Assembly: GCA_021324685.1 (NCBI GenBank)
Contig: JAJPIQ010000008.1
Coordinates: forward strand, 47,343-111,342
DNA from: Bacteroidota bacterium
Lineage (GTDB): Bacteria; Bacteroidota; Ignavibacteria; Palsa-1295
Direction: 5' to 3'
Length of the DNA stretch: 64,000 bases
Made by a program: the position numbers and the translations under genes. The notes under the pieces were generated by a model. It made no database searches. It saw only the letters and a program-made list of their open reading frames with translations, and was not told the DNA's origin. This document shows positions 1 through 64,000 of this stretch, in pieces. The stretch's first letter is position 1. Each line of letters starts with the position of its first letter.

Positions 1-303
1 AGGCGGATAGGTAGCGGCTTGCGGTTGTACCGGAGCGGCCGGCGGCGCCGGAGGCGGTTCCTTTGCCGCTTCGAGCTTGGTGTTCGCCGATTCGATTTCG
101 CTTATGGTATCGAAGCGAAATGCCGAGGAAGGCCCGAGAACATCGCGAAGGGATTGTTCCAGAATATCCTGGTAGTGCTCGCCGATCCACTCGCAAAAAA
201 AGCTGCTCGGCGCTCGAAGCGTAATGACGGACCCTTCCAGTTCGACGGCCTCGAGCGGCTCGAACCAGGTTCGCATCGTTTGAGGGCTTAGTTGCGAACG
301 CAT
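1..303 (-). CDS. dnaA: Chromosomal replication initiator DnaA, N-terminal fragment; the gene runs off the left window edge
   Basis: My translation of the reverse complement of 1-303 gives MRSQLSPQTMRTWFEPLEAVELEGSVITLRAPSSFFCEWIGEHYQDILEQSLRDVLG... followed by a Pro/Ala-rich linker. This matches the DnaA domain I pattern (TW..PL......L.L.APN.F...WI...Y). It is absent from the ORF track because it is open at the window edge. Confidence 0.6.
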   Translation of the reverse strand, partial: MRSQLSPQTMRTWFEPLEAVELEGSVITLRAPSSFFCEWIGEHYQDILEQSLRDVLGPSSAFRFDTISEIESANTKLEAAKEPPPAPPAAPVQPQAATYPP

Positions 304-649
304 GGTTTCCAGGCACCGTAGCCAAATGCGGCCCGCCGCATCGCGAAGTTTCGAACGCTCGACCTCCGAGGAGCGCTCGTTTTCGTGCGCCGCGTTCAGG
401 TCTGAATTCGTTCCATTCGACACGAACGCCGGCCCATGGGCCGCGGCATCGTGGGCGGCGTCCGTGGAAGAAAATTCCTCCGACGTTTGAGTGGCGCTAT
501 GTGGAATCGTTTCGGGCACGCGTGTCAATACTCCCGTCCGGAACCGCCCGTCGACACTCGGCCGATCGGATGAAAAAGAGCGATCGTGCACAGGCGATCG
601 GTTCTCAAGATAACGGCTCTCATGACGAGCAAAGGAGTCACGAAGAATT

Positions 650-1054
650 TCTGAAAGTGTGGATGATCGTTCATCCGTCGTGGATAACCGGTTGCTGCCA
701 TCAGTCGTTCGGTTGTCCGGAGAGAACTCGGTTCTCGTCATACATCGTATGAGGAAACACTCGCCGAAGCGAGTCACGTTCGTACAAATAAGTGGCTATA
801 ATGGATTTAATGGAGAATTGGAAAAACGCTTTCACGGAGTTTCTTCTTCTCTCGGAGAGACGGGCGCATACATGTAAACAGGATTCAGCTTTTATCATCA
901 CGGGCGAGGATCACTTATTCACAATCTCTACACATGTGATTGTATCCATCTCATGGCGCAGTATAATACATTGCTCGCTCGAAAGCAAGTATTTTCAGAA
1001 ATAATTTTAAAAAATTTTTTTGTTCGGAAAAAAATGTTGCGTGATAAAAACGCT
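650..1054. other. Candidate oriC / dnaA upstream regulatory region: DnaA-box-like 9-mers plus an AT-rich DNA-unwinding-element-like stretch
   Basis: A 750-bp non-coding gap lies between the anmK stop (1055) and the dnaA start (303). Three 9-mers have 1 mismatch to TTATCCACA/TGTGGATAA: tgtggatga at 658-666, cgtggataa at 679-687, ttattcaca at 915-923. A strongly AT-rich tract at 960-1054 includes aaaaaatttttttgttcggaaaaaaatg. Confidence 0.35.
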
Positions 1055-2200
1055 TCAGAAAATTTTTCCTTTACTCCAAACTCCGAGCGCAATTTGCGAC
1101 CGTGCCCCGGTCGTATGTGGAAGATGAATCGGGATATTTTGAATAAACGCTTGAGCGAAGAACGCGAATGCGATTGCCTCCTTCGCTTTAGAAGGGATAC
1201 CGTATGCATCGGATGAGGCGACGCGTGCCTGGGGCAGGTTTTTTCGAAGGCACTCCATCAAAAAATCATTGTTCGCTCCGCCGCCGCTTACAATAATTTC
1301 GAGATCGATCGCGCGCCTCGTAATCCACGAGAAAGCCGAGGCGATGGTCCTTGCCGAAAGTTCGGCAAGGGTTCGGAGTGCGTCGCGGGGGTCGATCGCT
1401 CCGCTCGCGATCTTTCGCTCGAGCGGAGCGAGAAACCGGTCGGAAAAAAGTTCACGGCCCGTCGATTTGGGCGGAGGCAAACGAAAGTAATCGTTCGAAA
1501 GCAATTCCGAAAGCAGTGGTTCATCGATCGTGCCGCTCCGCGCAATTTCGCCGTTCCGGTCGAACGGCATCTCGAAATATTTCTGGGCGATCGCATCCAT
1601 CAGCATATTGCCGGGACCGGTATCGAACGCGATCACTTCGTCCGACGCCGCATGCTGTGGAAGCCACGTCACGTTCGCAATTCCGCCGATATTGACGATA
1701 AGTCGATCGCTCGAATCGCTTGTGAGGTAGCGATAGTCGAACATCGGAACGAGCGGAGCACCCTGACCGCCCAGGGCAATATCGGCCGAGCGAAAATCGC
1801 TGACAACATCGATCCCTGCGATCGCGGCGAGCGCCGGGCCAGAACCCAGTTGCATCGTAGCAGGAATTCGTCCATAAGGCAAATGGCGAACGGTCTGGCC
1901 ATGAAGACCAATGGCCCGAATTTCTTCCCGTGAAATTTTCGAATGTTCCAGCGCTGCGTTCACCGCCAGGGCATATTCGTTAGCAAGCTCGAAATGCAGC
2001 CGAACCAAATCGTCCATCGGGACCGTCGTGGCCGTTGCAACGTTCAAAATAGCGCGCCGGGTATCGGGCGGCCACTCGGTCGAGTAAAATTCGAGAAGAT
2101 CGACGGTTTTATCTTCGAACCGGCATGCTGCGACATCGATGCCATCGAGGCTCGTGCCCGACATGATCCCAAGATAAATCTCTTTCGGCTCGGAACTCAC
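1055..2200 (-). CDS. anmK: Anhydro-N-acetylmuramic acid kinase
   Basis: 381 aa. N-terminus IYLGIMSGTSLDGIDVA matches the AnmK signature MSGTSLDG; the length fits. Confidence 0.85.
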   Translation of the reverse strand: MSSEPKEIYLGIMSGTSLDGIDVAACRFEDKTVDLLEFYSTEWPPDTRRAILNVATATTVPMDDLVRLHFELANEYALAVNAALEHSKISREEIRAIGLHGQTVRHLPYGRIPATMQLGSGPALAAIAGIDVVSDFRSADIALGGQGAPLVPMFDYRYLTSDSSDRLIVNIGGIANVTWLPQHAASDEVIAFDTGPGNMLMDAIAQKYFEMPFDRNGEIARSGTIDEPLLSELLSNDYFRLPPPKSTGRELFSDRFLAPLERKIASGAIDPRDALRTLAELSARTIASAFSWITRRAIDLEIIVSGGGANNDFLMECLRKNLPQARVASSDAYGIPSKAKEAIAFAFFAQAFIQNIPIHLPHTTGARSQIALGVWSKGKIF

Positions 2201-2203
2201 CCT

Positions 2204-2428
2204 CTATTTCCCTGTCGCAGCCGAAGTATCGACCTGCTCCCTCGTCGAATCTGGAACTAACCCATGCGGAATTTTGCGCTCGGTCACTTTAAGGAGCAGG
2301 AAGAAGATGATACTCATCGCAAGAAAAATGACGATGCGCGAAGCCGTCGAATCGGCGCGCAGCATCGCGGAAAGACCGCGGGCGCGGTCCTTATAATAGC
2401 CAGCAGCAGATCTGCGAAACAGTGCCAC
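2204..2428 (-). CDS. Small hypothetical membrane protein, translationally coupled to anmK
   Basis: 74 aa with a hydrophobic segment IVIFLAMSIIFFLLLKV. Its stop is 3 nt from the anmK start. Could be spurious. Confidence 0.3.
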   Translation of the reverse strand: MALFRRSAAGYYKDRARGLSAMLRADSTASRIVIFLAMSIIFFLLLKVTERKIPHGLVPDSTREQVDTSAATGK

Positions 2429-2431
2429 GCC

Positions 2432-3058
2432 TCAGGAAGGATACTGAATGCTGATTAGTTGCAGGCTCGCGATCTGAGTTCCCGACCCGACAAACTCCTG
2501 CTCCAGGATAAGCCCATGTCCTTCGGCGAAAAAGCGGAGTGTATAATTCTCATCGGGTTGGCCCTCGACATGATATTTAATAGGAAGGACATTCGTATAG
2601 TCCTGTTTGCGCCCCGGGAGGTAATAATCGTCGTACGGGGCGCTCACCACCGTCGCCCGAATGCCATTCGATTCATCCGCGATCCAGGTTGCATTCGGTT
2701 CCAAACGCCCATCGAGGGCCATCAGCGTCGAGGTATCGGTCGCAATGATCCCTGCGACATTTTTATCGATGTCCTGCGAGTAGCCGATATAATAAACCGC
2801 CTCGCCGGTCGCAATATTAACGAGTTTATTGCGCATGTCCGGCGGCTGGCCGATTTCGAGTTCGAGCGAGATCGTATCGTACCGGTTATGCTCGAAGCGA
2901 GCATAGGTATAGATCAGGCCGTTATCCAGCGGATAAAAAAAGGACTGGACCGTCGTGGAAGGCACGGAAGGGGTATTGACCATCGTACATCCGCCGATCG
3001 AGAGCATCGCGATCGACGCAGCGAAGAGCGTGCATCCCATGTGAGATCGCCGGATCAT
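2432..3058 (-). CDS. Hypothetical lipoprotein downstream of the sigma/anti-sigma pair
   Basis: 208 aa. N-terminus MGCTLFAASIAMLSIGGCTM looks like a lipoprotein signal with a lipobox Cys. It overlaps the anti-sigma stop by 1 nt. Confidence 0.55.
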   Translation of the reverse strand: MIRRSHMGCTLFAASIAMLSIGGCTMVNTPSVPSTTVQSFFYPLDNGLIYTYARFEHNRYDTISLELEIGQPPDMRNKLVNIATGEAVYYIGYSQDIDKNVAGIIATDTSTLMALDGRLEPNATWIADESNGIRATVVSAPYDDYYLPGRKQDYTNVLPIKYHVEGQPDENYTLRFFAEGHGLILEQEFVGSGTQIASLQLISIQYPS

Positions 3059-4347
3059 CAGAAATGGAAGAACAGTCCTGCGTCGAGTTCAGTATTGAAG
3101 CTTGGGCTTGCCGCTTCGACCGCATTCGGTATCACGAGCGCACCCGTGCCCGATTTGATCGCAGCTTGCTTTTGGCCGCTCAGGTCATACGTAAACTGCA
3201 GCGCTCGAAGGCCGCAGACAAAACCGACTTCCTGCGAAACATCGTAGTGAAGTCCGATCTCGCCGAACATCATTTTTCCCAAACTGGCAAGGCCATAGCC
3301 CGCGCTGAAGGTAAGGTCCGCCGTCGCAAAGGCCGGCAGGCGAAGTTCTGCAATCGCGGAAATATAGCTCGTTTGCGCATGCGCCGTATCGGCCGAAAGC
3401 ACTTCCTGCGATGGATCGAGCGGGTTACCCGTGCTGGTAAAAAGCGATTTGCGGGTCACGCTGGCCGTACCATAGGCCGCGCCAGCCCACAGAAGGTTCG
3501 AATGTGGAAGGATTTGGAAATAGGTGCCGATCGAGGAATTCGTAATGAGCGGCAGCGAAATATTCGTCGCTACGCTGTTCGGGAATTGTCGCCCGATGCT
3601 CTCGTTGAACCGGAATTCGAAGCGGCTGAGCAGGCTTTCCGATGTTTCGGTCGAACGCTCGGGCCGAATCTTATGAAAGATCGGCGTGATCCCTTTTCCA
3701 TCGCCACCGATCGCCATTGCGATCGGCGCCGTTGCCGGGATCTCCGCAGTCGTGATCCGCGGACGCTCCGAACGGTCCTCCATGGCGGCCACGCCCGGAG
3801 TCAACTGCCGAAGTAAAACAGGAAACGCAAGCGGAGCCCGGTCGAACGAAGTATAGGTCACATATTTTGTGATCGTTTTTGCCGGCTGGGCATTCCCGCG
3901 AAGGACCGTCGTAATGTTCTGGACCGAAACCGGAGACTCGCGGTGCGATGCCGCGATCGCGGGAGCATGGGAATTATTTCCAGCGTTCTTCCCCGCGATA
4001 AATCCGATCCCGAGCCCGGCAACGAGCGTGAACGCGCCGATGGCGGTCGCGGCGCTGCCGAGCGCGCGCGCGAAAAATCCGGAGCGGACCGCGACCGGGG
4101 CCACACGTTCCGCGGGTTCGGCGACCTGGGGAAGGACGGCGTCCAGCCGCGCCCAGAGCCGCTGCTCCGCGGCGTAGGGAACCGAAATCGATTTGCTGTC
4201 GCGCACGAGCAACGCCCGCTGCTCCATAAAATTTCTGAGCAGCGTGCGCTTCTCGGGCGAGACCGAGAGGGTATGCAACAGCTCGGCTTCATCGTCAGCC
4301 GGAAGGGAGCCGTCCAGAAAATCGAGAATACGATCGTTCAACGTCAT
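3058..4347 (-). CDS. Anti-sigma factor: N-terminal anti-sigma domain, one TM helix, and a long C-terminal domain with beta-strand-like periodicity
   Basis: 429 aa. N-terminus MTLNDRILDFLDGSLPADDEAELLHTL is typical of ECF anti-sigma proteins. TM segment AATAIGAFTLVAGLGIGFIAG. C-terminus ends ...DAGLFFHF. Sits immediately downstream of the ECF sigma gene. Confidence 0.65.
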   Translation of the reverse strand: MTLNDRILDFLDGSLPADDEAELLHTLSVSPEKRTLLRNFMEQRALLVRDSKSISVPYAAEQRLWARLDAVLPQVAEPAERVAPVAVRSGFFARALGSAATAIGAFTLVAGLGIGFIAGKNAGNNSHAPAIAASHRESPVSVQNITTVLRGNAQPAKTITKYVTYTSFDRAPLAFPVLLRQLTPGVAAMEDRSERPRITTAEIPATAPIAMAIGGDGKGITPIFHKIRPERSTETSESLLSRFEFRFNESIGRQFPNSVATNISLPLITNSSIGTYFQILPHSNLLWAGAAYGTASVTRKSLFTSTGNPLDPSQEVLSADTAHAQTSYISAIAELRLPAFATADLTFSAGYGLASLGKMMFGEIGLHYDVSQEVGFVCGLRALQFTYDLSGQKQAAIKSGTGALVIPNAVEAASPSFNTELDAGLFFHF

Positions 4348-4356
4348 AAAAACTCC

Positions 4357-5034
4357 TTATAGGCTTTCCTTATAATAGGGCGCTAATAGTTCACGCAGGC
4401 GGCCTTTGGCGCGGTAGATCCGGCTCTTGATCGCCGGAATGGTGGTGTGAAGAATACCGGTGATCTCCGTATAGCTCAGGCCTTCATATTCGCGCAGCAC
4501 GAGCGCCTCGCGATATTCCACCGGTAACTGGGCCATCGCGTGTGCAATGACGGCTTGCCAGTCCTCGCCAAAGTCCTGATCGGGTTCCGAACAGAGCGTA
4601 ACGTTCTCCAGCGCGTCCTGCGGCTTACGATCGCGAATTTTATTCAGGCAAAGATTATGCGCGATCGTGAAGATCCATCCCCCTAAACTTTTTTCTTCTT
4701 CGAAACTTTGCGCGCGCGCATAGACGCGATAAAAAACTTCCTGAAAGAGGTCTTCGGCGTCTTGTTCATTACCGAGCACCCGGAGCGCATAGGCGTAGAC
4801 GCGCTCCCGATAGCGAAGATAGATCTTGGTGAAGGACTCCCGCGCCGCTCGAGCGCCGTCCGGGCCGTTCGAGAGCCCGGCAAGAAATTCCCGAAAGAGG
4901 AGCAGGTCCTCCGCATTTTCCCGTTCGCGATCGCGGCCACCACGGGATTCCCGGCCATTGAGCGGGCCGCCGGCGGGCAATCGGTCGAGTTCGAGAGTCT
5001 CCATCTGATTCAAAGAACACACCGCCCCATGCAA
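4357..5034 (-). CDS. ECF-type RNA polymerase sigma-70 factor
   Basis: 225 aa. Region-2 motif DLFQEVFYRVYARAQSFEEEKSLGGWIFTIAHNLCLNKIRDRK and region-4 motif REALVLREYEGLSYTEITGIL (HTH). Confidence 0.85.
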   Translation of the reverse strand: MHGAVCSLNQMETLELDRLPAGGPLNGRESRGGRDRERENAEDLLLFREFLAGLSNGPDGARAARESFTKIYLRYRERVYAYALRVLGNEQDAEDLFQEVFYRVYARAQSFEEEKSLGGWIFTIAHNLCLNKIRDRKPQDALENVTLCSEPDQDFGEDWQAVIAHAMAQLPVEYREALVLREYEGLSYTEITGILHTTIPAIKSRIYRAKGRLRELLAPYYKESL

Positions 5035-5365
5035 AGTTGCGCGTTTTGGCTCGCCCGTGAGACCTTTTTCTCCCTATTTTGGTCGATATTTTTTATGCAA
5101 GTCGATGCATACGGAGCGCGACGTTATTGCCCGGGTAAATTCTTCGATCTTCAAAATTTGCAGATTTTCGGCAATTTTATAAGCTTCAATTTTGCGGTGG
5201 GATTTAAATTCATGAATCGGCGCATTTTATTCATTAATTTATGCAGCCGAGTTCCCGATTTTTCAAAATTTTACATTATCTCATACGATTTTAAGAACTT
5301 TTTTTCTTCGAAATTCGCCTAAATACAGCGATCCCGTTTCTAATAGACAAAATCTCGTAAATAAC

Positions 5366-5398
5366 CCTTGCTTTTTCAATTTTAAAGCTGTATATTTG
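5366..5398 (+). promoter_or_regulatory. Possible Bacteroidota-type sigma-A promoter (-33 TTG / -7 TAnnTTTG) for the collagen-like gene
   Basis: cttg at 5367-5370 and tatatttg at 5391-5398, with ~20-bp spacing, in the AT-rich 670-bp divergent intergenic region. Weak motif call only. Confidence 0.2.
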
Positions 5399-5701
5399 GA
5401 ATAGAAAGGTGCCCATATGCCTCCAGGGCGCATTGCAGTGTATCTCAGCACACTGCGATCGTGTCTAAAGGCGTGGCACTGTTCCCAGGACTTAGCTTAG
5501 TTTGCCACGGTATATTGAGATACCGGGTCCCGAGGACGGTTCCAGTAAGAGCGAACAAGCGTGATCGTCCGAACGCGACGTACCGCGCAGATCTCTCTCC
5601 GGTTTTTGCGGCTACCTGCCAGATTTGCCATAATAGCTTTGAAGCCTCGTTTGCAGACGCTCCCGGCTATTTTTTGCCATCAAAAACGATATCGTGTCAC
5701 T

Positions 5702-8278
5702 ATGAAACAGTACCATCAAACCCTGCTTTGCGCAGCGGTCATCATCGCAGTGCTGTGCGGGCTTGCGAATGCACCGTTTGCACAATCCTCCACTCCATCG
5801 TCCAGCGTGCCGCGGACGATCTCCTATCAAGGCGTGCTCGAAACGCCGGCCGGCCTTCCGGCCCCCGACGGACCGTGCACGATCCACGTGCGGCTGTATG
5901 CCGATACGAATGGATCGGCACCGCTGTGGAGCGATACCTATACGACGACCGTCCGAAACGGCATCTTCAATGTGATGCTCGGTTCGGGAACCGTTCCACT
6001 TCCGGTGCCCTCCGCGATGGACGCTGCCCGATACGTCAGCATCCAGGTCGGAGAAGGCCCGGAGATCCGTCCGTTCTCGGAACTTGGCGCGACACCCTAT
6101 GCCATCACCGTTGCCGACGGCGCGATCACAAAGGATAAGATCGCGGCCGATTACGTCGGCTCCCTTTCGGTCAACGGCCAGAAAGTAACGGGACATGGCT
6201 CGGACGTAAACATCGAAACAAGCGGTGGACTTCATGCTTCGCTCGATCCCGTAACGAACGCGATCGTGCTTTATGGGACGACGGGCAGCGCCGGAAACGA
6301 TACCAAAGGCGGCGAGCTCCCCCAGGGAAACCAATATATCGACAATCAGACGACACAGCAATCGAGCGCGAGCTTTAATGTCGACGGTTCCGGCGTGATC
6401 GGCACGACCTTATCGGTCGGGTCCACGCTCACAGTGAGCGGTTCGATCAAAGCGGCGCTTGCCTCGGGCGTCGTGCATGCGAACGGTTCGGGCAATGCGC
6501 TGACCTCCGGTGCGGTCGCGCTCGGATCCGAAGTGAGCGGCTCCCTGCCCGTCGTCAATGGCGGCACCGGTGCGACGACCGCGGCGGCGGCAGCCAATAA
6601 CCTGCTCCCCACCCAAACGAGCAGCAGCGGGAAGTTTTTACAAACCGATGGCAATGGCACGCTTTCATGGGCGTCCGTTTCGCTGACGTCGAACGTGACG
6701 GGAACGCTTCCCATCGCGAACGGCGGGACCGGAGCGACCACGGCGACGGCCGCGGCGACCGCGCTATTGCCGGCACAAAGCGGAAATGCCAGCAAGTACC
6801 TTCAGACCGATGGAAATGGAAATTTGACCTGGGCGTCCGGTCCGACCGGACCGCAAGGTCCCGCCGGCCCGACCGGAGCGACTGGTCCTGCGGGCCCCAC
6901 CGGTGCGACCGGCCCCGGTGGTGCCGCCGGTCCTGCCGGCGCAGCGGGTCCTGCTGGAGCAACCGGAGCGACTGGTCCGGCAGGCCCTGCCGGGGCGTCT
7001 GGGCCTCAGGGTCTTCAGGGACCTCCGGGACCGAATACACCTTCGAGCGACAATGCCACGCCGCTTGGCAGTTCGAGCGACCGGTGGAGTGCATTGTATG
7101 TCGCTGGAGCGATCAATACCGGGCTTGCCGCGGGCGTCGTGCATAGTGCAGGTCCGGGATCGAACCTTACGAGTTCCGCCGTCTCGCTTACGAACGATGT
7201 ATCCGGAACGCTTCCGGCCGGCAACGGCGGCACGGGAATGCCAGGATCGGTCGGAACGAATTTCCTGCGCGGAAATAATTCCGGAGGATGGAGCCAGTCG
7301 GTCATCGGCGTTGCCGATGTGCCGGACCTTTCTTCGCTCTATGTCAATATGCGTACGGCGCAGACCGTCGGGGGCATGAAGCACTTTTCGTGCTCGGTCA
7401 CGACCGATTCGGGTTATCGGATCGGGGGGACGATCGTCCTTTCGAATTCCGGTTCGGAAAACCTATTCCTCGGCCAGGGTGCCGGCGTTGGAAATACGAA
7501 CGGCTTCAATAATATGTTCGCCGGTTACCAGGCGGGATATTCGAACACGACCGGTGAGAGCAACGAATTCGCCGGCATGTTCGCCGGATATGGCAACACG
7601 ACGGGCTCTGCGAATACCTTCGAGGGAGCGCTTGCCGGTTACAGCAGCACGAGCGGCGACGTCAATACCTTTATCGGTTCCGAGGCCGGATATAGTAACG
7701 ACGATGGATATCAAAATACGTTCATCGGCGATCTTGCCGGGCCGAACAATACGTCGGGCGCGAACAACACGGCGCTCGGGATGGAGGCGGGCTATAGCAT
7801 TACGGGCGAAGATAACATCACGCTCTTGGGCGCGGGGTCCGACATTGGGAACTACGGCATTACGAACGCAACGGCCGTGGGCGCGAACACTATCGTGAGC
7901 CAGAGTAATACCGTCGTCTTAGGTAGCGGGGCCAGCGTCGGCATCGGGACGAGCGCTCCGGACGCCACGCTGAACGTCGTGGGAACCGTCCATGCAACGG
8001 GCACGGCCACCTTCGACGGTTCCGTGATCGCGACGGCCAGCAACACGGCCGCTTCTTCGAACAGCGGCGTAACGATCACGGACGTACCCGTCTTTATCAT
8101 CGGCCAGGGTTCGGCCACGGCGGATTTTACGCTCACCATGCCGACCGGTTCGGCGGCCGGCGATATGATCGTCGTGATCAACCAGGACGCGACCTATTCG
8201 GCGACCTATAGCACGACGGCAAAAGTGGCACCGCTCGGTTCCCGCACGTTCTATTACGACGGCACGGCCTGGCAGTAG
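5702..8278 (+). CDS. Large secreted fibrous surface protein with tail-fibre-like NGGTG repeats, a collagen-like Gly-X-Y tract and YadA/tail-fibre-like 14-aa repeats
   Basis: ORF-track frame 5561..8278; the likely start is the ATG at 5702, giving signal peptide [29 protein letters not shown]. Two ~46-aa repeats carry LP(V/I)(V/A)NGGTGATTA...YLQTDGNG. There are 22 uninterrupted Gly-X-Y triplets (nt ~6838-7035). Later repeats look like N.F.G..AG.SNT.G ([30 protein letters not shown]...). Confidence 0.8.
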
Positions 8279-8376
8279 TCCATCGCATTTTTTTATCACA
8301 TCTCGTGAGGGAGTTCAACCTGGCGCGAGTTCGAATATCGAACTCGCGCCAGGTTTTTAAAGCATGTTTTTAAGAA

Positions 8377-8715
8377 TTACGGGACCGCCGTAAACGTGTC
8401 GTTCGCGGTGCATAAGGTAATATTCGTCGAGGAATCGCGTAGCTCGACCGAGAAAAAATGCGCGCCAATGGATTGGAAGCTGTGCTGAACGTCCGAACGC
8501 CGGTATTTTGAGATCGTCGCGTCTTCGAACGTCCAGACAAAAAGAAGCGCCGCGGCCGTATCGGAAAAATTCGGGCGAGCCGTAAAATCATAGACCGTAT
8601 TGATGGACCCCGTCTTCGGTCCAGAGATCGCGACCTCGTTCGAAAATGCCGCGGAAGAGGTAGAGTTCTTACACGCGGCGAACGCCACACACACGAGCAA
8701 AGGAAGCAGCTTCAT
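8377..8715 (-). CDS. Hypothetical small lipoprotein
   Basis: Internal start MKLLPLLVCVAFAACKNS (lipobox) within ORF 8377..8796. Confidence 0.5.
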   Translation of the reverse strand: MKLLPLLVCVAFAACKNSTSSAAFSNEVAISGPKTGSINTVYDFTARPNFSDTAAALLFVWTFEDATISKYRRSDVQHSFQSIGAHFFSVELRDSSTNITLCTANDTFTAVP

Positions 8716-8805
8716 GGAATACACCTTTGAACATCGCCGGTCGCATTTTGTTGCGTCTCGATCGGTTCCGTTGTAACTTTGCGCGTCCAAACGCATTCTA
8801 TTCCC

Positions 8806-9423
8806 ATGAAACTACGCAACCTGCCCGTTCTCCTTTCGCTTGCCGTTCTCGCAGCCTGCTCGCCTTCGACCGCCCCAAACACGAGCGAAGACTTCACCGA
8901 CGCCAGCGCCCAATTCAGCGATAACGTCTCAGAGACTTATGCGATCGCCACGATCTCGAACCCGCCCGGGTTCGACCTTAAGTGGAAGGACCCGAACGGA
9001 ATTATTCGTTCCCTCGCTGGATGGCACGATACGACCGTCGTAGTAACGTTTTTTCGGACCGCCGACAAAGGGAGCGATACGCTGTTGCATGTGTTCGATT
9101 CGGTCGCCAACGATCTGCCGGACAGCGTGAAAATCCTTATGATCGATGACGATAACACTCCTTTGCGGTTCGGGACGGCGAACGCATTTGTCTCGGGACA
9201 AAAGTCGAAATCGGAAGTGCTGGTCGATTCCGGTTACCGCGCGCATTTCCGGTTTGCGGGGTTGCTGGATGGCCAGCTTTATTATACCGAAACGTTTATC
9301 GTGCGCCCCAATGGGAATGTGGTCACGGGCACGAATGGCAATGGCGTGATCGTGGGCTGGAATCCGGAATATGAAGCGCCGCATCTGTTCTTCGATAGCG
9401 TGGTCCGCGCGGCGTATCGCTGA
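8806..9423 (+). CDS. Hypothetical lipoprotein
   Basis: MKLRNLPVLLSLAVLAACSPS signal/lipobox; ~205 aa. Divergent from 8377..8715. Confidence 0.55.
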   Translation: MKLRNLPVLLSLAVLAACSPSTAPNTSEDFTDASAQFSDNVSETYAIATISNPPGFDLKWKDPNGIIRSLAGWHDTTVVVTFFRTADKGSDTLLHVFDSVANDLPDSVKILMIDDDNTPLRFGTANAFVSGQKSKSEVLVDSGYRAHFRFAGLLDGQLYYTETFIVRPNGNVVTGTNGNGVIVGWNPEYEAPHLFFDSVVRAAYR

Positions 9424-9427
9424 GCGC

Positions 9428-9691
9428 TCACCACTCCCGCCGGTGACGAAGTTCCCATAAGTGTTTTAAGAGCGACGCGCGGCTCGCTTTGGCCGCCTGG
9501 TGGACCTGGGCGTGCAGGCGCAGCCTTCCGAATGCGGCCAGGGCACAACAGGCAGCCGCCAGGATCAGGACGACGTAGCCCGCCCAATGAAAGGCTCCCC
9601 GAAAAAGATGGGCCGCATAAAAAGCGATGAACATCACGAGCAGCAGGAGCCCGATCGTGTTCAGAACGCGAATGGTTCGGCGGGACATCAT
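9428..9691 (-). CDS. Small hypothetical membrane protein with two predicted TM helices
   Basis: 87 aa. Hydrophobic stretches [16 protein letters not shown] and [16 protein letters not shown]. Overlaps the yidD stop by 4 nt. Confidence 0.45.
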
Positions 9692-9897
9692 GGGACGGGG
9701 TCGTAGCCTCCTTTATGCAGGGGATGGCACCGCGCAATCCGTTTCATTCCCATCCAGCTACCCGTGAATACCCCATATTTTTGGATCGCCTCTGCCGTGT
9801 AGGCCGAGCAGGTCGGCGTGTAACGGCAATTGCCCGGAACGTAGGGTGAAATCACGCGCTGGTAAATACGGATCAAAAAAATGGCTGCCTGCCGCAC
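9688..9897 (-). CDS. yidD: Membrane protein insertion efficiency factor YidD
   Basis: 69 aa. [32 protein letters not shown]...[14 protein letters not shown] is the classic YidD sequence. Located downstream of rnpA. Confidence 0.85.
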
Positions 9898-9984
9898 GCA
9901 GCGATAAGGCGAAGGTAGCGTGTCGGGTTCCGTTTACTTAAGAAGCCCCCGTAAGAACAAATGGGGAGCCCACAAGAACAAATT

Positions 9985-10398
9985 CTACTTCTGAGAGACC
10001 GCGTTCTCTAAGGCGCGAGCAGTTTCCTGAACGTCATTCAGAATAAGCTCCCATTTGAGTTCGCGGACCGCGAGCGACACACGCATCATAATAACGATCT
10101 GTTCGTTTCGCGCGCGGGCGGACTCTTCGATCCCGGAAAACGATCCGGTCTCGGCGATCGCGGCGCGAAGCCAGCGGCGGATCTTATTACGTTCGTGCGC
10201 CGCCTTATGCGTTTTCTTCGAGACGAGAAGAAGAAAGCGGAGCGGGACTTCGCTCTCCGGGAGCGGCCGTTTAGCCCACGCGGCTTCCACGGCTGTGACG
10301 GATGCCCGTCGAAGCCATCTTCGGTTTTTAAAAAACCATTCGAGGGTTATACGGCCGTTTAAAGAATGGCGACGATCGATCGTGACGCGAGCTCTCAT
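9985..10398 (-). CDS. rnpA: Ribonuclease P protein component
   Basis: Internal start MRARVTIDRR... within ORF 9985..10554. Motif KKTHKAAHERNKIRRWLRAAIAE matches the RnpA basic RNR motif. The longer ORF start would overlap rpmH and is rejected. Confidence 0.7.
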   Translation of the reverse strand: MRARVTIDRRHSLNGRITLEWFFKNRRWLRRASVTAVEAAWAKRPLPESEVPLRFLLLVSKKTHKAAHERNKIRRWLRAAIAETGSFSGIEESARARNEQIVIMMRVSLAVRELKWELILNDVQETARALENAVSQK

Positions 10399-10447
10399 GA
10401 ATGGATGAAAGTCATAACCTTCATCCTTCGTCCTTCGTCCCGAAGCT

Positions 10448-10600
10448 TCAGGACTTACGCTCGTCGGAGACGGTGAGTTTGTGGCGGCCTTTGGCGCGGC
10501 GGGAGGCCAGCACGCGGCGGCCATTCTTGGAGGCCATCCGGGCGCGGAAACCATGTTTATTGGCGCGTTTACGGCGGCTCGGTTGATAAGTGCGTTTCAT
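10448..10600 (-). CDS. rpmH: 50S ribosomal protein L34
   Basis: Not in the ORF track (50 aa). My translation of the reverse complement gives [50 protein letters not shown], canonical L34. It sits directly upstream of rnpA. Confidence 0.85.
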
Positions 10601-10720
10601 CGCAGATTCCTTAGTCTAAAGTGGTCGTTTTTTGTCGGGCGGGCTAACAGGCAAAGCAAGGAAATAGGTTCAAACGGCCGAACAAATCAGGCTCGACGGC
10701 TAACAAAATAGCTTCAACGT

Positions 10721-11203
10721 CTATTTGAAATTTACCTGCGTTTCTCCTTTGGTGACCATCGCTACTTTCCACGGTTTGCCATGCTGACGGACCATCCAGA
10801 AGAAGGCAGCGTCCTCATCGGTATTCGGCGATTTGACTTTCACCATACCGGTCTCTTCGATCTGGTTCGAATCGATAAGCGCTCCGGTGAGGTCGGGCTC
10901 CAGGTTTCGATCGACGTCCGCGCTGGCTGTGCCGATGAATTCACCTTTTTTATAATCGTAAAACGACCGGAACCACGTCAGCATATCGTGCGCGACGTAT
11001 GGGTTCTGAAAATAGTCGCGAAATTTTTGGGTCGCGATCATGGAATCGCGCTGTGGCCCATTGTTCTTTGCCACGGCGTCAGAAAAATGCCGCGCGGTGC
11101 CGATCTCCTCGCCTGCGCCGCGATCGCAGGAGTTCAGTGCACCTGCGCCAAGCACGAGCAGTGCGAAAAGAACTCCGTGTTTAACTGTGATAAAGGAAGC
11201 CAT
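10721..11203 (-). CDS. Hypothetical lipoprotein
   Basis: 160 aa. N-terminus MASFITVKHGVLFALLVLGAGALNSCD has a lipobox. Confidence 0.55.
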   Translation of the reverse strand: MASFITVKHGVLFALLVLGAGALNSCDRGAGEEIGTARHFSDAVAKNNGPQRDSMIATQKFRDYFQNPYVAHDMLTWFRSFYDYKKGEFIGTASADVDRNLEPDLTGALIDSNQIEETGMVKVKSPNTDEDAAFFWMVRQHGKPWKVAMVTKGETQVNFK

Positions 11204-11442
11204 TCTTTTTTGGAAAATGATCGGCTACGCTAAGAGCGATTTGAAAGGTATGGTTTCCAGATCGATGATTCACGGATAATGGAATAGAACGAGTATCGTT
11301 TTGCTTCCATAAGGTTTTATCCTGTAGTCACGACCGGATTCGACGTTTTAATTTTCCTATTTCCCACTTCCTGCCACAATTCGTCGTAAATTTGCAGGAA
11401 GTCGTCAGCGTACGAACGGTATTGAATCGAAGGGAACGTTAA

Positions 11443-12774
11443 ATGAGAATACTGGTCCTTGGGGGCGGCGCGCGGGAGCACGCGATCTGCTGGAAATTAA
11501 AACAGCGAGACCGACTCTATGAACAGCCGATCGAAACGAAGATTTTCTGTGCGCCCGGAAATGCCGGGATCGCACAGGTCGCGGAGATAGTGGAACTTAT
11601 ACCGACCGACGTGAAAGCCGTCGTCGGCTTTGCGATGCGCGAACGGATCGACCTGGTCGTCGTCGGACCGGAAGGTCCGCTTGCGGCGGGTGTTGCCGAT
11701 GCGCTCGATAAAGAACGGATCCCGGTCTTCGGCCCGCGGCGAACGGCGGCGCTGCTCGAAAGTTCGAAAGCCTTCGCGAAGGAATTTATGCAACGCCATG
11801 AAATTCCGACCGCGCGATACGCCGTGTTCTCCTTCGAAGAGCAGATCGAGTGTCGCGCGTTCCTTCGGCACGTGAACTATCCGGCCGTCATTAAGGCCGA
11901 TGGCCTTGCGGCCGGCAAGGGCGTCGTCATCTGCGAGACCGAAGCCGAGGGGACCCACGCCCTGGACGAAATTTTCACTCACCGCATTTTTGGCGAGGCC
12001 GGTGCGCGCGTCGTCATCGAAGAATACATGGAGGGCGAAGAAGCCAGCGTGTTCGCCGTGACCGATGGGATCGATTATGGCCTGCTGGCAACCGCCCAGG
12101 ACCATAAGCGGATTTTAGACGGCGATCGTGGAAAAAATACCGGCGGCATGGGTGCGTATGCTCCGGCCCCGATCGTGACCGAAGCTATTTTAGAGCAGGT
12201 CCGGCGGGAGATCATCGAACCGACGCTCAAAGGGTTGCGCGATGAGGGAAGAATGTATCGCGGCGTACTCTATTGCGGACTGATGATCGGCGAGGGCCGC
12301 GCGCGCGTCGTGGAGTTCAACGTCCGTTTTGGCGATCCCGAAGCCGAAGTGGTGCTGCCGCTCATCGACGGCGATGCCGCGGAACTCTTTCTTGCGTGCG
12401 CCGAAGGGCGCCTGGCCGAAACGCTGCCGATCAAACAGTTCCCAGCCTCGGCCGTGACGGTCGTCATGGCGAGCCAGGGATATCCCGAAAGTTACCAGAC
12501 CGGTGAGGCGATTTCCGGGCTGGAGGCGTTTACGCCGAACCGCGAGATTGAAGAAGGGATCGTCGTCTTTCACGGTGCCACGAAATTGGACGAGCGCGGC
12601 CGTTTTCTTACGTCCGGAGGACGCGTGCTCGCCGTGACCGCCGTCGGGTTCCGGGACGACCTGCGCGAAACGATCGCCCAGGCGTACAATGCCGTCTCCG
12701 AGATCAGCTTTAACGGCGCATACTACCGTAGCGACATCGGCAAAAAAGCCTTAAAGGCCATGGCCGCAGCGTAA
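11443..12774 (+). CDS. purD: Phosphoribosylamine--glycine ligase
   Basis: 443 aa. MRILVLGGGAREHAICWKL N-terminus and ATP-grasp core (EEYMEGEEASVFAVTDG) are typical of PurD. Confidence 0.9.
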   Translation: MRILVLGGGAREHAICWKLKQRDRLYEQPIETKIFCAPGNAGIAQVAEIVELIPTDVKAVVGFAMRERIDLVVVGPEGPLAAGVADALDKERIPVFGPRRTAALLESSKAFAKEFMQRHEIPTARYAVFSFEEQIECRAFLRHVNYPAVIKADGLAAGKGVVICETEAEGTHALDEIFTHRIFGEAGARVVIEEYMEGEEASVFAVTDGIDYGLLATAQDHKRILDGDRGKNTGGMGAYAPAPIVTEAILEQVRREIIEPTLKGLRDEGRMYRGVLYCGLMIGEGRARVVEFNVRFGDPEAEVVLPLIDGDAAELFLACAEGRLAETLPIKQFPASAVTVVMASQGYPESYQTGEAISGLEAFTPNREIEEGIVVFHGATKLDERGRFLTSGGRVLAVTAVGFRDDLRETIAQAYNAVSEISFNGAYYRSDIGKKALKAMAAA

Positions 12775-12820
12775 GTCCCTAAAGACGAGGCCGCAACATA
12801 GCGTAGGGGGAGTGGAAGCC

Positions 12821-14065
12821 TTATTTCGCCGAAGGCAACTTGACCGAAATATCGATATTCTTATCGTTGCGGACGAGGTGGAACGTCACATGATCGCCGA
12901 CTTCATGATCAGCCAGCGAGCTTTGAAGCCCGCTCGTGCTCTTGATCGTTTCTTTGTCTAAGCCGACGACGAGATCGCCGGCTCGGAAACCGGCGCGGTC
13001 GGCAAAACCATCGCGTCCGATCGCGCGAATGACGACGCCTTCGTCCCGGGTGAGGTGAAAGTAATCTTTCGCGTCTTCGTTCACGTCCATAAAGGCCATT
13101 CCGAGATCGCCGATGTTATGGTTGAGCGATTCTCCTGCGCGCAACCGGTCGATCACGTCTTTGATACGGTTGATCGGAATGGCAAAGCCGAGCCCGATAG
13201 AACCCATTTCGCCTTCGTAATTGCCGGCCGTCGATTTGATCACGGCGTTCATACCGATCACTTCGCCATTGGCATTGAGCAGGGGTCCTCCGGAATTCCC
13301 GCTCGAGATGGCGGCATCCGTCTGGATCATATTGCGATAGTTGCGGCCTTGCTCGAGGCCTAAGTTCACGCCCGTATTACTCACCACGCCGACGGTGACC
13401 GTCGGTTTATCGTTGATCGAAAAGAGTCCGAAGGGATTCCCCATCGCGATCGCCCATTCGCCGACGGAGAGATCGTCCGAGTTCCCCAGCGTGAGGAACG
13501 GTAAATGCTTCCCGTCGATCTTGAGGAGCGAAACGTCGGAATTTCGGTCGGTCCCGACGAGCTTGGCGTCGTATTGGGAACCGTCGGTCGTCGTGACGAT
13601 GATCTTCGTTGCGTTTCCCGCGACGTGATCGTTTGTCAGGATATACCCGTCGGGGGAAATAATAAAACCGGAGCCGAGCGCCTTGACCTGATATTTTTGC
13701 GTTTGTACACCTCCGCCTCCGAAGGGATCCTGCCCGCCGAAAAACCGCTGGAAGAAGGGATCGCCGGCGAACGGGTCCCACATTTGGTATTGCCGCTCTT
13801 CGACGGCCGTAACATTAATTCCCACCACGGCCGGGCTGGCCTTGGCCACCGCAATGGTGATCGCATTTTTTCGGCTGCCGGTGATCGTGGCATCGACCGA
13901 ATCGCGGTCCGGCCCGTGTTGACGTACGGTATAGACCTGGCCCGAGGGCAGGTCCGCAGCGCCGGGCCCGTTCGCAGTCCGTTTGCATCCCGAAAGAGGC
14001 GAAACAAACGAGAGAAGGCTGAGAAGGTGAATGAGAATAAGCGGCATGGTTGGCTTCGCGTGCAT
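12821..14065 (-). CDS. Periplasmic serine endoprotease, DegP/HtrA family, with PDZ domain
   Basis: 414 aa with a signal peptide. Trypsin-like motifs TNDHV, GNSGGPLLNANGEVIGMN, and a C-terminal PDZ-like region. Confidence 0.85.
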   Translation of the reverse strand: MHAKPTMPLILIHLLSLLSFVSPLSGCKRTANGPGAADLPSGQVYTVRQHGPDRDSVDATITGSRKNAITIAVAKASPAVVGINVTAVEERQYQMWDPFAGDPFFQRFFGGQDPFGGGGVQTQKYQVKALGSGFIISPDGYILTNDHVAGNATKIIVTTTDGSQYDAKLVGTDRNSDVSLLKIDGKHLPFLTLGNSDDLSVGEWAIAMGNPFGLFSINDKPTVTVGVVSNTGVNLGLEQGRNYRNMIQTDAAISSGNSGGPLLNANGEVIGMNAVIKSTAGNYEGEMGSIGLGFAIPINRIKDVIDRLRAGESLNHNIGDLGMAFMDVNEDAKDYFHLTRDEGVVIRAIGRDGFADRAGFRAGDLVVGLDKETIKSTSGLQSSLADHEVGDHVTFHLVRNDKNIDISVKLPSAK

Positions 14066-14149
14066 AACAGTTTGGGATAAAACAAACGGATTTCGCGCGG
14101 CGGAGTTTCGCCGAAGTTCACAGCCGTGATTGCACCGTTTTTGGTCCCC

Positions 14150-14806
14150 TTATCGCGTCCGCCGGCGCAAAAGCTCCAAAAAGGGCTCGAGAAACCGTGA
14201 AAGGATAATGAGGACCATTACGCCGATCGAAGCTCGGACCAAGAGGCCGGAATCCGCGAGGCCGCTGATGGGTAGAGTCGTTTTTTGAATGAATGAGATC
14301 GGCAAAAGGAGCAGGAAGAGCAGCGCGCCGCCACAGGCGAGGACCGAAGCACCGTGAACATTATCCCAGAATTTTTTCGATAGGCCATACAGTGCAAGCC
14401 AGAGGAAGACCGCGGCGGGGTGCACAAGAATGAGCGCTCCCGCCGTTGTTGCAAGACCGCGGCCGCCTTGGAACCGAAGCCAGACCGGGTAACAATGCCC
14501 GAGCACGAGCGTGGGCAAGAGGACCACGAGCGGACCGCTCCAGCCCAGGAGCTCGAACGCAAGGACGGGAAGCATTCCTTTGAGGAAATCGGCGATAAAG
14601 ACGAGGGTGCCGATGGACCGTTTGCCGGTCACGTCATACGCGTTCATCGCGCCGATATTTCCGGTCCCCCATTGCCGGAGGTCAAGCCCCGCGCGCCATT
14701 TCGTGATGAGGTAGGCCGAGGGAATCGATCCCATGGCATATCCCACGATACCGCCAAGAAGCAGGGAGTGGAGCGAGAGCATGGAGGGTCCGCCGTTCGG
14801 CAACAT
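14150..14806 (-). CDS. plsY: Glycerol-3-phosphate acyltransferase PlsY
   Basis: 218 aa polytopic membrane protein. GSIPSAYLI...GTGNIGAMNA matches PlsY motifs. Confidence 0.8.
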   Translation of the reverse strand: MLPNGGPSMLSLHSLLLGGIVGYAMGSIPSAYLITKWRAGLDLRQWGTGNIGAMNAYDVTGKRSIGTLVFIADFLKGMLPVLAFELLGWSGPLVVLLPTLVLGHCYPVWLRFQGGRGLATTAGALILVHPAAVFLWLALYGLSKKFWDNVHGASVLACGGALLFLLLLPISFIQKTTLPISGLADSGLLVRASIGVMVLIILSRFLEPFLELLRRRTR

Positions 14807-15927
14807 TATGCGGTTAATCCGGCGATCAATTTCTTTATCTCCTCTTCCGTATTATAAAAATGGGGAGAGGCGCGAAGCCGGCCCTGGCGGAGCGAAATAA
14901 CAATATTCTCTTTGTGCAGCCGCTCGAACACGGCTTCGGCATTTGGGAACTCGAAGGAGACGATGCCCGCGTGCTCGCGTTCGTGCTTCGGTGTAATGAC
15001 GGAAATACCGTGGCGTTCTAATCGATCGATCAGATCATTCGCGAGGTCGAGCACCGCTCGTTCGATTTCCTTCAGGCCACATTCGAAAAAGAATGCGAGC
15101 GATGCATGGAGCGCCGTAAGGCCGGCAAAATTCAGGGTCCCGTTTTCGAATCGTGCCGCGCCGGTGCGAAGTTCGTCGGGACGGATCGTAAAATCGAACG
15201 GATTTTCTATGCTCGACCACCCCAGGTATCCCGGATGGATCCGTTCCAACGCACGATCGCTTGCATAAATAAACGCAATGCCCGTATCCGACATCATCCA
15301 TTTCTGGCCGCCGCAGGCAAGGAAATCGATAGCATCGCGTTCGACATCGATCTCCGAATACGGGAGCGACTGGATCGCATCGACGACGAAGAGAATATCG
15401 CGGTCGCGGCAGAGCTTCCCGATCGCCGTAAGGTCGGCTTTTGCGCCGGTCCCGAACTGCACGTGACTGATCGAAACGAGTTTTGTCCGCTCGGTGATCT
15501 GACGCGCGATCTGTTCCGGAGTGATCTTATGATCCGTTGCAGCAATACGATCGACCGTCACGCCTTTACTTCGAAGGTTGACGAACGGGTAGACATTGGC
15601 GGGAAACTCAAGATCGTTGAGGAGCACGTGATCGCCGGGTTCCCATTCGATCCCCTGCGCGACAATATTGAGGCCGTCGGTCGTGTTCAGCGTGAAAGCC
15701 ACCTGATCGGCGCGAGCGTGCAGCAGCGTGGCGAGCCGCTCGCGTGTTTCCTGGACCGTTCGTAAGATCCAGGGATAGGGCTCGATCCCTTTCAGGGCGC
15801 GGCGGGTCTGGTAGCGATCGACGGCATCGCGGACGCGGAACGAAAGCGGAGCGACGGCCGCATGGTTAAGATAGACCAGGTCGCCCATCGTATGAGGGAA
15901 TTCTTTGCGCGCTTGCTCGACCGTCAC
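14806..15927 (-). CDS. Aminotransferase class V-fold PLP-dependent enzyme (cysteine desulfurase / selenocysteine lyase-like)
   Basis: 373 aa with the class-V fold pattern (…DAIQSLPYSEIDVERDAIDFLACGGQKWMMSDTGIAFIYA…). Confidence 0.75.
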   Translation of the reverse strand: MTVEQARKEFPHTMGDLVYLNHAAVAPLSFRVRDAVDRYQTRRALKGIEPYPWILRTVQETRERLATLLHARADQVAFTLNTTDGLNIVAQGIEWEPGDHVLLNDLEFPANVYPFVNLRSKGVTVDRIAATDHKITPEQIARQITERTKLVSISHVQFGTGAKADLTAIGKLCRDRDILFVVDAIQSLPYSEIDVERDAIDFLACGGQKWMMSDTGIAFIYASDRALERIHPGYLGWSSIENPFDFTIRPDELRTGAARFENGTLNFAGLTALHASLAFFFECGLKEIERAVLDLANDLIDRLERHGISVITPKHEREHAGIVSFEFPNAEAVFERLHKENIVISLRQGRLRASPHFYNTEEEIKKLIAGLTA

Positions 15928-16685
15928 GATCGTTCGATGATTTTATGTTCTACTCTCGAAAGGTCTTCCGCCGTATCGACGGCGATCGAATCGTATTGGA
16001 CTTCCACGCACCGGATCGGAATGCCGGCTTCGAGGAGCCGCAGTTGTTCCAGCCGCTCGGCGCGTTCGAGGGCACTTTCGCCCAGGGTCACAAATTGCTT
16101 CAGCGTTTCGGCCCGATACGCATAGACTCCGATGTGCTTGTAGTAACGATGCTCGCGTGGCCAGTCGAGGACGAGCCCGTTCCCAAGTTCCCGATAGAAG
16201 GGGATCGGATGCCGCGAAAAATAGAGCGCGTTGTTATTCCGATCTTTTACGGCAAAGACGACATTGGGATTTGAGAGTTCTTCGGGCCGATGAACGGGCG
16301 AAATGGGGGTCGCGACCGAAACGTCGGGATGGCTTTCCATTTCGAGCGCGAGTGCATCGATGACGTGCGGATCGAGGAGTGGCTCATCGCCCTGGACATT
16401 GATGATAACGTTCTCGTTCGAAAGATTTAAAAGCTGGGCCGCTTCGGCGACACGGTCGGTTCCCGATCGGCACGCGGGCGAGGTCATGATGGCGCGGCCG
16501 CCGAACCGTTCCACGGCGTCGAAAATGCTGGCATGGTCGGTGGCGACGACGATGGTATCGGCTTCTCTCGACTGGTTGCATTGCCGCCAGACGCGCTCGA
16601 TCATCGTCATGCCGTGGATCATGGCGAGCGGCTTTTTCGGGAGTCGCTCGGAACCGTAACGGGCTGGAATAATAACGGTCGTCAA
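15924..16685 (-). CDS. kdsB: 3-deoxy-manno-octulosonate cytidylyltransferase (CMP-KDO synthetase)
   Basis: 253 aa. IIPARYGSERLPKKPLAMIHGMTMIERV... and IINVQGDEPL motifs. Confidence 0.85.
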   Translation of the reverse strand: MTTVIIPARYGSERLPKKPLAMIHGMTMIERVWRQCNQSREADTIVVATDHASIFDAVERFGGRAIMTSPACRSGTDRVAEAAQLLNLSNENVIINVQGDEPLLDPHVIDALALEMESHPDVSVATPISPVHRPEELSNPNVVFAVKDRNNNALYFSRHPIPFYRELGNGLVLDWPREHRYYKHIGVYAYRAETLKQFVTLGESALERAERLEQLRLLEAGIPIRCVEVQYDSIAVDTAEDLSRVEHKIIERS

Positions 16686-16708
16686 TTCGATTTGAATGTA
16701 GGGTTAGT

Positions 16709-18559
16709 ATGAACGTTCGGGCACCGTTTTGCGGTTCATACGCCACATTCCTCGCACTGTTTATGCGCCAGTACATCCCTTCTATCTTCTGTTTATCGTT
16801 CCTTTCGTGTGTCCTGTTTGCCGGCTGTTCCGGCAGCGAACGGCCGATCTCCACCGATAACCGTGTCATCGAGTGGGAACTCTCCGATGCCGATGCGCTC
16901 AACCCCTATAACGCGACCTCGGCCAATGCGCTCGATGTCTATGAGCAGATCTTTCAGCGCCTTCTTACGATCGATGTGCATACGATGCAGTACACCGTCC
17001 CGATCCTTGCGACGTCGATGCCGGTGGAGTCGCCCGATCATCTTCAATACGATTTTACGCTCCGAAAAGATATTAAGTGGGCCGATGGGACGCCGTTTAC
17101 CGGCGCGGACGTTATCTTCAGCCTGAAGGCGCTGAAGAATCCGTTCAATACGATGTCGGCGCAGAACCGCATCGTGGTCGATGCGATTCACAGCGCGGAA
17201 CTCATCGATGGCGATCCGTACCGCGTTCGGTTCACATTATGGAAACCGTACTTCCTCGTCATGCAGGCGACCTTCGGGGACGGACTCTATATTCTTCCGA
17301 AGCATATTTTCGATCCCACGGGGCTTACCGATAAATATTCGTGGAACGATCTTGCGGCGCTCATCGAAGCGAGCGGCGATCAACCCGCCGACAGCGCAAC
17401 GCTCGCCGCGCATAAAAATCCGGCGATGATCGAATTTGCTACCTGGTTCACCGATGCGGCCCGCAATCGCGATCCGAAATATATCCAGGGGACGGGGCCC
17501 TATAAATTGGAGTCCTGGGTCACCGGGCAATACACCCGGCTCGTGCGCAATCCGTATTACGTCAATCACTGGGGCCCGGATTTCGCGGCGAATCCGGACA
17601 CGATGCTCTACAAGACGATCAACGATTTCAATGCCGCCGCAACGGCGCTCAAATCGCACGATGTCGATCTCATCGGGTTTATTCAGCCGCAATATTGGGT
17701 CGATATCGATACGAATCACTCCGGGCTTAAACGTACGGCCTTTCCGCTCGGGCAGTTTTCGTACATCGGCTTTAACGAGAAGAGCCCGATCTTTCGCGAT
17801 CCGGGAGTCCGCTGGGCGATGGCCTATATGGTCGATCGCAAGACGATCATCGATAAGCTTCTTTTCGGCATGGCGCGCCTTACCGAGTCGCCGGTCTGGT
17901 CCGCCCATCCGGAATATAATGGTGACCTGCCGATCATTCCCTACGATCCGGCCCGCGCGGCCCATATTCTCGATTCGCTCGATTGGAAGGACCACGATGG
18001 GGACGGCATTCGCGATAAAGTGATCGATGGAAAGCGCATTCCCTTTCGGTTCACCTTCACGGTCAACGCTGGGAACGAAACTCGCAAAAAAGAGCTGCTG
18101 ATCATTGCCGAAGCGCTGAGAAAGATTGGCATCGATGCCAGCGTGAATACGCTCGAATGGAGCGTCTATCTCGAGCGCCTGCGCGACCACCTCCTCGAGG
18201 CGCACTTAGGCGGCTGGATCAATAATCCTTTCGAGTCCGATGAATATCAGCTCTATCATTCCTCTCAGGCGAAAAACCGCGGATCGAACTACGACAATTA
18301 TCACAATCCCAGGGCGGACTCCCTGATGGTGGCGATCCGGCTCGAGTTCGACCCTCAAAAGCGGATCGTCATGGAAAAAGAACTGCAGAAAATTTTTTAT
18401 GATGACCAGACGAGCCTCTTCCTGTGGGAACCGTTGAACACCGCGGCGTGGCTGGACCGGTTCGATAACGTCTCGTGGAATGGTTACCGCCCGGGCTACG
18501 ATGCCGCGACCTGGAAAATTCGGGGTGCCAACGGAGGAGGAATGAAAGCGACGTTTTAG
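16709..18559 (+). CDS. ABC transporter substrate-binding protein, family 5 (peptide/nickel), lipoprotein
   Basis: 616 aa. Lipobox ...LFAGCSGS. Overall SBP-5 architecture (…DIKWADGTPFTGADVIFSL…). Confidence 0.8.
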   Translation: MNVRAPFCGSYATFLALFMRQYIPSIFCLSFLSCVLFAGCSGSERPISTDNRVIEWELSDADALNPYNATSANALDVYEQIFQRLLTIDVHTMQYTVPILATSMPVESPDHLQYDFTLRKDIKWADGTPFTGADVIFSLKALKNPFNTMSAQNRIVVDAIHSAELIDGDPYRVRFTLWKPYFLVMQATFGDGLYILPKHIFDPTGLTDKYSWNDLAALIEASGDQPADSATLAAHKNPAMIEFATWFTDAARNRDPKYIQGTGPYKLESWVTGQYTRLVRNPYYVNHWGPDFAANPDTMLYKTINDFNAAATALKSHDVDLIGFIQPQYWVDIDTNHSGLKRTAFPLGQFSYIGFNEKSPIFRDPGVRWAMAYMVDRKTIIDKLLFGMARLTESPVWSAHPEYNGDLPIIPYDPARAAHILDSLDWKDHDGDGIRDKVIDGKRIPFRFTFTVNAGNETRKKELLIIAEALRKIGIDASVNTLEWSVYLERLRDHLLEAHLGGWINNPFESDEYQLYHSSQAKNRGSNYDNYHNPRADSLMVAIRLEFDPQKRIVMEKELQKIFYDDQTSLFLWEPLNTAAWLDRFDNVSWNGYRPGYDAATWKIRGANGGGMKATF

Positions 18560-18628
18560 GGCAGGCGGGTTTTCCCCTGCTTATTTCTGCCGGTCACGCA
18601 CGGAGGCCAGCCGGCAGATACCGGATTC

Positions 18629-19243
18629 TTAATCCCAGGTTTGCGCCAGTTCCTGGCGCAAAAGCCAGATCTTCGAATGATCGACCTCGTGTCCTTTTTG
18701 GACCGGAGGTAAAATATTCATAAAATAATGCTGGCCGTTTTTCGAAAAATAGTGCTTTTGAGATGGCATCGATCCAACATAGCCCGGGATCGAATCCATC
18801 GGTATTTTGAATTGGCCGCGAATGGTATCGCCGTCCCAGCGAATGCTTATCGCATCGGCGGCTGCCTTGGGCGCCGGAGCACGGATGTGTTGCAGCGATC
18901 CGAGTAGGTTTTCGATCCCAAGGTTTTGGATCAGGCTGTCAATATTGAAGTGTTTCAGAAGCTGAAGAGCGCTATCGACGGCTGGCCGGTGCGCTTTTAA
19001 GATGCTGTCGAAGTTCAGGTGCTGGACCGAAGCAAGGACGCTATCGAGATTCAGGTGGTTCGATTCCAAAACGCTATCCAGATCGATACTCTGGACTGTT
19101 TTGAGCACGCTATCGATATTGACCGATTTCAGGACACTATCGAAGTTAGCTGGCAATCTGCCGTCTCTGTTCTGGGCAAAGGAAGGAGAGGAAAGAGCTA
19201 AGCAAAGCGTGAAGAAGAAGAGGAATGTTCGAAGCTTTTGCAT
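18629..19243 (-). CDS. Secreted hypothetical protein with tandem ~10-aa L(D/N)xDSVL repeats
   Basis: 204 aa. Signal peptide MQKLRTFLFFFTLCLALSSPSFAQ. Repeats NIDSVLKTVQSIDLDSVLESNHLNLDSVLASVQHLNFDSILKA... are encoded by ~30-bp tandem DNA repeats at ~18900-19140. Confidence 0.6.
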   Translation of the reverse strand: MQKLRTFLFFFTLCLALSSPSFAQNRDGRLPANFDSVLKSVNIDSVLKTVQSIDLDSVLESNHLNLDSVLASVQHLNFDSILKAHRPAVDSALQLLKHFNIDSLIQNLGIENLLGSLQHIRAPAPKAAADAISIRWDGDTIRGQFKIPMDSIPGYVGSMPSQKHYFSKNGQHYFMNILPPVQKGHEVDHSKIWLLRQELAQTWD

Positions 19244-19369
19244 AACGATGGGGAATGCCGGGTACTGGACATTAATTCCGTTCGGAAGCGAAATTTTGGA
19301 TGGAGACGAACTAAGGCTTTAGAACGTTTGCTTAAAACTGGCTCAAAAGGCCAAAAATCGAAGATCCAT

Positions 19370-21544
19370 TTGAAGCAACTCCTCCAATCGCTCCGTTCTG
19401 GTGACATTCATATCAAGGACGTTCCTTCGCCGACGGGACCGAAACGCGCGGGCGTGCTGGTACGCGTCCACGCCAGCCTGATTTCCGCAGGGACCGAAAA
19501 AATGAAGGTCGACCTGGCGCGGGCATCCCTGCTCGAAAAAGCTCGTCAACGGCCGGACGATGTAAAGAAAGTTCTTGCCGAAGTCAAACAACAGGGCTTT
19601 TGGGCGACCTGGCAGCGCGTCATGCGCAAGCTCGACACACCCGGGCCGCTCGGGTATTCCTGCGCCGGCGAAGTCCTTGCCGTGAGCGAAGACGTCGACG
19701 ATCTAAAACCGGGCGATCGGGTCGCCTGCGGCGGGCAGGGAGCGTCTCACTCCGAAGTGGTGAGCGTGCTTCGGAACCTTTGCGTAAAACTTCCCGATTC
19801 GGTTCCCTACGAGGAAGCCTGCTATACGACGCTCGGCGCGATCGCGATGCAGGGGCTACGGCAGGCGAATGTGACCTTCGGCGAATCGGTCGTCGTCATC
19901 GGGCTTGGTCTCGTGGGCCAGCTCGCGTGTGCGATCTCGAAAGCGGCCGGGTGCGTGACGATCGGCGTCGACCTGGACGATCATCATGTCGAAATTGCGC
20001 GCGCCCATACGGCGACGCATGCCTTCAACCGGAACCATCCGAGTCTAGTCGAAACGATTAAATCGCTCACGCACGGGTTTGGCGCCGATGCCGTCATTAT
20101 TTGCGCCGCGACAAGTTCCAACGATCCCATCGTGTTTTCGGCCGAGATCGCGCGGGACCGCGCCCGCATCATTATGGTCGGCGTGAGCCAGATGGACCTC
20201 CCGCGCGATGTTTATTTCCAGAAAGAATTAGAGTTCCGGCTTTCGCGCTCGTATGGACCCGGACGTTACGATGCGTCCTATGAAGAACGCGGCATCGACT
20301 ATCCGATCGGGTATGTCCGCTGGACCGAACGGCGCAACATGCAGGAGTTCGTTCGGCTGCTGGCGGAGAAAAAGATCGATCCCAACGCGATCACCACTCA
20401 TTCGTTCCCTATCGACCAGGCGGCCGATGCGTATGCGATCATCGCCGGCGAGCGAAAAGAGCGCTATCTGGGAATGGTCTTAACGTATCCCGAGGGGGAC
20501 GACAGCGGTCTCAAAACCAGCGCAGGGGATCGTTATCGCGGCGTAGGAAATCGACCGGCCCCGGTCGCACCATCGGGGCAGATCGCCGCCGGCTTCATTG
20601 GCGCCGGAAATTTTGCTCAGGGATTTTTACTTCCCACCCTGAAAGACCACGCGAAGCTGGTCGCGGTCGCAAATCAATCCGGAGCGAGTGCCGAAGATGC
20701 AAAAACAAAGTTTGGCTTCGATCGAACATCGACGAATCCGGAGGACATTATTCACGCTCCGGATATCGACACGGTCTTCATCGCAACGCGCCATGGCGAT
20801 CATGCCCGGCTTGTGACCGAGGCGTTGAAGGCCGGTAAGAATGTTTTTGTCGAAAAACCGCTCGCGCTCCATAAAGAAGAACTGAGCGACGTTGCCCGGA
20901 CCTATGATGCTTCGGGTAGGAAATTGCTCGTCGGTTTTAACCGCCGGTTTTCTCCACTTGTCAAAAAGACGAAAGATTTTTTTGGCGACGCTGCTCCCAA
21001 AATGATGTTTTATCGGGTCAACGCCGGGCCTTTGCCGCGCTCGCACTGGACGCAGGACGAACAGGAGGGCGGCGGACGCATTATCGGCGAAGTTTGTCAT
21101 TTTATCGATACGGCTGCTTTTCTAACCGGCGATGCAATGCCACGCAGCGTCTATGCGAAGTCGATTTCGACCGGCCGTGCCGATTCCGTAGACCGCGATA
21201 CCGTCTCGATCACCGTCGATTATGAGGACGGGAGCCTCTTGGAGATTTTCTATGTTGCCAACGGAAGCCGGTCGCTTCCCAAGGAGGAGTTGCAGGTCTT
21301 CTCGAACGGGCGAACGGCAATACTCAAAAATTTTACCGAACTCGAGCTCTGGTCGAGCGGCGCCAAACCTGCGACCCATAAAGGCTCCGGGAAAGGACAC
21401 GCCGAAGAAGTACAAGCGTTTCTGAAATCGCTGGCTTCGGGTAGTGAAGCTCCCATCCCGTTCGACTCGATCCTTGCGACAACGCTCGTGACGTTTGCTG
21501 CCCGCGAATCGCTCGCGTCTGGAGAACCGGTGAGATTTGAGTAA
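19370..21544 (+). CDS. Bi-domain oxidoreductase: N-terminal zinc-type alcohol dehydrogenase (MDR) domain fused to a C-terminal Gfo/Idh/MocA NAD-binding oxidoreductase
   Basis: ORF-track frame 19238..21544; the likely start is TTG at 19370 (MKQLLQSLRSGDIHIKDVPSPTGPKRAGVLVRVHASLISAGTE, MDR-like). C-terminal half has GFIGAGNFAQGFLLPTL and other Gfo/Idh/MocA motifs. Confidence 0.75.
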   Translation: MKQLLQSLRSGDIHIKDVPSPTGPKRAGVLVRVHASLISAGTEKMKVDLARASLLEKARQRPDDVKKVLAEVKQQGFWATWQRVMRKLDTPGPLGYSCAGEVLAVSEDVDDLKPGDRVACGGQGASHSEVVSVLRNLCVKLPDSVPYEEACYTTLGAIAMQGLRQANVTFGESVVVIGLGLVGQLACAISKAAGCVTIGVDLDDHHVEIARAHTATHAFNRNHPSLVETIKSLTHGFGADAVIICAATSSNDPIVFSAEIARDRARIIMVGVSQMDLPRDVYFQKELEFRLSRSYGPGRYDASYEERGIDYPIGYVRWTERRNMQEFVRLLAEKKIDPNAITTHSFPIDQAADAYAIIAGERKERYLGMVLTYPEGDDSGLKTSAGDRYRGVGNRPAPVAPSGQIAAGFIGAGNFAQGFLLPTLKDHAKLVAVANQSGASAEDAKTKFGFDRTSTNPEDIIHAPDIDTVFIATRHGDHARLVTEALKAGKNVFVEKPLALHKEELSDVARTYDASGRKLLVGFNRRFSPLVKKTKDFFGDAAPKMMFYRVNAGPLPRSHWTQDEQEGGGRIIGEVCHFIDTAAFLTGDAMPRSVYAKSISTGRADSVDRDTVSITVDYEDGSLLEIFYVANGSRSLPKEELQVFSNGRTAILKNFTELELWSSGAKPATHKGSGKGHAEEVQAFLKSLASGSEAPIPFDSILATTLVTFAARESLASGEPVRFE

Positions 21545-21574
21545 GAGCCGGCCGTTTTAACAACTAACAGGTTA

Positions 21575-22444
21575 TTGCCGACCATGTGTCGTAAGCTCGT
21601 CCTTGGGTTTCTCTTTTTCGCTCCGTTTTTTACAAACGTTGCACGTTCGCAGTATTCCTTAGGCGCGATGCCGGATACCGGCAGTTTCCAGCCTTCGGCC
21701 GATTCGCTACGACGGTACGATTCGGTATATCGGGCGCGCAAGGCACAGCTCGATCAATGGATCCATACGCAGCGAAGCGCTGCCCACCCTCAGTCCGATT
21801 TTATCAGCCTGTATGTCGCATACGACGGTTATGTCCAGATCCTTCCGCGCGACCTGAATCAATTTTTTTCCGAACGCGTCCTGCGGCCGGACCCGATCTC
21901 GGACCGCGATGAATACGGTACGGTCGATCGCGGAATTATCGTAGGAATGCAGGCCCAGCTCGCGCAGTCCTGGGGAATTTTTCTTGAGTACGATCTCGTG
22001 GCAAAATGGGCCAACACGATCGTCGATAGTACGAGCGCGATCACCGGAGCGCAGGAAGAGCTGGACCTCACCGAGCATAGCCTGATCGTGGGCGGCATGT
22101 ACGTGATCTATAGCGGACCCTGGTACCGCCTGCGTGCGACCGGCGGCTTTGGCGGCGTGCTCGCGCTCACGCACGAGACCGAATCCCCGGGGAGTTATTC
22201 CCGCTCGGCCTCGGCCGAAGGATATCAGATCAACTTCGACCTGCTGAACGATCTTCGCTTTACACAAAGCGCGAGCTTCACGATCGACCTGCTCACCCGC
22301 TCCGTTACGACGGGCGAACTGAAAACGTCCTCCGGCCAAACGCTGGACGCGCCGTTCGGCAAACGGACGGCAACACTCTCGCTGAAACCGACCGCCTCGA
22401 ATGTGATGTATGGCGCCGCGGCCGGCTTTGTGTTCTATTTTTAA
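21575..22444 (+). CDS. Hypothetical outer-membrane beta-barrel-like protein
   Basis: 289 aa. Signal peptide MCRKLVLGFLFFAPFFTNVARSQ. Alternating hydrophobic pattern; C-terminus ...GFVFYF ends in an aromatic residue. Confidence 0.5.
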   Translation: MPTMCRKLVLGFLFFAPFFTNVARSQYSLGAMPDTGSFQPSADSLRRYDSVYRARKAQLDQWIHTQRSAAHPQSDFISLYVAYDGYVQILPRDLNQFFSERVLRPDPISDRDEYGTVDRGIIVGMQAQLAQSWGIFLEYDLVAKWANTIVDSTSAITGAQEELDLTEHSLIVGGMYVIYSGPWYRLRATGGFGGVLALTHETESPGSYSRSASAEGYQINFDLLNDLRFTQSASFTIDLLTRSVTTGELKTSSGQTLDAPFGKRTATLSLKPTASNVMYGAAAGFVFYF

Positions 22445-22452
22445 GACCTGAA

Positions 22453-23310
22453 ATGCCGGGCCAGGCGTGGTGGAAACAGTTCTATGCGAACGAACGCTCT
22501 GGCCTTGGCCGCACGGGCCTCGAACGCCTCTTTGATGGCGCTCCGCGTATTTCCGTTCCCACCGATGGCGCGCTCGTCTTTCCGCATACTCGGTTGTCTT
22601 CTTCCGGAGCACTGATTGCGGCCGCGGCTCGCGCCGTCATAGAATCGCACAGCGATACCGTTCTCGTGCTTGGAGTCCTGCACGCCCGTGAGCATCGAAA
22701 CAATAGTTCTCTGAAAGGCATCCACGGCCCGGGCACCGCGTTCGGGCCGAACCTATGGCAGAACGAATTTTCGCTCGACCATTTCAAATCGCTGCTGACG
22801 CTCGCCTCGGAACTTTATGGAACAAGGATGCCGAACGTCATCGAACGCTATCCGTTTTTAACAGGGACCGACCCGGAAGCACTGGCCGGATTTTCGGAAT
22901 TGCGGACCGTTCGCGAAAACGGCGCAGCATTGGTCGCTACGGCGGACATGGTCCATCACGGCATTGGATATGGAACGGCACCAGCGGACGCCCGTGAACC
23001 CGAACGCGATGAGACCGATGAATGGGTGCGGGAACACATCGAGCGCTCACTTGAGGTGCTGTTTGCGCGCGATTGTAAAAGCTTTCTGGAGCGCTGCGAC
23101 GTTATGCAGTCCGATTTTCGCGATGCGGGTCCTGTACTGGCGGCACTCCTCGAAAAGAAGATTCCCTTCCAGGTTTCCGCACTGCGCCTCGTCGATTATT
23201 CGGACGTTCTCGAAACGCCACCGCCGACATGGGTTGCAGGAGCGCTCGTCGAGTGCAACCCCATTCGCGAGTGCAACACCATTGTCGAGAGCAACCCCAT
23301 TATTGTTTGA
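22453..23310 (+). CDS. Hypothetical protein (possible Memo/LigB-like fold), with three tandem hexapeptide repeats at the C-terminus
   Basis: 285 aa. HTRLSSSGALIAAAARAV...TVLVLGVLHA...MVHHGIGYG are weak Memo/class III dioxygenase-like cues. C-terminal ECNPIR-ECNTIV-ESNPII is encoded by 3 x 18-bp tandem repeats at 23250-23303. Confidence 0.5.
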   Translation: MPGQAWWKQFYANERSGLGRTGLERLFDGAPRISVPTDGALVFPHTRLSSSGALIAAAARAVIESHSDTVLVLGVLHAREHRNNSSLKGIHGPGTAFGPNLWQNEFSLDHFKSLLTLASELYGTRMPNVIERYPFLTGTDPEALAGFSELRTVRENGAALVATADMVHHGIGYGTAPADAREPERDETDEWVREHIERSLEVLFARDCKSFLERCDVMQSDFRDAGPVLAALLEKKIPFQVSALRLVDYSDVLETPPPTWVAGALVECNPIRECNTIVESNPIIV

Positions 23311-24145
23311 CCACCATGCGTACAGCTTGTACGCGATCGCTCATGCGAAGGACGCACTCGTACACTCCCGCCGGCAGTCCTTCGGCGCTCCAGGTGACGC
23401 GGTGCTCGCCGGGCGACAGGTTCCCGGAATAGACGTTCCCAACGGTAACCCCCAATGGGTTGACAATACAAATTTCTGCCGGACCTTCCACGTCCGTCGT
23501 AACATCGATCGAGGTCGATAGAAAAAACGGATCGGGAGATATACGAAGGGCGACAGGTTGAATAGAAGGCGTTGTAATACCACTCGTCGGGCGGAGCCGA
23601 ACGAGAGAGATATCATTCACGAACGTATGCCAAAACGCGATCTCGGATCCGCCGCCATCGAGCTGCAATCGCAGGGTATCGTTCGGGCTTAGGGTCAGGG
23701 TGTCCGTCAATATGTAATTCCGCCAAACGGTATCGTTAATGACTCCACGATCAGGAGGGTAGAGCGAATACGTGGAATCGCTCTGCATCAATGCGAACCA
23801 TCCATTGCTTCCCGGGGAGGTGCTCCGGCCCCATAGAGAGACGTGATAGATACCGCTCGGGAGCCCGATGAACTCGCGGACGACATTCGTTCCTCCGAAC
23901 ACCCATCCGGGTTCGAGGGATACGGACCATGCGGCCTTCGAGCCGGGCGGCACATCGGGAACGAAATGCTGCGTGTCCGAAGCGCCCATCGGAGTCAGGG
24001 TCCACCCGTCCAGCCAGGGCGTACCGCTGCTATCGAAGACAAAATCGTTCACGAGTACCGAATCGACGACCGGCGTGGACGATCGTGCGGAGGTACACGC
24101 GAAAAGTATCACGAATACTGTAGCAAACGGGAAGACTCTTTTCAT
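23300..24145 (-). CDS. Secreted protein with a T9SS C-terminal sorting domain
   Basis: 281 aa. Signal peptide MKRVFPFATVFVILFACTSARS. C-terminal ~80 aa (...ICIVNPLGVTVGNVYSGNLSPGEHRVTWSAEGLPAGVYECVLRMSDRVQAVRMVVKQ) matches the T9SS type-A CTD pattern. Confidence 0.7.
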   Translation of the reverse strand: MKRVFPFATVFVILFACTSARSSTPVVDSVLVNDFVFDSSGTPWLDGWTLTPMGASDTQHFVPDVPPGSKAAWSVSLEPGWVFGGTNVVREFIGLPSGIYHVSLWGRSTSPGSNGWFALMQSDSTYSLYPPDRGVINDTVWRNYILTDTLTLSPNDTLRLQLDGGGSEIAFWHTFVNDISLVRLRPTSGITTPSIQPVALRISPDPFFLSTSIDVTTDVEGPAEICIVNPLGVTVGNVYSGNLSPGEHRVTWSAEGLPAGVYECVLRMSDRVQAVRMVVKQ

Positions 24146-24262
24146 ATTACCTCCAGAGATGGTACAACACGGCGCAGAGCGAGAAGTTACATGTCGGGGT
24201 GGCGTACGTATGAATGCGCCTTTTGTGCGGCAAGAACGGTCTTTCTTCCGTAAATTTGCAAT

Positions 24263-25267
24263 ATGAAACTGGTCACCTATTTATCGCACACATCGGTGGA
24301 CGACCACGACGCACCACGGCTCGGCCTTCTTCTGTTAGGCGGTCCATCGGGCGATGAGGTCATCGATCTCGAAACCGCAAGCAGCGAGCTGGCGACGCCG
24401 CTCCCGCACGATATCCTTCCCTTTTTGCATTTGGGCGAACCGGCCATGCTCGCCGCGCGTAAAGTCGAAACATCGGCACAGGAGCATGCACACCTGTTTC
24501 GGGACAAGAACGCGCGCCTTCCGCGTACGAGCGTAACCCTCCTCGCGCCGGTTCCCAGGCCCGCTTCGATGCGCGATGGATATGCGTTCCGGCAGCATGT
24601 GGAAGCGGCACGAAGGAACCGGGGAGTGGAAATGATTCCCGAATTCGACCAGTTCCCGGTCTTTTACTTTACGAACCATCAGGCCGTGATCGGTCCGGGG
24701 CCGATGGAAGTGATGCCGGAGCATTTGAACCGATTGGATTACGAACTCGAAGCGGCGATCGTCATCGGCAAAGAGGGACGCACGATTAAAGCGGCCGATG
24801 CAGACGGGTACATCGCCGGCTATACGATCATGAACGATTGGTCCGCGCGCGCGCTGCAAATGGAAGAGATGAAGCTTTCGCTCGGCCCCGCAAAAGGGAA
24901 GGATTTCGCGACGGCGATCGGGCCCTGGCTCGTCACGAAGGACGAATTAGCGAACAAGCGGATCCCTTCCGAGCAGGGAGAGCGCTACGATCTCACGATG
25001 ACGGCCAGCCTGAACGGAAAAGAGTTGAGCCGCGGAAACCTGAAGGACATGACGTGGACCTTCGCCCAGATCATCGAGCGTGCCAGTTATGGCGTGACAC
25101 TCTATCCCGGCGATGTCATTGGTTCCGGAACCGTCGGCACCGGCTGCCTTTTAGAACTCAACGGATCGAAGGTCACCGATAATCTTTGGGTCAAGGCGGG
25201 CGATACGGTGACGTGCGCGATCGACTTGCTCGGCGAACTCACGAATACCGTCGTGCTCGCACGATGA
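24263..25267 (+). CDS. Fumarylacetoacetate hydrolase (FAH) family protein
   Basis: 334 aa. DYELEAAIVIGKEG...GYTIMNDWSARALQ...GDVIGSGTVG are FAH-family motifs. Confidence 0.8.
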   Translation: MKLVTYLSHTSVDDHDAPRLGLLLLGGPSGDEVIDLETASSELATPLPHDILPFLHLGEPAMLAARKVETSAQEHAHLFRDKNARLPRTSVTLLAPVPRPASMRDGYAFRQHVEAARRNRGVEMIPEFDQFPVFYFTNHQAVIGPGPMEVMPEHLNRLDYELEAAIVIGKEGRTIKAADADGYIAGYTIMNDWSARALQMEEMKLSLGPAKGKDFATAIGPWLVTKDELANKRIPSEQGERYDLTMTASLNGKELSRGNLKDMTWTFAQIIERASYGVTLYPGDVIGSGTVGTGCLLELNGSKVTDNLWVKAGDTVTCAIDLLGELTNTVVLAR

Positions 25268-26178
25268 GCGTCCCGTGCCTGTCGTCGCGGAATGGCGGAA
25301 TAGCCGTCCTTGCCGCCGCTCTGCTCTGGAGCACTGGAGGCCTCTTTATCAAAGAAGTGACGCTCGATGCGTGGGGCGTCTCCTTCTGGCGCAGCACGTT
25401 TGCCGGCATCACCATTTTTGCGATTTACCGCTCGATGCAGCGGCAGACCGGATTGGGAACTCTTCGCGAATGGTGCTCGCCGCTGGTCCTGCTCGGAGCG
25501 TTCTTTTATGCCTTAATGCTCGTGGTCTTTGTATTGGCGACAAAGCTGACGACGAGTGCGAACGCTATTTTTCTCGAGTATACGGCGCCGATCTATGTGC
25601 TCTTTATCGAGCCGCTGCTCTCGCACACGCGGATGAAACGGAGCGACCTTGCGACCGTCCTGATTTCGACCGCCGCCATGGCCCTTTTCTTCATCGGCAA
25701 ATTCCAAGTGCGCAGCTTTTGGGGTAATGTGGCGGCCCTGGTGAGCGGCATGGCCTTCGCGGCGTACGCACTGACGCTCAAGCACCAGCATGCAACGATC
25801 GCAAGCCGATGGCAGGGCGTGATCCTCGGCCATGCCGCGATCGCCATCGTTATGGCGATCGTCGCTGCGAGCGGAGGAACCACGCTCGCACTCTCTGGGA
25901 ACGATCTATGGCGACTGCTTTTCCTGGGCATCCTGCAGATCGGCGTCGCCTACTCGCTTTTCACCTATGGCATATCGCACATCCGGGCGATCGACGCAAC
26001 GCTGATCGCGATGGTCGAACCGGTACTGAACCCGATCTGGGTATTTCTGGGTATCGGCGAACGTCCGGCGAATTTTGCGATCGTGGGCGGACTCATGATC
26101 CTGACGGTCTCGATCGTTCGGACCGTCCGTGGCGCGCGCGAAACGGTGGAGCTCGAATCGGTCCGCTCCGGCGAGTGA
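25264..26178 (+). CDS. EamA/DMT family transporter
   Basis: Internal start MSVPCLSS... within ORF 25186..26178 overlaps the FAH stop (ATGA). ~10 TM helices in two EamA-like halves. Confidence 0.7.
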   Translation: MSVPCLSSRNGGIAVLAAALLWSTGGLFIKEVTLDAWGVSFWRSTFAGITIFAIYRSMQRQTGLGTLREWCSPLVLLGAFFYALMLVVFVLATKLTTSANAIFLEYTAPIYVLFIEPLLSHTRMKRSDLATVLISTAAMALFFIGKFQVRSFWGNVAALVSGMAFAAYALTLKHQHATIASRWQGVILGHAAIAIVMAIVAASGGTTLALSGNDLWRLLFLGILQIGVAYSLFTYGISHIRAIDATLIAMVEPVLNPIWVFLGIGERPANFAIVGGLMILTVSIVRTVRGARETVELESVRSGE

Positions 26179-26225
26179 TCGTTCGTTATGCGAGGGGAAT
26201 GCAGTACGGTTTCGTCATGGCAGCT

Positions 26226-27737
26226 TTAGCGGTGATGAAAGCCCTGATATTCAAGCGAGAGCAGGCGGTCGATCAGGGCTTTGCGTGCTTCCGCATTTCC
26301 GCGACAATCGATATATTGCAGGTCGGCCGATTCCTTGAGCGGGACGCCCGGCGGCAGGGCACTATCGATAAAAGTTCTTGCAAACGATTTTTCAAAGAGC
26401 CCTGCAAGGTACGGCCGCTCCGGTAATGGGCGCGCAAAGGCGGTATCGAGCAGGCCATTGATGCGCACACGGTTGATCGGCACGCCATAGAACCAGCCAA
26501 AGTGGCCTTGCGGGAACAACGCGCCGAGCGTTGCGCCATCGAACCACTCATCGGTCCCGCCATTCAAGAGGACAAGCGTGGAATCGATCTGCTCCTGAAG
26601 AATAATGGCTCGCGCCTGGGATTCTCCCGACCGCTGCGCAAGCAGCGCCTGATCGCTGAAGAGATCGAACGCGCCATAGTAAGAGAATGCGATAGGATCG
26701 TTTCGCTCGGTGCGGCTGCGGTCCGAAAGTGCGATTTGGGGATCGAGCGGGATGGCCGGAAGCAAAAAGAAAAGGAGCAGATTGAACGCGATATAAATCA
26801 TTCCAAACCGTTCCCATTTTGGTAGCGAGTCCATTGCGACGAGGATAAGGCAGGGGACCAAAATAGCGGCGTCGTGCAGCATTTCCTCGCGCGAAAAAAG
26901 ATTCGTGATAACGTACACGCCGAGGATCAGGAAGGCGGAAGAAAATTCCCTTCCGAGCCCGCCGCGTTTACGCCGCACCGGGAGTATCAGCAGCAGGTTT
27001 GCCGAAACTGCCGCAACGATCAGGCCTTGCGCAATGAGGCTTACGCCGTGTGGCGGATAAAATGCGGGGTTCATCGCATTCCAGACGTGCGCCCCTCCGA
27101 AATAAAAGATTTCGAGTAACAGATACGATGCAACGCCAACAAGGATCAGCCCGAAGAGCGCAAACGTCGATTTGGAACGGAGGGTATAGACCGTGTGATG
27201 AAGATTGAGGCCTACGGTCAGGACCGAAATAAGCAGCACGAAGGGCCAGAACCCGATCGAAAGGCTGAGCCCCAGAAGGAGCGCGCCGATTTTGTGGTGC
27301 TTTGCTTCGGGACTGGTAAAAAGGTAGAGCAACAGCGTTGCGGCCGTAAGCGTGAGTAGTGGGAGCGAAAACGTGTGCGAAACGTAAAGGACCGTTGCGT
27401 TCGCGGCCATCATCGCTCCGGCGATCGCGGCGCGGCGTTCATCGAAAAGCCGGCGTGCGGTCTGAATGACGAGCAGTACAGAGACCGCCGCGAGCACCGC
27501 TCGAAAGACGAGTAGCGCGCCGATCGCCGTTTGCGTTGCGATGGCAAAGAGGCGTGGGATCCAAAGCCAGTGGACGTGCAGCGCCTCGAAGGTGTCGGGA
27601 TGACCGTACATCCAATGTTCGAGGCTTTGGACCGCGAGCGCACCGGAGCTCGTCCCGATCGAAAGCGGCGGCACGAGCGAAAAAAGTCCCGCGATCACGG
27701 GCAGGATAACGACCGAATATTTATAAAATCGCTCCAC
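26226..27737 (-). CDS. Polytopic membrane protein, probable PMT/ArnT-like (GT39/GT83) glycosyltransferase
   Basis: 503 aa, >10 TM helices, with the general GT-C fold topology. Family assignment is tentative. Confidence 0.5.
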   Translation of the reverse strand: MERFYKYSVVILPVIAGLFSLVPPLSIGTSSGALAVQSLEHWMYGHPDTFEALHVHWLWIPRLFAIATQTAIGALLVFRAVLAAVSVLLVIQTARRLFDERRAAIAGAMMAANATVLYVSHTFSLPLLTLTAATLLLYLFTSPEAKHHKIGALLLGLSLSIGFWPFVLLISVLTVGLNLHHTVYTLRSKSTFALFGLILVGVASYLLLEIFYFGGAHVWNAMNPAFYPPHGVSLIAQGLIVAAVSANLLLILPVRRKRGGLGREFSSAFLILGVYVITNLFSREEMLHDAAILVPCLILVAMDSLPKWERFGMIYIAFNLLLFFLLPAIPLDPQIALSDRSRTERNDPIAFSYYGAFDLFSDQALLAQRSGESQARAIILQEQIDSTLVLLNGGTDEWFDGATLGALFPQGHFGWFYGVPINRVRINGLLDTAFARPLPERPYLAGLFEKSFARTFIDSALPPGVPLKESADLQYIDCRGNAEARKALIDRLLSLEYQGFHHR

Positions 27738-27830
27738 GAAATTTCGTACTTTTGTGCGTAACGTAGTTTTGCGCGTGAAAGGAAACAGGCCTAAACGAAT
27801 GGGGAACGCCTGCCACTCCCCGAAATCTCT

Positions 27831-29282
27831 ATGAAATCTCGCTTTGCCACGCTTGCCAGTATTTGCCTGTGTGCGGCCGCACCGGCGTTTTCACAAGGTT
27901 CCCATCCCACCCATGCCGTAATGGTCATCGAGTGTGACAGCACTCCGAATGGAAGCGTGTTTTATCTCACGCGGTTTCATGCGGCCGGGCTCGAGTACGA
28001 CCGGATCGATTCCGCGCGGAGCAAGGACGACCGCGAAATTCAATTTTCGTTCGTGCCCGACCCTGGGGCCGAATACCAGCTCCAGCTCGGCGATCGCGCG
28101 ATCGAATGGAACTTGTTCTTCAATGGCGGGGACAGTATTGTGATTCGTCACTCGCCCACGCGCACAAAGCTCGCCTTCGATAAGATCGGCGCCAATGCCC
28201 TGTTCCGCGATAGTTCCGGCCGCCCGCGAAGCCAATGGGATTTCCACCACACGATGGGCGAGCGCGACTGGAACGGCATGTGCCAGTACGTCGATGACCA
28301 GGAGCGAAGGATGAAAGCCGGGGAAGCGCGGCTCACCACGGAGTTCCCCAAATATACCGCCGCCGTGAACGCGATCCGGGCGGCCGAAATCCACTGGTAC
28401 CTCGAAGCGCGCGCTTCTTATTTCGACAAATATCTCGCGACGGGCAACGGCATTCCAGGCGAGGAAGAACAGCACTTACGCTTTCTCGATTCGGTGCCGT
28501 GGAACGATGCATCGCTCAAAGTCAGGAACGAACTGGACGATATTGTCACGCAATGGATGAACCTGAAAATGTGGGTGCTCGAGCGAGACCATCCCGATTC
28601 GAACGCCATTGCGTACCAAAACCGGGAGTTTGCGCTGGCGCGCTCGCTTCCGCCGCCCGCCGGCGACGTTGCCGTAATGACGACGCTCGAAGGGCTAAAC
28701 TACATGAAGGTAAAGGATGCCGTCCGGACGGCGGAGGACGAACTGTCGCACTATCGTAGTTCGGCGTCCGATCCTGCGTACGCGGCGAAATTCGAAGGGA
28801 CGCTCGAAAAGCTTCGCAACAAACTTCCCGGCCGTCCCGCGCCGGAATTCTCACTCCCGGATACGAACGGAACCGCGATGTCGCTCCACGACTTTCGTGG
28901 CAAGATCGTGTATCTCGATTTCTGGGGCAATTGGTGCGGCCCCTGTTTGGAAGAAATTCCCGCGCTGAAAAAACTTCAGGAACGCTTTGCCCAGGATACT
29001 TCGGTCGTCTTCGTCGGTATTGCGCTCGAAGCCTCGGAGTCCCGCGCGCAGACGATGGACGCGTGGAAGATGTTCATCGTCAATAAGGAGCTCGGCGGAG
29101 TCCAGCTGTACGCAGACGATCAGTTCCATAACCCATACACCGAGCAGTACGATATTACGAGTGTACCGATCTATATGATCCTGAACCGCGACGGGACCTT
29201 TTTCGATGCCGCCGCCCCGCGCCCCTCCAGTGGGAAAGCCGAAGCCGAGATCCGCGCGGCGCTCACTGGGAACGGCCAGTAA
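27831..29282 (+). CDS. Secreted thioredoxin-fold protein with a TlpA-like thiol:disulfide oxidoreductase domain and a long N-terminal domain
   Basis: 483 aa. Signal peptide. C-terminal LPDTNGTAMSLHDFRGKIVYLDFWGNWCGPCLEEIPALKKL has a WCGPC active site. Confidence 0.75.
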   Translation: MKSRFATLASICLCAAAPAFSQGSHPTHAVMVIECDSTPNGSVFYLTRFHAAGLEYDRIDSARSKDDREIQFSFVPDPGAEYQLQLGDRAIEWNLFFNGGDSIVIRHSPTRTKLAFDKIGANALFRDSSGRPRSQWDFHHTMGERDWNGMCQYVDDQERRMKAGEARLTTEFPKYTAAVNAIRAAEIHWYLEARASYFDKYLATGNGIPGEEEQHLRFLDSVPWNDASLKVRNELDDIVTQWMNLKMWVLERDHPDSNAIAYQNREFALARSLPPPAGDVAVMTTLEGLNYMKVKDAVRTAEDELSHYRSSASDPAYAAKFEGTLEKLRNKLPGRPAPEFSLPDTNGTAMSLHDFRGKIVYLDFWGNWCGPCLEEIPALKKLQERFAQDTSVVFVGIALEASESRAQTMDAWKMFIVNKELGGVQLYADDQFHNPYTEQYDITSVPIYMILNRDGTFFDAAAPRPSSGKAEAEIRAALTGNGQ

Positions 29283-29357
29283 CGATCGCGATCGCAGCTC
29301 AATCTTTCTGAAGGGCTGTTGAAATTTCGAGTCCCGCGAAATGCGTGCGCCGTGTTC

Positions 29358-29867
29358 CTACTTGTTCTGCGTATGGATGGTCGTCCGTGCACTGTCCAAT
29401 GGCGGGATGACGACGGGGTGAGCGATTTCCTCTTGCAACAGGCTGTCATCGGAAACGATCGTCTTTACGTTCTTTTGGGGCGTGTGTATCGACGGATAGG
29501 ATTTTGACGACGGATGGTCGAGCGAAAACGGTGGGGTCGTTCTCGTTATGACAGATGCCGTATCGGCCATACGTATCGGAGCAGGCCGGGGTTTGATCGA
29601 GTTTGGTCCGCCAGCCGGGGAAAATTTCGAATGGAGAGCAAAATAGGCAGCGCCGGCGGTAAGGGAACCGAGCGCAAGGACCATCAGCCACTTCGTTGCC
29701 ACAAATCCGAGCGAATGAGCGCCAGAAAGATGCGTGGCAGTCGACAATTTCCGAAGGAGGCGCGCAGAGGGGGCTTTCGGCGGCTCGGGCAGGCGATGGA
29801 GGTCGTGCGCAATGGCACGGTCGATGAGCCGGTCAGTTTCGGAATGCATATCCTGAATCTGTTTCAT
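29358..29867 (-). CDS. Putative anti-sigma factor (membrane-anchored), partner of the adjacent ECF sigma
   Basis: 169 aa. 4-nt overlap with the upstream sigma gene. One TM helix (WLMVLALGSLTAGAAYFAL). Confidence 0.5.
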   Translation of the reverse strand: MKQIQDMHSETDRLIDRAIAHDLHRLPEPPKAPSARLLRKLSTATHLSGAHSLGFVATKWLMVLALGSLTAGAAYFALHSKFSPAGGPNSIKPRPAPIRMADTASVITRTTPPFSLDHPSSKSYPSIHTPQKNVKTIVSDDSLLQEEIAHPVVIPPLDSARTTIHTQNK

Positions 29868-30514
29868 CGGTCATTTCCAATCGTTTTTTCTCGCAGCCGT
29901 TTTTCGATGGAGGCTTTCAATTCCGCGCGCGCACGGGAAGCGCGCGTCCAGATGGCATTCGGTTTTTTCCCGAGCATCGCGGCGATTTCCTCGAAGCTGT
30001 ACCCGCTATAATAATGCAGTATCAGGAGTTCTCGGGCAGGCAGCGGTAACGCTTCGAGGCATTCGAGAACGATCTGCTCCCGCTCCGGAAGTTCACTCGA
30101 CCCTGTCGTTGGCGGATCCGCCGATTCCAGCGAAGCAATTATTTTCCGATGCTTCAGATGATCGAGCGCCAGGTTCCGCGCGATCCGGAACAGAAAGCCG
30201 GGAACGTTCCGCACGGCGGCTACCTCACCGGCACGATCGATGACGCGTTCCCACATTGCCTGAGAAATGTCCTCCGCGGTGGCGTGATCGTGAAGCAGCT
30301 TCACGCAATAGCGATAGACGCGCGCATGGTGCCGCTTGAATAACTCGGTGAATGCCGCCTGATCGCCCGTACGAAATCGTTCGAAGAGTTCGGAATCTGT
30401 CTGAAGATCGGCGGCGACTGGCGAAGGTGCGATGGAGTTCACGATGCGAATGCGGAGAGGCCGCGCACGGTTCATCGGCGCGAATTCCTCGATTCCGAAC
30501 GCAATTGTTTCCAT
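29864..30514 (-). CDS. ECF-type RNA polymerase sigma-70 factor
   Basis: ELFERFRTGDQAAFTELFKRHHARVYRYCVKLL...FLFRIARNLALDHLKHRK...LILHYYSGYSFEEIAAMLG matches sigma-70 regions 2 and 4. Confidence 0.8.
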   Translation of the reverse strand: METIAFGIEEFAPMNRARPLRIRIVNSIAPSPVAADLQTDSELFERFRTGDQAAFTELFKRHHARVYRYCVKLLHDHATAEDISQAMWERVIDRAGEVAAVRNVPGFLFRIARNLALDHLKHRKIIASLESADPPTTGSSELPEREQIVLECLEALPLPARELLILHYYSGYSFEEIAAMLGKKPNAIWTRASRARAELKASIEKRLREKTIGNDR

Positions 30515-30688
30515 CCCTATTCCTATGCTCTAAAGTGATTTGCGCTAAAGACGATTTCGAAAGCCAATTCCTTACAGTGTCGTGTAAGGTTTCGCCGGCC
30601 TTAATCGTCATGGGTCCGAAAGTCGTCGCGAAACTGTTTATCTCAGAGCGTTATCTCAAAGATGGTTCGGCTTCTGGCCGCTGCGAAT

Positions 30689-31123
30689 ATGAAAACGAAA
30701 CGATTCTTCTTGCTGATTTTCCTGCCGGTCGTGCTCGTAAGCTGCTCCGACTCTGTCGGGCCAGGAACGAAGCCCTACCTCAATATTTCCGGGAATTATC
30801 CCGTATTTCTCGTCGATTCCACCGGCGGTCGATGGATGACCGATAGCACGGTCCTCGTCCAATTATCCGACGGATCGAATTTCCGTCTCGTGCCGGGCGT
30901 GAGCAGTGGCTATGCGGATTGCTTCTCGTGGGTGGTCGATGATTCCCTCGATGCGCCGTTCCATCATGTCGTTTTCCATGTCAATTGGCAGGCCGTGGAG
31001 CGGCTTACTCCTGCCAACAGCTTTGCGGAAGCCGATTATCAGCCGATGGTCCTGAACACGACCGATTTCCTTTCGATGCAGCAGCTCGCGGCGCTCGTAG
31101 CGATCGTAGATTCTACGAAATAG
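30689..31123 (+). CDS. Hypothetical lipoprotein (paralogous lipobox context SCSDxVGP)
   Basis: Start MKTKRFFLLIFLPVVLVSCSDSVGPG within ORF 30662..31123. Confidence 0.5.
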   Translation: MKTKRFFLLIFLPVVLVSCSDSVGPGTKPYLNISGNYPVFLVDSTGGRWMTDSTVLVQLSDGSNFRLVPGVSSGYADCFSWVVDDSLDAPFHHVVFHVNWQAVERLTPANSFAEADYQPMVLNTTDFLSMQQLAALVAIVDSTK

Positions 31124-31149
31124 GCGATTCAATTTTATTTCTTTAAATC

Positions 31150-31794
31150 ATGAACAAACCATATTCGATTACGTCCGTGATCGCACGGGCGTGCCTCTTC
31201 CTCCTCCTCGTGGCTCCACTCGTTATTTCGAGCTGTTCCGATAAGGTAGGGCCAAATACCTCGAACGGTGTAAATTGGACGATCCCCAACGTGGGAAGTT
31301 ACTATGTCCTCGAATCTATAGACTTACCCGACACTTCGATCGATACATTTTGGGTTACAGCTCGCGGCGCGGCGCATGGCGAGGGCAACACCGTTACCCT
31401 CGATACGGGGTTATATCTTGCATATCGAACGAATGGCGATATTGCCACTTGGTCGGAGGACACGGGCTGGTCCAGCATGCCGACGGGTGGCGGAACGATA
31501 ATCGATTCCGAAGTGAACCAGCCGGTCGGACAGCCGCGTCATGTCAATCGGAGGACGAAGCATTACATGGGAACCGAATCTGTTTCGCTGATGGGAACCA
31601 CATTTTCCTCCATCAAGATCCACGAGGATGATTCCATTGCGAATTACGATAACGTGACCGGAGCATTAATGGACACGGGTTCGGAATCCCATGACTATTG
31701 GTTTATTCCTTCGCTCGGTTTCATCGGTAAGGAATATGACGATAATGGTACCTGGTGGTCCAGCGAGCAGTTGATCGCCTATAAGTTGCAGTAA
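31150..31794 (+). CDS. Hypothetical lipoprotein (SSCSDKVGP lipobox, similar to the preceding gene)
   Basis: 214 aa. Signal peptide VIARACLFLLLVAPLVISSCSD. Confidence 0.55.
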   Translation: MNKPYSITSVIARACLFLLLVAPLVISSCSDKVGPNTSNGVNWTIPNVGSYYVLESIDLPDTSIDTFWVTARGAAHGEGNTVTLDTGLYLAYRTNGDIATWSEDTGWSSMPTGGGTIIDSEVNQPVGQPRHVNRRTKHYMGTESVSLMGTTFSSIKIHEDDSIANYDNVTGALMDTGSESHDYWFIPSLGFIGKEYDDNGTWWSSEQLIAYKLQ

Positions 31795-32001
31795 TGAACG
31801 GCCAACGTGCGCTCCAGCGCATGCGTTCAAGGGTATGCTCGATGATGTTCCCATCTACCAGGGCGCGCTTACTCCCCTGAAAATCGACTCGGAAAAGGTT
31901 GGTTAACTAATGGCGCGCGGGCGAGCGCATGCAAGGAGTACCGTGTTATTCCCTCGAACGCTGGGAACCAAGCCCATGGGAACTCGGTAAGTGTTCTGGC
32001 G

Positions 32002-33609
32002 ATGGCGAAATTCTGGATTCTCGCGTGTACGGGAATGATAAAACAGCAGCTTTGCGCGGTGAACGTATTCGTTTTTTTATTCCTCGCGGCTTCCGCCATG
32101 TTTCCGGGCGGGCTACTGGCACAGGCGGACTCGGTCTTCTCGTTCGGCCCCCATGTTGCGTACACGTTCGGTGCGCCCCAGGACATCGAGCGCTCGGCTG
32201 TCAGCACGCTCGGGTCGAACGGGATGGGAACCTCTTATGCGCAGACGATTCGTGCGGGACTCGAAGTTTCGATTCCAAAGATTTTTTTTAGGGACATCGG
32301 TCTTTCACTGATCGGAACATATTCCTGGAGCACGGGGGAATTCACTTCGCGTGCCTATCCGTCGTCCGATAATGCGAGTGCAGCGCAGAGCACGCAGGAA
32401 TTTCATCTTTCGTCACGGTACGCCACCGCGAGCCTTACAGCGCTCCTGGCATACCATCTCTCGGATGCGTGGGACGTGGGCGTGGGCGCAGAACTCGGGT
32501 ACCGCGCCCAGGATTCCCTAACGGATTGGCGTGAGATACTTTCTCCGGCAGGCGTACGATTTGCGAACGGCAGCACCCGGGACACGGTCGCAACGGGAAC
32601 CTCGATTAGTTCCAGTCCGCTCGGCGTTACGGTGCCGGTCTTTCTGGGATATCGCATTCCATTGGGACGCGGAATATCGCTTGCAGGCCGTTTTTTCGGT
32701 ACGGCCGACCTGAACGAAATCGTCGCCGGCTATGCGGCGCAAAGCTTGAGCGCGGGAATTTCTTTTTCGCTCCTTTTTGCAAAGAATGCGGCCGCTCCAA
32801 CCGACATACCCATCGTACACGCACCGCCATCTCAACCGAAACCATCGCCATCGCAACAACCTGCGACGCAGCGGCCCGCTTCCGCACATATTTTAGCGGC
32901 GGTCCACCTCGAGATCAATAGTGTGGCTGCGAAAACGGCCACCGTCCGCGAGGTCGATACGCTCATTGAAACGTTCACAGCGACCCCGGACGGTGGCCGC
33001 ATTCCGAAAGCCGAGTCGCGGCTCGTCCGGAGTTATATCGTTCCCGACCTTTCCGTGTCCCGTTTTGTCGAATCGGAAGAAGGAGTTCGCTCCTGGAATG
33101 TCCGCATCTCGCAGGCGGGGCGAGTATTATCCGAATATTCGAGTGAGGATTCCACGGGCGCTGGTGCGATGTCCGCGGCAATCGAACTCGGTGGCGCAAA
33201 CGAGCCTTCGCCGGTCCTAGCGGAACTTACGATCACCAACACCGAGGGCGCGAGCCGATCGGTATGGGACACGCTATCACTCCTTATCGATACAACGCAC
33301 GTTGCCTCGCGCATCCGGAAACAAAACTATTTATTTCTTCCCCGGACCAATGCCGGACTTGGCCACCAGGACTCGCTGATGCTCCGGAATCTCCTTTCTT
33401 CGCTCGACACATCGGGAGCTCTCGTCATTTTATCCGGCAATCCGAACACGCAGGGATGCCCGGATGCCGATTCACTCTCTTCGTTCGTACTTACGGCAAT
33501 TCGAGAGTCCGCAAATCATCCCCGTCGAATCGAACTCCTCGACCGCTCCCAACCGGAATTGGCTGACGGCACGTGCGGGATTCTTGTGCGGTATCAACGG
33601 AGCCAATAG
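32002..33609 (+). CDS. Hypothetical outer-membrane protein: N-terminal beta-barrel-like region, Pro-rich linker, C-terminal globular domain
   Basis: 535 aa. Signal peptide. Linker PPSQPKPSPSQQPATQRP. No recognisable catalytic motif. Confidence 0.5.
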   Translation: MAKFWILACTGMIKQQLCAVNVFVFLFLAASAMFPGGLLAQADSVFSFGPHVAYTFGAPQDIERSAVSTLGSNGMGTSYAQTIRAGLEVSIPKIFFRDIGLSLIGTYSWSTGEFTSRAYPSSDNASAAQSTQEFHLSSRYATASLTALLAYHLSDAWDVGVGAELGYRAQDSLTDWREILSPAGVRFANGSTRDTVATGTSISSSPLGVTVPVFLGYRIPLGRGISLAGRFFGTADLNEIVAGYAAQSLSAGISFSLLFAKNAAAPTDIPIVHAPPSQPKPSPSQQPATQRPASAHILAAVHLEINSVAAKTATVREVDTLIETFTATPDGGRIPKAESRLVRSYIVPDLSVSRFVESEEGVRSWNVRISQAGRVLSEYSSEDSTGAGAMSAAIELGGANEPSPVLAELTITNTEGASRSVWDTLSLLIDTTHVASRIRKQNYLFLPRTNAGLGHQDSLMLRNLLSSLDTSGALVILSGNPNTQGCPDADSLSSFVLTAIRESANHPRRIELLDRSQPELADGTCGILVRYQRSQ

Positions 33610-33743
33610 TTCGACAGGCATTCACAGCGAAACGGCAAATAACGATCGCGGCAAAGCAATTGGGGCGAGGGGAATAATTTGCCATATTCGAACGTCCTTT
33701 GCCGCTCCATGTCGTATTTTTGCAGGAAATTAGAGATTAGCGA

Positions 33744-34907
33744 ATGAAGATACACGAACATCAGGCGAAAGAAATTTTAAAGAAATATGGCGTTCCGGTG
33801 CCGGTGGGCTATGTGGCCTACACGGCAAACGAGGCCATGGAAGCGGCGAGGAAACTGCCGACCGAGATCGCGGTCGTGAAAGCGCAGATCCATGCCGGCG
33901 GCCGTGGAAAAGGCGGCGGAGTGAAGATCGCGCGCTCGCCGGAGGATGTCGGCTCGCTCGCACGAAATATGCTCGGGATGACGCTCGTCACACACCAGAC
34001 CGGACCCGAAGGCCGCAAGGTTCAACGGTTACTCGTCGAGCAGGGCGTCGATATTCTAAAAGAGTACTATGCGGGAATCGTGCTCGACCGCTCGACCGCC
34101 AAGAACGTCGTCATGGTCTCGACCGAAGGCGGAATGGAGATCGAAAAAGTGGCCGAAGAGGCACCCGAAAAGATCGTGAAGGTCTTTGTCGATCCGGCCG
34201 TCGGGTTCCGGGACTTCGAAGCGCGGGAACTTGCTTTCGCGCTCGGCTTAAGCGGCGAGGCGTTCAAGCAGTGCGTTTCGTTCCTCAAGGCACTCTACCG
34301 GGCGTATGAAGAAACCGATGCGTCGCTCTTCGAGATCAATCCGCTCGTGCTGACGAAAGACGCGAAGATGCTCGCGCTCGATGCGAAAGTGAATTTCGAT
34401 GACAACGCGATGTTCCGCCATCCCGATTATGCGGCGCTCCGCGACCTTGCAGAAGAAGATCCGCTCGAAGTCGAAGCCTCCAAATCGAACTTGAACTACA
34501 TCAAGCTCGATGGCAACGTCGGCTGCATGGTGAACGGCGCCGGGCTTGCGATGGCGACGATGGACATCATCAAGCTGGCGGGCGGGGAACCGGCAAACTT
34601 CCTCGATGTCGGCGGCGGGGCGAATAAGGATACCGTAGCGAGTGGCTTCCGGATTATCTTAAGCGATCCGCATGTGAAGGCGATCCTCATCAATATCTTC
34701 GGCGGTATCGTACGCTGCGATCGCGTGGCGACGGGAGTCGTGGCGGCCTCGAACGAAGTGCATCCACAGGTCCCCATTATCGTGCGCCTCGAAGGAACGA
34801 ATGCCGAGGAAGCCGGAAAGATCCTTCAGGACAGCGGCCTCAACTTTCTCGTCGCCAAAGGCCTGGCCGATGCGGCAAGGAAAGTGACCGAGGCACTGGC
34901 GGCATAA
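33744..34907 (+). CDS. sucC: Succinate--CoA ligase [ADP-forming] beta subunit
   Basis: 387 aa. [20 protein letters not shown], an ATP-grasp core, and C-terminal GGIVRCD...IVRLEGTN. No sucD is adjacent. Confidence 0.9.
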
Positions 34908-35173
34908 ACAGTGTTGCGATCGAGATGCTCCGTTCCTTCGCTCGCTTTTTTCGTGGGGTCAGTATGGCGCTGGGCATTACCACGATCCCGGAAAACGCGC
35001 CGCGGGACCGGGAACGAATGTTCGTCCGGATGTGGATTGCGATCGTGGTGTTCCTCGTCTTATGGATTGGAATTCTCTTCGTTTGGATCACGAGTTAAGA
35101 AGTCGGAGTACCCTGGTTTTGTAGTATATTTGCAAAACAGTTCTTCGCTTTTTCAGCCGTTCTTTTTGTCGTT

Positions 35174-35722
35174 ATGAAACTCACACTGGTTCTTTTCTCC
35201 ATCGTCGCATTCCTCGGTGTCTCTAACGCATTCGCTCAGGATGGCTCTGTCGGTACGGAGCACCAAGCAGTTATTACGGCGCCGAACGCCATCTATCTGG
35301 AAATTCTCGGATCGGGCCTGGTGCCATCGATCAATTACGACCGAATGATCGGGAATAGTTTTGCGGTCCGTGTCGGAGTCGGGTATTTACCTCTGGGAAC
35401 GGTCGTGTCCGATTCTGCCGATGGCCCCATTTCGGCTTCTATCACCACCGTTCCCGTCGGCCTCAGTTGGTTCCCATTCAGCGGCCCGAACTCCGCGCCG
35501 GCCAGCAAGCTCGAAATTGGCGTCAGCGCTTTTTATGCGAACGTGGTGGCAAAGTCGTTCAGCAATACGGCCGCAGGAAGCGGTATCGGATTCGGCGGAA
35601 TCCTGGGATATCGACTGGAACCGTCGGACGGCGGTTTTCTGCTACGCGTTGCACTCACGCCGTGGGACCTCCTGAATCACTTTCAAATGTACGGCGGGAT
35701 CAGTCTCGGCTGGTGCTTCTAA
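35174..35722 (+). CDS. Small hypothetical outer-membrane beta-barrel protein
   Basis: 182 aa. Signal peptide MKLTLVLFSIVAFLGVSNAFAQ. Alternating hydrophobic strands. C-terminal ...GGISLGWCF. Confidence 0.5.
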   Translation: MKLTLVLFSIVAFLGVSNAFAQDGSVGTEHQAVITAPNAIYLEILGSGLVPSINYDRMIGNSFAVRVGVGYLPLGTVVSDSADGPISASITTVPVGLSWFPFSGPNSAPASKLEIGVSAFYANVVAKSFSNTAAGSGIGFGGILGYRLEPSDGGFLLRVALTPWDLLNHFQMYGGISLGWCF

Positions 35723-35934
35723 TTACAGCGGCTGCAAACGTATTTGTAGAAGAGCTCTTTTCAGCCGGCTATCATACCACTTTTGTTGATCCATCACACA
35801 ATAATGAGATAAGGTATGCATCGAGTGGACCGAAGTCAAACATAATCGCTGCTACAATGCCGTAAATCGGTTTGCACCCATCGAACAACTGTTCGAGTCT
35901 TGCTTTGAAATCGAGCGCACGAATGGGAACAATG

Positions 35935-36717
35935 TCAGCGTTTCAACTTAAACGTATGGCTCACGTGGGACTCGGTGATGAAGCCATAGATACAGTTCCC
36001 AACATGGACCGTATCGCCTTTTCCTGCGGAAATATTAACTAAAAGTCGGTCTGCGTCGAACGATTTGAAATTTTGACTCATCGCCAATGGCGGGACAATG
36101 TATATTCCCGTATTTGGCACTACGCGGTAATACGATTGCCCCGTTTCCAGAATTTTTGCCGTGTCGTGTTTTAAGATTCCGCTTCCAAAGCAGGCAATGT
36201 GTATTAATACGGAGTCAGTCGTTTTAGGGGCACGATACCGTATCTCAAAGCCTTCCGACAAGCTAATAGAATCGCCGTCATCAGGAGCAAGAAATTGAAG
36301 CGAGGAGTCTCGAACAATAGTATGAGTGATAGAAGGATGATCCTCGCTCCCACTAAATTCCCATACTATGAGTTTCCCACGATTTGAAAGAATTCTCTTC
36401 GATTGCCCATAACCGACCGGGTTCCCATCGAGACGTACGCACGGCATTTCCGCACCGCCCGGTCGTTGAAGAGCCCCTATAGGGAACAGGACTTCAGCGT
36501 TGTAGTAATGCAGCGAATCGTTCGTGGAAGCCCCGTCGTCGTAGCATTCGAATATAGCATCGTACTCTCCCGGCGGAATCGGATTTAAGTGATGGTCCTG
36601 CCACTGGCGAACGATCCTGTCGGGATGATGTACGTTCTCCTGCTTACAGCCAGCGAAGAGAGCGACAAAAACTGCGAAGACGATCGAGCTACGAAGTTCC
36701 ACAACCCTCTGAATCAT
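35935..36717 (-). CDS. Hypothetical lipoprotein
   Basis: 260 aa. VFVALFAGCKQ lipobox. Stop overlaps the paaD start region. Confidence 0.5.
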   Translation of the reverse strand: MIQRVVELRSSIVFAVFVALFAGCKQENVHHPDRIVRQWQDHHLNPIPPGEYDAIFECYDDGASTNDSLHYYNAEVLFPIGALQRPGGAEMPCVRLDGNPVGYGQSKRILSNRGKLIVWEFSGSEDHPSITHTIVRDSSLQFLAPDDGDSISLSEGFEIRYRAPKTTDSVLIHIACFGSGILKHDTAKILETGQSYYRVVPNTGIYIVPPLAMSQNFKSFDADRLLVNISAGKGDTVHVGNCIYGFITESHVSHTFKLKR

Positions 36718-37259
36718 TACAGCGGCTTAAACCGTTCGAAGCCCTGTTTGCAGTCGTTACAGTAGTGGATCGAGCGGCAGAGTGTGGAACCGAACATGGA
36801 ACGGAGCTCGGTATTTGTGCTCCCGCAGTGCGGACACGCTACATGTTCGATCTGTGCGAAGTCGAGAACGCCGTCGATCGCGACCGGCGCGCCCAGCCCA
36901 AAGGCTTCGAGCTTTTTTCTTCCCAATTCCGAAATGCGGGCGCTCGTCCAATTCATTTCTGTTTCGAGATCGACCTGGACGCTTTTAAATCCCGCGTGGT
37001 GAAGCGCTTCTTCGATATTATTCCTAATATAGCTGGTGGCCGGGCAGGCTACGAATGTCGGAAGAAACCGGACGCTCACCGTATTGTCGCTGACTGCGAC
37101 GTTAGTAATCATTCCCAAATCCATGACAGACAATGTGGGAATCTCGGGGTCCATGACTGTTTCAAGGACGGAGAACGCTTTATGATTGCTGTCATTGCGA
37201 GGAGCATCGAACACGGCTCGGTCGTTCGATGCTGCTGACGGTGTAGAAAGATTTACCAT
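36717..37259 (-). CDS. paaD: 1,2-phenylacetyl-CoA epoxidase subunit D (PaaD/PaaJ, MIP18/DUF59 + Cys-rich C-terminus)
   Basis: 180 aa. VMDPEIPTLSVMDLGMI (DUF59-like) and C-terminal CPHCGS...C...CNDC zinc-ribbon. Positioned after paaC. Confidence 0.7.
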   Translation of the reverse strand: MVNLSTPSAASNDRAVFDAPRNDSNHKAFSVLETVMDPEIPTLSVMDLGMITNVAVSDNTVSVRFLPTFVACPATSYIRNNIEEALHHAGFKSVQVDLETEMNWTSARISELGRKKLEAFGLGAPVAIDGVLDFAQIEHVACPHCGSTNTELRSMFGSTLCRSIHYCNDCKQGFERFKPL

Positions 37260-38008
37260 GTTGCCGCCGGATCCAATCTATAGACTTCCGTCATTTCATC
37301 GAGGAGCGGCTGGAGGTACTCCGTGTGATAACCCTGACGCCCGCCATACACTCGCTCCTTGATCGGAAGTTTCGGTAGGGTAAGATTGGCCCGCTGCAAT
37401 AGTGGCGAAATAACATCAAGCCATTCGGTCTGGAGCGCGGTTTCGCCGATCGCGATTTTTTCGGCCACAAGCTCCTCTTCATATTTCGATGGCTCGAATA
37501 TTCCGAGGGCGTACGGAAACGCTTCGTTCAGCGCCGTCTGCATTCGTGCATGGCTTTCTTCAGTTCCCATGCCTAACTTTTTCACCCAAAGATCGGCGTG
37601 GAGCGTATGATATTTCAGTTCGCCTTTGATCTTCTTCGCTAACGCCGCAAGCGGAGCAAAAGAAGAATCCGAAAGCCTCGCATACCGGAGCGATTCGGCA
37701 TGATCGAAGAGAAAATGCCGCATCAGGCTGAAGGCGTAGTCGCCAATGGGGAGTTCGACGAACTGCGAGCACCGAAACTCCTTCTCATTGCGCGAAAAGG
37801 CGATGACATCCGGTACCGGCTCGCCGAAGTGCTCGTTCAGCAGCGTGTAGTTCGCAACGGCATGGCCGATCTGGTCCTGCGCGATGGAACTGAAAGCGAT
37901 ATCCTCTTCGAGGATCGGTCCGAGGCCGGTCCATTCGCTGTTGCGGTGGCCGATGATGAGTTCGTCATCGGCCATGCGATAGAGTAGGTCTTTTATTGCT
38001 TCGTTCAT
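37253..38008 (-). CDS. paaC: 1,2-phenylacetyl-CoA epoxidase subunit C
   Basis: 251 aa. LYRMADDELIIGHRNSEWTGLGPILEEDIAFSSIAQDQIGHA is a PaaC/PaaI ferritin-like sequence. Confidence 0.8.
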   Translation of the reverse strand: MNEAIKDLLYRMADDELIIGHRNSEWTGLGPILEEDIAFSSIAQDQIGHAVANYTLLNEHFGEPVPDVIAFSRNEKEFRCSQFVELPIGDYAFSLMRHFLFDHAESLRYARLSDSSFAPLAALAKKIKGELKYHTLHADLWVKKLGMGTEESHARMQTALNEAFPYALGIFEPSKYEEELVAEKIAIGETALQTEWLDVISPLLQRANLTLPKLPIKERVYGGRQGYHTEYLQPLLDEMTEVYRLDPAATW

Positions 38009-38044
38009 AAGTTCCTAAAAATGTCATTCCTGCAATGCTTTTGA

Positions 38045-38071
38045 TGTCATTCCCGCGAATGCGGGAATCCA
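38045..38071. repeat. Hairpin repeat copy A (tgtcattcccgcgaatgcgggaatcca; stem ATTCCCGC/GCGGGAAT, loop GAAT)
   Basis: Perfect 8-bp stem with a 4-nt loop. One of four related copies bracketing the GIY-YIG gene. A degenerate half-copy (tgtcattcctgcaatgc) lies at 38022-38038. Confidence 0.7.
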
Positions 38072-38081
38072 TAGCTTTCAT

Positions 38082-38459
38082 TTAGTATGAAGGTCCATTT
38101 TCACTCGGCTTATGGATGCCCGCATTCGCGGGCATGACAGGATTTGTTTCGAAATACGGAAATTGATAATTATTTGTTGAAAGATCGACCCATTCTGGAT
38201 TTTTCTTCTCGATCAAATTTATTTTCCACTGACGATTCCACTTTTTTAATTGCTTTTCCCGAGTTATTGCCGCGTTAATATCTGAAAAAAATTCGAAGTA
38301 GACTAATCGATTAACGTCGTATTGCTTTGTGAAACCCTCGAAAGTGCCTTCTTTGTGTTGAGCCACACGTCGCTCCAGATCCTTGGTCACGCCGATATAG
38401 AGCGTTCCGTTACGCTGACTCGCCATAATGTACACATAGTAGTTATGATTCATCATCAT
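38082..38459 (-). CDS. GIY-YIG nuclease family protein (small, single-domain)
   Basis: Start MMMNHNYYVYIMASQRNGTLYIGVTKDLERRVAQHKEG (GIY...YIG motif) within ORF 38082..38621. The ORF's N- and C-terminal extensions are simply read-through of hairpin repeats C, D and B (e.g. IPASAGMT, MPANAGIH). The region is AT-rich relative to its flanks. Confidence 0.75.
   Translation of the reverse strand: MMMNHNYYVYIMASQRNGTLYIGVTKDLERRVAQHKEGTFEGFTKQYDVNRLVYFEFFSDINAAITREKQLKKWNRQWKINLIEKKNPEWVDLSTNNYQFPYFETNPVMPANAGIHKPSENGPSY
38112..38139. repeat. Hairpin repeat copy B (inverted orientation; stem ATGCCCGC/GCGGGCAT)
   Basis: tggatgcccgcattcgcgggcatgacagg. Relative to copy A it carries compensatory t>g / a>c changes that preserve the stem. 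Confidence 0.7.
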
Positions 38460-38467
38460 CAGACTTC

Positions 38468-38495
38468 TTGTCATTCCCGCGGATGCGGGAATCCA
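38468..38495. repeat. Hairpin repeat copy C (ttgtcattcccgcggatgcgggaatcca)
   Basis: Same orientation as copy A; loop variant GGAT. Confidence 0.7.
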
Positions 38496-38539
38496 GCGCT
38501 TTCCTGCGATTTGAACTTCGCGGTTGGCCGCAAAGAATA

Positions 38540-38567
38540 GATTCCCACATTCGCGGGAATGACATTC
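38540..38567. repeat. Hairpin repeat copy D (inverted; gattcccacattcgcgggaatgacattc)
   Basis: Reverse complement is gaatgtcattcccgcgaatgtgggaatc. The stem has one G-T wobble position. Confidence 0.65.
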
Positions 38568-38574
38568 AAAATGT

Positions 38575-38922
38575 TTATCCCGACTCCTCCTCCATGTGAT
38601 CGAGATACTTGCTCTTGGCAAGCGTCTTCAGATCGTCGAGATATTTATTGATGCGTTTGCGAACGGGATAGCCCGAGGCTTCGCGATAGTTCTTATCGGG
38701 AATGGTCGAGAACATATCGTCATCCTCGTGCTGGAAGGTGAAAATATCGGTCGAGCGCACGACCCACAGGTTCACCGTCTTCTTGCGGCGGCCGAACTGC
38801 TCTTTCGCGAACGCGAGCGCAAGTTCCGGGTCCGGCGCGTGAACGATTCCGACGAATTCGTGCGCCGCGCCGCGCTTGTCCTGATGGAAGACCGCGAACG
38901 GTTCCCAATGTTCGTTTTGCAT
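38575..38922 (-). CDS. paaB: 1,2-phenylacetyl-CoA epoxidase subunit B
   Basis: Start MQNEHWEPFAVFHQDKRGAAHEFVGIVHAPDPELALAFAKEQFGRR...NLWVV matches PaaB (WPLYEVF...HVGS.HA.D...AL..AR..Y.RR). The ORF-track N-terminal extension (38923-38991) lies in the repeated 62-bp element and is rejected. Confidence 0.8.
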   Translation of the reverse strand: MQNEHWEPFAVFHQDKRGAAHEFVGIVHAPDPELALAFAKEQFGRRKKTVNLWVVRSTDIFTFQHEDDDMFSTIPDKNYREASGYPVRKRINKYLDDLKTLAKSKYLDHMEEESG

Positions 38923-38982
38923 GAGGCCGCCCGAGGCCGGAGCATGCTCCAGATCGGCGCGGCGGATGCGGGGGTCGAGACT
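38919..38982. repeat. 62-64-bp direct repeat R2 (gcatgaggccgcccgaggccggagcatgctccagatcggcgcggcggatgcgggggtcgagact), containing the paaB start codon and a 12-bp perfect palindrome GGAGCATGCTCC
   Basis: Near-identical copy (3 mismatches) at 40148..40211. Palindrome at 38939-38950. Confidence 0.8.
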
Positions 38983-38993
38983 GGTGGTCATAA

Positions 38994-40151
38994 TTAAAAT
39001 TTGTAAACGTATTTTTCTGCTAATATAATTGAGTCATTGCTCCCTAGATAACTGCACGATAATGGGAGGTTATCTTCTCTCCATTCGTATGAAACAGCAT
39101 TCGTTAAACCTGGAAGGGAAATAAATTTACGTGTACGCTCGACAGGTCTGCCTTCTTCGTCATACACATATTGTATTATCTCCGTGTCCAATGGGTTCGA
39201 GCAAGGCAGAGGCGGGCAGTTTATACAACGTTCTCGTATAATTACCTTATTGAGCGAAAGGATGACATTACCATGGCTATCAAATCGATCTTCGCTACGA
39301 AGGCACGGTGCTGTCACATCCTTTAATAGTTGATAATGTGAGGTTCGAATGATATTACCATTTCTATCGAGAATAGTGCTATCTATATATAGAGGTTCTT
39401 GGTCATTGTATTGCAATCTTTGTGACGCAATAATTTCATTCCTGTTGTTAAAGTAATTAATAATGCGTTCCGAAAGTCGAAGATTGTTTACGTTGTTGCC
39501 GGTTTTATGCTGCCAATCAATTTCGCTGTCGATCCTTTCTGAAGGTCCCCAATACATTACCGATTTCGTACCCTGATAATCGACGGAACTCCAATTGGAG
39601 TTATCCGTGATTTGAGCGACTGTCGCAGTCTCCACTGAATTGTCCCGGTATTGAACGTATGATAATTCCCGACCCAAAGAATCATAATGGAAGATATCGG
39701 ACGAACCGGGATCTTTCTGAAAGTTACCGTATTCCCTTTTGATATTCCGTTTGTCGAATTTTATTTCTGTCGTTGCATTTAGTTCTCGATTAAAGTTTGT
39801 CGCAATAAGCGTATCACCCGAATAAGAGAACGTCCACGTTTCCGTATCGGCGACGGGAGAATATTTGGACGAGTCGAATACTGGAATCGTATCGTTTGGA
39901 TTGGTTGAATCGATACGATGCGGATAATTAAAGCTATAGCTAATACATGAGAACGATTTCAGATGATGACTACGAATCCATTGGAGCGCTGATGTATCGT
40001 CACACCAAGCAAGTTGATGCAAGTTAATTCCCGGTGAGGTGTGTTCCGGCCAGTCGGGGACAAATTGAGCGTATAGTTCCGTTCCCGTTAACAGCATAAA
40101 ACAAAACGAGAAGAATCCGAAAGCATATCCTTTCCAATGCCTAGTCTGCAT
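38994..40151 (-). CDS. Secreted YD-repeat (RHS-repeat-like) protein, paralog 2; low-GC
   Basis: Start MQTRHWKGYAFGFFSFCFMLLTGTELYAQ (signal peptide) within ORF 38994..40220. YD motifs HYDSLGRELSY, FDSHGNVIL, YVYDEEGRPVER; C-terminal ...VYKF. The first 6 codons (MQTRHW) mirror paaB's MQNEHW because the R repeat spans the start. Confidence 0.65.
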   Translation of the reverse strand: MQTRHWKGYAFGFFSFCFMLLTGTELYAQFVPDWPEHTSPGINLHQLAWCDDTSALQWIRSHHLKSFSCISYSFNYPHRIDSTNPNDTIPVFDSSKYSPVADTETWTFSYSGDTLIATNFNRELNATTEIKFDKRNIKREYGNFQKDPGSSDIFHYDSLGRELSYVQYRDNSVETATVAQITDNSNWSSVDYQGTKSVMYWGPSERIDSEIDWQHKTGNNVNNLRLSERIINYFNNRNEIIASQRLQYNDQEPLYIDSTILDRNGNIIRTSHYQLLKDVTAPCLRSEDRFDSHGNVILSLNKVIIRERCINCPPLPCSNPLDTEIIQYVYDEEGRPVERTRKFISLPGLTNAVSYEWREDNLPLSCSYLGSNDSIILAEKYVYKF

Positions 40152-40211
40152 AAGCCCGCCCGAGGCCGGAGCATGCTCCAGATCGGCGCGGCGAATGCGG
40201 GGGTCGAGACT
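40148..40211. repeat. Direct repeat R1, copy of R2 (gcataagcccgcccgaggccggagcatgctccagatcggcgcggcgaatgcgggggtcgagact)
   Basis: Lies between the two YD-repeat genes. Carries the ATG of the downstream YD paralog and the same 12-bp palindrome (40168-40179). Confidence 0.8.
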
Positions 40212-40229
40212 TTGTAACATGGTCGCTAT

Positions 40230-41249
40230 TCAAAATTTGTATACACATGTTGAATTTCCGTTATGATCTCTTATGGCCAGAAGACGATCATCATCTCCCC
40301 AAATGTATTCATTTCGTCCCCCGTCGCCCGTGCTCACTGTGACACGCCCAAATGAGTCATATTCATATGAATCACTAGTGGTATCAGGCTCAGCCCCCCA
40401 TAGATCGTAGCGTGTCTCGGTCGTGATAGAGCGAATACGATTGGCGTGCTCATCGAACAGTTTTTCCCCACAGAAATGAAGATTGTTGTCTTCGTCCTTA
40501 TCTGGATTATTCCAAAATCCATACGTGACAACCCGTTGCAAAATACCGGAAGGATAGTAGAAAAAACTATCGATCGATGTCGCTCCGCTGAATATCTCGT
40601 AAGAAAGCTGGAGCCGATTCGATACGTCGTAGAAATTGTGCGTTGCTGTAACAAGAATTGTATCTACGTTGCTTTGCTTGAGCTTTCCTTTCCGTTTCTT
40701 GGGTGTAAGGACCATTCTCTCGAAAGCGCTATCTACTCGTCCTCCCAAACCGAAATACTTAGTCTCAAGCCAATAGCCGTGTTGGATGGTAAGCACCTTG
40801 CCGATCTGTGCATATGACCATGTTTCAAGATTTGGCTTCTCGTCACTCCATCTCCGCGCTGAGTCTGCCAGCAAGACTTGTTCGCTTAACTGCCTCCCAA
40901 TTGAGTCGAAGGTTTTAATCCTTGTCAGACCGGATGAGTGCGTTTCGAGATAACAAAGCGTATCACGGCCATCGTACTTCTCTATCATTTCTTGATTCGG
41001 ATGTCCAATATTCGTAATACGGACAAGGGTATCTCCTGAGACTGAGAAGCCGTATTCCCAAATGGTATCTGGACGATTAGACACTACTACTCCAGCCATT
41101 TTGAGATGATGCGCTCTGATCCAAGCGAGTGTAAGCGGAGTCGGCGATTCCAAGTTCACACCTGGATCCGTACGAATATTGTACTGAGCGTTCGCATAAT
41201 TAGCGAACGTCAGTAACAATACCATCCCCATAAGCAATCGCGCGTTCAT
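40230..41249 (-). CDS. Secreted YD-repeat (RHS-repeat-like) protein, paralog 1; low-GC
   Basis: 339 aa. Signal peptide MNARLLMGMVLLLTFANYANAQ. Shared motif LAWIRAHHLKM (vs LQWIRSHHLKS in paralog 2). YEYDSFGRVTV YD repeat; C-terminal ...CVYKF. Confidence 0.65.
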   Translation of the reverse strand: MNARLLMGMVLLLTFANYANAQYNIRTDPGVNLESPTPLTLAWIRAHHLKMAGVVVSNRPDTIWEYGFSVSGDTLVRITNIGHPNQEMIEKYDGRDTLCYLETHSSGLTRIKTFDSIGRQLSEQVLLADSARRWSDEKPNLETWSYAQIGKVLTIQHGYWLETKYFGLGGRVDSAFERMVLTPKKRKGKLKQSNVDTILVTATHNFYDVSNRLQLSYEIFSGATSIDSFFYYPSGILQRVVTYGFWNNPDKDEDNNLHFCGEKLFDEHANRIRSITTETRYDLWGAEPDTTSDSYEYDSFGRVTVSTGDGGRNEYIWGDDDRLLAIRDHNGNSTCVYKF

Positions 41250-41261
41250 TGATTCGGATAA

Positions 41262-42263
41262 TTACGCATACGGCACCATCGTTTTCACGCCCGGTTTCAT
41301 CATTGCTTCGCGCACCCAGCGCCCATTCTCCTCGGCGTAGCGGCGGACGGCGAGGCGCTCCTTGTTGCAGGGGCCATCGCCATTGATGACGCGGAAGAAT
41401 TCATCCCAGTCGGGCTGGGTATATTCCCATTTGCCTTCAGCGTTTTTCTTGAGCGCAGGATCGGGAAGTGTAAGCCCCAGTTCCCAGATCTTCGGAACAT
41501 ATTGTTCGAGGAAGTCCTGCCGCATCTCTTCGTTCGACATCATCTTCACTTTCCAGCGCATGAGTTTTTCGGTGTGGACCGAGATCGTGTCCGGCGGACC
41601 GAAAAAGTGCATCATCGGCGGGAACCACCACCGGTTGAGCGCGTCCTGTACCATCGCGCGCTGCATCGGGGTTCCCACTGCGAGCGCGACGAACGCATCG
41701 TAGCCCTGCTTCAAATGGAATGATTCCTCATAGCAAATTCTCTCGAGCGCGCGGCAGTACGGGCCGTAGCTGCCCTTCGCATTGGCGAGCTGATTGACGA
41801 TCGCGCCGGCATCGACCAGAAACCCGATGACCGCAATATCGGCCCAGGTTTTCGCGGGATAGTTGAAAATATTGCTGTACTTCGATTTGCCGCTGATGAG
41901 ATCGTTGATCATCGCCTCACGCGATTTGCCGAGCGTTTCGGCGGCGCTATAGAGCAAGTGCCCGTGGCCAACCTCGTCCTGCACTTTCGCGATGAGTGCA
42001 AGTTTCCGTTTCAGCGTTGGTGCGCGAGTGATCCAGGTTCCCTCCGGCAGCGCGCCGATGATTTCGGAGTGAGCATGCTGCTCGATCATGCGCAGCACCT
42101 GGCGGCGGTATTCGGCGGGCATCCAGTCATCCGGCTCGATCTTTTCGCCGCGCGCAATGCGAGCTTCGAATTCCGCGAGTTTAACGGGATCTTCCTGTAC
42201 TTCCGGTTTGGAAGCTTTTCCATTGATTTTTGGATCTTCTTCGATCGAGGCGTTTCCGTACAT
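41262..42263 (-). CDS. paaA: 1,2-phenylacetyl-CoA epoxidase catalytic subunit A
   Basis: 333 aa. [50 protein letters not shown] is a di-iron PaaA sequence. Confidence 0.85.
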
Positions 42264-42268
42264 AGGTA

Positions 42269-42841
42269 TTAAATGGTGATTCCTTCAATCAGGATCGTGG
42301 TAATGAGCTCCGCAACCTGGTCGGATGAAAATTTGGTGTTGGGCCGATATGATTCGTACGTCCAGTTCGTGGCCGAAAGCAACGTCCGCGCCGCAATGTT
42401 CGGGTCGACGTTCTTGAATACGCCGGCTGAAATTCCTTCTTCGATCAGCTCACGAAAGATTCCCTCGTACCGGCGGCGCATGTGCCGAAAATCTTTAAGG
42501 AAGGGCTCCCGCATGTGCCGCCATTCATGCAGGAACACTCCCGAGGCATCGGAATTCGCGGCGATCACCCGCAGGTGCGCCCCGATCGCGGCGTGTAATC
42601 GTTCCGAGGGGCCCTCAACGGCCTGAATAGCGGACTCGATGCTGGTAAAAAATTCGTCCGCCATTCGAAAACAAATTTCCTGAAGGATCTCCTCTTTCGA
42701 ACCGACGTGATTATAAAGGCTTGCGGCCTCGATCCCAAGGGTTTCCGCGAGGTCCCGCATGGAGGTAGCGGTGTAGCCCCGTTCCCGAAAAAGCAGTTGT
42801 GCTTTTTCGCGGATTTGGTCTTTTCGAGCAATCGTCCTCAC
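42269..42841 (-). CDS. TetR/AcrR family transcriptional regulator, candidate paa repressor
   Basis: 190 aa. N-terminal [46 protein letters not shown]. Immediately upstream of paaA, divergent from mraZ. Confidence 0.8.
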
Positions 42842-43025
42842 TAAAAAACTAACGCTCGTTAGTTAATGGATGGTTCGCCGGGCGAATACTTTGCTGAAAG
42901 AATGCGCTTTTTTTTCACTTTTATGCATTTTTTTTCTTAGAAAGTGAGCGACTTTTGCGAATTTGTAGTTATATTTGCAACAAAGTGGGTAAATGTGGGA
43001 GACATGAAACCAAAGGTGCTCATAG

Positions 43026-43487
43026 ATGTCATCTTTTAAAGGCAGCGATACTTACGTCGTCGATGCAAAAGGGCGGGTAAGCATCCCGTCCAAGATGCGA
43101 AAAAATATCGAACCTGAGGCGCATTTGACCTTTATCGTCACGCGCGGTTTGGAAAAATGCCTCTATGCCTACCCCCTCGACGAGTGGCAGCGCCTGGAAG
43201 ATTCCATTCGGCTGCTCTCTCCGGCCAACGAGAAGGACCGATTTTTTGCTCGGACGCTCATGCAATGGAGCGAAGAAGTACAACTGGATTCACAATTTCG
43301 ACTCCTCATTCCAAAATCGCTTCTCGATTTCGCCGAAATTTCCAAAGAAGTTTTTTTTATCGGTGTGCTCGATCATATCGAACTCTGGAAACCCGAGCAT
43401 TTTAAAAAATACCTGGAATCCAGAAAAGAGACCTACGAGAAAGTGGTCGAACACGTCATGGGAAAAACGCAGGGAACGGATTCGTAA
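43026..43487 (+). CDS. mraZ: Division/cell wall cluster transcriptional regulator MraZ
   Basis: 153 aa. Duplicated MraZ halves (DAKGRVSIPSKMRK ... DSQFRLLIPKSLLDFA). First gene of the dcw cluster. Confidence 0.85.
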   Translation: MSSFKGSDTYVVDAKGRVSIPSKMRKNIEPEAHLTFIVTRGLEKCLYAYPLDEWQRLEDSIRLLSPANEKDRFFARTLMQWSEEVQLDSQFRLLIPKSLLDFAEISKEVFFIGVLDHIELWKPEHFKKYLESRKETYEKVVEHVMGKTQGTDS

Positions 43488-43511
43488 TCGGCGTTTGGAC
43501 GCGATCGTTAA

Positions 43512-44462
43512 TTGAAAACGAATGCTGTATATCATGTTCCGGTGCTGCTTCGGGAAGCGCTGGACTATCTTGAGGTACACGCCGGCGGGACCTATATCGA
43601 TGCGACCGTAGGCGGCGGCGGGTATGCCGAGGCGTTGTTGGAGCAGGGAGCGCGCGTGTTCGGATTCGATACCGATCCGGCGGCATGGGAATTTAGTCAT
43701 CGCCGGCTCGCAATCTTCGGGGATCGATTTACACTCGTGAAAGAGAATTTTTCACGGATGGAAACATCGCTCCTGGCACGTGGGATCGAGCACGGAGCGA
43801 TCGATGGCGTCGTGTTCGACCTCGGGGTAAGCAGCCATCAGCTCGATACGACGAGTGTCGGCCTTAGCTATCGCATCGATGCGCCGCTCGATATGCGGCT
43901 CGATCCGCGGCTGCCGGTTTCAGCGCGAGAGGTCGTCGCGGCGTATGACGAATCGAAACTTGCACGAGTGTTCCGGGACTATGGCGAGGAACCATATTCG
44001 AAGCAGATTGCTCGACACATTGCGCGAGCACGCGAAGCGCAGCCGATCGGGACAACAATGGAACTGGCGGAGGCCGTGACGCGCGGCATGCGGGAAGATA
44101 AAAAGAATGAAACGCTTTCTCGCATTTTTCAGGCGCTGCGCATCGAGGTCAACCATGAACTGGAGAATTTAAAAACCGCCCTCGATGCCTCGCGTTCGAT
44201 GCTGAAGGAAGGTGGACGTTTGGTCGTCGTTTCCTATCACTCGCTCGAGGACCGCATCGTAAAAGATTTTTTTAAGCGTGAAAGCGAGCCGGAATTTACA
44301 CCCGGCTCGATCGGAGCGCTCCGAGAACGGATCGATCGGTCGCGGGCAGGCTTACGCATCCTGACCAAAAAGCCGGTCGTGCCGAGTGCAGCAGAATTAG
44401 AGCAAAACCCACGCGCGCGCAGCGCAAAGCTGCGTGCCGCAGAACGATTAGCCAAACGATAA
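43512..44462 (+). CDS. rsmH: 16S rRNA (cytosine1402-N4)-methyltransferase RsmH (MraW)
   Basis: 316 aa, TTG start. HVPVLLREALDYL...YIDATVGGGGYAEALL...DLGVSSHQLD motifs. Confidence 0.9.
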   Translation: MKTNAVYHVPVLLREALDYLEVHAGGTYIDATVGGGGYAEALLEQGARVFGFDTDPAAWEFSHRRLAIFGDRFTLVKENFSRMETSLLARGIEHGAIDGVVFDLGVSSHQLDTTSVGLSYRIDAPLDMRLDPRLPVSAREVVAAYDESKLARVFRDYGEEPYSKQIARHIARAREAQPIGTTMELAEAVTRGMREDKKNETLSRIFQALRIEVNHELENLKTALDASRSMLKEGGRLVVVSYHSLEDRIVKDFFKRESEPEFTPGSIGALRERIDRSRAGLRILTKKPVVPSAAELEQNPRARSAKLRAAERLAKR

Positions 44463-44466
44463 GACG

Positions 44467-44895
44467 ATGACAACAATCGCCTTTGCGCCAAAAGCCCCGA
44501 CGTCCGCCATGCCGGAACGGGAACTCCTGGGTATGCGACGAACGCCCGACCGCTGGAGTGAAACGGTTCCCGCCGAACCGGTGGCACCGCCGAGGCCTTC
44601 GCCGCCGACGGAACTCGAAAAAGCCGTTCGGCGGATGCCGACGCTCTATGTGATCGCCTTCTTTGGCATCGTCGTCCTCTCGGCCGTGCTCATCATTTGG
44701 AACACGCTGCAGGTCAATCTTTTGACGGCGCAGGAAACAAAGCTGGATACGCAAATCGCGCAAACGGAGCAGCGCCTCATTCGCCTGCGCGCGGAAGAAA
44801 TGCAACTTTCGGCTCCGGAACGAATTCGAGCGCTCGCTCAAACGAATTTGGGAATGGTCGAAGCGCAAAGCCAGGACATCATCACGGTAAAATAA
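44467..44895 (+). CDS. ftsL: Cell division protein FtsL-like (single TM + coiled coil), with a long N-terminal extension
   Basis: 142 aa. TM LYVIAFFGIVVLSAVLIIW followed by coiled-coil LLTAQETKLDTQIAQTEQRLIRLRAEEMQL. Canonical position between rsmH and ftsI. Confidence 0.6.
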   Translation: MTTIAFAPKAPTSAMPERELLGMRRTPDRWSETVPAEPVAPPRPSPPTELEKAVRRMPTLYVIAFFGIVVLSAVLIIWNTLQVNLLTAQETKLDTQIAQTEQRLIRLRAEEMQLSAPERIRALAQTNLGMVEAQSQDIITVK

Positions 44896-44902
44896 ACATA
44901 TT

Positions 44903-47353
44903 GTGACATATCGGGACCAGGACGAATTGCCGTTCGAAGGTGTCGCAATCCGGCGTGAAGATCGCGTCGGTGCGGCTCCCGGTCGTCCTGTGACTTCCGG
45001 TGGTTCTGTAGCTTCCGGTCGTCCGGCGGTCCCTATTCGTCCGGCAGTGTCGGCTCGTCCGGCCGGACGCCCATCGCCACAGGTTCCGCAAAGAACACCG
45101 TCTGTTGCTACGCAGGACGAACCAGAAGACTCCGAGGAAAAAACTTCCTGGCACGAAAAAATGGTGGAGCGCTTTTTCGCTCCACCGCCGCCAGTCGATC
45201 CGTTAAAGAAGAACGGTCGTTTGTATACCGCTCTTGCGCTGTTCCTCTTATGCTTTATACTCGTCGGCGCAAAACTCTTCAAACTTCAGGTCTTAGATCA
45301 CGCCGCTTTTTCTGCCGAGGCTGCCGAGCAGTATAAAATGGAGATGCCGATCGAACCCGAGCGCGGACTCATCCGCGATCGGAATGGGATCATCCTGGCC
45401 GCCAACGCTTTTGTCGTCAAATATGCGGTCGATCCGAAAGCGATCCAGCATCCCGACCGGCTGGCCGCGATCTTCTCCGAGACCTTCGGAAAGCCGGCAA
45501 AATATTACAACGACTTATTTCACGATACGTCGCGGCGCTATATCGTGATCGAAAAAGAAGTGCCGATGGAGGTCGCGGCGCGACTCGACTCCATCAAGGA
45601 TCGCGGCCTGATGAGGGAACTCGATTCAAGGCGAAATTATGCCTTCAGCGATCGTGCGGCCCATGTCCTCGGGTTTGCGAGCAAAGACGGTCGCGGCCTT
45701 GCCGGGATCGAACTGTTTGCAAACCGCGATCTGGCCGGCCGCGAAGGATTCCAGATCATGCAGCGCGACGGGCGCGGGGGACTTCGACCCGATGTGGACT
45801 ACGATAAAGTCGCGGCCGTCAACGGCGAAAACATTACGCTCACGATCGATGAAGCCATTCAGGCCGCGACCGAATCGGCCCTGAAGGACGGCGTCGAAAA
45901 AGCCGAAGCGGAAGCCGGTATCGCGATCGTCATGCGGCCCTCCACCGGAGAGATCCTCGCGCTGGCGAACGTTCCAGATTTCGATCCCAACCATTTCAGC
46001 GCGGCTACGAACGATATGTTGCGCAATCGGGCGATTACGGACGCGTATGAGCCCGGGTCGACGATCAAAGTCCTCGTCGCGGCCGCGGCGTTGGAAGATG
46101 GGGCCTGGAAACCGGATGACAAGATCGATGCCGAGCATGGGCACTGGAACCCCGAGCCCGGCGTGCGGATCACGGACACGCATCCCTATGGCATTCTGAC
46201 CTTTCAGCAGGCACTCGAAAAGTCGAGTAATATTTCGTTTGCAAAAGTTTCCGACAAACTCGATCGGCGGCGCTTCTATAAATATCTGCGTGATTTCGGG
46301 ATCGGAAACTTTACCGGGATCGATCTTCCCGGCGAAGTCAAAGGGGTGCTGCACACGCCGGCGCAGTGGCAGGAGAATTCCAAACGCTACATGGCGTTCG
46401 GATATGAACTCACGGCGACCCCGATCCAAATGGCAACGGCGTATGCGACCGTTGCGAATATGGGCCTTATGATGAAGCCCTACATCGTGGCAAAACGCGA
46501 AGGGCCAAACGGAACGGAAGTCACGACGCCGCAGGAAATTCGGAGGGTCGTGAGCGAGCAGACCTGCCGCACGCTCATACACATGATGGAAGGCGTCGTC
46601 GATTCCGGAACGGGAACGCTTGTAAAAATTCCCGGCGTACGCATTGCGGGAAAGACGGGGACCGCGCAGCAGTTGGTGGGCGGCCATTGGTCGAAAGAAC
46701 ATTATACCTCGAGCTTTACCGGATTTTTTCCGGCCGAGAAACCCGAATACCTCATCAGTGTGATCCTTCGCTCGCCGAGGAACGGCTATTATGGCGGTGT
46801 CGTGAGCGGACCGATCTTTCGCGAGATCGCGATGGACATCATGGAAATGACGGGTACGCTGCCGCCGGAAGCGCGAACGCAGCCGAAGCCCACACAGCCA
46901 CTGGTCACCGAAGGGGTGGTCGATATCGATGGTATTCCGGTCACGCCGCGCGATCCGGATACGCGGCCCATGTGGGATGTCCGGGGGCTCACGGCCGAGC
47001 AGGGGCGCTCGGTGCTCGCAAGTCAGGGTTTCATCGTGCTCGCGTCGAAATCGAAAGACGACCGCGAGATCATTGCCGATGTACAAAAGTGTGGAGGGGA
47101 TACCGTTCGGTTTGCGCTTGTCACAGACGCATCCTCCGAGCCCGGTCAGAATAATGGTTCCGCGAATGCAACGGTCACACCCGATCTCATGGGGATGCCA
47201 ATGACACGCGCTATTAAACTGGCAGCGGCGGACGGATTTCGTGTCCGGACGAGCGGCTCCGGAGCGGTTGAAAAACAATTCCCTACGGCCGGCGCGACAC
47301 TGAGCACGGCCTATGGAAGCCCGACGCTAACGCTGTTTGGGGAAGAACAATGA
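44903..47353 (+). CDS. ftsI: Peptidoglycan D,D-transpeptidase FtsI / class B PBP, with an unusually long Pro-rich N-terminal cytoplasmic extension and two C-terminal PASTA-like domains
   Basis: 816 aa. TM LYTALALFLLCFILVGAKLF. Transpeptidase motifs STIK (EPGSTIKVLVAAAALE), SSN and KTGT. C-terminal tandem ~65-aa domains resemble PASTA. Confidence 0.85.
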   Translation: MTYRDQDELPFEGVAIRREDRVGAAPGRPVTSGGSVASGRPAVPIRPAVSARPAGRPSPQVPQRTPSVATQDEPEDSEEKTSWHEKMVERFFAPPPPVDPLKKNGRLYTALALFLLCFILVGAKLFKLQVLDHAAFSAEAAEQYKMEMPIEPERGLIRDRNGIILAANAFVVKYAVDPKAIQHPDRLAAIFSETFGKPAKYYNDLFHDTSRRYIVIEKEVPMEVAARLDSIKDRGLMRELDSRRNYAFSDRAAHVLGFASKDGRGLAGIELFANRDLAGREGFQIMQRDGRGGLRPDVDYDKVAAVNGENITLTIDEAIQAATESALKDGVEKAEAEAGIAIVMRPSTGEILALANVPDFDPNHFSAATNDMLRNRAITDAYEPGSTIKVLVAAAALEDGAWKPDDKIDAEHGHWNPEPGVRITDTHPYGILTFQQALEKSSNISFAKVSDKLDRRRFYKYLRDFGIGNFTGIDLPGEVKGVLHTPAQWQENSKRYMAFGYELTATPIQMATAYATVANMGLMMKPYIVAKREGPNGTEVTTPQEIRRVVSEQTCRTLIHMMEGVVDSGTGTLVKIPGVRIAGKTGTAQQLVGGHWSKEHYTSSFTGFFPAEKPEYLISVILRSPRNGYYGGVVSGPIFREIAMDIMEMTGTLPPEARTQPKPTQPLVTEGVVDIDGIPVTPRDPDTRPMWDVRGLTAEQGRSVLASQGFIVLASKSKDDREIIADVQKCGGDTVRFALVTDASSEPGQNNGSANATVTPDLMGMPMTRAIKLAAADGFRVRTSGSGAVEKQFPTAGATLSTAYGSPTLTLFGEEQ

Positions 47354-47469
47354 CCGAAAATGAATTATGAATGATGAATGACGGACCGAAGGTGTTCCTT
47401 CATGGTCATCATTGATATTTCTCATGTTCATTGTAATCACTTCAAAGTTAAAGCGGCGTTCGTTGAAAA

Positions 47470-48996
47470 ATGAAGTTTAGTGAGCAAATACCCGCTCTCC
47501 GGGGAGCGGGGCAGGACTGGCCAGACGAGATCGGCCTTCTCGACGTGTTCGGGGAGGCCGATCTCTCGAGGCCACAATACGATTCGCGGAAAATAAGGTC
47601 CGGCGATGCATTCTTCGCGATTAAAGGATTCCAGTCAGACGGTCATGGCTATATCCCACAGGCGATAGCGAATGGCGCGCGAACGATCGTACTCGAAGAG
47701 AGCGAAGCGTTTACCCGCGAAGATGCCGAGCGCGCGAATGTGGCAAGGCTCGTAGTAAAAAATTCGCGGACGGCACTTGCCGTCGCTTCCGAAGCCGCCT
47801 TCGGAAATCCGAGCTCGAAGCTGAGGATGATCGGGGTGACCGGGACGAATGGGAAAACGACGGTGACCACGCTGTTGCAGGAGTTACTACGCTCGAGCGG
47901 CGAGAAGGTCGGCCTCATTGGAACGATTGCGAACCGAATCGGGGCGGAAGCACTCCCCGCTTCCCACACGACTCCCGAATCGCGAGAACTTTCGGAACTC
48001 TTGAGCAGGATGGTCTCGGAGGGCGTAACGACGTGCGTCATGGAAGTAAGTTCTCACGCGCTTGCCCTGGAACGCGTTGCCGCACTCGATTTCGATATTG
48101 CGGTGTTTACGAACCTCACGCAGGACCATCTCGACTTTCATCGTACGATGGAAGCCTACTTTGCAGCCAAACAAAAATTATTTAATGGACTGAAAGACAC
48201 GGCGATCGCCGTCACCAACGCGGACGATCCCTTTGGTTTTGCGATGGTCGCCAATACCCTCGCGAATGTCCATTCGTATGGAATTAAAAATGAAGGCCTG
48301 CCGAACGCCGACCTTGTGGCATCGGGAATCCATTTAACGCCCGCCGGAGCAGAATTCGAGATCGGGAAACGATACTCCGAAGAACGTTCCCATTTTCGTT
48401 CGCCGCTGTTAGGGACATTCAACGTTCAAAATGTTTTAGCGGCCATTAGCGCACTCTATTTTGGAGTCGAAGGCTATTCGCTTGACGTGCTTTCGAATAA
48501 AGTCAGAAACATCTCTGCTCCTCGCGGCCGGCTGGACCGCATCCCGTTGAAGAACGGTGCGATTGCGGTCATCGATTATGCCCACACGCCCGATGCGCTT
48601 CGGAATATCCTCGAAACGCTGAAGAGTCTCCCTCATAAAAGGCTTCTTACCGTTTTCGGCTGCGGAGGGGATCGAGATCACGGCAAACGACCGCAAATGG
48701 GCGAAATAGCGGTAAATTTATCCGATTTTGTCATCATTACCAGCGATAATCCCCGGTCTGAAGACCCGAGTACTATAATAGAGGATATTCTGGCAGGGAT
48801 TCCAAAGAATATGCGGAGTAAGGTCGGGCTTGAGCCTGATCGCAAAAACGCGATCGAACTTGCGCTTTCCAGAGCGAATGACGGCGATATGATACTTATT
48901 GCCGGGAAGGGGCATGAAAATTACCAGATTTTTGGCTCCGAACGGCGCCATTTCGACGATCGCGAGGAAGTGCTCCGTTTTAATAATAGCCACTAA
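47470..48996 (+). CDS. murE: UDP-N-acetylmuramoyl-L-alanyl-D-glutamate--2,6-diaminopimelate ligase
   Basis: 508 aa. Mur ligase motif GVTGTNGKTTVTTL, DHLDFH, and a C-terminal domain. Confidence 0.9.
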   Translation: MKFSEQIPALRGAGQDWPDEIGLLDVFGEADLSRPQYDSRKIRSGDAFFAIKGFQSDGHGYIPQAIANGARTIVLEESEAFTREDAERANVARLVVKNSRTALAVASEAAFGNPSSKLRMIGVTGTNGKTTVTTLLQELLRSSGEKVGLIGTIANRIGAEALPASHTTPESRELSELLSRMVSEGVTTCVMEVSSHALALERVAALDFDIAVFTNLTQDHLDFHRTMEAYFAAKQKLFNGLKDTAIAVTNADDPFGFAMVANTLANVHSYGIKNEGLPNADLVASGIHLTPAGAEFEIGKRYSEERSHFRSPLLGTFNVQNVLAAISALYFGVEGYSLDVLSNKVRNISAPRGRLDRIPLKNGAIAVIDYAHTPDALRNILETLKSLPHKRLLTVFGCGGDRDHGKRPQMGEIAVNLSDFVIITSDNPRSEDPSTIIEDILAGIPKNMRSKVGLEPDRKNAIELALSRANDGDMILIAGKGHENYQIFGSERRHFDDREEVLRFNNSH

Positions 48997-49110
48997 AATA
49001 AAGGTTCTTCAGGGATTGCTCCCGGGCGTGGGCACTGTTACATGCTCGTTCTGCTCCTTCTTGTGCGGACCCGCGGAAGAGCTTTCGATAACGAATTTTT
49101 TTGACTTGAC

Positions 49111-50529
49111 TTGAATATTACCGTTCAGGACCTCATGACTTTGGCTCACAGCCATGAAATCGGCGTCGAGCAGCTTGGGCGTCTGCGAACCTTTCGCGAT
49201 ATCTCGACCGATTCGCGGACGCTAAAACGCGATGACCTTTTCGTGGCGCTCAGTGGTCCGAATTTCGATGGGCATCAATATCTGTCCCAGGTCGCGAAGG
49301 AAGGGGCCGCTGCGGCGGTCGTGAGCGAACGGTGGTTTGCAATGCAAAAATCGAAAGCTCATCCATTGCCGATCTTTGTTGTCAAAAGTCCTATTCACAC
49401 TCTTGGCGAGTTGGCAAGAGTGTATCGAAAGAAGTTCAATATTCCTGTGATCGCAATTGCAGGATCGAATGGAAAAACGACAACGAAAGAACTTATTGCG
49501 CATGTGTTGTCGGGCACGATGGGAGTTTTGAAGACAGAAGCAAATTTCAACAATCAGGTTGGCGTGCCCCACATGTTATTCCAACTTCGGGACGGACACG
49601 AGGTCGCGGTGCTCGAGATCGGGACCAACCATCCCGGGGAGATCGCATGGCTTTGCGAAATTGCAGAACCGACTCACGTGCTGATCACAAACATTGGGCG
49701 TGAGCACCTTGAATTTTTCAAGGACCTGAAAGGCGTCGCGAAAGAAGAAAAAGCGGCGTTCGACTACGCGCTCGAGCACCATGGGTTTGCATTTGTCAAT
49801 ACCGACGATCCGTTTCTGGAACCGGCGGCAAATAAATTCGGGGACCGTGCTGTGACCTATGGCCAGGGACGTGCCGATCGCAACCGGTTTGTTCATGCCT
49901 ACAAAGTTGGATACTCCAAAGATGGACGTATGGAGCTTCGGGTTGCGTGTGAAGACAAGTCGTTTCGAATTCGAACGCACCTTATTGCCGATTACACACC
50001 GAATCTTATCGCGTCGGCCGTCGCCGTGGGTCTGCACTTTAAAATGCGGCGCGCGGAGATCAAATCGCAGCTCGAAATTTTTCGGCCACACTCCAAACGG
50101 CTTGAAATTGTTCACATCGATGGCTTCACGGTGCTGAACGATGCGTACAATGCGAACCCCGATTCGATGGAATCGGCACTCCGGACATTGAAAGAATTTC
50201 CTGCGGAGGGCAGAAAATTTGCTGTGTTGGGAGATATGCTGGAATTGGGAACGACCTCCTCTCGAGAACATCGGGCCATCGGACTCATAGCGGCGAAATT
50301 CCGACTTGCGAGAGTGTTTTTTACCGGCAAGGATATGAAACTTGCCTCGAAAGCCTATAGCCTGGCATCCGGAAAATCGAACGGTGCCGCGAAGCCATCG
50401 TATTTCTCTAAAAAGAGCGATCTTGTAACTTCACTTCGAGAAGTGCTCCGTCCGGGCGATGCGGTCCTGATCAAAGGATCGCGCGGCATGAAGATGGAAG
50501 AAGTGATCGATCTCCTGCAAAAGGGATAA
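49111..50529 (+). CDS. murF: UDP-N-acetylmuramoyl-tripeptide--D-alanyl-D-alanine ligase
   Basis: 472 aa. AIAGSNGKTTTKELIAHVL and Mur ligase central and C-terminal domains. Confidence 0.9.
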   Translation: MNITVQDLMTLAHSHEIGVEQLGRLRTFRDISTDSRTLKRDDLFVALSGPNFDGHQYLSQVAKEGAAAAVVSERWFAMQKSKAHPLPIFVVKSPIHTLGELARVYRKKFNIPVIAIAGSNGKTTTKELIAHVLSGTMGVLKTEANFNNQVGVPHMLFQLRDGHEVAVLEIGTNHPGEIAWLCEIAEPTHVLITNIGREHLEFFKDLKGVAKEEKAAFDYALEHHGFAFVNTDDPFLEPAANKFGDRAVTYGQGRADRNRFVHAYKVGYSKDGRMELRVACEDKSFRIRTHLIADYTPNLIASAVAVGLHFKMRRAEIKSQLEIFRPHSKRLEIVHIDGFTVLNDAYNANPDSMESALRTLKEFPAEGRKFAVLGDMLELGTTSSREHRAIGLIAAKFRLARVFFTGKDMKLASKAYSLASGKSNGAAKPSYFSKKSDLVTSLREVLRPGDAVLIKGSRGMKMEEVIDLLQKG

Positions 50530-50572
50530 TCGTGGAGTAGAAAAAAGTTAACGCCTGCTCTTAATTTTCGAC

Positions 50573-51700
50573 GTGTTTTATTATCTATTCAACTGGATCA
50601 ATCGCGCGTTCAGCCCACCGGGAGGCGATTTATTTCGCTACCTGACGGTTCGCAGTGCGCTGGCCGCTATTTCGGCGCTCGCTCTTAGCTTATGGAGCGG
50701 TCCGCGAGTTATTCAACGCTTGCGCGAGCTTCAGATCGGCGAGCAGGGGAAAGTGGAAGCTCCGAAGCAGCACCTGGCAAAAGCCGGAACGCCGACGATG
50801 GGGGGCGTCATTATTCTCATTGCGGTCCTTATTCCGACCCTCCTCTGGGCCGACCTCGGGAATTTATTCATTGTCCTTATCTTGCTTGCGACCCTCTTGT
50901 TGGGAGGGGTCGGATTTCTGGACGATTACCTGAAAGTCGTTAAGAAAAAAAGAAAAGGGCTCATTGGGCGCTATAAAATTCTGGGACAAATATTGGTCGG
51001 ATTAGTCATTGCGCTGACGATCTATTTTTCGCCGACGCTCTTCCGTTATGCGGGGGTCGATATTCGGACGGCAACAACGGTCCCGTTTTTTAAAGACCTG
51101 GTGTTCGAGTTCGGTCCGGTGCTCTATGTTCTGTTCGTCATTTTCGTGATCACGGCAACTTCCAATGCCGTAAATCTTACAGACGGGTTAGATGGCCTGA
51201 GCGCTGGAACGGTCGCAATCGCCTTCATACCGATCGGGGCGATCGCTTATTTCTCCGGGAACCTGCAGCTCAGCGATTATCTGAATATTCCGTATTTAAA
51301 AGGAGCGGGTGAACTCACCGTGTTTTGCTCGGCCCTGGTCGGCGGAGCGCTTGGATTTTTATGGTACAATGCCCATCCTGCGGAAGTGTTTATGGGCGAT
51401 ACCGGCTCGCTCGCGCTCGGCGGCGCGATGGGAACGATGATGGTCCTGTGCAAAAAAGAATTCGTGCTCCCGATCGTGGGCGGGATCTTTTTCCTGGAGT
51501 CGATCTCGGTGATCTTACAGACCGGTTATTTTAAATTTTCTCGAAAGATGTATGGGGAAGGCCGGCGTATTTTCCGGATGGCGCCGTTGCACCACCATTT
51601 CGAACTCTGTGGCTGGGCCGAGTCGAAGATCGTAACACGCGCATATATTGCCGCGATCATCCTCGCGATCCTCGCGCTGACCACCTTTAAAGTCCGCTAA
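50573..51700 (+). CDS. mraY: Phospho-N-acetylmuramoyl-pentapeptide-transferase
   Basis: 375 aa polytopic. NAVNLTDGLDGL and FMGDTGSLALGG motifs. Confidence 0.9.
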   Translation: MFYYLFNWINRAFSPPGGDLFRYLTVRSALAAISALALSLWSGPRVIQRLRELQIGEQGKVEAPKQHLAKAGTPTMGGVIILIAVLIPTLLWADLGNLFIVLILLATLLLGGVGFLDDYLKVVKKKRKGLIGRYKILGQILVGLVIALTIYFSPTLFRYAGVDIRTATTVPFFKDLVFEFGPVLYVLFVIFVITATSNAVNLTDGLDGLSAGTVAIAFIPIGAIAYFSGNLQLSDYLNIPYLKGAGELTVFCSALVGGALGFLWYNAHPAEVFMGDTGSLALGGAMGTMMVLCKKEFVLPIVGGIFFLESISVILQTGYFKFSRKMYGEGRRIFRMAPLHHHFELCGWAESKIVTRAYIAAIILAILALTTFKVR

Positions 51701-51740
51701 GGACCGCAGGAGCGCATCGCCATGCGCCCGACCGAACGCT

Positions 51741-53111
51741 ATGCAAGTCAGGGGTAAACGCTTTTCTATCTTAGGTGCCGGAAAGTCCGGCCTTGCGGTT
51801 GCGCGTTTGCTAAAGACGCGAAGGGCTAAAGTCTTCATCTCCGAAAAAGGAAAGCAATCCAAGTTCGAAGGCGCGGCAAAGGAATTAGAAGAGATCGGTG
51901 TCGAATATGAATTCGGCGATAACACGCACCGCGTTTTGGAGGGCGATTACGTCGTCATAAGCCCCGGCGTTCCGCTCGATGCCCCGATCCTAAAGCTTGC
52001 CCGCGAGAAAGGAATTAAAATTTTAAGTGAGATCGAGGTCGCCTTCGACGAGTGCGAAGCGCCCGTCGTTGCAATCACCGGGACGAATGGAAAAACGACG
52101 ACGACAACCCTCGTCGGAGAGATATTTAAGAAAGCAGGATGGGACACCTTCGTTGCCGGCAATATCGGGCTGGCATTTTCTCAAATTGTCGATGAGGCAA
52201 ATTCGGCGCATCGTTCCGAAAATTCAAAGACGGTTGTCGTGCTCGAAGTCTCGAGCTTTCAGCTCGATGCGATCGATGAATTTCGTCCGAAGGTATCGGC
52301 ACTGCTCAATATCACGCCCGACCATTTGGACCGCTACAAAAATTACGAGGCGTACATTCAGGCGAAGTACCGCATCGTCGAGAACCAGAAGGGCCACGAT
52401 ATTTTCGTCTATAATCACGATGACGAGAACGTCCGCAATTGCGCCGACACGGTGAATATCCGCACGCTTGGGTTTTCCCTGAACGAAGAGACAAAGCAGG
52501 GAGCTTTTCTTTCGGGAGACGATGTCGTCCTTCGCATCGGTCGCGAAAAAGAGACCTTGATAAACCGGAATGAAATTGGGATCCCCGGACCGCACAACCT
52601 CATGAACGCCATGGCCGCCGCGCTGATGACGCGTGCCATGGGGGTCGAATTCGAAGCGATCCGCGAAACGTTGCGGGCGTTCAAAGGCGTCGAGCATCGC
52701 ATCGAATTCGTGCGGGAGCTAAATGGCGTGAAATATTACAACGACTCGAAAGCGACCAACGTCGATTCGGTCTATTATGCGCTGGGAAGTTTCAAGGAGC
52801 CGATCGTGATCATTCTTGGCGGCAAAGACAAGGGCAACGATTATTCGCAGATCGCGGAGCTTGTGAAGGAACATGTGAAAGCAATAGTGACCGTCGGCAA
52901 AGGCGCGGAGAAAGTCGAGAAGTTTTTCAAGGAGATGAAGCCGATCTATTCCGCCGGAATGTCCATGGACGAAGCCGTGCGTTTAGCCAAAGAGGCCGCC
53001 GCGCCGGGAGATGTGGTACTTCTTTCGCCCGCCTGCGCCAGCTTCGATATGTTCGATAATTACGAGCATCGGGGGAAGGTGTTTAAGGAATTGGTGTGCA
53101 GCCTGAAATAG
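51741..53111 (+). CDS. murD: UDP-N-acetylmuramoylalanine--D-glutamate ligase
   Basis: 456 aa. ILGAGKSGLAVARLL and ITGTNGKTTTTTLVGEI motifs. Confidence 0.9.
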   Translation: MQVRGKRFSILGAGKSGLAVARLLKTRRAKVFISEKGKQSKFEGAAKELEEIGVEYEFGDNTHRVLEGDYVVISPGVPLDAPILKLAREKGIKILSEIEVAFDECEAPVVAITGTNGKTTTTTLVGEIFKKAGWDTFVAGNIGLAFSQIVDEANSAHRSENSKTVVVLEVSSFQLDAIDEFRPKVSALLNITPDHLDRYKNYEAYIQAKYRIVENQKGHDIFVYNHDDENVRNCADTVNIRTLGFSLNEETKQGAFLSGDDVVLRIGREKETLINRNEIGIPGPHNLMNAMAAALMTRAMGVEFEAIRETLRAFKGVEHRIEFVRELNGVKYYNDSKATNVDSVYYALGSFKEPIVIILGGKDKGNDYSQIAELVKEHVKAIVTVGKGAEKVEKFFKEMKPIYSAGMSMDEAVRLAKEAAAPGDVVLLSPACASFDMFDNYEHRGKVFKELVCSLK

Positions 53112-53112
53112 T

Positions 53113-53511
53113 ATGAAGCAACCGTTACTTGTATTTTTGTACGTTTTGATTTTCGTTGCAATCTGTTTCGGAGTTTACTTCCTTATTGCGTTTATCACGG
53201 GTAAATTTATTCGAAGGAAGGCTATTCGCATATTGGTCGCAGTTCCACTTAGTATTCTTATTTGTGTGCTCGGAATGTGGTTTTTGGGGACCGAGCCGGA
53301 AAATAGCGTGACTGCTCAAAAATATATTTCTGGAAGTCCTGCTCAAGTCGATAGCATTGTGGGGAAAACTCGAAGTGAGACACGTAGCTTGTTAGGAGAC
53401 CCTACAGATTCTGTAGAGAATGAGTATTATTATGGTATAGCTCGTCACGAAGGAATTTCCGTCGAGTTTGAAAACGGAAAGGTTTACAAAGTTTATCATA
53501 CTGGAAGGTAA
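53113..53511 (+). CDS. Small hypothetical membrane protein inserted between murD and ftsW (low-GC)
   Basis: 132 aa. Two TM helices (LLVFLYVLIFVAICFGVYFLIAFI; ILVAVPLSILICVLGMWFLG). Start is 1 nt after the murD stop. AT-rich relative to the dcw genes. Confidence 0.5.
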   Translation: MKQPLLVFLYVLIFVAICFGVYFLIAFITGKFIRRKAIRILVAVPLSILICVLGMWFLGTEPENSVTAQKYISGSPAQVDSIVGKTRSETRSLLGDPTDSVENEYYYGIARHEGISVEFENGKVYKVYHTGR

Positions 53512-53567
53512 ACACAACTGTTAAAAAATATCGCCCTTTTAGGGCATTGGAATTTTAATGCACTGCT

Positions 53568-53725
53568 AACCCAGGGCTTCGTCCGCATTCGCGGACTGCG
53601 CCCTGGGCTGCGAGTACACCGTGCCTACGGCACTAAGGAATTGCGGCAATGGGAATTTATCAAAAATTAGCCACGAAGTGGCGAAGTACTCGCAGCCCAG
53701 GGTGAAGCGAAGCGCAACCCTGGGT
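53568..53725. repeat. Cluster of nested hairpins / inverted repeats in the dcw insertion (X1 53568-53617 and inverted X2 53686-53725 share ends acccaggg...ccctgggctgcgagtac; inner hairpin gtccgcATTCgcggac)
   Basis: The inner hairpin at 53581-53596 shares the CCGC-GAAT/ATTC-GCGG core with the GIY-YIG-associated hairpins. Additional palindromes gtgcctacggcac (53621-53633) and ccacgaagtgg (53671-53681). Confidence 0.6.
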
Positions 53726-53776
53726 AAAATGACGAATAGATTTTTTATGGCCCTGTAAGGGCGATGTTAAACCGAA

Positions 53777-54370
53777 ATGAAACCAAAACGAACCGCCGAC
53801 CTGAGCCTGTTTTTGACCGTGACCGGTCTTTTGCTCGGTTCGGTTAGTTCTCTCGCTGTTGCACAAAAGAATCGGGCAATAGTATCTCACGATAGTACAG
53901 ATCACGAATTTTTGCCGATCACTCAGAATCCCGACTTCATCTTGCCGATGGACGACCCGGAAGATGATTCAAATTATGATTATGGGACACAGGCTGCTTT
54001 GAATGGACTGGCAGGTGAATATTCTCGTAAGGTTGATTCGATGCTGAACACCGTCTATAAAGCAATATTGAGTAAGTATAGCGTGGATACTGAATTTATT
54101 CGATACTTTAAGAGAGCCGAAGCCGCCTGGATAATATATAGAGATGCCGAAATGTTGGCGATTATTCCACCTATTGAACCACCGGATGTCCATGGCTCCA
54201 TGGAAAGCATGTGCTACAGTGAATACCGAGTCTCGCTTACTCGAGAACGAATAAGCGAATTGCTGATGTGGCTAAACGTCGATCCGATGAACCAGACGGG
54301 ATGCGATACTTTTTATCCTGATGATTTATTACAATCAATGCGAGGCCAAAAAAATCAAAGAAAAGAATGA
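53777..54370 (+). CDS. Secreted DUF1311/LprI-like (lysozyme-inhibitor-like) protein whose first 20 codons duplicate the 5' end of ftsW
   Basis: 197 aa. MKPKRTADLSLFLTVTGLLLGSVSSLAVAQ. nt 53776-53837 are ~97% identical to 54366-54427 (the ftsW start). LNTVYKAILSKYS...RAEAAWIIYRDAEML...HGSMESMCYSEYRVSLTRERISELL fits the DUF1311 pattern (Y...L...QRAWI.YRDA.C....GGS....C......R..EL). Its stop overlaps the ftsW ATG (ATGA). Confidence 0.6.
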   Translation: MKPKRTADLSLFLTVTGLLLGSVSSLAVAQKNRAIVSHDSTDHEFLPITQNPDFILPMDDPEDDSNYDYGTQAALNGLAGEYSRKVDSMLNTVYKAILSKYSVDTEFIRYFKRAEAAWIIYRDAEMLAIIPPIEPPDVHGSMESMCYSEYRVSLTRERISELLMWLNVDPMNQTGCDTFYPDDLLQSMRGQKNQRKE

Positions 54371-55539
54371 AACCCAAACGGACCGCCGACCTGAGCCTGT
54401 TTTTGACCGTGACCGGTCTTTTGCTCGCAAGCCTGGCGTTCGTGTACTCGGCAAGCGCCTCGTTCAGCGCGGTGAAGATGGGCGCGAGCGAGTCGATGCT
54501 CTTCAATCACGCAAAGAAAGTGTTCCTGTCGCTCGTCGCGATGATCGTCTTCACGAAGATCGACTACCATAAATTCGAAAAGCAGACGAAATGGATCATG
54601 ATCTCCTCGCTCTTTCTGCTGGTGGCCGTGCTCTTTATCGGGACGCGGGAACTCGGCGCGCGGCGCTGGCTGGCGCTTGGGCCGTTCAGCTTTCAACCGG
54701 CGGAGTTCGCAAAGTTCGCACTCGTGCTGCATGTGGCAGCGCTCTGCGCGGCAAAGCAGGAGATCATCGGTAACTTCAAGAAAGCATTCCTTCCCATTGT
54801 CTTTTGGGCGATCGCCGCCGCGGCGCTGATCGCGAAGCAGCCGAACATGTCCACGGCAAGCGTGCTCATGGTGATCGCATTTGCGATCATGTATATTGCG
54901 CAGGTGCCGCTGAAGTATATGCTGACGAGTGGCGCCCTGGCCCTGTTTGGAGGCGGGCTCTTCGCGCTGACGGCAAGTTACCGCGTTCAGCGCATGCTGG
55001 CGTTCGTTGGGCATCACACCCAGCATACATCGCAGGTCGCATATCAGACGGACCAGGCGCTCATTGCCTTCGGCAATGGCGGACTGTTCGGGGTCGGCAT
55101 CGGGCAGTCGCGGCAAAGCCTGTTTTTCCTTCCTGAGTCCTACGGGGACTTCATTTATTCGGTGATCGGTGAAGAATATGGATTCATCGGCGCGATCCTG
55201 CTCCTGGTCGTCTTCGGATTCATCGTCATTCGCGGCATTCAAATTGCAAAACATGCTCCCGATGCATTCGGACGCTACACGGCCTTCGGAATTACGATGA
55301 CCCTTGCCCTGTACGTTACGATCAATGCGTTCGTGAATGTTGGGCTCCTGCCGGTCACGGGACTGCCGATGCCATTCGTAAGCTATGGGGGCACGAGCAT
55401 GATCTTCAGCGCCGCGGCCATGGGAATTTTACTCAATATCTCGAAATACGCCGTGACGCTCCCGAGGGCACCTCGGGTGACGATCGCGGAGCGCCTCTTG
55501 CGCATCGTAAAACCACCAGAACAGGAAGCCATTGCCTAA
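54367..55539 (+). CDS. ftsW: Peptidoglycan glycosyltransferase FtsW (SEDS family)
   Basis: 390 aa, ~10 TM helices. SEDS motifs (…PAEFAKFALVLHVAAL…, …GLLPVTGLPMPFVSYGGTSM…). Canonical position. Confidence 0.85.
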   Translation: MKPKRTADLSLFLTVTGLLLASLAFVYSASASFSAVKMGASESMLFNHAKKVFLSLVAMIVFTKIDYHKFEKQTKWIMISSLFLLVAVLFIGTRELGARRWLALGPFSFQPAEFAKFALVLHVAALCAAKQEIIGNFKKAFLPIVFWAIAAAALIAKQPNMSTASVLMVIAFAIMYIAQVPLKYMLTSGALALFGGGLFALTASYRVQRMLAFVGHHTQHTSQVAYQTDQALIAFGNGGLFGVGIGQSRQSLFFLPESYGDFIYSVIGEEYGFIGAILLLVVFGFIVIRGIQIAKHAPDAFGRYTAFGITMTLALYVTINAFVNVGLLPVTGLPMPFVSYGGTSMIFSAAAMGILLNISKYAVTLPRAPRVTIAERLLRIVKPPEQEAIA

Positions 55540-56635
55540 GAATACCATCATCATCGCGGCCGGCGGGACCGGGGGCCATCTCTATCCTGCGCTGGCCGTG
55601 GCCGAGCTGATTCGCGAACAACGGCCCGATGTCCGGATGGTGTTCGTCGGAACGAAAGATCGGATCGAATCGAAAGAAGTTCCTAAAGCGGGATTTCCGT
55701 TCCATCCGATCGATATCCAGGCGCCGCGCAAATCGATGGCCTCGCTGGTCGTGTTCCCCTTCCGATTTACCAAAGCGTTGTTCGACTGCCTCGGGCTCAT
55801 GTCGAGGGAGCGGCCGATCGCCATGTTGGGGGCCGGGGCGTATTTAAGTGTACCCGTGGGACTCGCCGCCTGGGCGTTCCATGTGCCGATCGCGCTTTTG
55901 GAGATCAATTCCGTTCCCGGGACCGCGAATACGTTTCTGGCGAGGTTGGCGGATAAATTATTCCTCGCGTATCGGGAAGCCGCCGCACGTTTTGTACCAC
56001 GAGTGTCGAGTTCCGCGACCGTATGTGGAACTCCAGTGCGTGCAGGCCTCGGGGCGCCGCGCTTTTCGAAAGAAGAAGCCCGGACCGCGTTTGGCCTCGA
56101 GGCCTCGCGCACATCGATCCTCGTTTTTGGCGGCTCGCTCGGCGCGAGGCCGATCAATGAAGCCATGCGGTCATCCGTGCAGGAGTTCAACGCGCATGGA
56201 TATAATGTCCTCTGGCAAACAGGAAAATCTGCTAATGTGACGGAGCTCCAAAAAGAGTTTTCCGGCCTTGCGAACGTTTGCATTCGCGAGTATATTTATG
56301 AGATGGAGCAAGCGTATCGCGCCGCCGATTTAGTCGTCTGTCGCGCTGGCGCTTCCTCGCTTGCAGAACTTGCTCGGCTTGGTAAGCCCGCCGTGCTGGT
56401 ACCATGGTCCGGAGCCATGGCGAACCACCAGGAGCACAATGCCCGGGCCTTCGAAGAGACCGGTGCGGCACTCGTTTTGCGTGACGATGAGGTTCGCTCG
56501 AAACTTGCGAAAACCGTTCTCGATGTTTTACGCCAACCGCGCGAGCTCGAGCGAATGTCGGAAGCGATGAAACGGTGTGACCACCCCGATGCCGCGGCGA
56601 TTGTGGCTGAATGGTTGCTCGGCCGGAAGCGTTAA
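55532..56635 (+). CDS. murG: UDP-N-acetylglucosamine--N-acetylmuramyl-(pentapeptide) pyrophosphoryl-undecaprenol GlcNAc transferase
   Basis: 367 aa. IIAAGGTGGHLYPALAV N-terminus and GT-B C-terminal domain (…VCRAGASSLAELARLGKPAVLVP…). Confidence 0.9.
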   Translation: MPKNTIIIAAGGTGGHLYPALAVAELIREQRPDVRMVFVGTKDRIESKEVPKAGFPFHPIDIQAPRKSMASLVVFPFRFTKALFDCLGLMSRERPIAMLGAGAYLSVPVGLAAWAFHVPIALLEINSVPGTANTFLARLADKLFLAYREAAARFVPRVSSSATVCGTPVRAGLGAPRFSKEEARTAFGLEASRTSILVFGGSLGARPINEAMRSSVQEFNAHGYNVLWQTGKSANVTELQKEFSGLANVCIREYIYEMEQAYRAADLVVCRAGASSLAELARLGKPAVLVPWSGAMANHQEHNARAFEETGAALVLRDDEVRSKLAKTVLDVLRQPRELERMSEAMKRCDHPDAAAIVAEWLLGRKR

Positions 56636-56644
56636 GAAAATTCG

Positions 56645-57130
56645 ATGGACACCGAAAAACATGTTTATCGCGTGCGGCTCGACTTTCTCTATCAGTCGAT
56701 CGCGGTCTATGCGGCAACGCTTGTCGTCTACCTGATCATTCGTTCCATCGCCGAATGGCATATCTTTCCGACCTTATGGCAGGACCCCTTACTCTTGCTC
56801 TTATCTGCGATCACGCTGATCAGTGCACTGGCCCTCGCCTATAACATTTTTATGCGCCGCCAAATTGAAATTACGCGCGATGCCCTTCGTTTCACGAGCC
56901 GGGCGCGGACCCGATCGATCGAGCGAACCAATGTCGCGTTCGTCCAGATCGGTCCCCGAGGGCGCGAAGTGCGCCGCGTGCGGGCCGTTCGCATTCGCTT
57001 GCGAAATCAGAAACGTCCCATTCGCATTCGGCTTTCGAATTTTGAACGCAGCCGAAAATTATTAACCGACCTGGAGGAATGGGCCGGGCCACTAGCTTCC
57101 GCGCGAAGCACACGTCCCGCGCAGGCCTGA
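56645..57130 (+). CDS. Hypothetical small membrane protein located between murG and murC
   Basis: 161 aa. Two TM helices (IAVYAATLVVYLII; LLLLLSAITLISALALAY) followed by an Arg-rich tail. Not a canonical dcw gene. Confidence 0.45.
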   Translation: MDTEKHVYRVRLDFLYQSIAVYAATLVVYLIIRSIAEWHIFPTLWQDPLLLLLSAITLISALALAYNIFMRRQIEITRDALRFTSRARTRSIERTNVAFVQIGPRGREVRRVRAVRIRLRNQKRPIRIRLSNFERSRKLLTDLEEWAGPLASARSTRPAQA

Positions 57131-57134
57131 CAAA

Positions 57135-58544
57135 GTGCAACGCGTTCATTTTATCGGTATTGGCGGTGCGGGCATGAGCGGCCTCGCAGAAATACTTCTG
57201 TTGCGCGGCGTTTCCGTTTCCGGAAGCGACTTAGCACCGAATAAAAAAACTGCCGAGCTGGAGGCCCTGGGCGCATCGATCTTTATCGGGCATGACGCAA
57301 AACATGTCGAAGGTTCGGATGTGGTCGTCTATTCTTCCGCAGCGGCGTCCGACAATATCGAACGGAATGCCGCTGCAACGCTGGGGATCCGCCAGGTGCG
57401 CCGCGCCGAATTTATGGCGGAGCTTCTGAAGGAGCATACCGTCATTGCCGTTGCCGGCACGCACGGAAAGACGACCGTAACCAGCATGATCGCTTCTATT
57501 TTTATCGAAGCGCGGCTCGATCCCCTGGTACTGGTCGGGGCAAGCGTTCCGGAACTCGGAAATAAAAATTCTCGAGCGGGCTCCGGAAAAATCGCCATCG
57601 TTGAAGCCGATGAATTCGACCGCAGCTTCCTCGCGCTTTCTCCATTTCTTGCGGTGATGACGACACTCGAAGCCGAACACCTCGATATTTATGGAACGAT
57701 CGAATCCCTGAAGGACGCGTTCGTGGAGTTCGCGAATCAGGGACCCTCCAACGGATATGCCATCGTTTGTCTCGATGAGACCGTCCTGCGCGAAATTACG
57801 CCACGGCTGAAAAAGCGTATCGTCTCGTATGGGATTCATTCGCCCGAAGCAAAATATCGCGCGCGCGATATTTCCATCGCCCGATCGAAAACTCGCGCGA
57901 CCGTGCTCCGGGGAAGTGAAGTCATTGGCGAACTGGAACTCAGGGTTCCCGGTGAGCACAATATCAAAAATGCGCTTGCGGCGATCGCCGTTGCCGATGC
58001 CTTTGCCATCCCGCTGGAGCGGTCGATCCATGCGCTGAAGCGCTTTGGCGGCGCTGAACGGCGCTTTCAAACGATCGGGGAAGCCGGCCGCACCGTCGTG
58101 ATCGACGATTATGCGCACCATCCGACCGAAGTCCGGGCGACGCTCGCCACGGCCCGAGCCTTATATCCGGAGCAACGGATCGTCGCCTGTTTTCAGCCGC
58201 ACACATTCACGCGCACGCGGGACTTTGCCGAAATGTTCGGCGAAGTCCTGGCTTCGATGGCGAACGTTACCGTCCTTCTCGACATCTATCCGGCCCGCGA
58301 GGAGCCGATCGAGGGCGTCACATCGCGCCTGATCGCGGAGGCGGCGCGATCGGCCGGGATCAAAGAGCTCCATGAAACAAGAATGCCTTCCGACCTTCCG
58401 AATGTTTTACGCGGTATCGTCCAGGAGGGCGATGTGATCCTGACGATGGGCGCCGGACCCATTACCGACGCGGCCCCAAAAATTGTTGAAATGCTGAACG
58501 AACGCATGCCGGTCTCGGCACAAGAAATCGATTCTGCGGTATGA
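57135..58544 (+). CDS. murC: UDP-N-acetylmuramate--L-alanine ligase
   Basis: 469 aa. HFIGIGGAGMSGLAEILL and VAGTHGKTTVTSMIAS motifs. Confidence 0.9.
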   Translation: MQRVHFIGIGGAGMSGLAEILLLRGVSVSGSDLAPNKKTAELEALGASIFIGHDAKHVEGSDVVVYSSAAASDNIERNAAATLGIRQVRRAEFMAELLKEHTVIAVAGTHGKTTVTSMIASIFIEARLDPLVLVGASVPELGNKNSRAGSGKIAIVEADEFDRSFLALSPFLAVMTTLEAEHLDIYGTIESLKDAFVEFANQGPSNGYAIVCLDETVLREITPRLKKRIVSYGIHSPEAKYRARDISIARSKTRATVLRGSEVIGELELRVPGEHNIKNALAAIAVADAFAIPLERSIHALKRFGGAERRFQTIGEAGRTVVIDDYAHHPTEVRATLATARALYPEQRIVACFQPHTFTRTRDFAEMFGEVLASMANVTVLLDIYPAREEPIEGVTSRLIAEAARSAGIKELHETRMPSDLPNVLRGIVQEGDVILTMGAGPITDAAPKIVEMLNERMPVSAQEIDSAV

Positions 58545-59833
58545 TGCTCCCAGACAACGAAAATATAGTTCCGATTGCCGGCGAAGCTCCGGCAGCGACG
58601 GTCCCGGAACGAAGCGACGACGACACCGCTGCGGACTCCTCGCCCGCTGCCGTGGAGGAAAAGCATTCCCAAACGCCGCCGCGCGACCGGACCGATCGCA
58701 CAAACCGGAACGACCGGAAAAACCGAAATGAGCGCCCGCAGCGCCGGAACGCGCGCGCGACCGCGGGACCGAAGCCGGCGATTTTTACGCGCGTCGTCGC
58801 GATCAGTTGGTCGGCCGCTCGGGAGCCGATCGACGACCTCTTCTGGGCCGAAGCCATGGTCGAAGGCGATTGGACCGTGGTCCGCTACCTCGACCGCATT
58901 CGTTCCCGAAAGGAACTGCTCGAGCGGATTCTCGACCTCAAGCACGGACTGGTCGCACTCGATTTTAACTTCGGGTTCCCAACCGATTTTTACGATTTTT
59001 TGGCCGCCTCGGAAGGAGTGTCGGACTGGCAAAGCCTCCTCAGGGCCGCCCGGAACGACCTCAAAAAGAATATGGAGGACGGCCTTCGGCTCTGGGTCGA
59101 GCGGCTGGGCCGTTATCGCGAGTCGAGGCTCGACTCCTCGATGCCTCGCGGCAAACTTCAGAGATCGAAACGCTACGACGACTGGGGCTGGAATTTTCAA
59201 CAAAAGTCCTTAGCGCCGCACGAACAGCGTTCGATCGCACAGCGATTTCGCCGGACCGATTATCCGCTGCGGAACGCCGCCGGCGAAAACCTGATGAGCA
59301 CCATGCAGATCGGTTATAACCGGCTGACGCGGCGCTACGAATTCAACGGTAATATTCGCGGCCGCGGAACCGTGCTCGGCCTTGCGCTGCTCGACCAGTT
59401 GTTGGAGGCCGACCGAAAGGACCTCGCCATTTGGCCGATGATGAAGCCGCGGCCGCTGACCATCGTCGAATCGCTCCCGTGGTTATTTACCGGCGGGAAG
59501 GATCTGGAGCCGGCGGCCTTTGCCAACCTGATCGCAAGCTATGAGGATGCCGGCTGGGACATTCCGTCCGCGATCGAAGGCTGGGCCGAGCGAAGTACCG
59601 ATGCGCAACGCGCGCTGCGGACGCTCTTCGGAATTTTAAAAACAGAACGCCGGCTCGAACGCCGTTCGGAGCGTCACCGGCCGATCCGCGAATATAGCGA
59701 AGAACTCTATCGCGATCCCCAGGTCCAGCGCGAAGGCTGGATTTATGGCCTCGGCTATCGCCCTCGCGAAGAAGCCCGGGAGACGGTCGAAGCCACGCCC
59801 GAAGCGGAGGAAGTTCCTTCGCTGGAAGCATAA
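58541..59833 (+). CDS. Hypothetical protein occupying the murB/ddl position between murC and ftsQ; basic low-complexity N-terminus
   Basis: 430 aa. Start overlaps the murC stop (ATGA). N-terminal RDRTDRTNRNDRKNRNERPQRRNARA. No recognisable catalytic motif. A DUF429/RNase-H-like fold is only a guess. Confidence 0.5.
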   Translation: MMLPDNENIVPIAGEAPAATVPERSDDDTAADSSPAAVEEKHSQTPPRDRTDRTNRNDRKNRNERPQRRNARATAGPKPAIFTRVVAISWSAAREPIDDLFWAEAMVEGDWTVVRYLDRIRSRKELLERILDLKHGLVALDFNFGFPTDFYDFLAASEGVSDWQSLLRAARNDLKKNMEDGLRLWVERLGRYRESRLDSSMPRGKLQRSKRYDDWGWNFQQKSLAPHEQRSIAQRFRRTDYPLRNAAGENLMSTMQIGYNRLTRRYEFNGNIRGRGTVLGLALLDQLLEADRKDLAIWPMMKPRPLTIVESLPWLFTGGKDLEPAAFANLIASYEDAGWDIPSAIEGWAERSTDAQRALRTLFGILKTERRLERRSERHRPIREYSEELYRDPQVQREGWIYGLGYRPREEARETVEATPEAEEVPSLEA

Positions 59834-59928
59834 GTTCCTGAACGCTCGCTGAACTTCATTTTTTAACGAACGCAATCGAAGGATTGGCAGCCGCGATCGT
59901 TTGGTCGCTGCGATCGTAAAAAAATAAC

Positions 59929-61071
59929 GTGAAGTTCATCATTCAGCCGCAGGAGCGGAAAGAATTCGTCAATCTGCCGGAGACCGGAACGGATGCGCTC
60001 GTGCGCGCGCACCGGTCGGACCTGCTCGGCCAGGCCGACCGCCTGACGCCCGCTCCGGATTCGGATCCCGAACGTTCCGAGCCACCGCGCGATGCCTTTG
60101 CGGACTTTCTTTCGGGTCCGGTCGAGGAGTCGGAGTCCGAGCCGCACGCCGCGGCTTCGTGGAAGCATTCGAAGTGGGTCGGCATCCTGCCGGTCTGCGT
60201 CCTGGCCGTGCTCGGAATTATCTGGTACTTCGCCGCGCGCTCGGACAGCCAGCTCATGCTTTCCGAAATTCGGGTCGAAGGCGCAAATCTCCTGACCAGT
60301 CAGGAGATCATCTCGCTGGCGAAGATCGATGCAAAAGTTCCGTTTTACCAGATCGACCTGAAACCGGTCGAACTCCGGCTCCTGCAGCATTCCTTTATTC
60401 GGTCGGCCCACGTGCGGCGCGAATTGAACCCTCCGGCGCTCATTCTTTCGATCGAGGAGCGCCAGCCCGTCGCGATCCTCCGTTCCGATTCGACGAACGA
60501 AACGTTCCTGATCGATCGGGAAGGAATGCTGCTGCGGCCACGGCTCATCGCCGGCATCCGCGACCCGGCCCAGCTCCTGCAGGTCCCACTCCTCTCCGGG
60601 GTCTCCGAGCGGGACACCATGGCCTATCAGGGGATGGCAAAATTAGTCCAGTTCATCGTCTCGCTGAACTCGGGTTCCATGCAAAATGCGATCGGCGAAC
60701 TCCGGCGAACGCCGACGGGCGACTACGTGATCTATACGACCGAAACGCAGACCCCGATCTTCTTAGGTTCCCCGTTCGATGCGGAATACAAAGGGGCCCT
60801 CGAAGAACAGACCGATACCGTTCCCGCGCAAAAGGAACCGTTATTCGACCGCCAGCTCCGCCTATTGGCCAGCGTGTGGAAGACCAATATCCAGCCCCAG
60901 TTGCGGAGCGGGACTTCCCTCTACGTCGATGCGCGCTTTAATGGCCAGGTCATTCTGAAACACAAAAATTTTAATCGGACCGCTGCGCCGGCACAGGGCA
61001 CGGCGGTCGCATCCACCAATCTCATTGCAAACAGGTATGCAACGAACGCGAACGAGCGATCCAGTCACTGA
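59929..61071 (+). CDS. ftsQ: Cell division protein FtsQ/DivIB (POTRA domain)
   Basis: 380 aa. TM VGILPVCVLAVLGIIWYF, then POTRA-like LSEIRVEGANLLTSQEIISLA... Canonical position before ftsA. Confidence 0.7.
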   Translation: MKFIIQPQERKEFVNLPETGTDALVRAHRSDLLGQADRLTPAPDSDPERSEPPRDAFADFLSGPVEESESEPHAAASWKHSKWVGILPVCVLAVLGIIWYFAARSDSQLMLSEIRVEGANLLTSQEIISLAKIDAKVPFYQIDLKPVELRLLQHSFIRSAHVRRELNPPALILSIEERQPVAILRSDSTNETFLIDREGMLLRPRLIAGIRDPAQLLQVPLLSGVSERDTMAYQGMAKLVQFIVSLNSGSMQNAIGELRRTPTGDYVIYTTETQTPIFLGSPFDAEYKGALEEQTDTVPAQKEPLFDRQLRLLASVWKTNIQPQLRSGTSLYVDARFNGQVILKHKNFNRTAAPAQGTAVASTNLIANRYATNANERSSH

Positions 61072-61084
61072 TTCCATCGAGCCC

Positions 61085-62422
61085 ATGGCCCGCTATACTC
61101 CGATAAACTCCGCACCCATGATCGGCGTCCCGAGCGCGCTCGATCCCGGCCGTATCATCGTCGGCCTGGACGTCGGAACGACGAAAGTCTGCGCCATCGT
61201 CGCCGCGCTTTCCCTTCGGGAACCGCAGACCATGACGGTCCTCGGCGTGGGCCACGCCGCGGCGGACGGACTTTCGCGCGGCGTCGTAACGAATATCGAA
61301 AAGACCGTCCGCTCGATCGAACGCGCGATCGCCGAGGCCGAAGCCCAGAGCGGAGTCAAGATCCGCGAGGTCGTCGTCGGAATCGCGGGGGACCACATCC
61401 AGTCCTTCCAGTCCCGCGGCGTGGTAACTATTTCGAACGCCGAGCGGACCATCACGCAGGACGATGTGGACCGCCTCATCGAGGACACGAAAAAAGTTCA
61501 CCTCCCAATGGACCGCAAGATCCTGCACGTGATCCCGCAGGAGTACATCGTCGATGGACAGGACGGGATCTACGAGCCGATCGGAATGTCGGGCGTGCGC
61601 CTCGAAGCCAGCGTCCATATTATCAACGGCCTGGTGACTGCCGTCCAGAATATCCATAACTGTGTCGAACGCGCGGGGCTCCGCGTCCGCGATATTGTGC
61701 TCGAGCCGCTCGCCTCCAGCTATGCCGTACTCGACGACGAAGAGAAAGAGGTCGGCGTCGCGCTCGTCGATATCGGCGGCGGAACGACGGACATTGCCGT
61801 CTTCGAGGAACGGACGATCCGGCACACGGCGGTGATCGGCATCGCCGGACAAAAAGTTACCGACGATATCCGGAAAGGGCTCGGGATCCTGGGCGACCAG
61901 GCCGAACGCCTGAAATGCGAATACGGCTGTGCCGTCGTCTCGCATATTTTACGCGATGAAGTGATCCAGTTGCCGGGCCTCGCCGGAAGGAAACCGCGGG
62001 AGATCGCGAAGTCCGTCCTGGCACGAGTCATCCAGCCGCGCATGGAAGAGATCCTGGAATTCGCGCTGGCAGAAATTAAGCGGTCCGGCTATGCGCGGCA
62101 CCTCTCGGCGGGCGTCGTGCTCACGGGCGGCGGATCGATGACGAACGGCACGCGCGAACTTGCCGAAGAAATCTTCCAGATGCCGGTCAAGATCGGGATG
62201 CCGATGGGCTTTGGCGCGGGGCTCGTGAAAGAGGTCGAGTCGCCCGTCTTTTCGACGGCCGTCGGACTCGTACTCTATGCGTTCAAGCACCATGCGCCGC
62301 CGGCCTATATCGAAGAGGCCGCGTCGCAGGAACCCTCGTTCGAAACAGAGGACGACCCGAACCTGAGCGGCCAGGCCGGGAACATTTTTTCTCGGATGAA
62401 AGAATGGTTCGAACAGCTTTGA
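61085..62422 (+). CDS. ftsA: Cell division protein FtsA
   Basis: Start MARYTP.../MIGVPS... within ORF 61025..62422. IIVGLDVGTTKVCAIV, actin-like ATPase motifs (DIGGGTTDIAVF), and a C-terminal amphipathic tail. Confidence 0.85.
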   Translation: MARYTPINSAPMIGVPSALDPGRIIVGLDVGTTKVCAIVAALSLREPQTMTVLGVGHAAADGLSRGVVTNIEKTVRSIERAIAEAEAQSGVKIREVVVGIAGDHIQSFQSRGVVTISNAERTITQDDVDRLIEDTKKVHLPMDRKILHVIPQEYIVDGQDGIYEPIGMSGVRLEASVHIINGLVTAVQNIHNCVERAGLRVRDIVLEPLASSYAVLDDEEKEVGVALVDIGGGTTDIAVFEERTIRHTAVIGIAGQKVTDDIRKGLGILGDQAERLKCEYGCAVVSHILRDEVIQLPGLAGRKPREIAKSVLARVIQPRMEEILEFALAEIKRSGYARHLSAGVVLTGGGSMTNGTRELAEEIFQMPVKIGMPMGFGAGLVKEVESPVFSTAVGLVLYAFKHHAPPAYIEEAASQEPSFETEDDPNLSGQAGNIFSRMKEWFEQL

Positions 62423-62536
62423 GGCAGTGCTGAGCACATATCACTTTTTTTAGAGCACGTAGCACTTTTTTTTGAGTACTCAGCACTTTAACGTAGCACT
62501 TCACGTAGGACTTTTTTACTGCACTCTTTTACGAAC
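62423..62536. promoter_or_regulatory. ftsA-ftsZ intergenic region with five imperfect tandem (A/T)GCAC-Tn units (phased T-tracts)
   Basis: tgagcacatatcacttttttt / agagcacgtagcactttttttt / gagtactcagcacttta / acgtagcacttcacgtaggactttttt / actgcactctttt. T-runs recur at roughly 21-bp spacing. Confidence 0.45.
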
Positions 62537-64000
62537 ATGATAGAACTCGATACGAAACAAGATTATCGTGCGAAGATCCGAATTATCGGCATTGGCGGAG
62601 GGGGATCGAATGCCGTGAATTCGATGATCAACAAGGGCCTCGAGGGCGTCGAATTTTGCGTCCTGAATACGGACGTGCAGGCGCTCGAAAAAAGCACCGC
62701 GTCCACCAAACTGCAGATCGGCAAGAACCTGACGCGCGGCCTGGGCGCCGGCGCCGATCCCGAAGTCGGCCGCAAAGCGGTCGAGGAAGACCGTGAGGAG
62801 ATCAGCCGCATGATCGCAGGCAGCGATATGGTCTTCGTCACGGCGGGCATGGGTGGCGGCACGGGCACCGGGGGCGCGGCCTCCGTCGCGGCCATCGCGA
62901 AGTCCGTCGGCGCGCTCGTCGTGGGAATCGTTACCAAACCGTTCCAGTTCGAAGGAAAGCGCCGCTCGAAGCAGGCTGAAGAGGGCATCGAGGACCTGCG
63001 CAGCAATGTCGATACGCTCATCGTCATCCCCAACCAGAAGCTGCTCGCGCTCGTCGAGAACTCGACCTCGTTCTTGGACGGCTTCTCGCTCGCGAACCAG
63101 GTGCTCTATAATGCCACGCGCGGCATTTCGGAGCTCATCACGCGGCATGGCTACATCAACGTCGATTTTGCCGACGTCCGGACCGTCATGCGGGAGATGG
63201 GCGATGCCATCATGGGTTCCGGCGTGGGCCGTGGCGAGCACCGCGCTTCGATCGCGGCCGAGCAGGCGATCTCCTCGCCGCTCCTGGAAGGCGTGAAGAT
63301 CCAGGGCGCCCAGGGCGTGCTCGTGAATATCACGGGCGGACGCTCGATGTCGCTCCTCGAGGTAAGCGAGGCGACCCAGATCGTACACGATGCCGCCGGC
63401 GACGAGGCCAACATTATTTTTGGCGCCGTGCTCGATGAGTCGATGGAGGACGAGATCATGGTCACCGTGATCGCGACCGGATTTAATTCCCGGCCCAAAT
63501 ACAACGGCGGGCTCAGCCTGCGCGGCACTGAACGCCCGCGCGACATGGCCGACGAAACCCGACCCAAGCCCCGCGTGGAACGGATCCTCCAGCCCACCGC
63601 CGGACTGTCCGAGCGGGAACCCGTGGGCCGCGAGTTTGCAGGGCGCGAGCCTGGCGAACGCGAACTTAGCGAACGCGACGTTATCGAACACGAACCGGTG
63701 GGGCGCGAAGGGGGACTTGCCGTCGAAGAAGAGGGCGGCGAAATTCGGCTCCCGAAAGTCGAGCGGATCTACAAACCGCGCGGCACGCTTACCGAAAAAG
63801 AGCGCCGGGAGACCTACGACCGCCGCGAGTTCCCGGCCCGAGAGTCCGAACCGCAGCATATCGGCCAGATCTCGCGACTGACGCCGAAGACCGATTCGCG
63901 CCATGTGCCGAGCGGGCCTCGCGACCTCAAGGACTACGACCAGCCGGCCTACATGCGCCGCGGTATCGTCCTGCCGCCGATCGACGAGACGAGCGAAGAA
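62537..64000 (+). CDS. ftsZ: Cell division GTPase FtsZ; C-terminus truncated by the window end
   Basis: Not in the ORF track because it is open at the window edge. ATG at 62537 translates to MIELDTKQDYRAKIRIIGIGGGGSNAVNSMINKGLEGVEFCVLNTDVQAL..., with the tubulin signature GGGTGTG (…FVTAGMGGGTGTGGA…). Confidence 0.9.
   Translation, partial: MIELDTKQDYRAKIRIIGIGGGGSNAVNSMINKGLEGVEFCVLNTDVQALEKSTASTKLQIGKNLTRGLGAGADPEVGRKAVEEDREEISRMIAGSDMVFVTAGMGGGTGTGGAASVAAIAKSVGALVVGIVTKPFQFEGKRRSKQAEEGIEDLRSNVDTLIVIPNQKLLALVENSTSFLDGFSLANQVLYNATRGISELITRHGYINVDFADVRTVMREMGDAIMGSGVGRGEHRASIAAEQAISSPLLEGVKIQGAQGVLVNITGGRSMSLLEVSEATQIVHDAAGDEANIIFGAVLDESMEDEIMVTVIATGFNSRPKYNGGLSLRGTERPRDMADETRPKPRVERILQPTAGLSEREPVGREFAGREPGERELSERDVIEHEPVGREGGLAVEEEGGEIRLPKVERIYKPRGTLTEKERRETYDRREFPARESEPQHIGQISRLTPKTDSRHVPSGPRDLKDYDQPAYMRRGIVLPPIDETSEE

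Follow-up and report, generated by a model that had tools for sequence, protein, structure and literature searches.

A divergent DUF429-type, RuvC-like protein with a degenerate active site resides directly after murC in the dcw cluster of Kapaibacterium-like Bacteroidota

The 64,000-nucleotide stretch of DNA analysed here (the window) carries a dcw cluster in which a gene for a 430-aa protein, here termed X, lies with murC upstream and ftsQ downstream (Table 1), as the first-pass annotation had it. The ATGA overlap with murC described there is also present, the ATG of X (58541–58543) being laid over the murC TGA (58542–58544), and ftsA, which follows ftsQ, begins at 61025. X has a GC content of 0.613 and a GC3 of 0.715, similar to murC, ftsQ and ftsA (0.575–0.614 and 0.63–0.77), in keeping with the earlier view of a compositionally typical, native gene. 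The strongly basic N-terminal stretch was likewise found (RDRTDRTNRNDRKNRNERPQRRNA, aa 47–70), as was the lack of predicted transmembrane helices, with the Kyte-Doolittle 19-residue mean peaking at 0.8. An independent assembly (L026) carries an identical 430-aa gene call, and this, together with 46 homologues that share 50 invariant columns at 38–62% identity, establishes X as a real gene and not a chance ORF.

Table 1. Features of X and its neighbouring genes, in positions of the window; coordinates of X include the stop codon.
Feature	Coordinates	Strand	Description
orf161	56645..57130	+	161-aa membrane-protein gene between murG and murC; second lineage-specific dcw insert
murC	57135..58544	+	Pfam Mur_ligase, Mur_ligase_M, Mur_ligase_C; immediately 5' of X in all loci
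ATGA overlap, X start/murC stop	58541..58544	+	from sequence; possible translational coupling
X	58541..59833	+	430 aa, ATG start; divergent DUF429-type, RuvC-like RNase H-fold protein
aa 1-45	58541..58675	+	acidic disordered N-terminal block; pI 4.05; pLDDT <50
aa 46-81	58676..58783	+	Arg/Lys/Asn-rich basic disordered block; pI 12; immediately before folded core
aa 82-407	58784..59761	+	folded core; RNase H-like (RuvC-like) beta-beta-beta-alpha-beta-alpha...beta-alpha fold with helical additions
aa 84-96	58790..58828	+	strand 1 and following loop, RVVAISWSAAREP; VDWSG in relatives
aa 136-147	58946..58981	+	strand-4 motif, GLVALDFNFGFP; retained acidic D141
aa 165-200	59033..59140	+	X-specific helical insertion; consensus REDLKKNvDDGxRLWVERLGRYRES; relatives gapped there
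aa 201-225	59141..59215	+	variable linker inside core; low confidence; length varies in alignment
aa 257-268	59309..59344	+	X-specific beta-hairpin, IGYNRLTRRYEF; strands at core residues 177-180 and 185-188
aa 306-314	59456..59482	+	strand-5 motif LTIVESLPW; invariant E310; VEIYPR in relatives
aa 349-359	59585..59617	+	C-terminal catalytic helix AERSTDAQRAL; RuvC-like D-A-F-D-A in relatives
aa 408-430	59762..59830	+	acidic disordered C-terminal tail; charge pattern, no sequence conservation
ftsQ	59929..61071	+	POTRA_1 and synteny; next gene after X, 95-nt gap

The gene order murG-orf161-murC-X-(murB)-ftsQ-ftsA was found in all loci, and X immediately follows murC wherever a locus was examined (the window plus ~22 other genomes, all Kapaibacterium-type MAGs), so that the murC-X-ftsQ synteny proposed for checking is conserved, within one lineage (Kapabacteria). 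X overlaps the murC stop codon, or follows it by no more than 5 nt, in 8 of the 11 loci with gene calls (the window, L001, L003, L006, L023, L024, L025 and L027), with gaps of 61–86 nt in L004 and L005. This position is kept across deep divergence (FtsQ identity down to 40%), and no copy of X outside a dcw cluster was found among the homologues examined. The membrane-protein gene orf161, for which Pfam gave only a weak match to bPH_10 (E 0.024), was seen in every locus examined and always co-occurs with X; other inserts in the dcw cluster of the lineage, namely an LprI-domain gene, a 23S_rRNA_IVP gene and an Asp-protease gene, are sporadic. Identity across loci is 41–59% for X, compared with 56–71% and 79–98% for MurC and FtsA, a pace similar to that of FtsQ. 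A sigma-70 promoter and terminator scan around X, which does not cover Bacteroidota promoters, gave nothing above shuffled expectation, and a pattern scan found no consensus terminator or promoter between X and ftsQ. Fixation of X behind murC in the dcw operon took place in an ancestor of the Kapaibacterium-like Bacteroidota, and X has the conserved location across its lineage by which a divisome or dcw accessory protein may be recognised. Few bacterial gene arrangements are as conserved as that of the dcw cluster, and a gene fixed there in one lineage is therefore a good candidate for a lineage-specific addition to division or wall synthesis. A literature search on the dcw cluster in Ignavibacteria returned no papers.

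Searched alone, X matched no family or sequence in Pfam, NCBIfam or the PDB sequences, which agrees with the earlier statement that it has no curated family name; against Pfam DUF429 (PF04250; threshold 23 bits) there was no match even at E up to 10, and the homologue in L023 reached a sub-threshold 14.8 bits (E 0.024). Profile searching of 1.84 billion proteins, however, found relatives of ~270 aa, matched in two blocks, and 84 of these aligned with the X family (hhalign, alignment A3) at 99.9% probability and E 2.1e-33 over 259 columns. Ten of the 84 match Pfam DUF429 at E<0.01, and P0069 scores 27.3 bits, above the 23-bit gathering threshold. X has both this demonstrable profile-profile homology to DUF429 members and the β-β-β-α-β-α-β-α core fold of RNase H-like clade D. 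X therefore belongs, as a divergent member, to the DUF429-type RNase H-like (RuvC-like) superfamily, and shares its clade with RuvC, Ydc2, YqgF and the terminase nucleases; DUF429 itself sits in clade D with RuvC, Ydc2 and terminases (PMC3985635). The description of X as an unknown protein does not survive this result (E 2e-33), and the profile search and structure prediction recommended in the first-pass annotation supplied a fold and a homology, although X reached no curated family threshold. Foldseek comparison of the X model with the PDB gave nothing below E 0.02, the weak matches all being RNase H-like nucleases, while a PDB profile search with the alignment of the relatives found no solved relative by sequence.

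DUF429 proteins (PF04250; COG2410/COG4328/COG4923) are predicted RNase H-fold nucleases, and include the N-terminal domain of Mycobacterium smegmatis MSMEG_5849 (RNase HII-(p)ppGpp synthetase). X shares with the DUF429-type proteins the strand-1 W-S, the F-x-F-S-x-P after strand 4, the W-P before strand 5, the strand-5 E, the A..A of the last helix and a C-terminal E-G-W. It differs from them in having a ~35-aa helical insertion, a ~10-aa hairpin and disordered charged tails, in lacking two of four conserved acidic residues, and in its fixed dcw position; the relatives are single-domain proteins or are fused to HD_4, MazG-like or RadC domains, in unrelated contexts. The genomic context of P0061, the closest catalytically intact relative, gave no functional clue.

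The helical insertion contains many invariant Arg, Lys and Trp residues, the invariant positions being K175, N177, D180, G181, R183, W185, G190, Y192, R193 and E194, and those of the β-hairpin, also an insertion relative to the DUF429-type proteins, are N260, L262, T263, R265, Y266, E267 and F268. In a first AF2 model aa 205–271 were of low confidence despite their conserved sequence; a deeper alignment resolved all but the linker at aa 201–225, the sole low-pLDDT stretch of the core-only model. In the tails it is the charge pattern that is kept, and not the sequence. In nearly all full-length homologues the net charge over the first half of the N-terminal region lies between -4 and -17, and across the family that of the last 30 residues before the core lies between +3 and +13, while sequence is unconserved except for a short MNxxEQ motif at the N-terminus. 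The C-terminal tail ranges from 0 to -17 and is negative in all members but one. The folded core, at -4 to +9, is not uniformly basic. The basic block is absent in the deep relatives L023, L024 and L027, and since these three members lack the disordered tails, the tails are not essential to core function.

The first-pass annotation had found no recognisable catalytic motif in X, yet a degenerate RuvC-like set can be recognised when 42 X-family sequences are compared with the 84 DUF429-type relatives, which keep the D/D/E/D-x-x-D set in 76–84 of 84 sequences. The strand-1 catalytic Asp (position 89) is present in 84/84 relatives and in 0/42 members of the X family, which have S, G, R, T, A, V or L there (Ser in the window), although the adjacent W90 and S91 are common to both groups; R94-E95-P96, just after the strand, is invariant and X-specific. 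Replacement of this Asp by seven residues, including Gly, Arg and Leu, indicates relaxed constraint as opposed to conservative substitution. In strand 4, D141 is Asp in 35, Glu in 4 and Asn in 3 of the 42 (Asp in 84/84 relatives), and E310 of strand 5 is universal (42/42 and 84/84). At the first helix position (354) the relatives have Asp in 72 and His in 9 of 84, compared with Asp in 14/42 of the X family; at the second (357), Asp is found in 76/84 relatives and 0/42 of the X family (R/H/Q/N/E/K/S/I; Arg in the window). No member of the family retains the strand-1 Asp or the final Asp of the D-x-x-D helix, which belong to the four canonical metal-binding carboxylates, and the three deep, tail-less members show the same degeneration as the rest. 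This leaves only D141 and E310 of the acidic metal-binding set of clade D (strand 1, strand 4 and C-terminal helix), a pattern from which X would not be expected to cut by the canonical two-metal mechanism. With half of its catalytic residues lost, X probably binds rather than cuts.

The catalytic carboxylates of Escherichia coli RuvC are D7, E66, D138 and D141, and X lacks equivalents of the first and fourth; nor did it match the RuvC resolvase profiles of Pfam and NCBIfam. Compared with RuvC-clade Holliday-junction resolvases (Ydc2/Cce1, 1kcf; RuvC, 4ld0; poxvirus A22-type, 5e6f; MOC1, 6kvn), X shows 6–15% identity, with ~45% of its core superposing, and is set apart by the absence of the strand-1 Asp and the last helix Asp. 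A precedent for loss of cleavage in this fold is provided by TEFM, a RuvC-fold pseudonuclease that serves as a DNA clamp (PMC9950373). TEFM (5ola), a eukaryotic mitochondrial transcription elongation factor, is unrelated to X in sequence (8–9% identity), has a helix-hairpin-helix domain and works with an RNA polymerase; the analogy is one of mechanism only.

Taken together, X is probably a lineage-specific, non-catalytic protein that binds nucleic acid or a partner and is co-expressed with division genes. The favoured form of this reading, given a probability of roughly 40%, is that X is a lineage-specific DUF429-type pseudonuclease that binds nucleic acid and is linked to the division genes, its fold ancestry pointing to the chemistry of nucleic acids and not to that of the cell wall. 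The family has gained the Arg/Trp-rich helical insertion and the β-hairpin, and most of its members the acidic-then-basic disordered N-terminus and the acidic C-terminal tail; X would act as a binding module in the manner of TEFM. Nucleic acid may be bound by the retained substrate groove and basic tail, the likeliest ligand being chromosomal DNA or else a branched or hybrid structure, and the acidic tails could compete with this binding or contact a protein partner. X might in this way link the state of the chromosome, or of nucleic acid, to septal wall synthesis, a coupling proposed because X is made together with MurC, (MurB), FtsQ, FtsA and FtsZ. A role in division or the cell wall is plausible, the evidence for it being synteny; residence in the dcw cluster is no proof of such a role, as rsmH and ylmH, which are found in dcw clusters, act on RNA or ribosomes.

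A bolder version, considered unlikely, is that X is a new division factor of Kapaibacterium-like Bacteroidota, a RuvC-fold pseudonuclease that senses septal DNA and gates wall synthesis. X would then sense whether DNA at the future septum is unsegregated, branched or hybrid, and would exert its effect through the charged tails together with the neighbouring MurC, 161-aa membrane protein and FtsQ. If true, this would constitute a nucleoid-occlusion or chromosome-checkpoint device derived from a resolvase fold, and unrelated to Noc, SlmA or FtsK. Little is known of cell division in the FCB group beyond a few model Bacteroidota, and X is now a concrete entity in this respect, with a DUF429/RuvC-type fold, a half-dismantled active site, new Arg-rich elements and charge-patterned tails. 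Should it bind DNA and act at the septum, it would provide a new link between chromosome state and division and exemplify, in a bacterium, the resolvase-fold pseudonuclease, whereas a hitch-hiking nucleic-acid enzyme would be a routine divergent family member. As the lineage is uncultured and represented by MAGs only, the immediate impact is limited.

Against the pseudonuclease reading, X may still be an enzyme, performing nuclease or phosphoryl-/nucleotidyl-transfer chemistry at an active site rebuilt from D141, E310 and invariant acidic residues such as E95. Clearance of R-loops or of branched DNA is one conceivable task, such a role being reported for the M. smegmatis MSMEG_5849 DUF429 domain, which has reported RNase HII activity (PMC4429107). 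Conservation of E310 in all 42 members and of D141 in 35 (plus 4 Glu) is consistent with this, as are the invariant R94-E95-P96 placed right behind strand 1 and the many other invariant basic and acidic residues; the acidic ones new to the family are E95, E194, E228, E267, E335, D336 and E369. The fusion of relatives to nucleotide-pyrophosphate hydrolase domains (HD_4, MazG-like) also places the superfamily in nucleotide and nucleic-acid chemistry. The relaxed constraint at the strand-1 position, the varied replacements of the last helix Asp, and the Asn in place of D141 in three members nevertheless make retained activity rather improbable. In RuvC, single substitutions at the equivalent residues abolish cleavage.

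It is similarly doubtful that X is a housekeeping nucleic-acid protein, in RNA processing or repair for instance, which has no connection with division and rides in the dcw cluster after a fixed ancestral insertion. Its fold ancestry is wholly nucleic-acid-related, its rate of evolution is close to that of FtsQ and exceeds those of MurC and FtsA, and the dcw cluster of this lineage tolerates unrelated genes. Nucleic-acid-directed, non-division genes are also conserved in dcw clusters elsewhere (rsmH/mraW, mraZ and, in Firmicutes, ylmH), but these have unrelated folds and a much wider phylogenetic distribution than X, which is confined to one small lineage. Moreover, the other inserts are sporadic, whereas X keeps one position throughout the loci examined despite their deep divergence, has stayed with murC even where murB left the cluster, and was found in no place outside it.

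A distinctly unlikely alternative is that X is purely a protein-protein scaffold with no nucleic-acid ligand, organising the late cytoplasmic steps of peptidoglycan-precursor synthesis at the division site through MurC (and MurB), the cytoplasmic parts of FtsQ, FtsA or FtsZ, or the 161-aa membrane protein. The constant place of X right after murC, often on its stop codon, suggests matched production, although operon overlap is common between unrelated neighbours. Its invariable co-occurrence with orf161 across murC would fit such a complex, and the one conserved peptide of the N-terminal tail, the MNxxEQ at its tip, is what a docking motif would look like, but the Arg-rich block beside the core and the many invariant Arg residues of the insertion better suit a polyanionic ligand.

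X occupies the murB/ddl slot, as had been noted, by position only: substitution for MurB or Ddl by a non-homologous UDP-MurNAc or D-Ala-D-Ala enzyme is contradicted, and highly improbable, because the three deep relatives have the order murC-X-murB-ftsQ, with X beside a normal murB (FAD_binding_4 and MurB_C), and because the RNase H-like fold is neither FAD-binding nor ATP-grasp. Pfam found no MurB domains (FAD_binding_4, MurB_C) in X, and Pfam and NCBIfam no Ddl domains (ATP-grasp, Dala_Dala_lig). The absence of murB from the window, in which tblastn with the MurB of a relative gave no match, would favour substitution, yet places murB putatively elsewhere in the genome. The reading of X as a spurious ORF, or as a mobile or defence gene of recent acquisition, is contradicted by its neighbour-like GC and GC3, 50 invariant residues, fixed position in all relatives and confident fold, and has next to no probability; PADLOC defence models did not match X, while the distant relative P0061 weakly matches the candidate defence model PDC-S44 (E 2e-4).

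X, the 430-aa gene between murC and ftsQ, is a genuine gene, placed there by the ORF listing and domain matches, with murD, ftsW and murG upstream of murC (see table of coordinates). Its composition (GC 0.613, GC3 0.715) lies inside the range of murC, ftsQ and ftsA, in agreement with the first-pass annotation, which took it to be native, and an independent assembly contains the very same locus, again called as 430 aa. The murC/X junction reads ...GCG GTA TGA, the start codon ATG of X lying at 58541; the ATGA overlap reported earlier is thus present in the sequence. The basic N-terminal stretch, also reported, corresponds to aa 47–70 (residues 1–45, pI 4.05; residues 46–81, pI 12), and X lacks TM helices, as had been predicted, since its top 19-residue hydrophobicity window scores only 0.8.

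Forty-six homologues were found, all named ones from 'Candidatus Kapabacteria', and a 42-sequence alignment (38–62% identity) shows 50 invariant columns. Scanning one genome per GTDB species located X in 15 species, all MAGs, labelled Kapaibacterium, Ignavibacteriota, Ignavibacteriae, Bacteroidetes or Bacteroidota (NCBI places Kapaibacterium within Bacteroidota). Searched exhaustively with an HMMER profile, a set of 1.84 billion representative proteins yielded only ~20 clusters of the family proper, so the family is small and restricted to this uncultured lineage. Literature searches on DUF429 and on the dcw cluster of Ignavibacteria found no paper on it, and X alone gave nothing meaningful against Pfam, NCBIfam or PDB sequences, in keeping with its description as uncharacterised.

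Structure prediction, one of the checks proposed by the first-pass annotation, gave a confident core (AF2 with the family alignment; aa 84–200 and 272–420) flanked by disordered ends; with more sequences in the alignment (131), a model of the core alone attained pLDDT 91.6 and pTM 0.90, aa 201–225 being its sole uncertain part. In structural comparison, Spt6/Tex YqgF-like domains, Cas9/Cas12 RuvC domains and YqgF were among the lower-scoring matches, and Foldseek gave no significant match, its weak matches indicating the same theme. Approximately 120–150 of the 330 core residues superpose, and the remainder is family-specific. Beneath the family proper, the profile search matched ~140 proteins of ~260–300 aa that align in two blocks (profile positions 81–170 and 270–400). 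The profile search that had been proposed was null for X alone, and succeeded when the family was compared by hhalign with 84 aligned relatives (set A3; 99.9% probability, E 2.1e-33, 259 columns). Ten of these 84 score E<0.01 against Pfam DUF429, P0069 alone passing the gathering score. Together, the hhalign and DUF429 matches place X in the DUF429-type superfamily as a strongly diverged branch that lies under the Pfam model's detection limit; taken alone, this identity is highly probable. Longer relatives carry a fused HD_4, MazG-like or RadC domain, which agrees with reported DUF429 fusions to RelA/SpoT and NUDIX (PMC3985635). The same paper assigns DUF429 to clade D of the RNase H-like proteins, alongside RuvC, Ydc2, YqgF and terminases, and predicts that its members are active nucleases (PMC3985635); RNase HII activity has been reported for the DUF429 domain of M. 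smegmatis MSMEG_5849 (PMC4429107). P0061, a catalytically intact DUF429-type relative, weakly matches PDC-S44, a candidate defence model in PADLOC (E 2e-4), and some proteins of the wider superfamily may have a link to defence; no PADLOC model matches X itself.

The relatives bear a RuvC-like motif set, and the earlier statement that X has no recognisable catalytic motif did not hold, as a degenerate version persists in which the strand-4 Asp is mostly, and the strand-5 Glu always, kept.

RuvC-like motif positions in the 84 relatives and the 42 aligned X-family proteins
Position	Relatives	X family
Strand 1, aa 89	V-D-W-S-G, D 84/84	D 0/42 (S18 G11 R4 T3 A2 V2 L2)
Strand 4, aa 141	L-D-F-A-F-S-x-P, D 84/84	D35 E4 N3
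Strand 5, aa 310	V-E-I-Y-P, E 84/84	E 42/42
Helix, first position, aa 354	D-A-F-D-A, D72 and H9	D 14/42
Helix, second position, aa 357	D-A-F-D-A, D 76/84	D 0/42 (R11 H9 Q6 N6 E5 K2 S2 I1)

Two catalytic residues are lost throughout the family, and the active site is half dismantled. It is unlikely that the site has been rebuilt around the retained acidic residues, the spread of replacements at aa 89 looking like relaxed constraint rather than functional substitution. The same degeneracy occurs in the tail-less X proteins of three deep relatives (L023, L024 and L027), so the loss is older than tail acquisition. Still kept are the framework residues that X has in common with the relatives: W90, S91, F142, F144, S145, P147, W298, P299, P313, A349, A355, E398 and G399. 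The family's own invariants comprise R94-E95-P96, a helical insertion at aa ~165–200 (K175, N177, D180, G181, R183, W185, R188, G190, Y192, R193, E194), a hairpin at aa 257–268 (N260, L262, T263, R265, Y266, E267, F268), and E335-D336, E369, R371, R383 and Y385.

The proposed check of murC-X-ftsQ synteny was borne out: by tblastn of the window's MurG, orf161, MurC, X, FtsQ and FtsA, the order is identical in 21/21 fetched loci, and gene calls concur. The three deep relatives, reached from distant FtsQ homologues (40–43% identity) and family member P0051, have the order murG-orf164-murC-X-murB-ftsQ-ftsA-ftsZ, with an X of 358–373 aa (36–37% identity to the window protein) that begins right at the folded core and lacks the disordered N-terminus; another locus, L025, has the long form without murB. 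X thus accompanies murB and does not replace it, contrary to the suggestion that it had taken the murB/ddl slot. murB was not found within the 64-kb window, having departed from the dcw cluster in this sub-lineage; it is missing from the cluster in all loci with a long, tailed X, and among this small sample of loci tail gain and murB departure coincide. The start of X overlaps the murC stop or lies within 5 nt of it in the window and seven relatives' loci (L001, L003, L006, L023, L024, L025, L027), and 61–86 nt away in L004 and L005. Between murC, X and ftsQ a scan, which is weak evidence in this phylum, detected neither a consensus terminator nor a promoter of the sigma-70 type. Several loci carry extra DNA between X and ftsQ (1.3–1.8 kb in L011, L012, L013 and L020; an Asp_protease_2 gene in L006), so this junction accepts insertions and the murC-X junction does not. 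The X of L006 is split into two calls by a frameshift for which assembly error may be responsible.

Coordinates of features in the window and in relatives' dcw loci
Feature	Position	Strand	Remarks
orf132	53113-53511		GC 0.40, GC3 0.36
orf132 and LprI ORF	53113-54370		insert
Direct repeat, 62 nt	53776-53837 and 54366-54427		97% identical
LprI-domain ORF, 197 aa	53777-54370		GC 0.44, GC3 0.43; overlaps ftsW start
orf161, 161 aa	56645-57130		between murG and murC; two predicted TM segments, basic C-terminal domain
murC	57135..58544	+	Mur_ligase, Mur_ligase_M, Mur_ligase_C
X, 430 aa	58541..59833	+	ORF listing
ftsQ	59929..61071	+	POTRA_1
FtsQ extension	59929-60230		~95 residues before TM segment
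ftsA	61025..62422		downstream of ftsQ
462-aa ORF	62516-63904	-	after ftsA
X and murB, deep relatives	L023 3956-5939; L024 3946-5938; L027 5001-7041		short X, then murB
Split X and Asp_protease_2 gene	L006 8001-10744		X as 281-aa and 178-aa calls
23S_rRNA_IVP (PF05635) gene	L003 1-187; L006 738-1100		directly upstream of mraY

The N-terminal region is unconserved in sequence except for a short MNxxEQ start, and its charge pattern is retained across the family: the first half is acidic (net -4 to -17), and the 30 residues that lead into the core form a basic block (net +3 to +13). At the C-terminus the tail has a net charge of 0 to -17 and is acidic in every member except one.

Single substitutions at the equivalent residues of RuvC abolish cleavage and not junction binding. 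With canonical two-metal catalysis presumably lost, X would act by binding, and the core-adjacent basic block, Arg-rich insertion and nucleic-acid ancestry make a polyanion (DNA, or a branched or hybrid structure) its likeliest ligand; the acidic tails could be competitors or partner-docking elements. The constant co-location and probable co-translation with murC and the fts genes suggest that X activity is needed during division-gene expression, synteny being the evidence for this candidate role. As a composite, the reading of X as a non-catalytic, nucleic-acid-binding pseudonuclease made with the division genes is tentative (probability around 0.4). That X performs a housekeeping nucleic-acid function and merely resides in the operon is improbable, the fixed position of X speaking against it. 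Somewhat less probable again is that X serves purely as a protein scaffold, for MurC or for components of the divisome; the basic block and Arg-rich insertion would suit a polyanion better. A MurB/Ddl replacement, a spurious ORF, and a mobile or defence gene are essentially excluded.

By descent X is a DUF429-type member of the RNase H-like superfamily, yet it does not reach the Pfam DUF429 threshold and lacks two of the conserved catalytic residues. It is best seen as a new, degenerate form of an already known kind of protein, set in a genomic context that is itself new and fixed; it is not an entirely novel protein, and it falls within no characterised family. The nearest analogues in proposed way of working would be TEFM-type pseudonucleases, TEFM being a RuvC-fold pseudonuclease that serves as a DNA clamp (PMC9950373). 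X makes a clear-cut candidate, open to experimental testing, for a pseudonuclease that is associated with division and specific to its uncultured lineage.

The membrane-protein gene orf161 occupies its position in every examined locus, deep relatives included, always alongside X, and is thus a second lineage-specific dcw resident that could be a partner of X; it has no Pfam family, its sole match being a weak one to bPH_10 (E 0.024). In this lineage FtsQ carries a cytoplasmic extension rich in acidic residues and proline, at which X or other cytoplasmic partners might dock.

Within the direct repeat, the LprI-domain ORF begins with a duplicate of the first 20 codons of ftsW (MKPKRTADLSLFLTVTGLLL). 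It looks as if the LprI insertion copied or captured the 5' end of ftsW, whose first TM segment may serve it as a signal or anchor. orf132 and the LprI ORF are compositionally foreign relative to the dcw genes (GC3 0.63–0.77) and form a sporadic insert separating murD from ftsW, an LprI gene being found at the same place in L003 (309 aa) and L005 (173 aa), and not in L001, L004 or L006. The 462-aa ORF occupies the place of the relatives' plus-strand ftsZ and is very likely a shadow ORF, with ftsZ running past the window end and hence unlisted. In some relatives a 23S_rRNA_IVP gene lies inside the dcw cluster.
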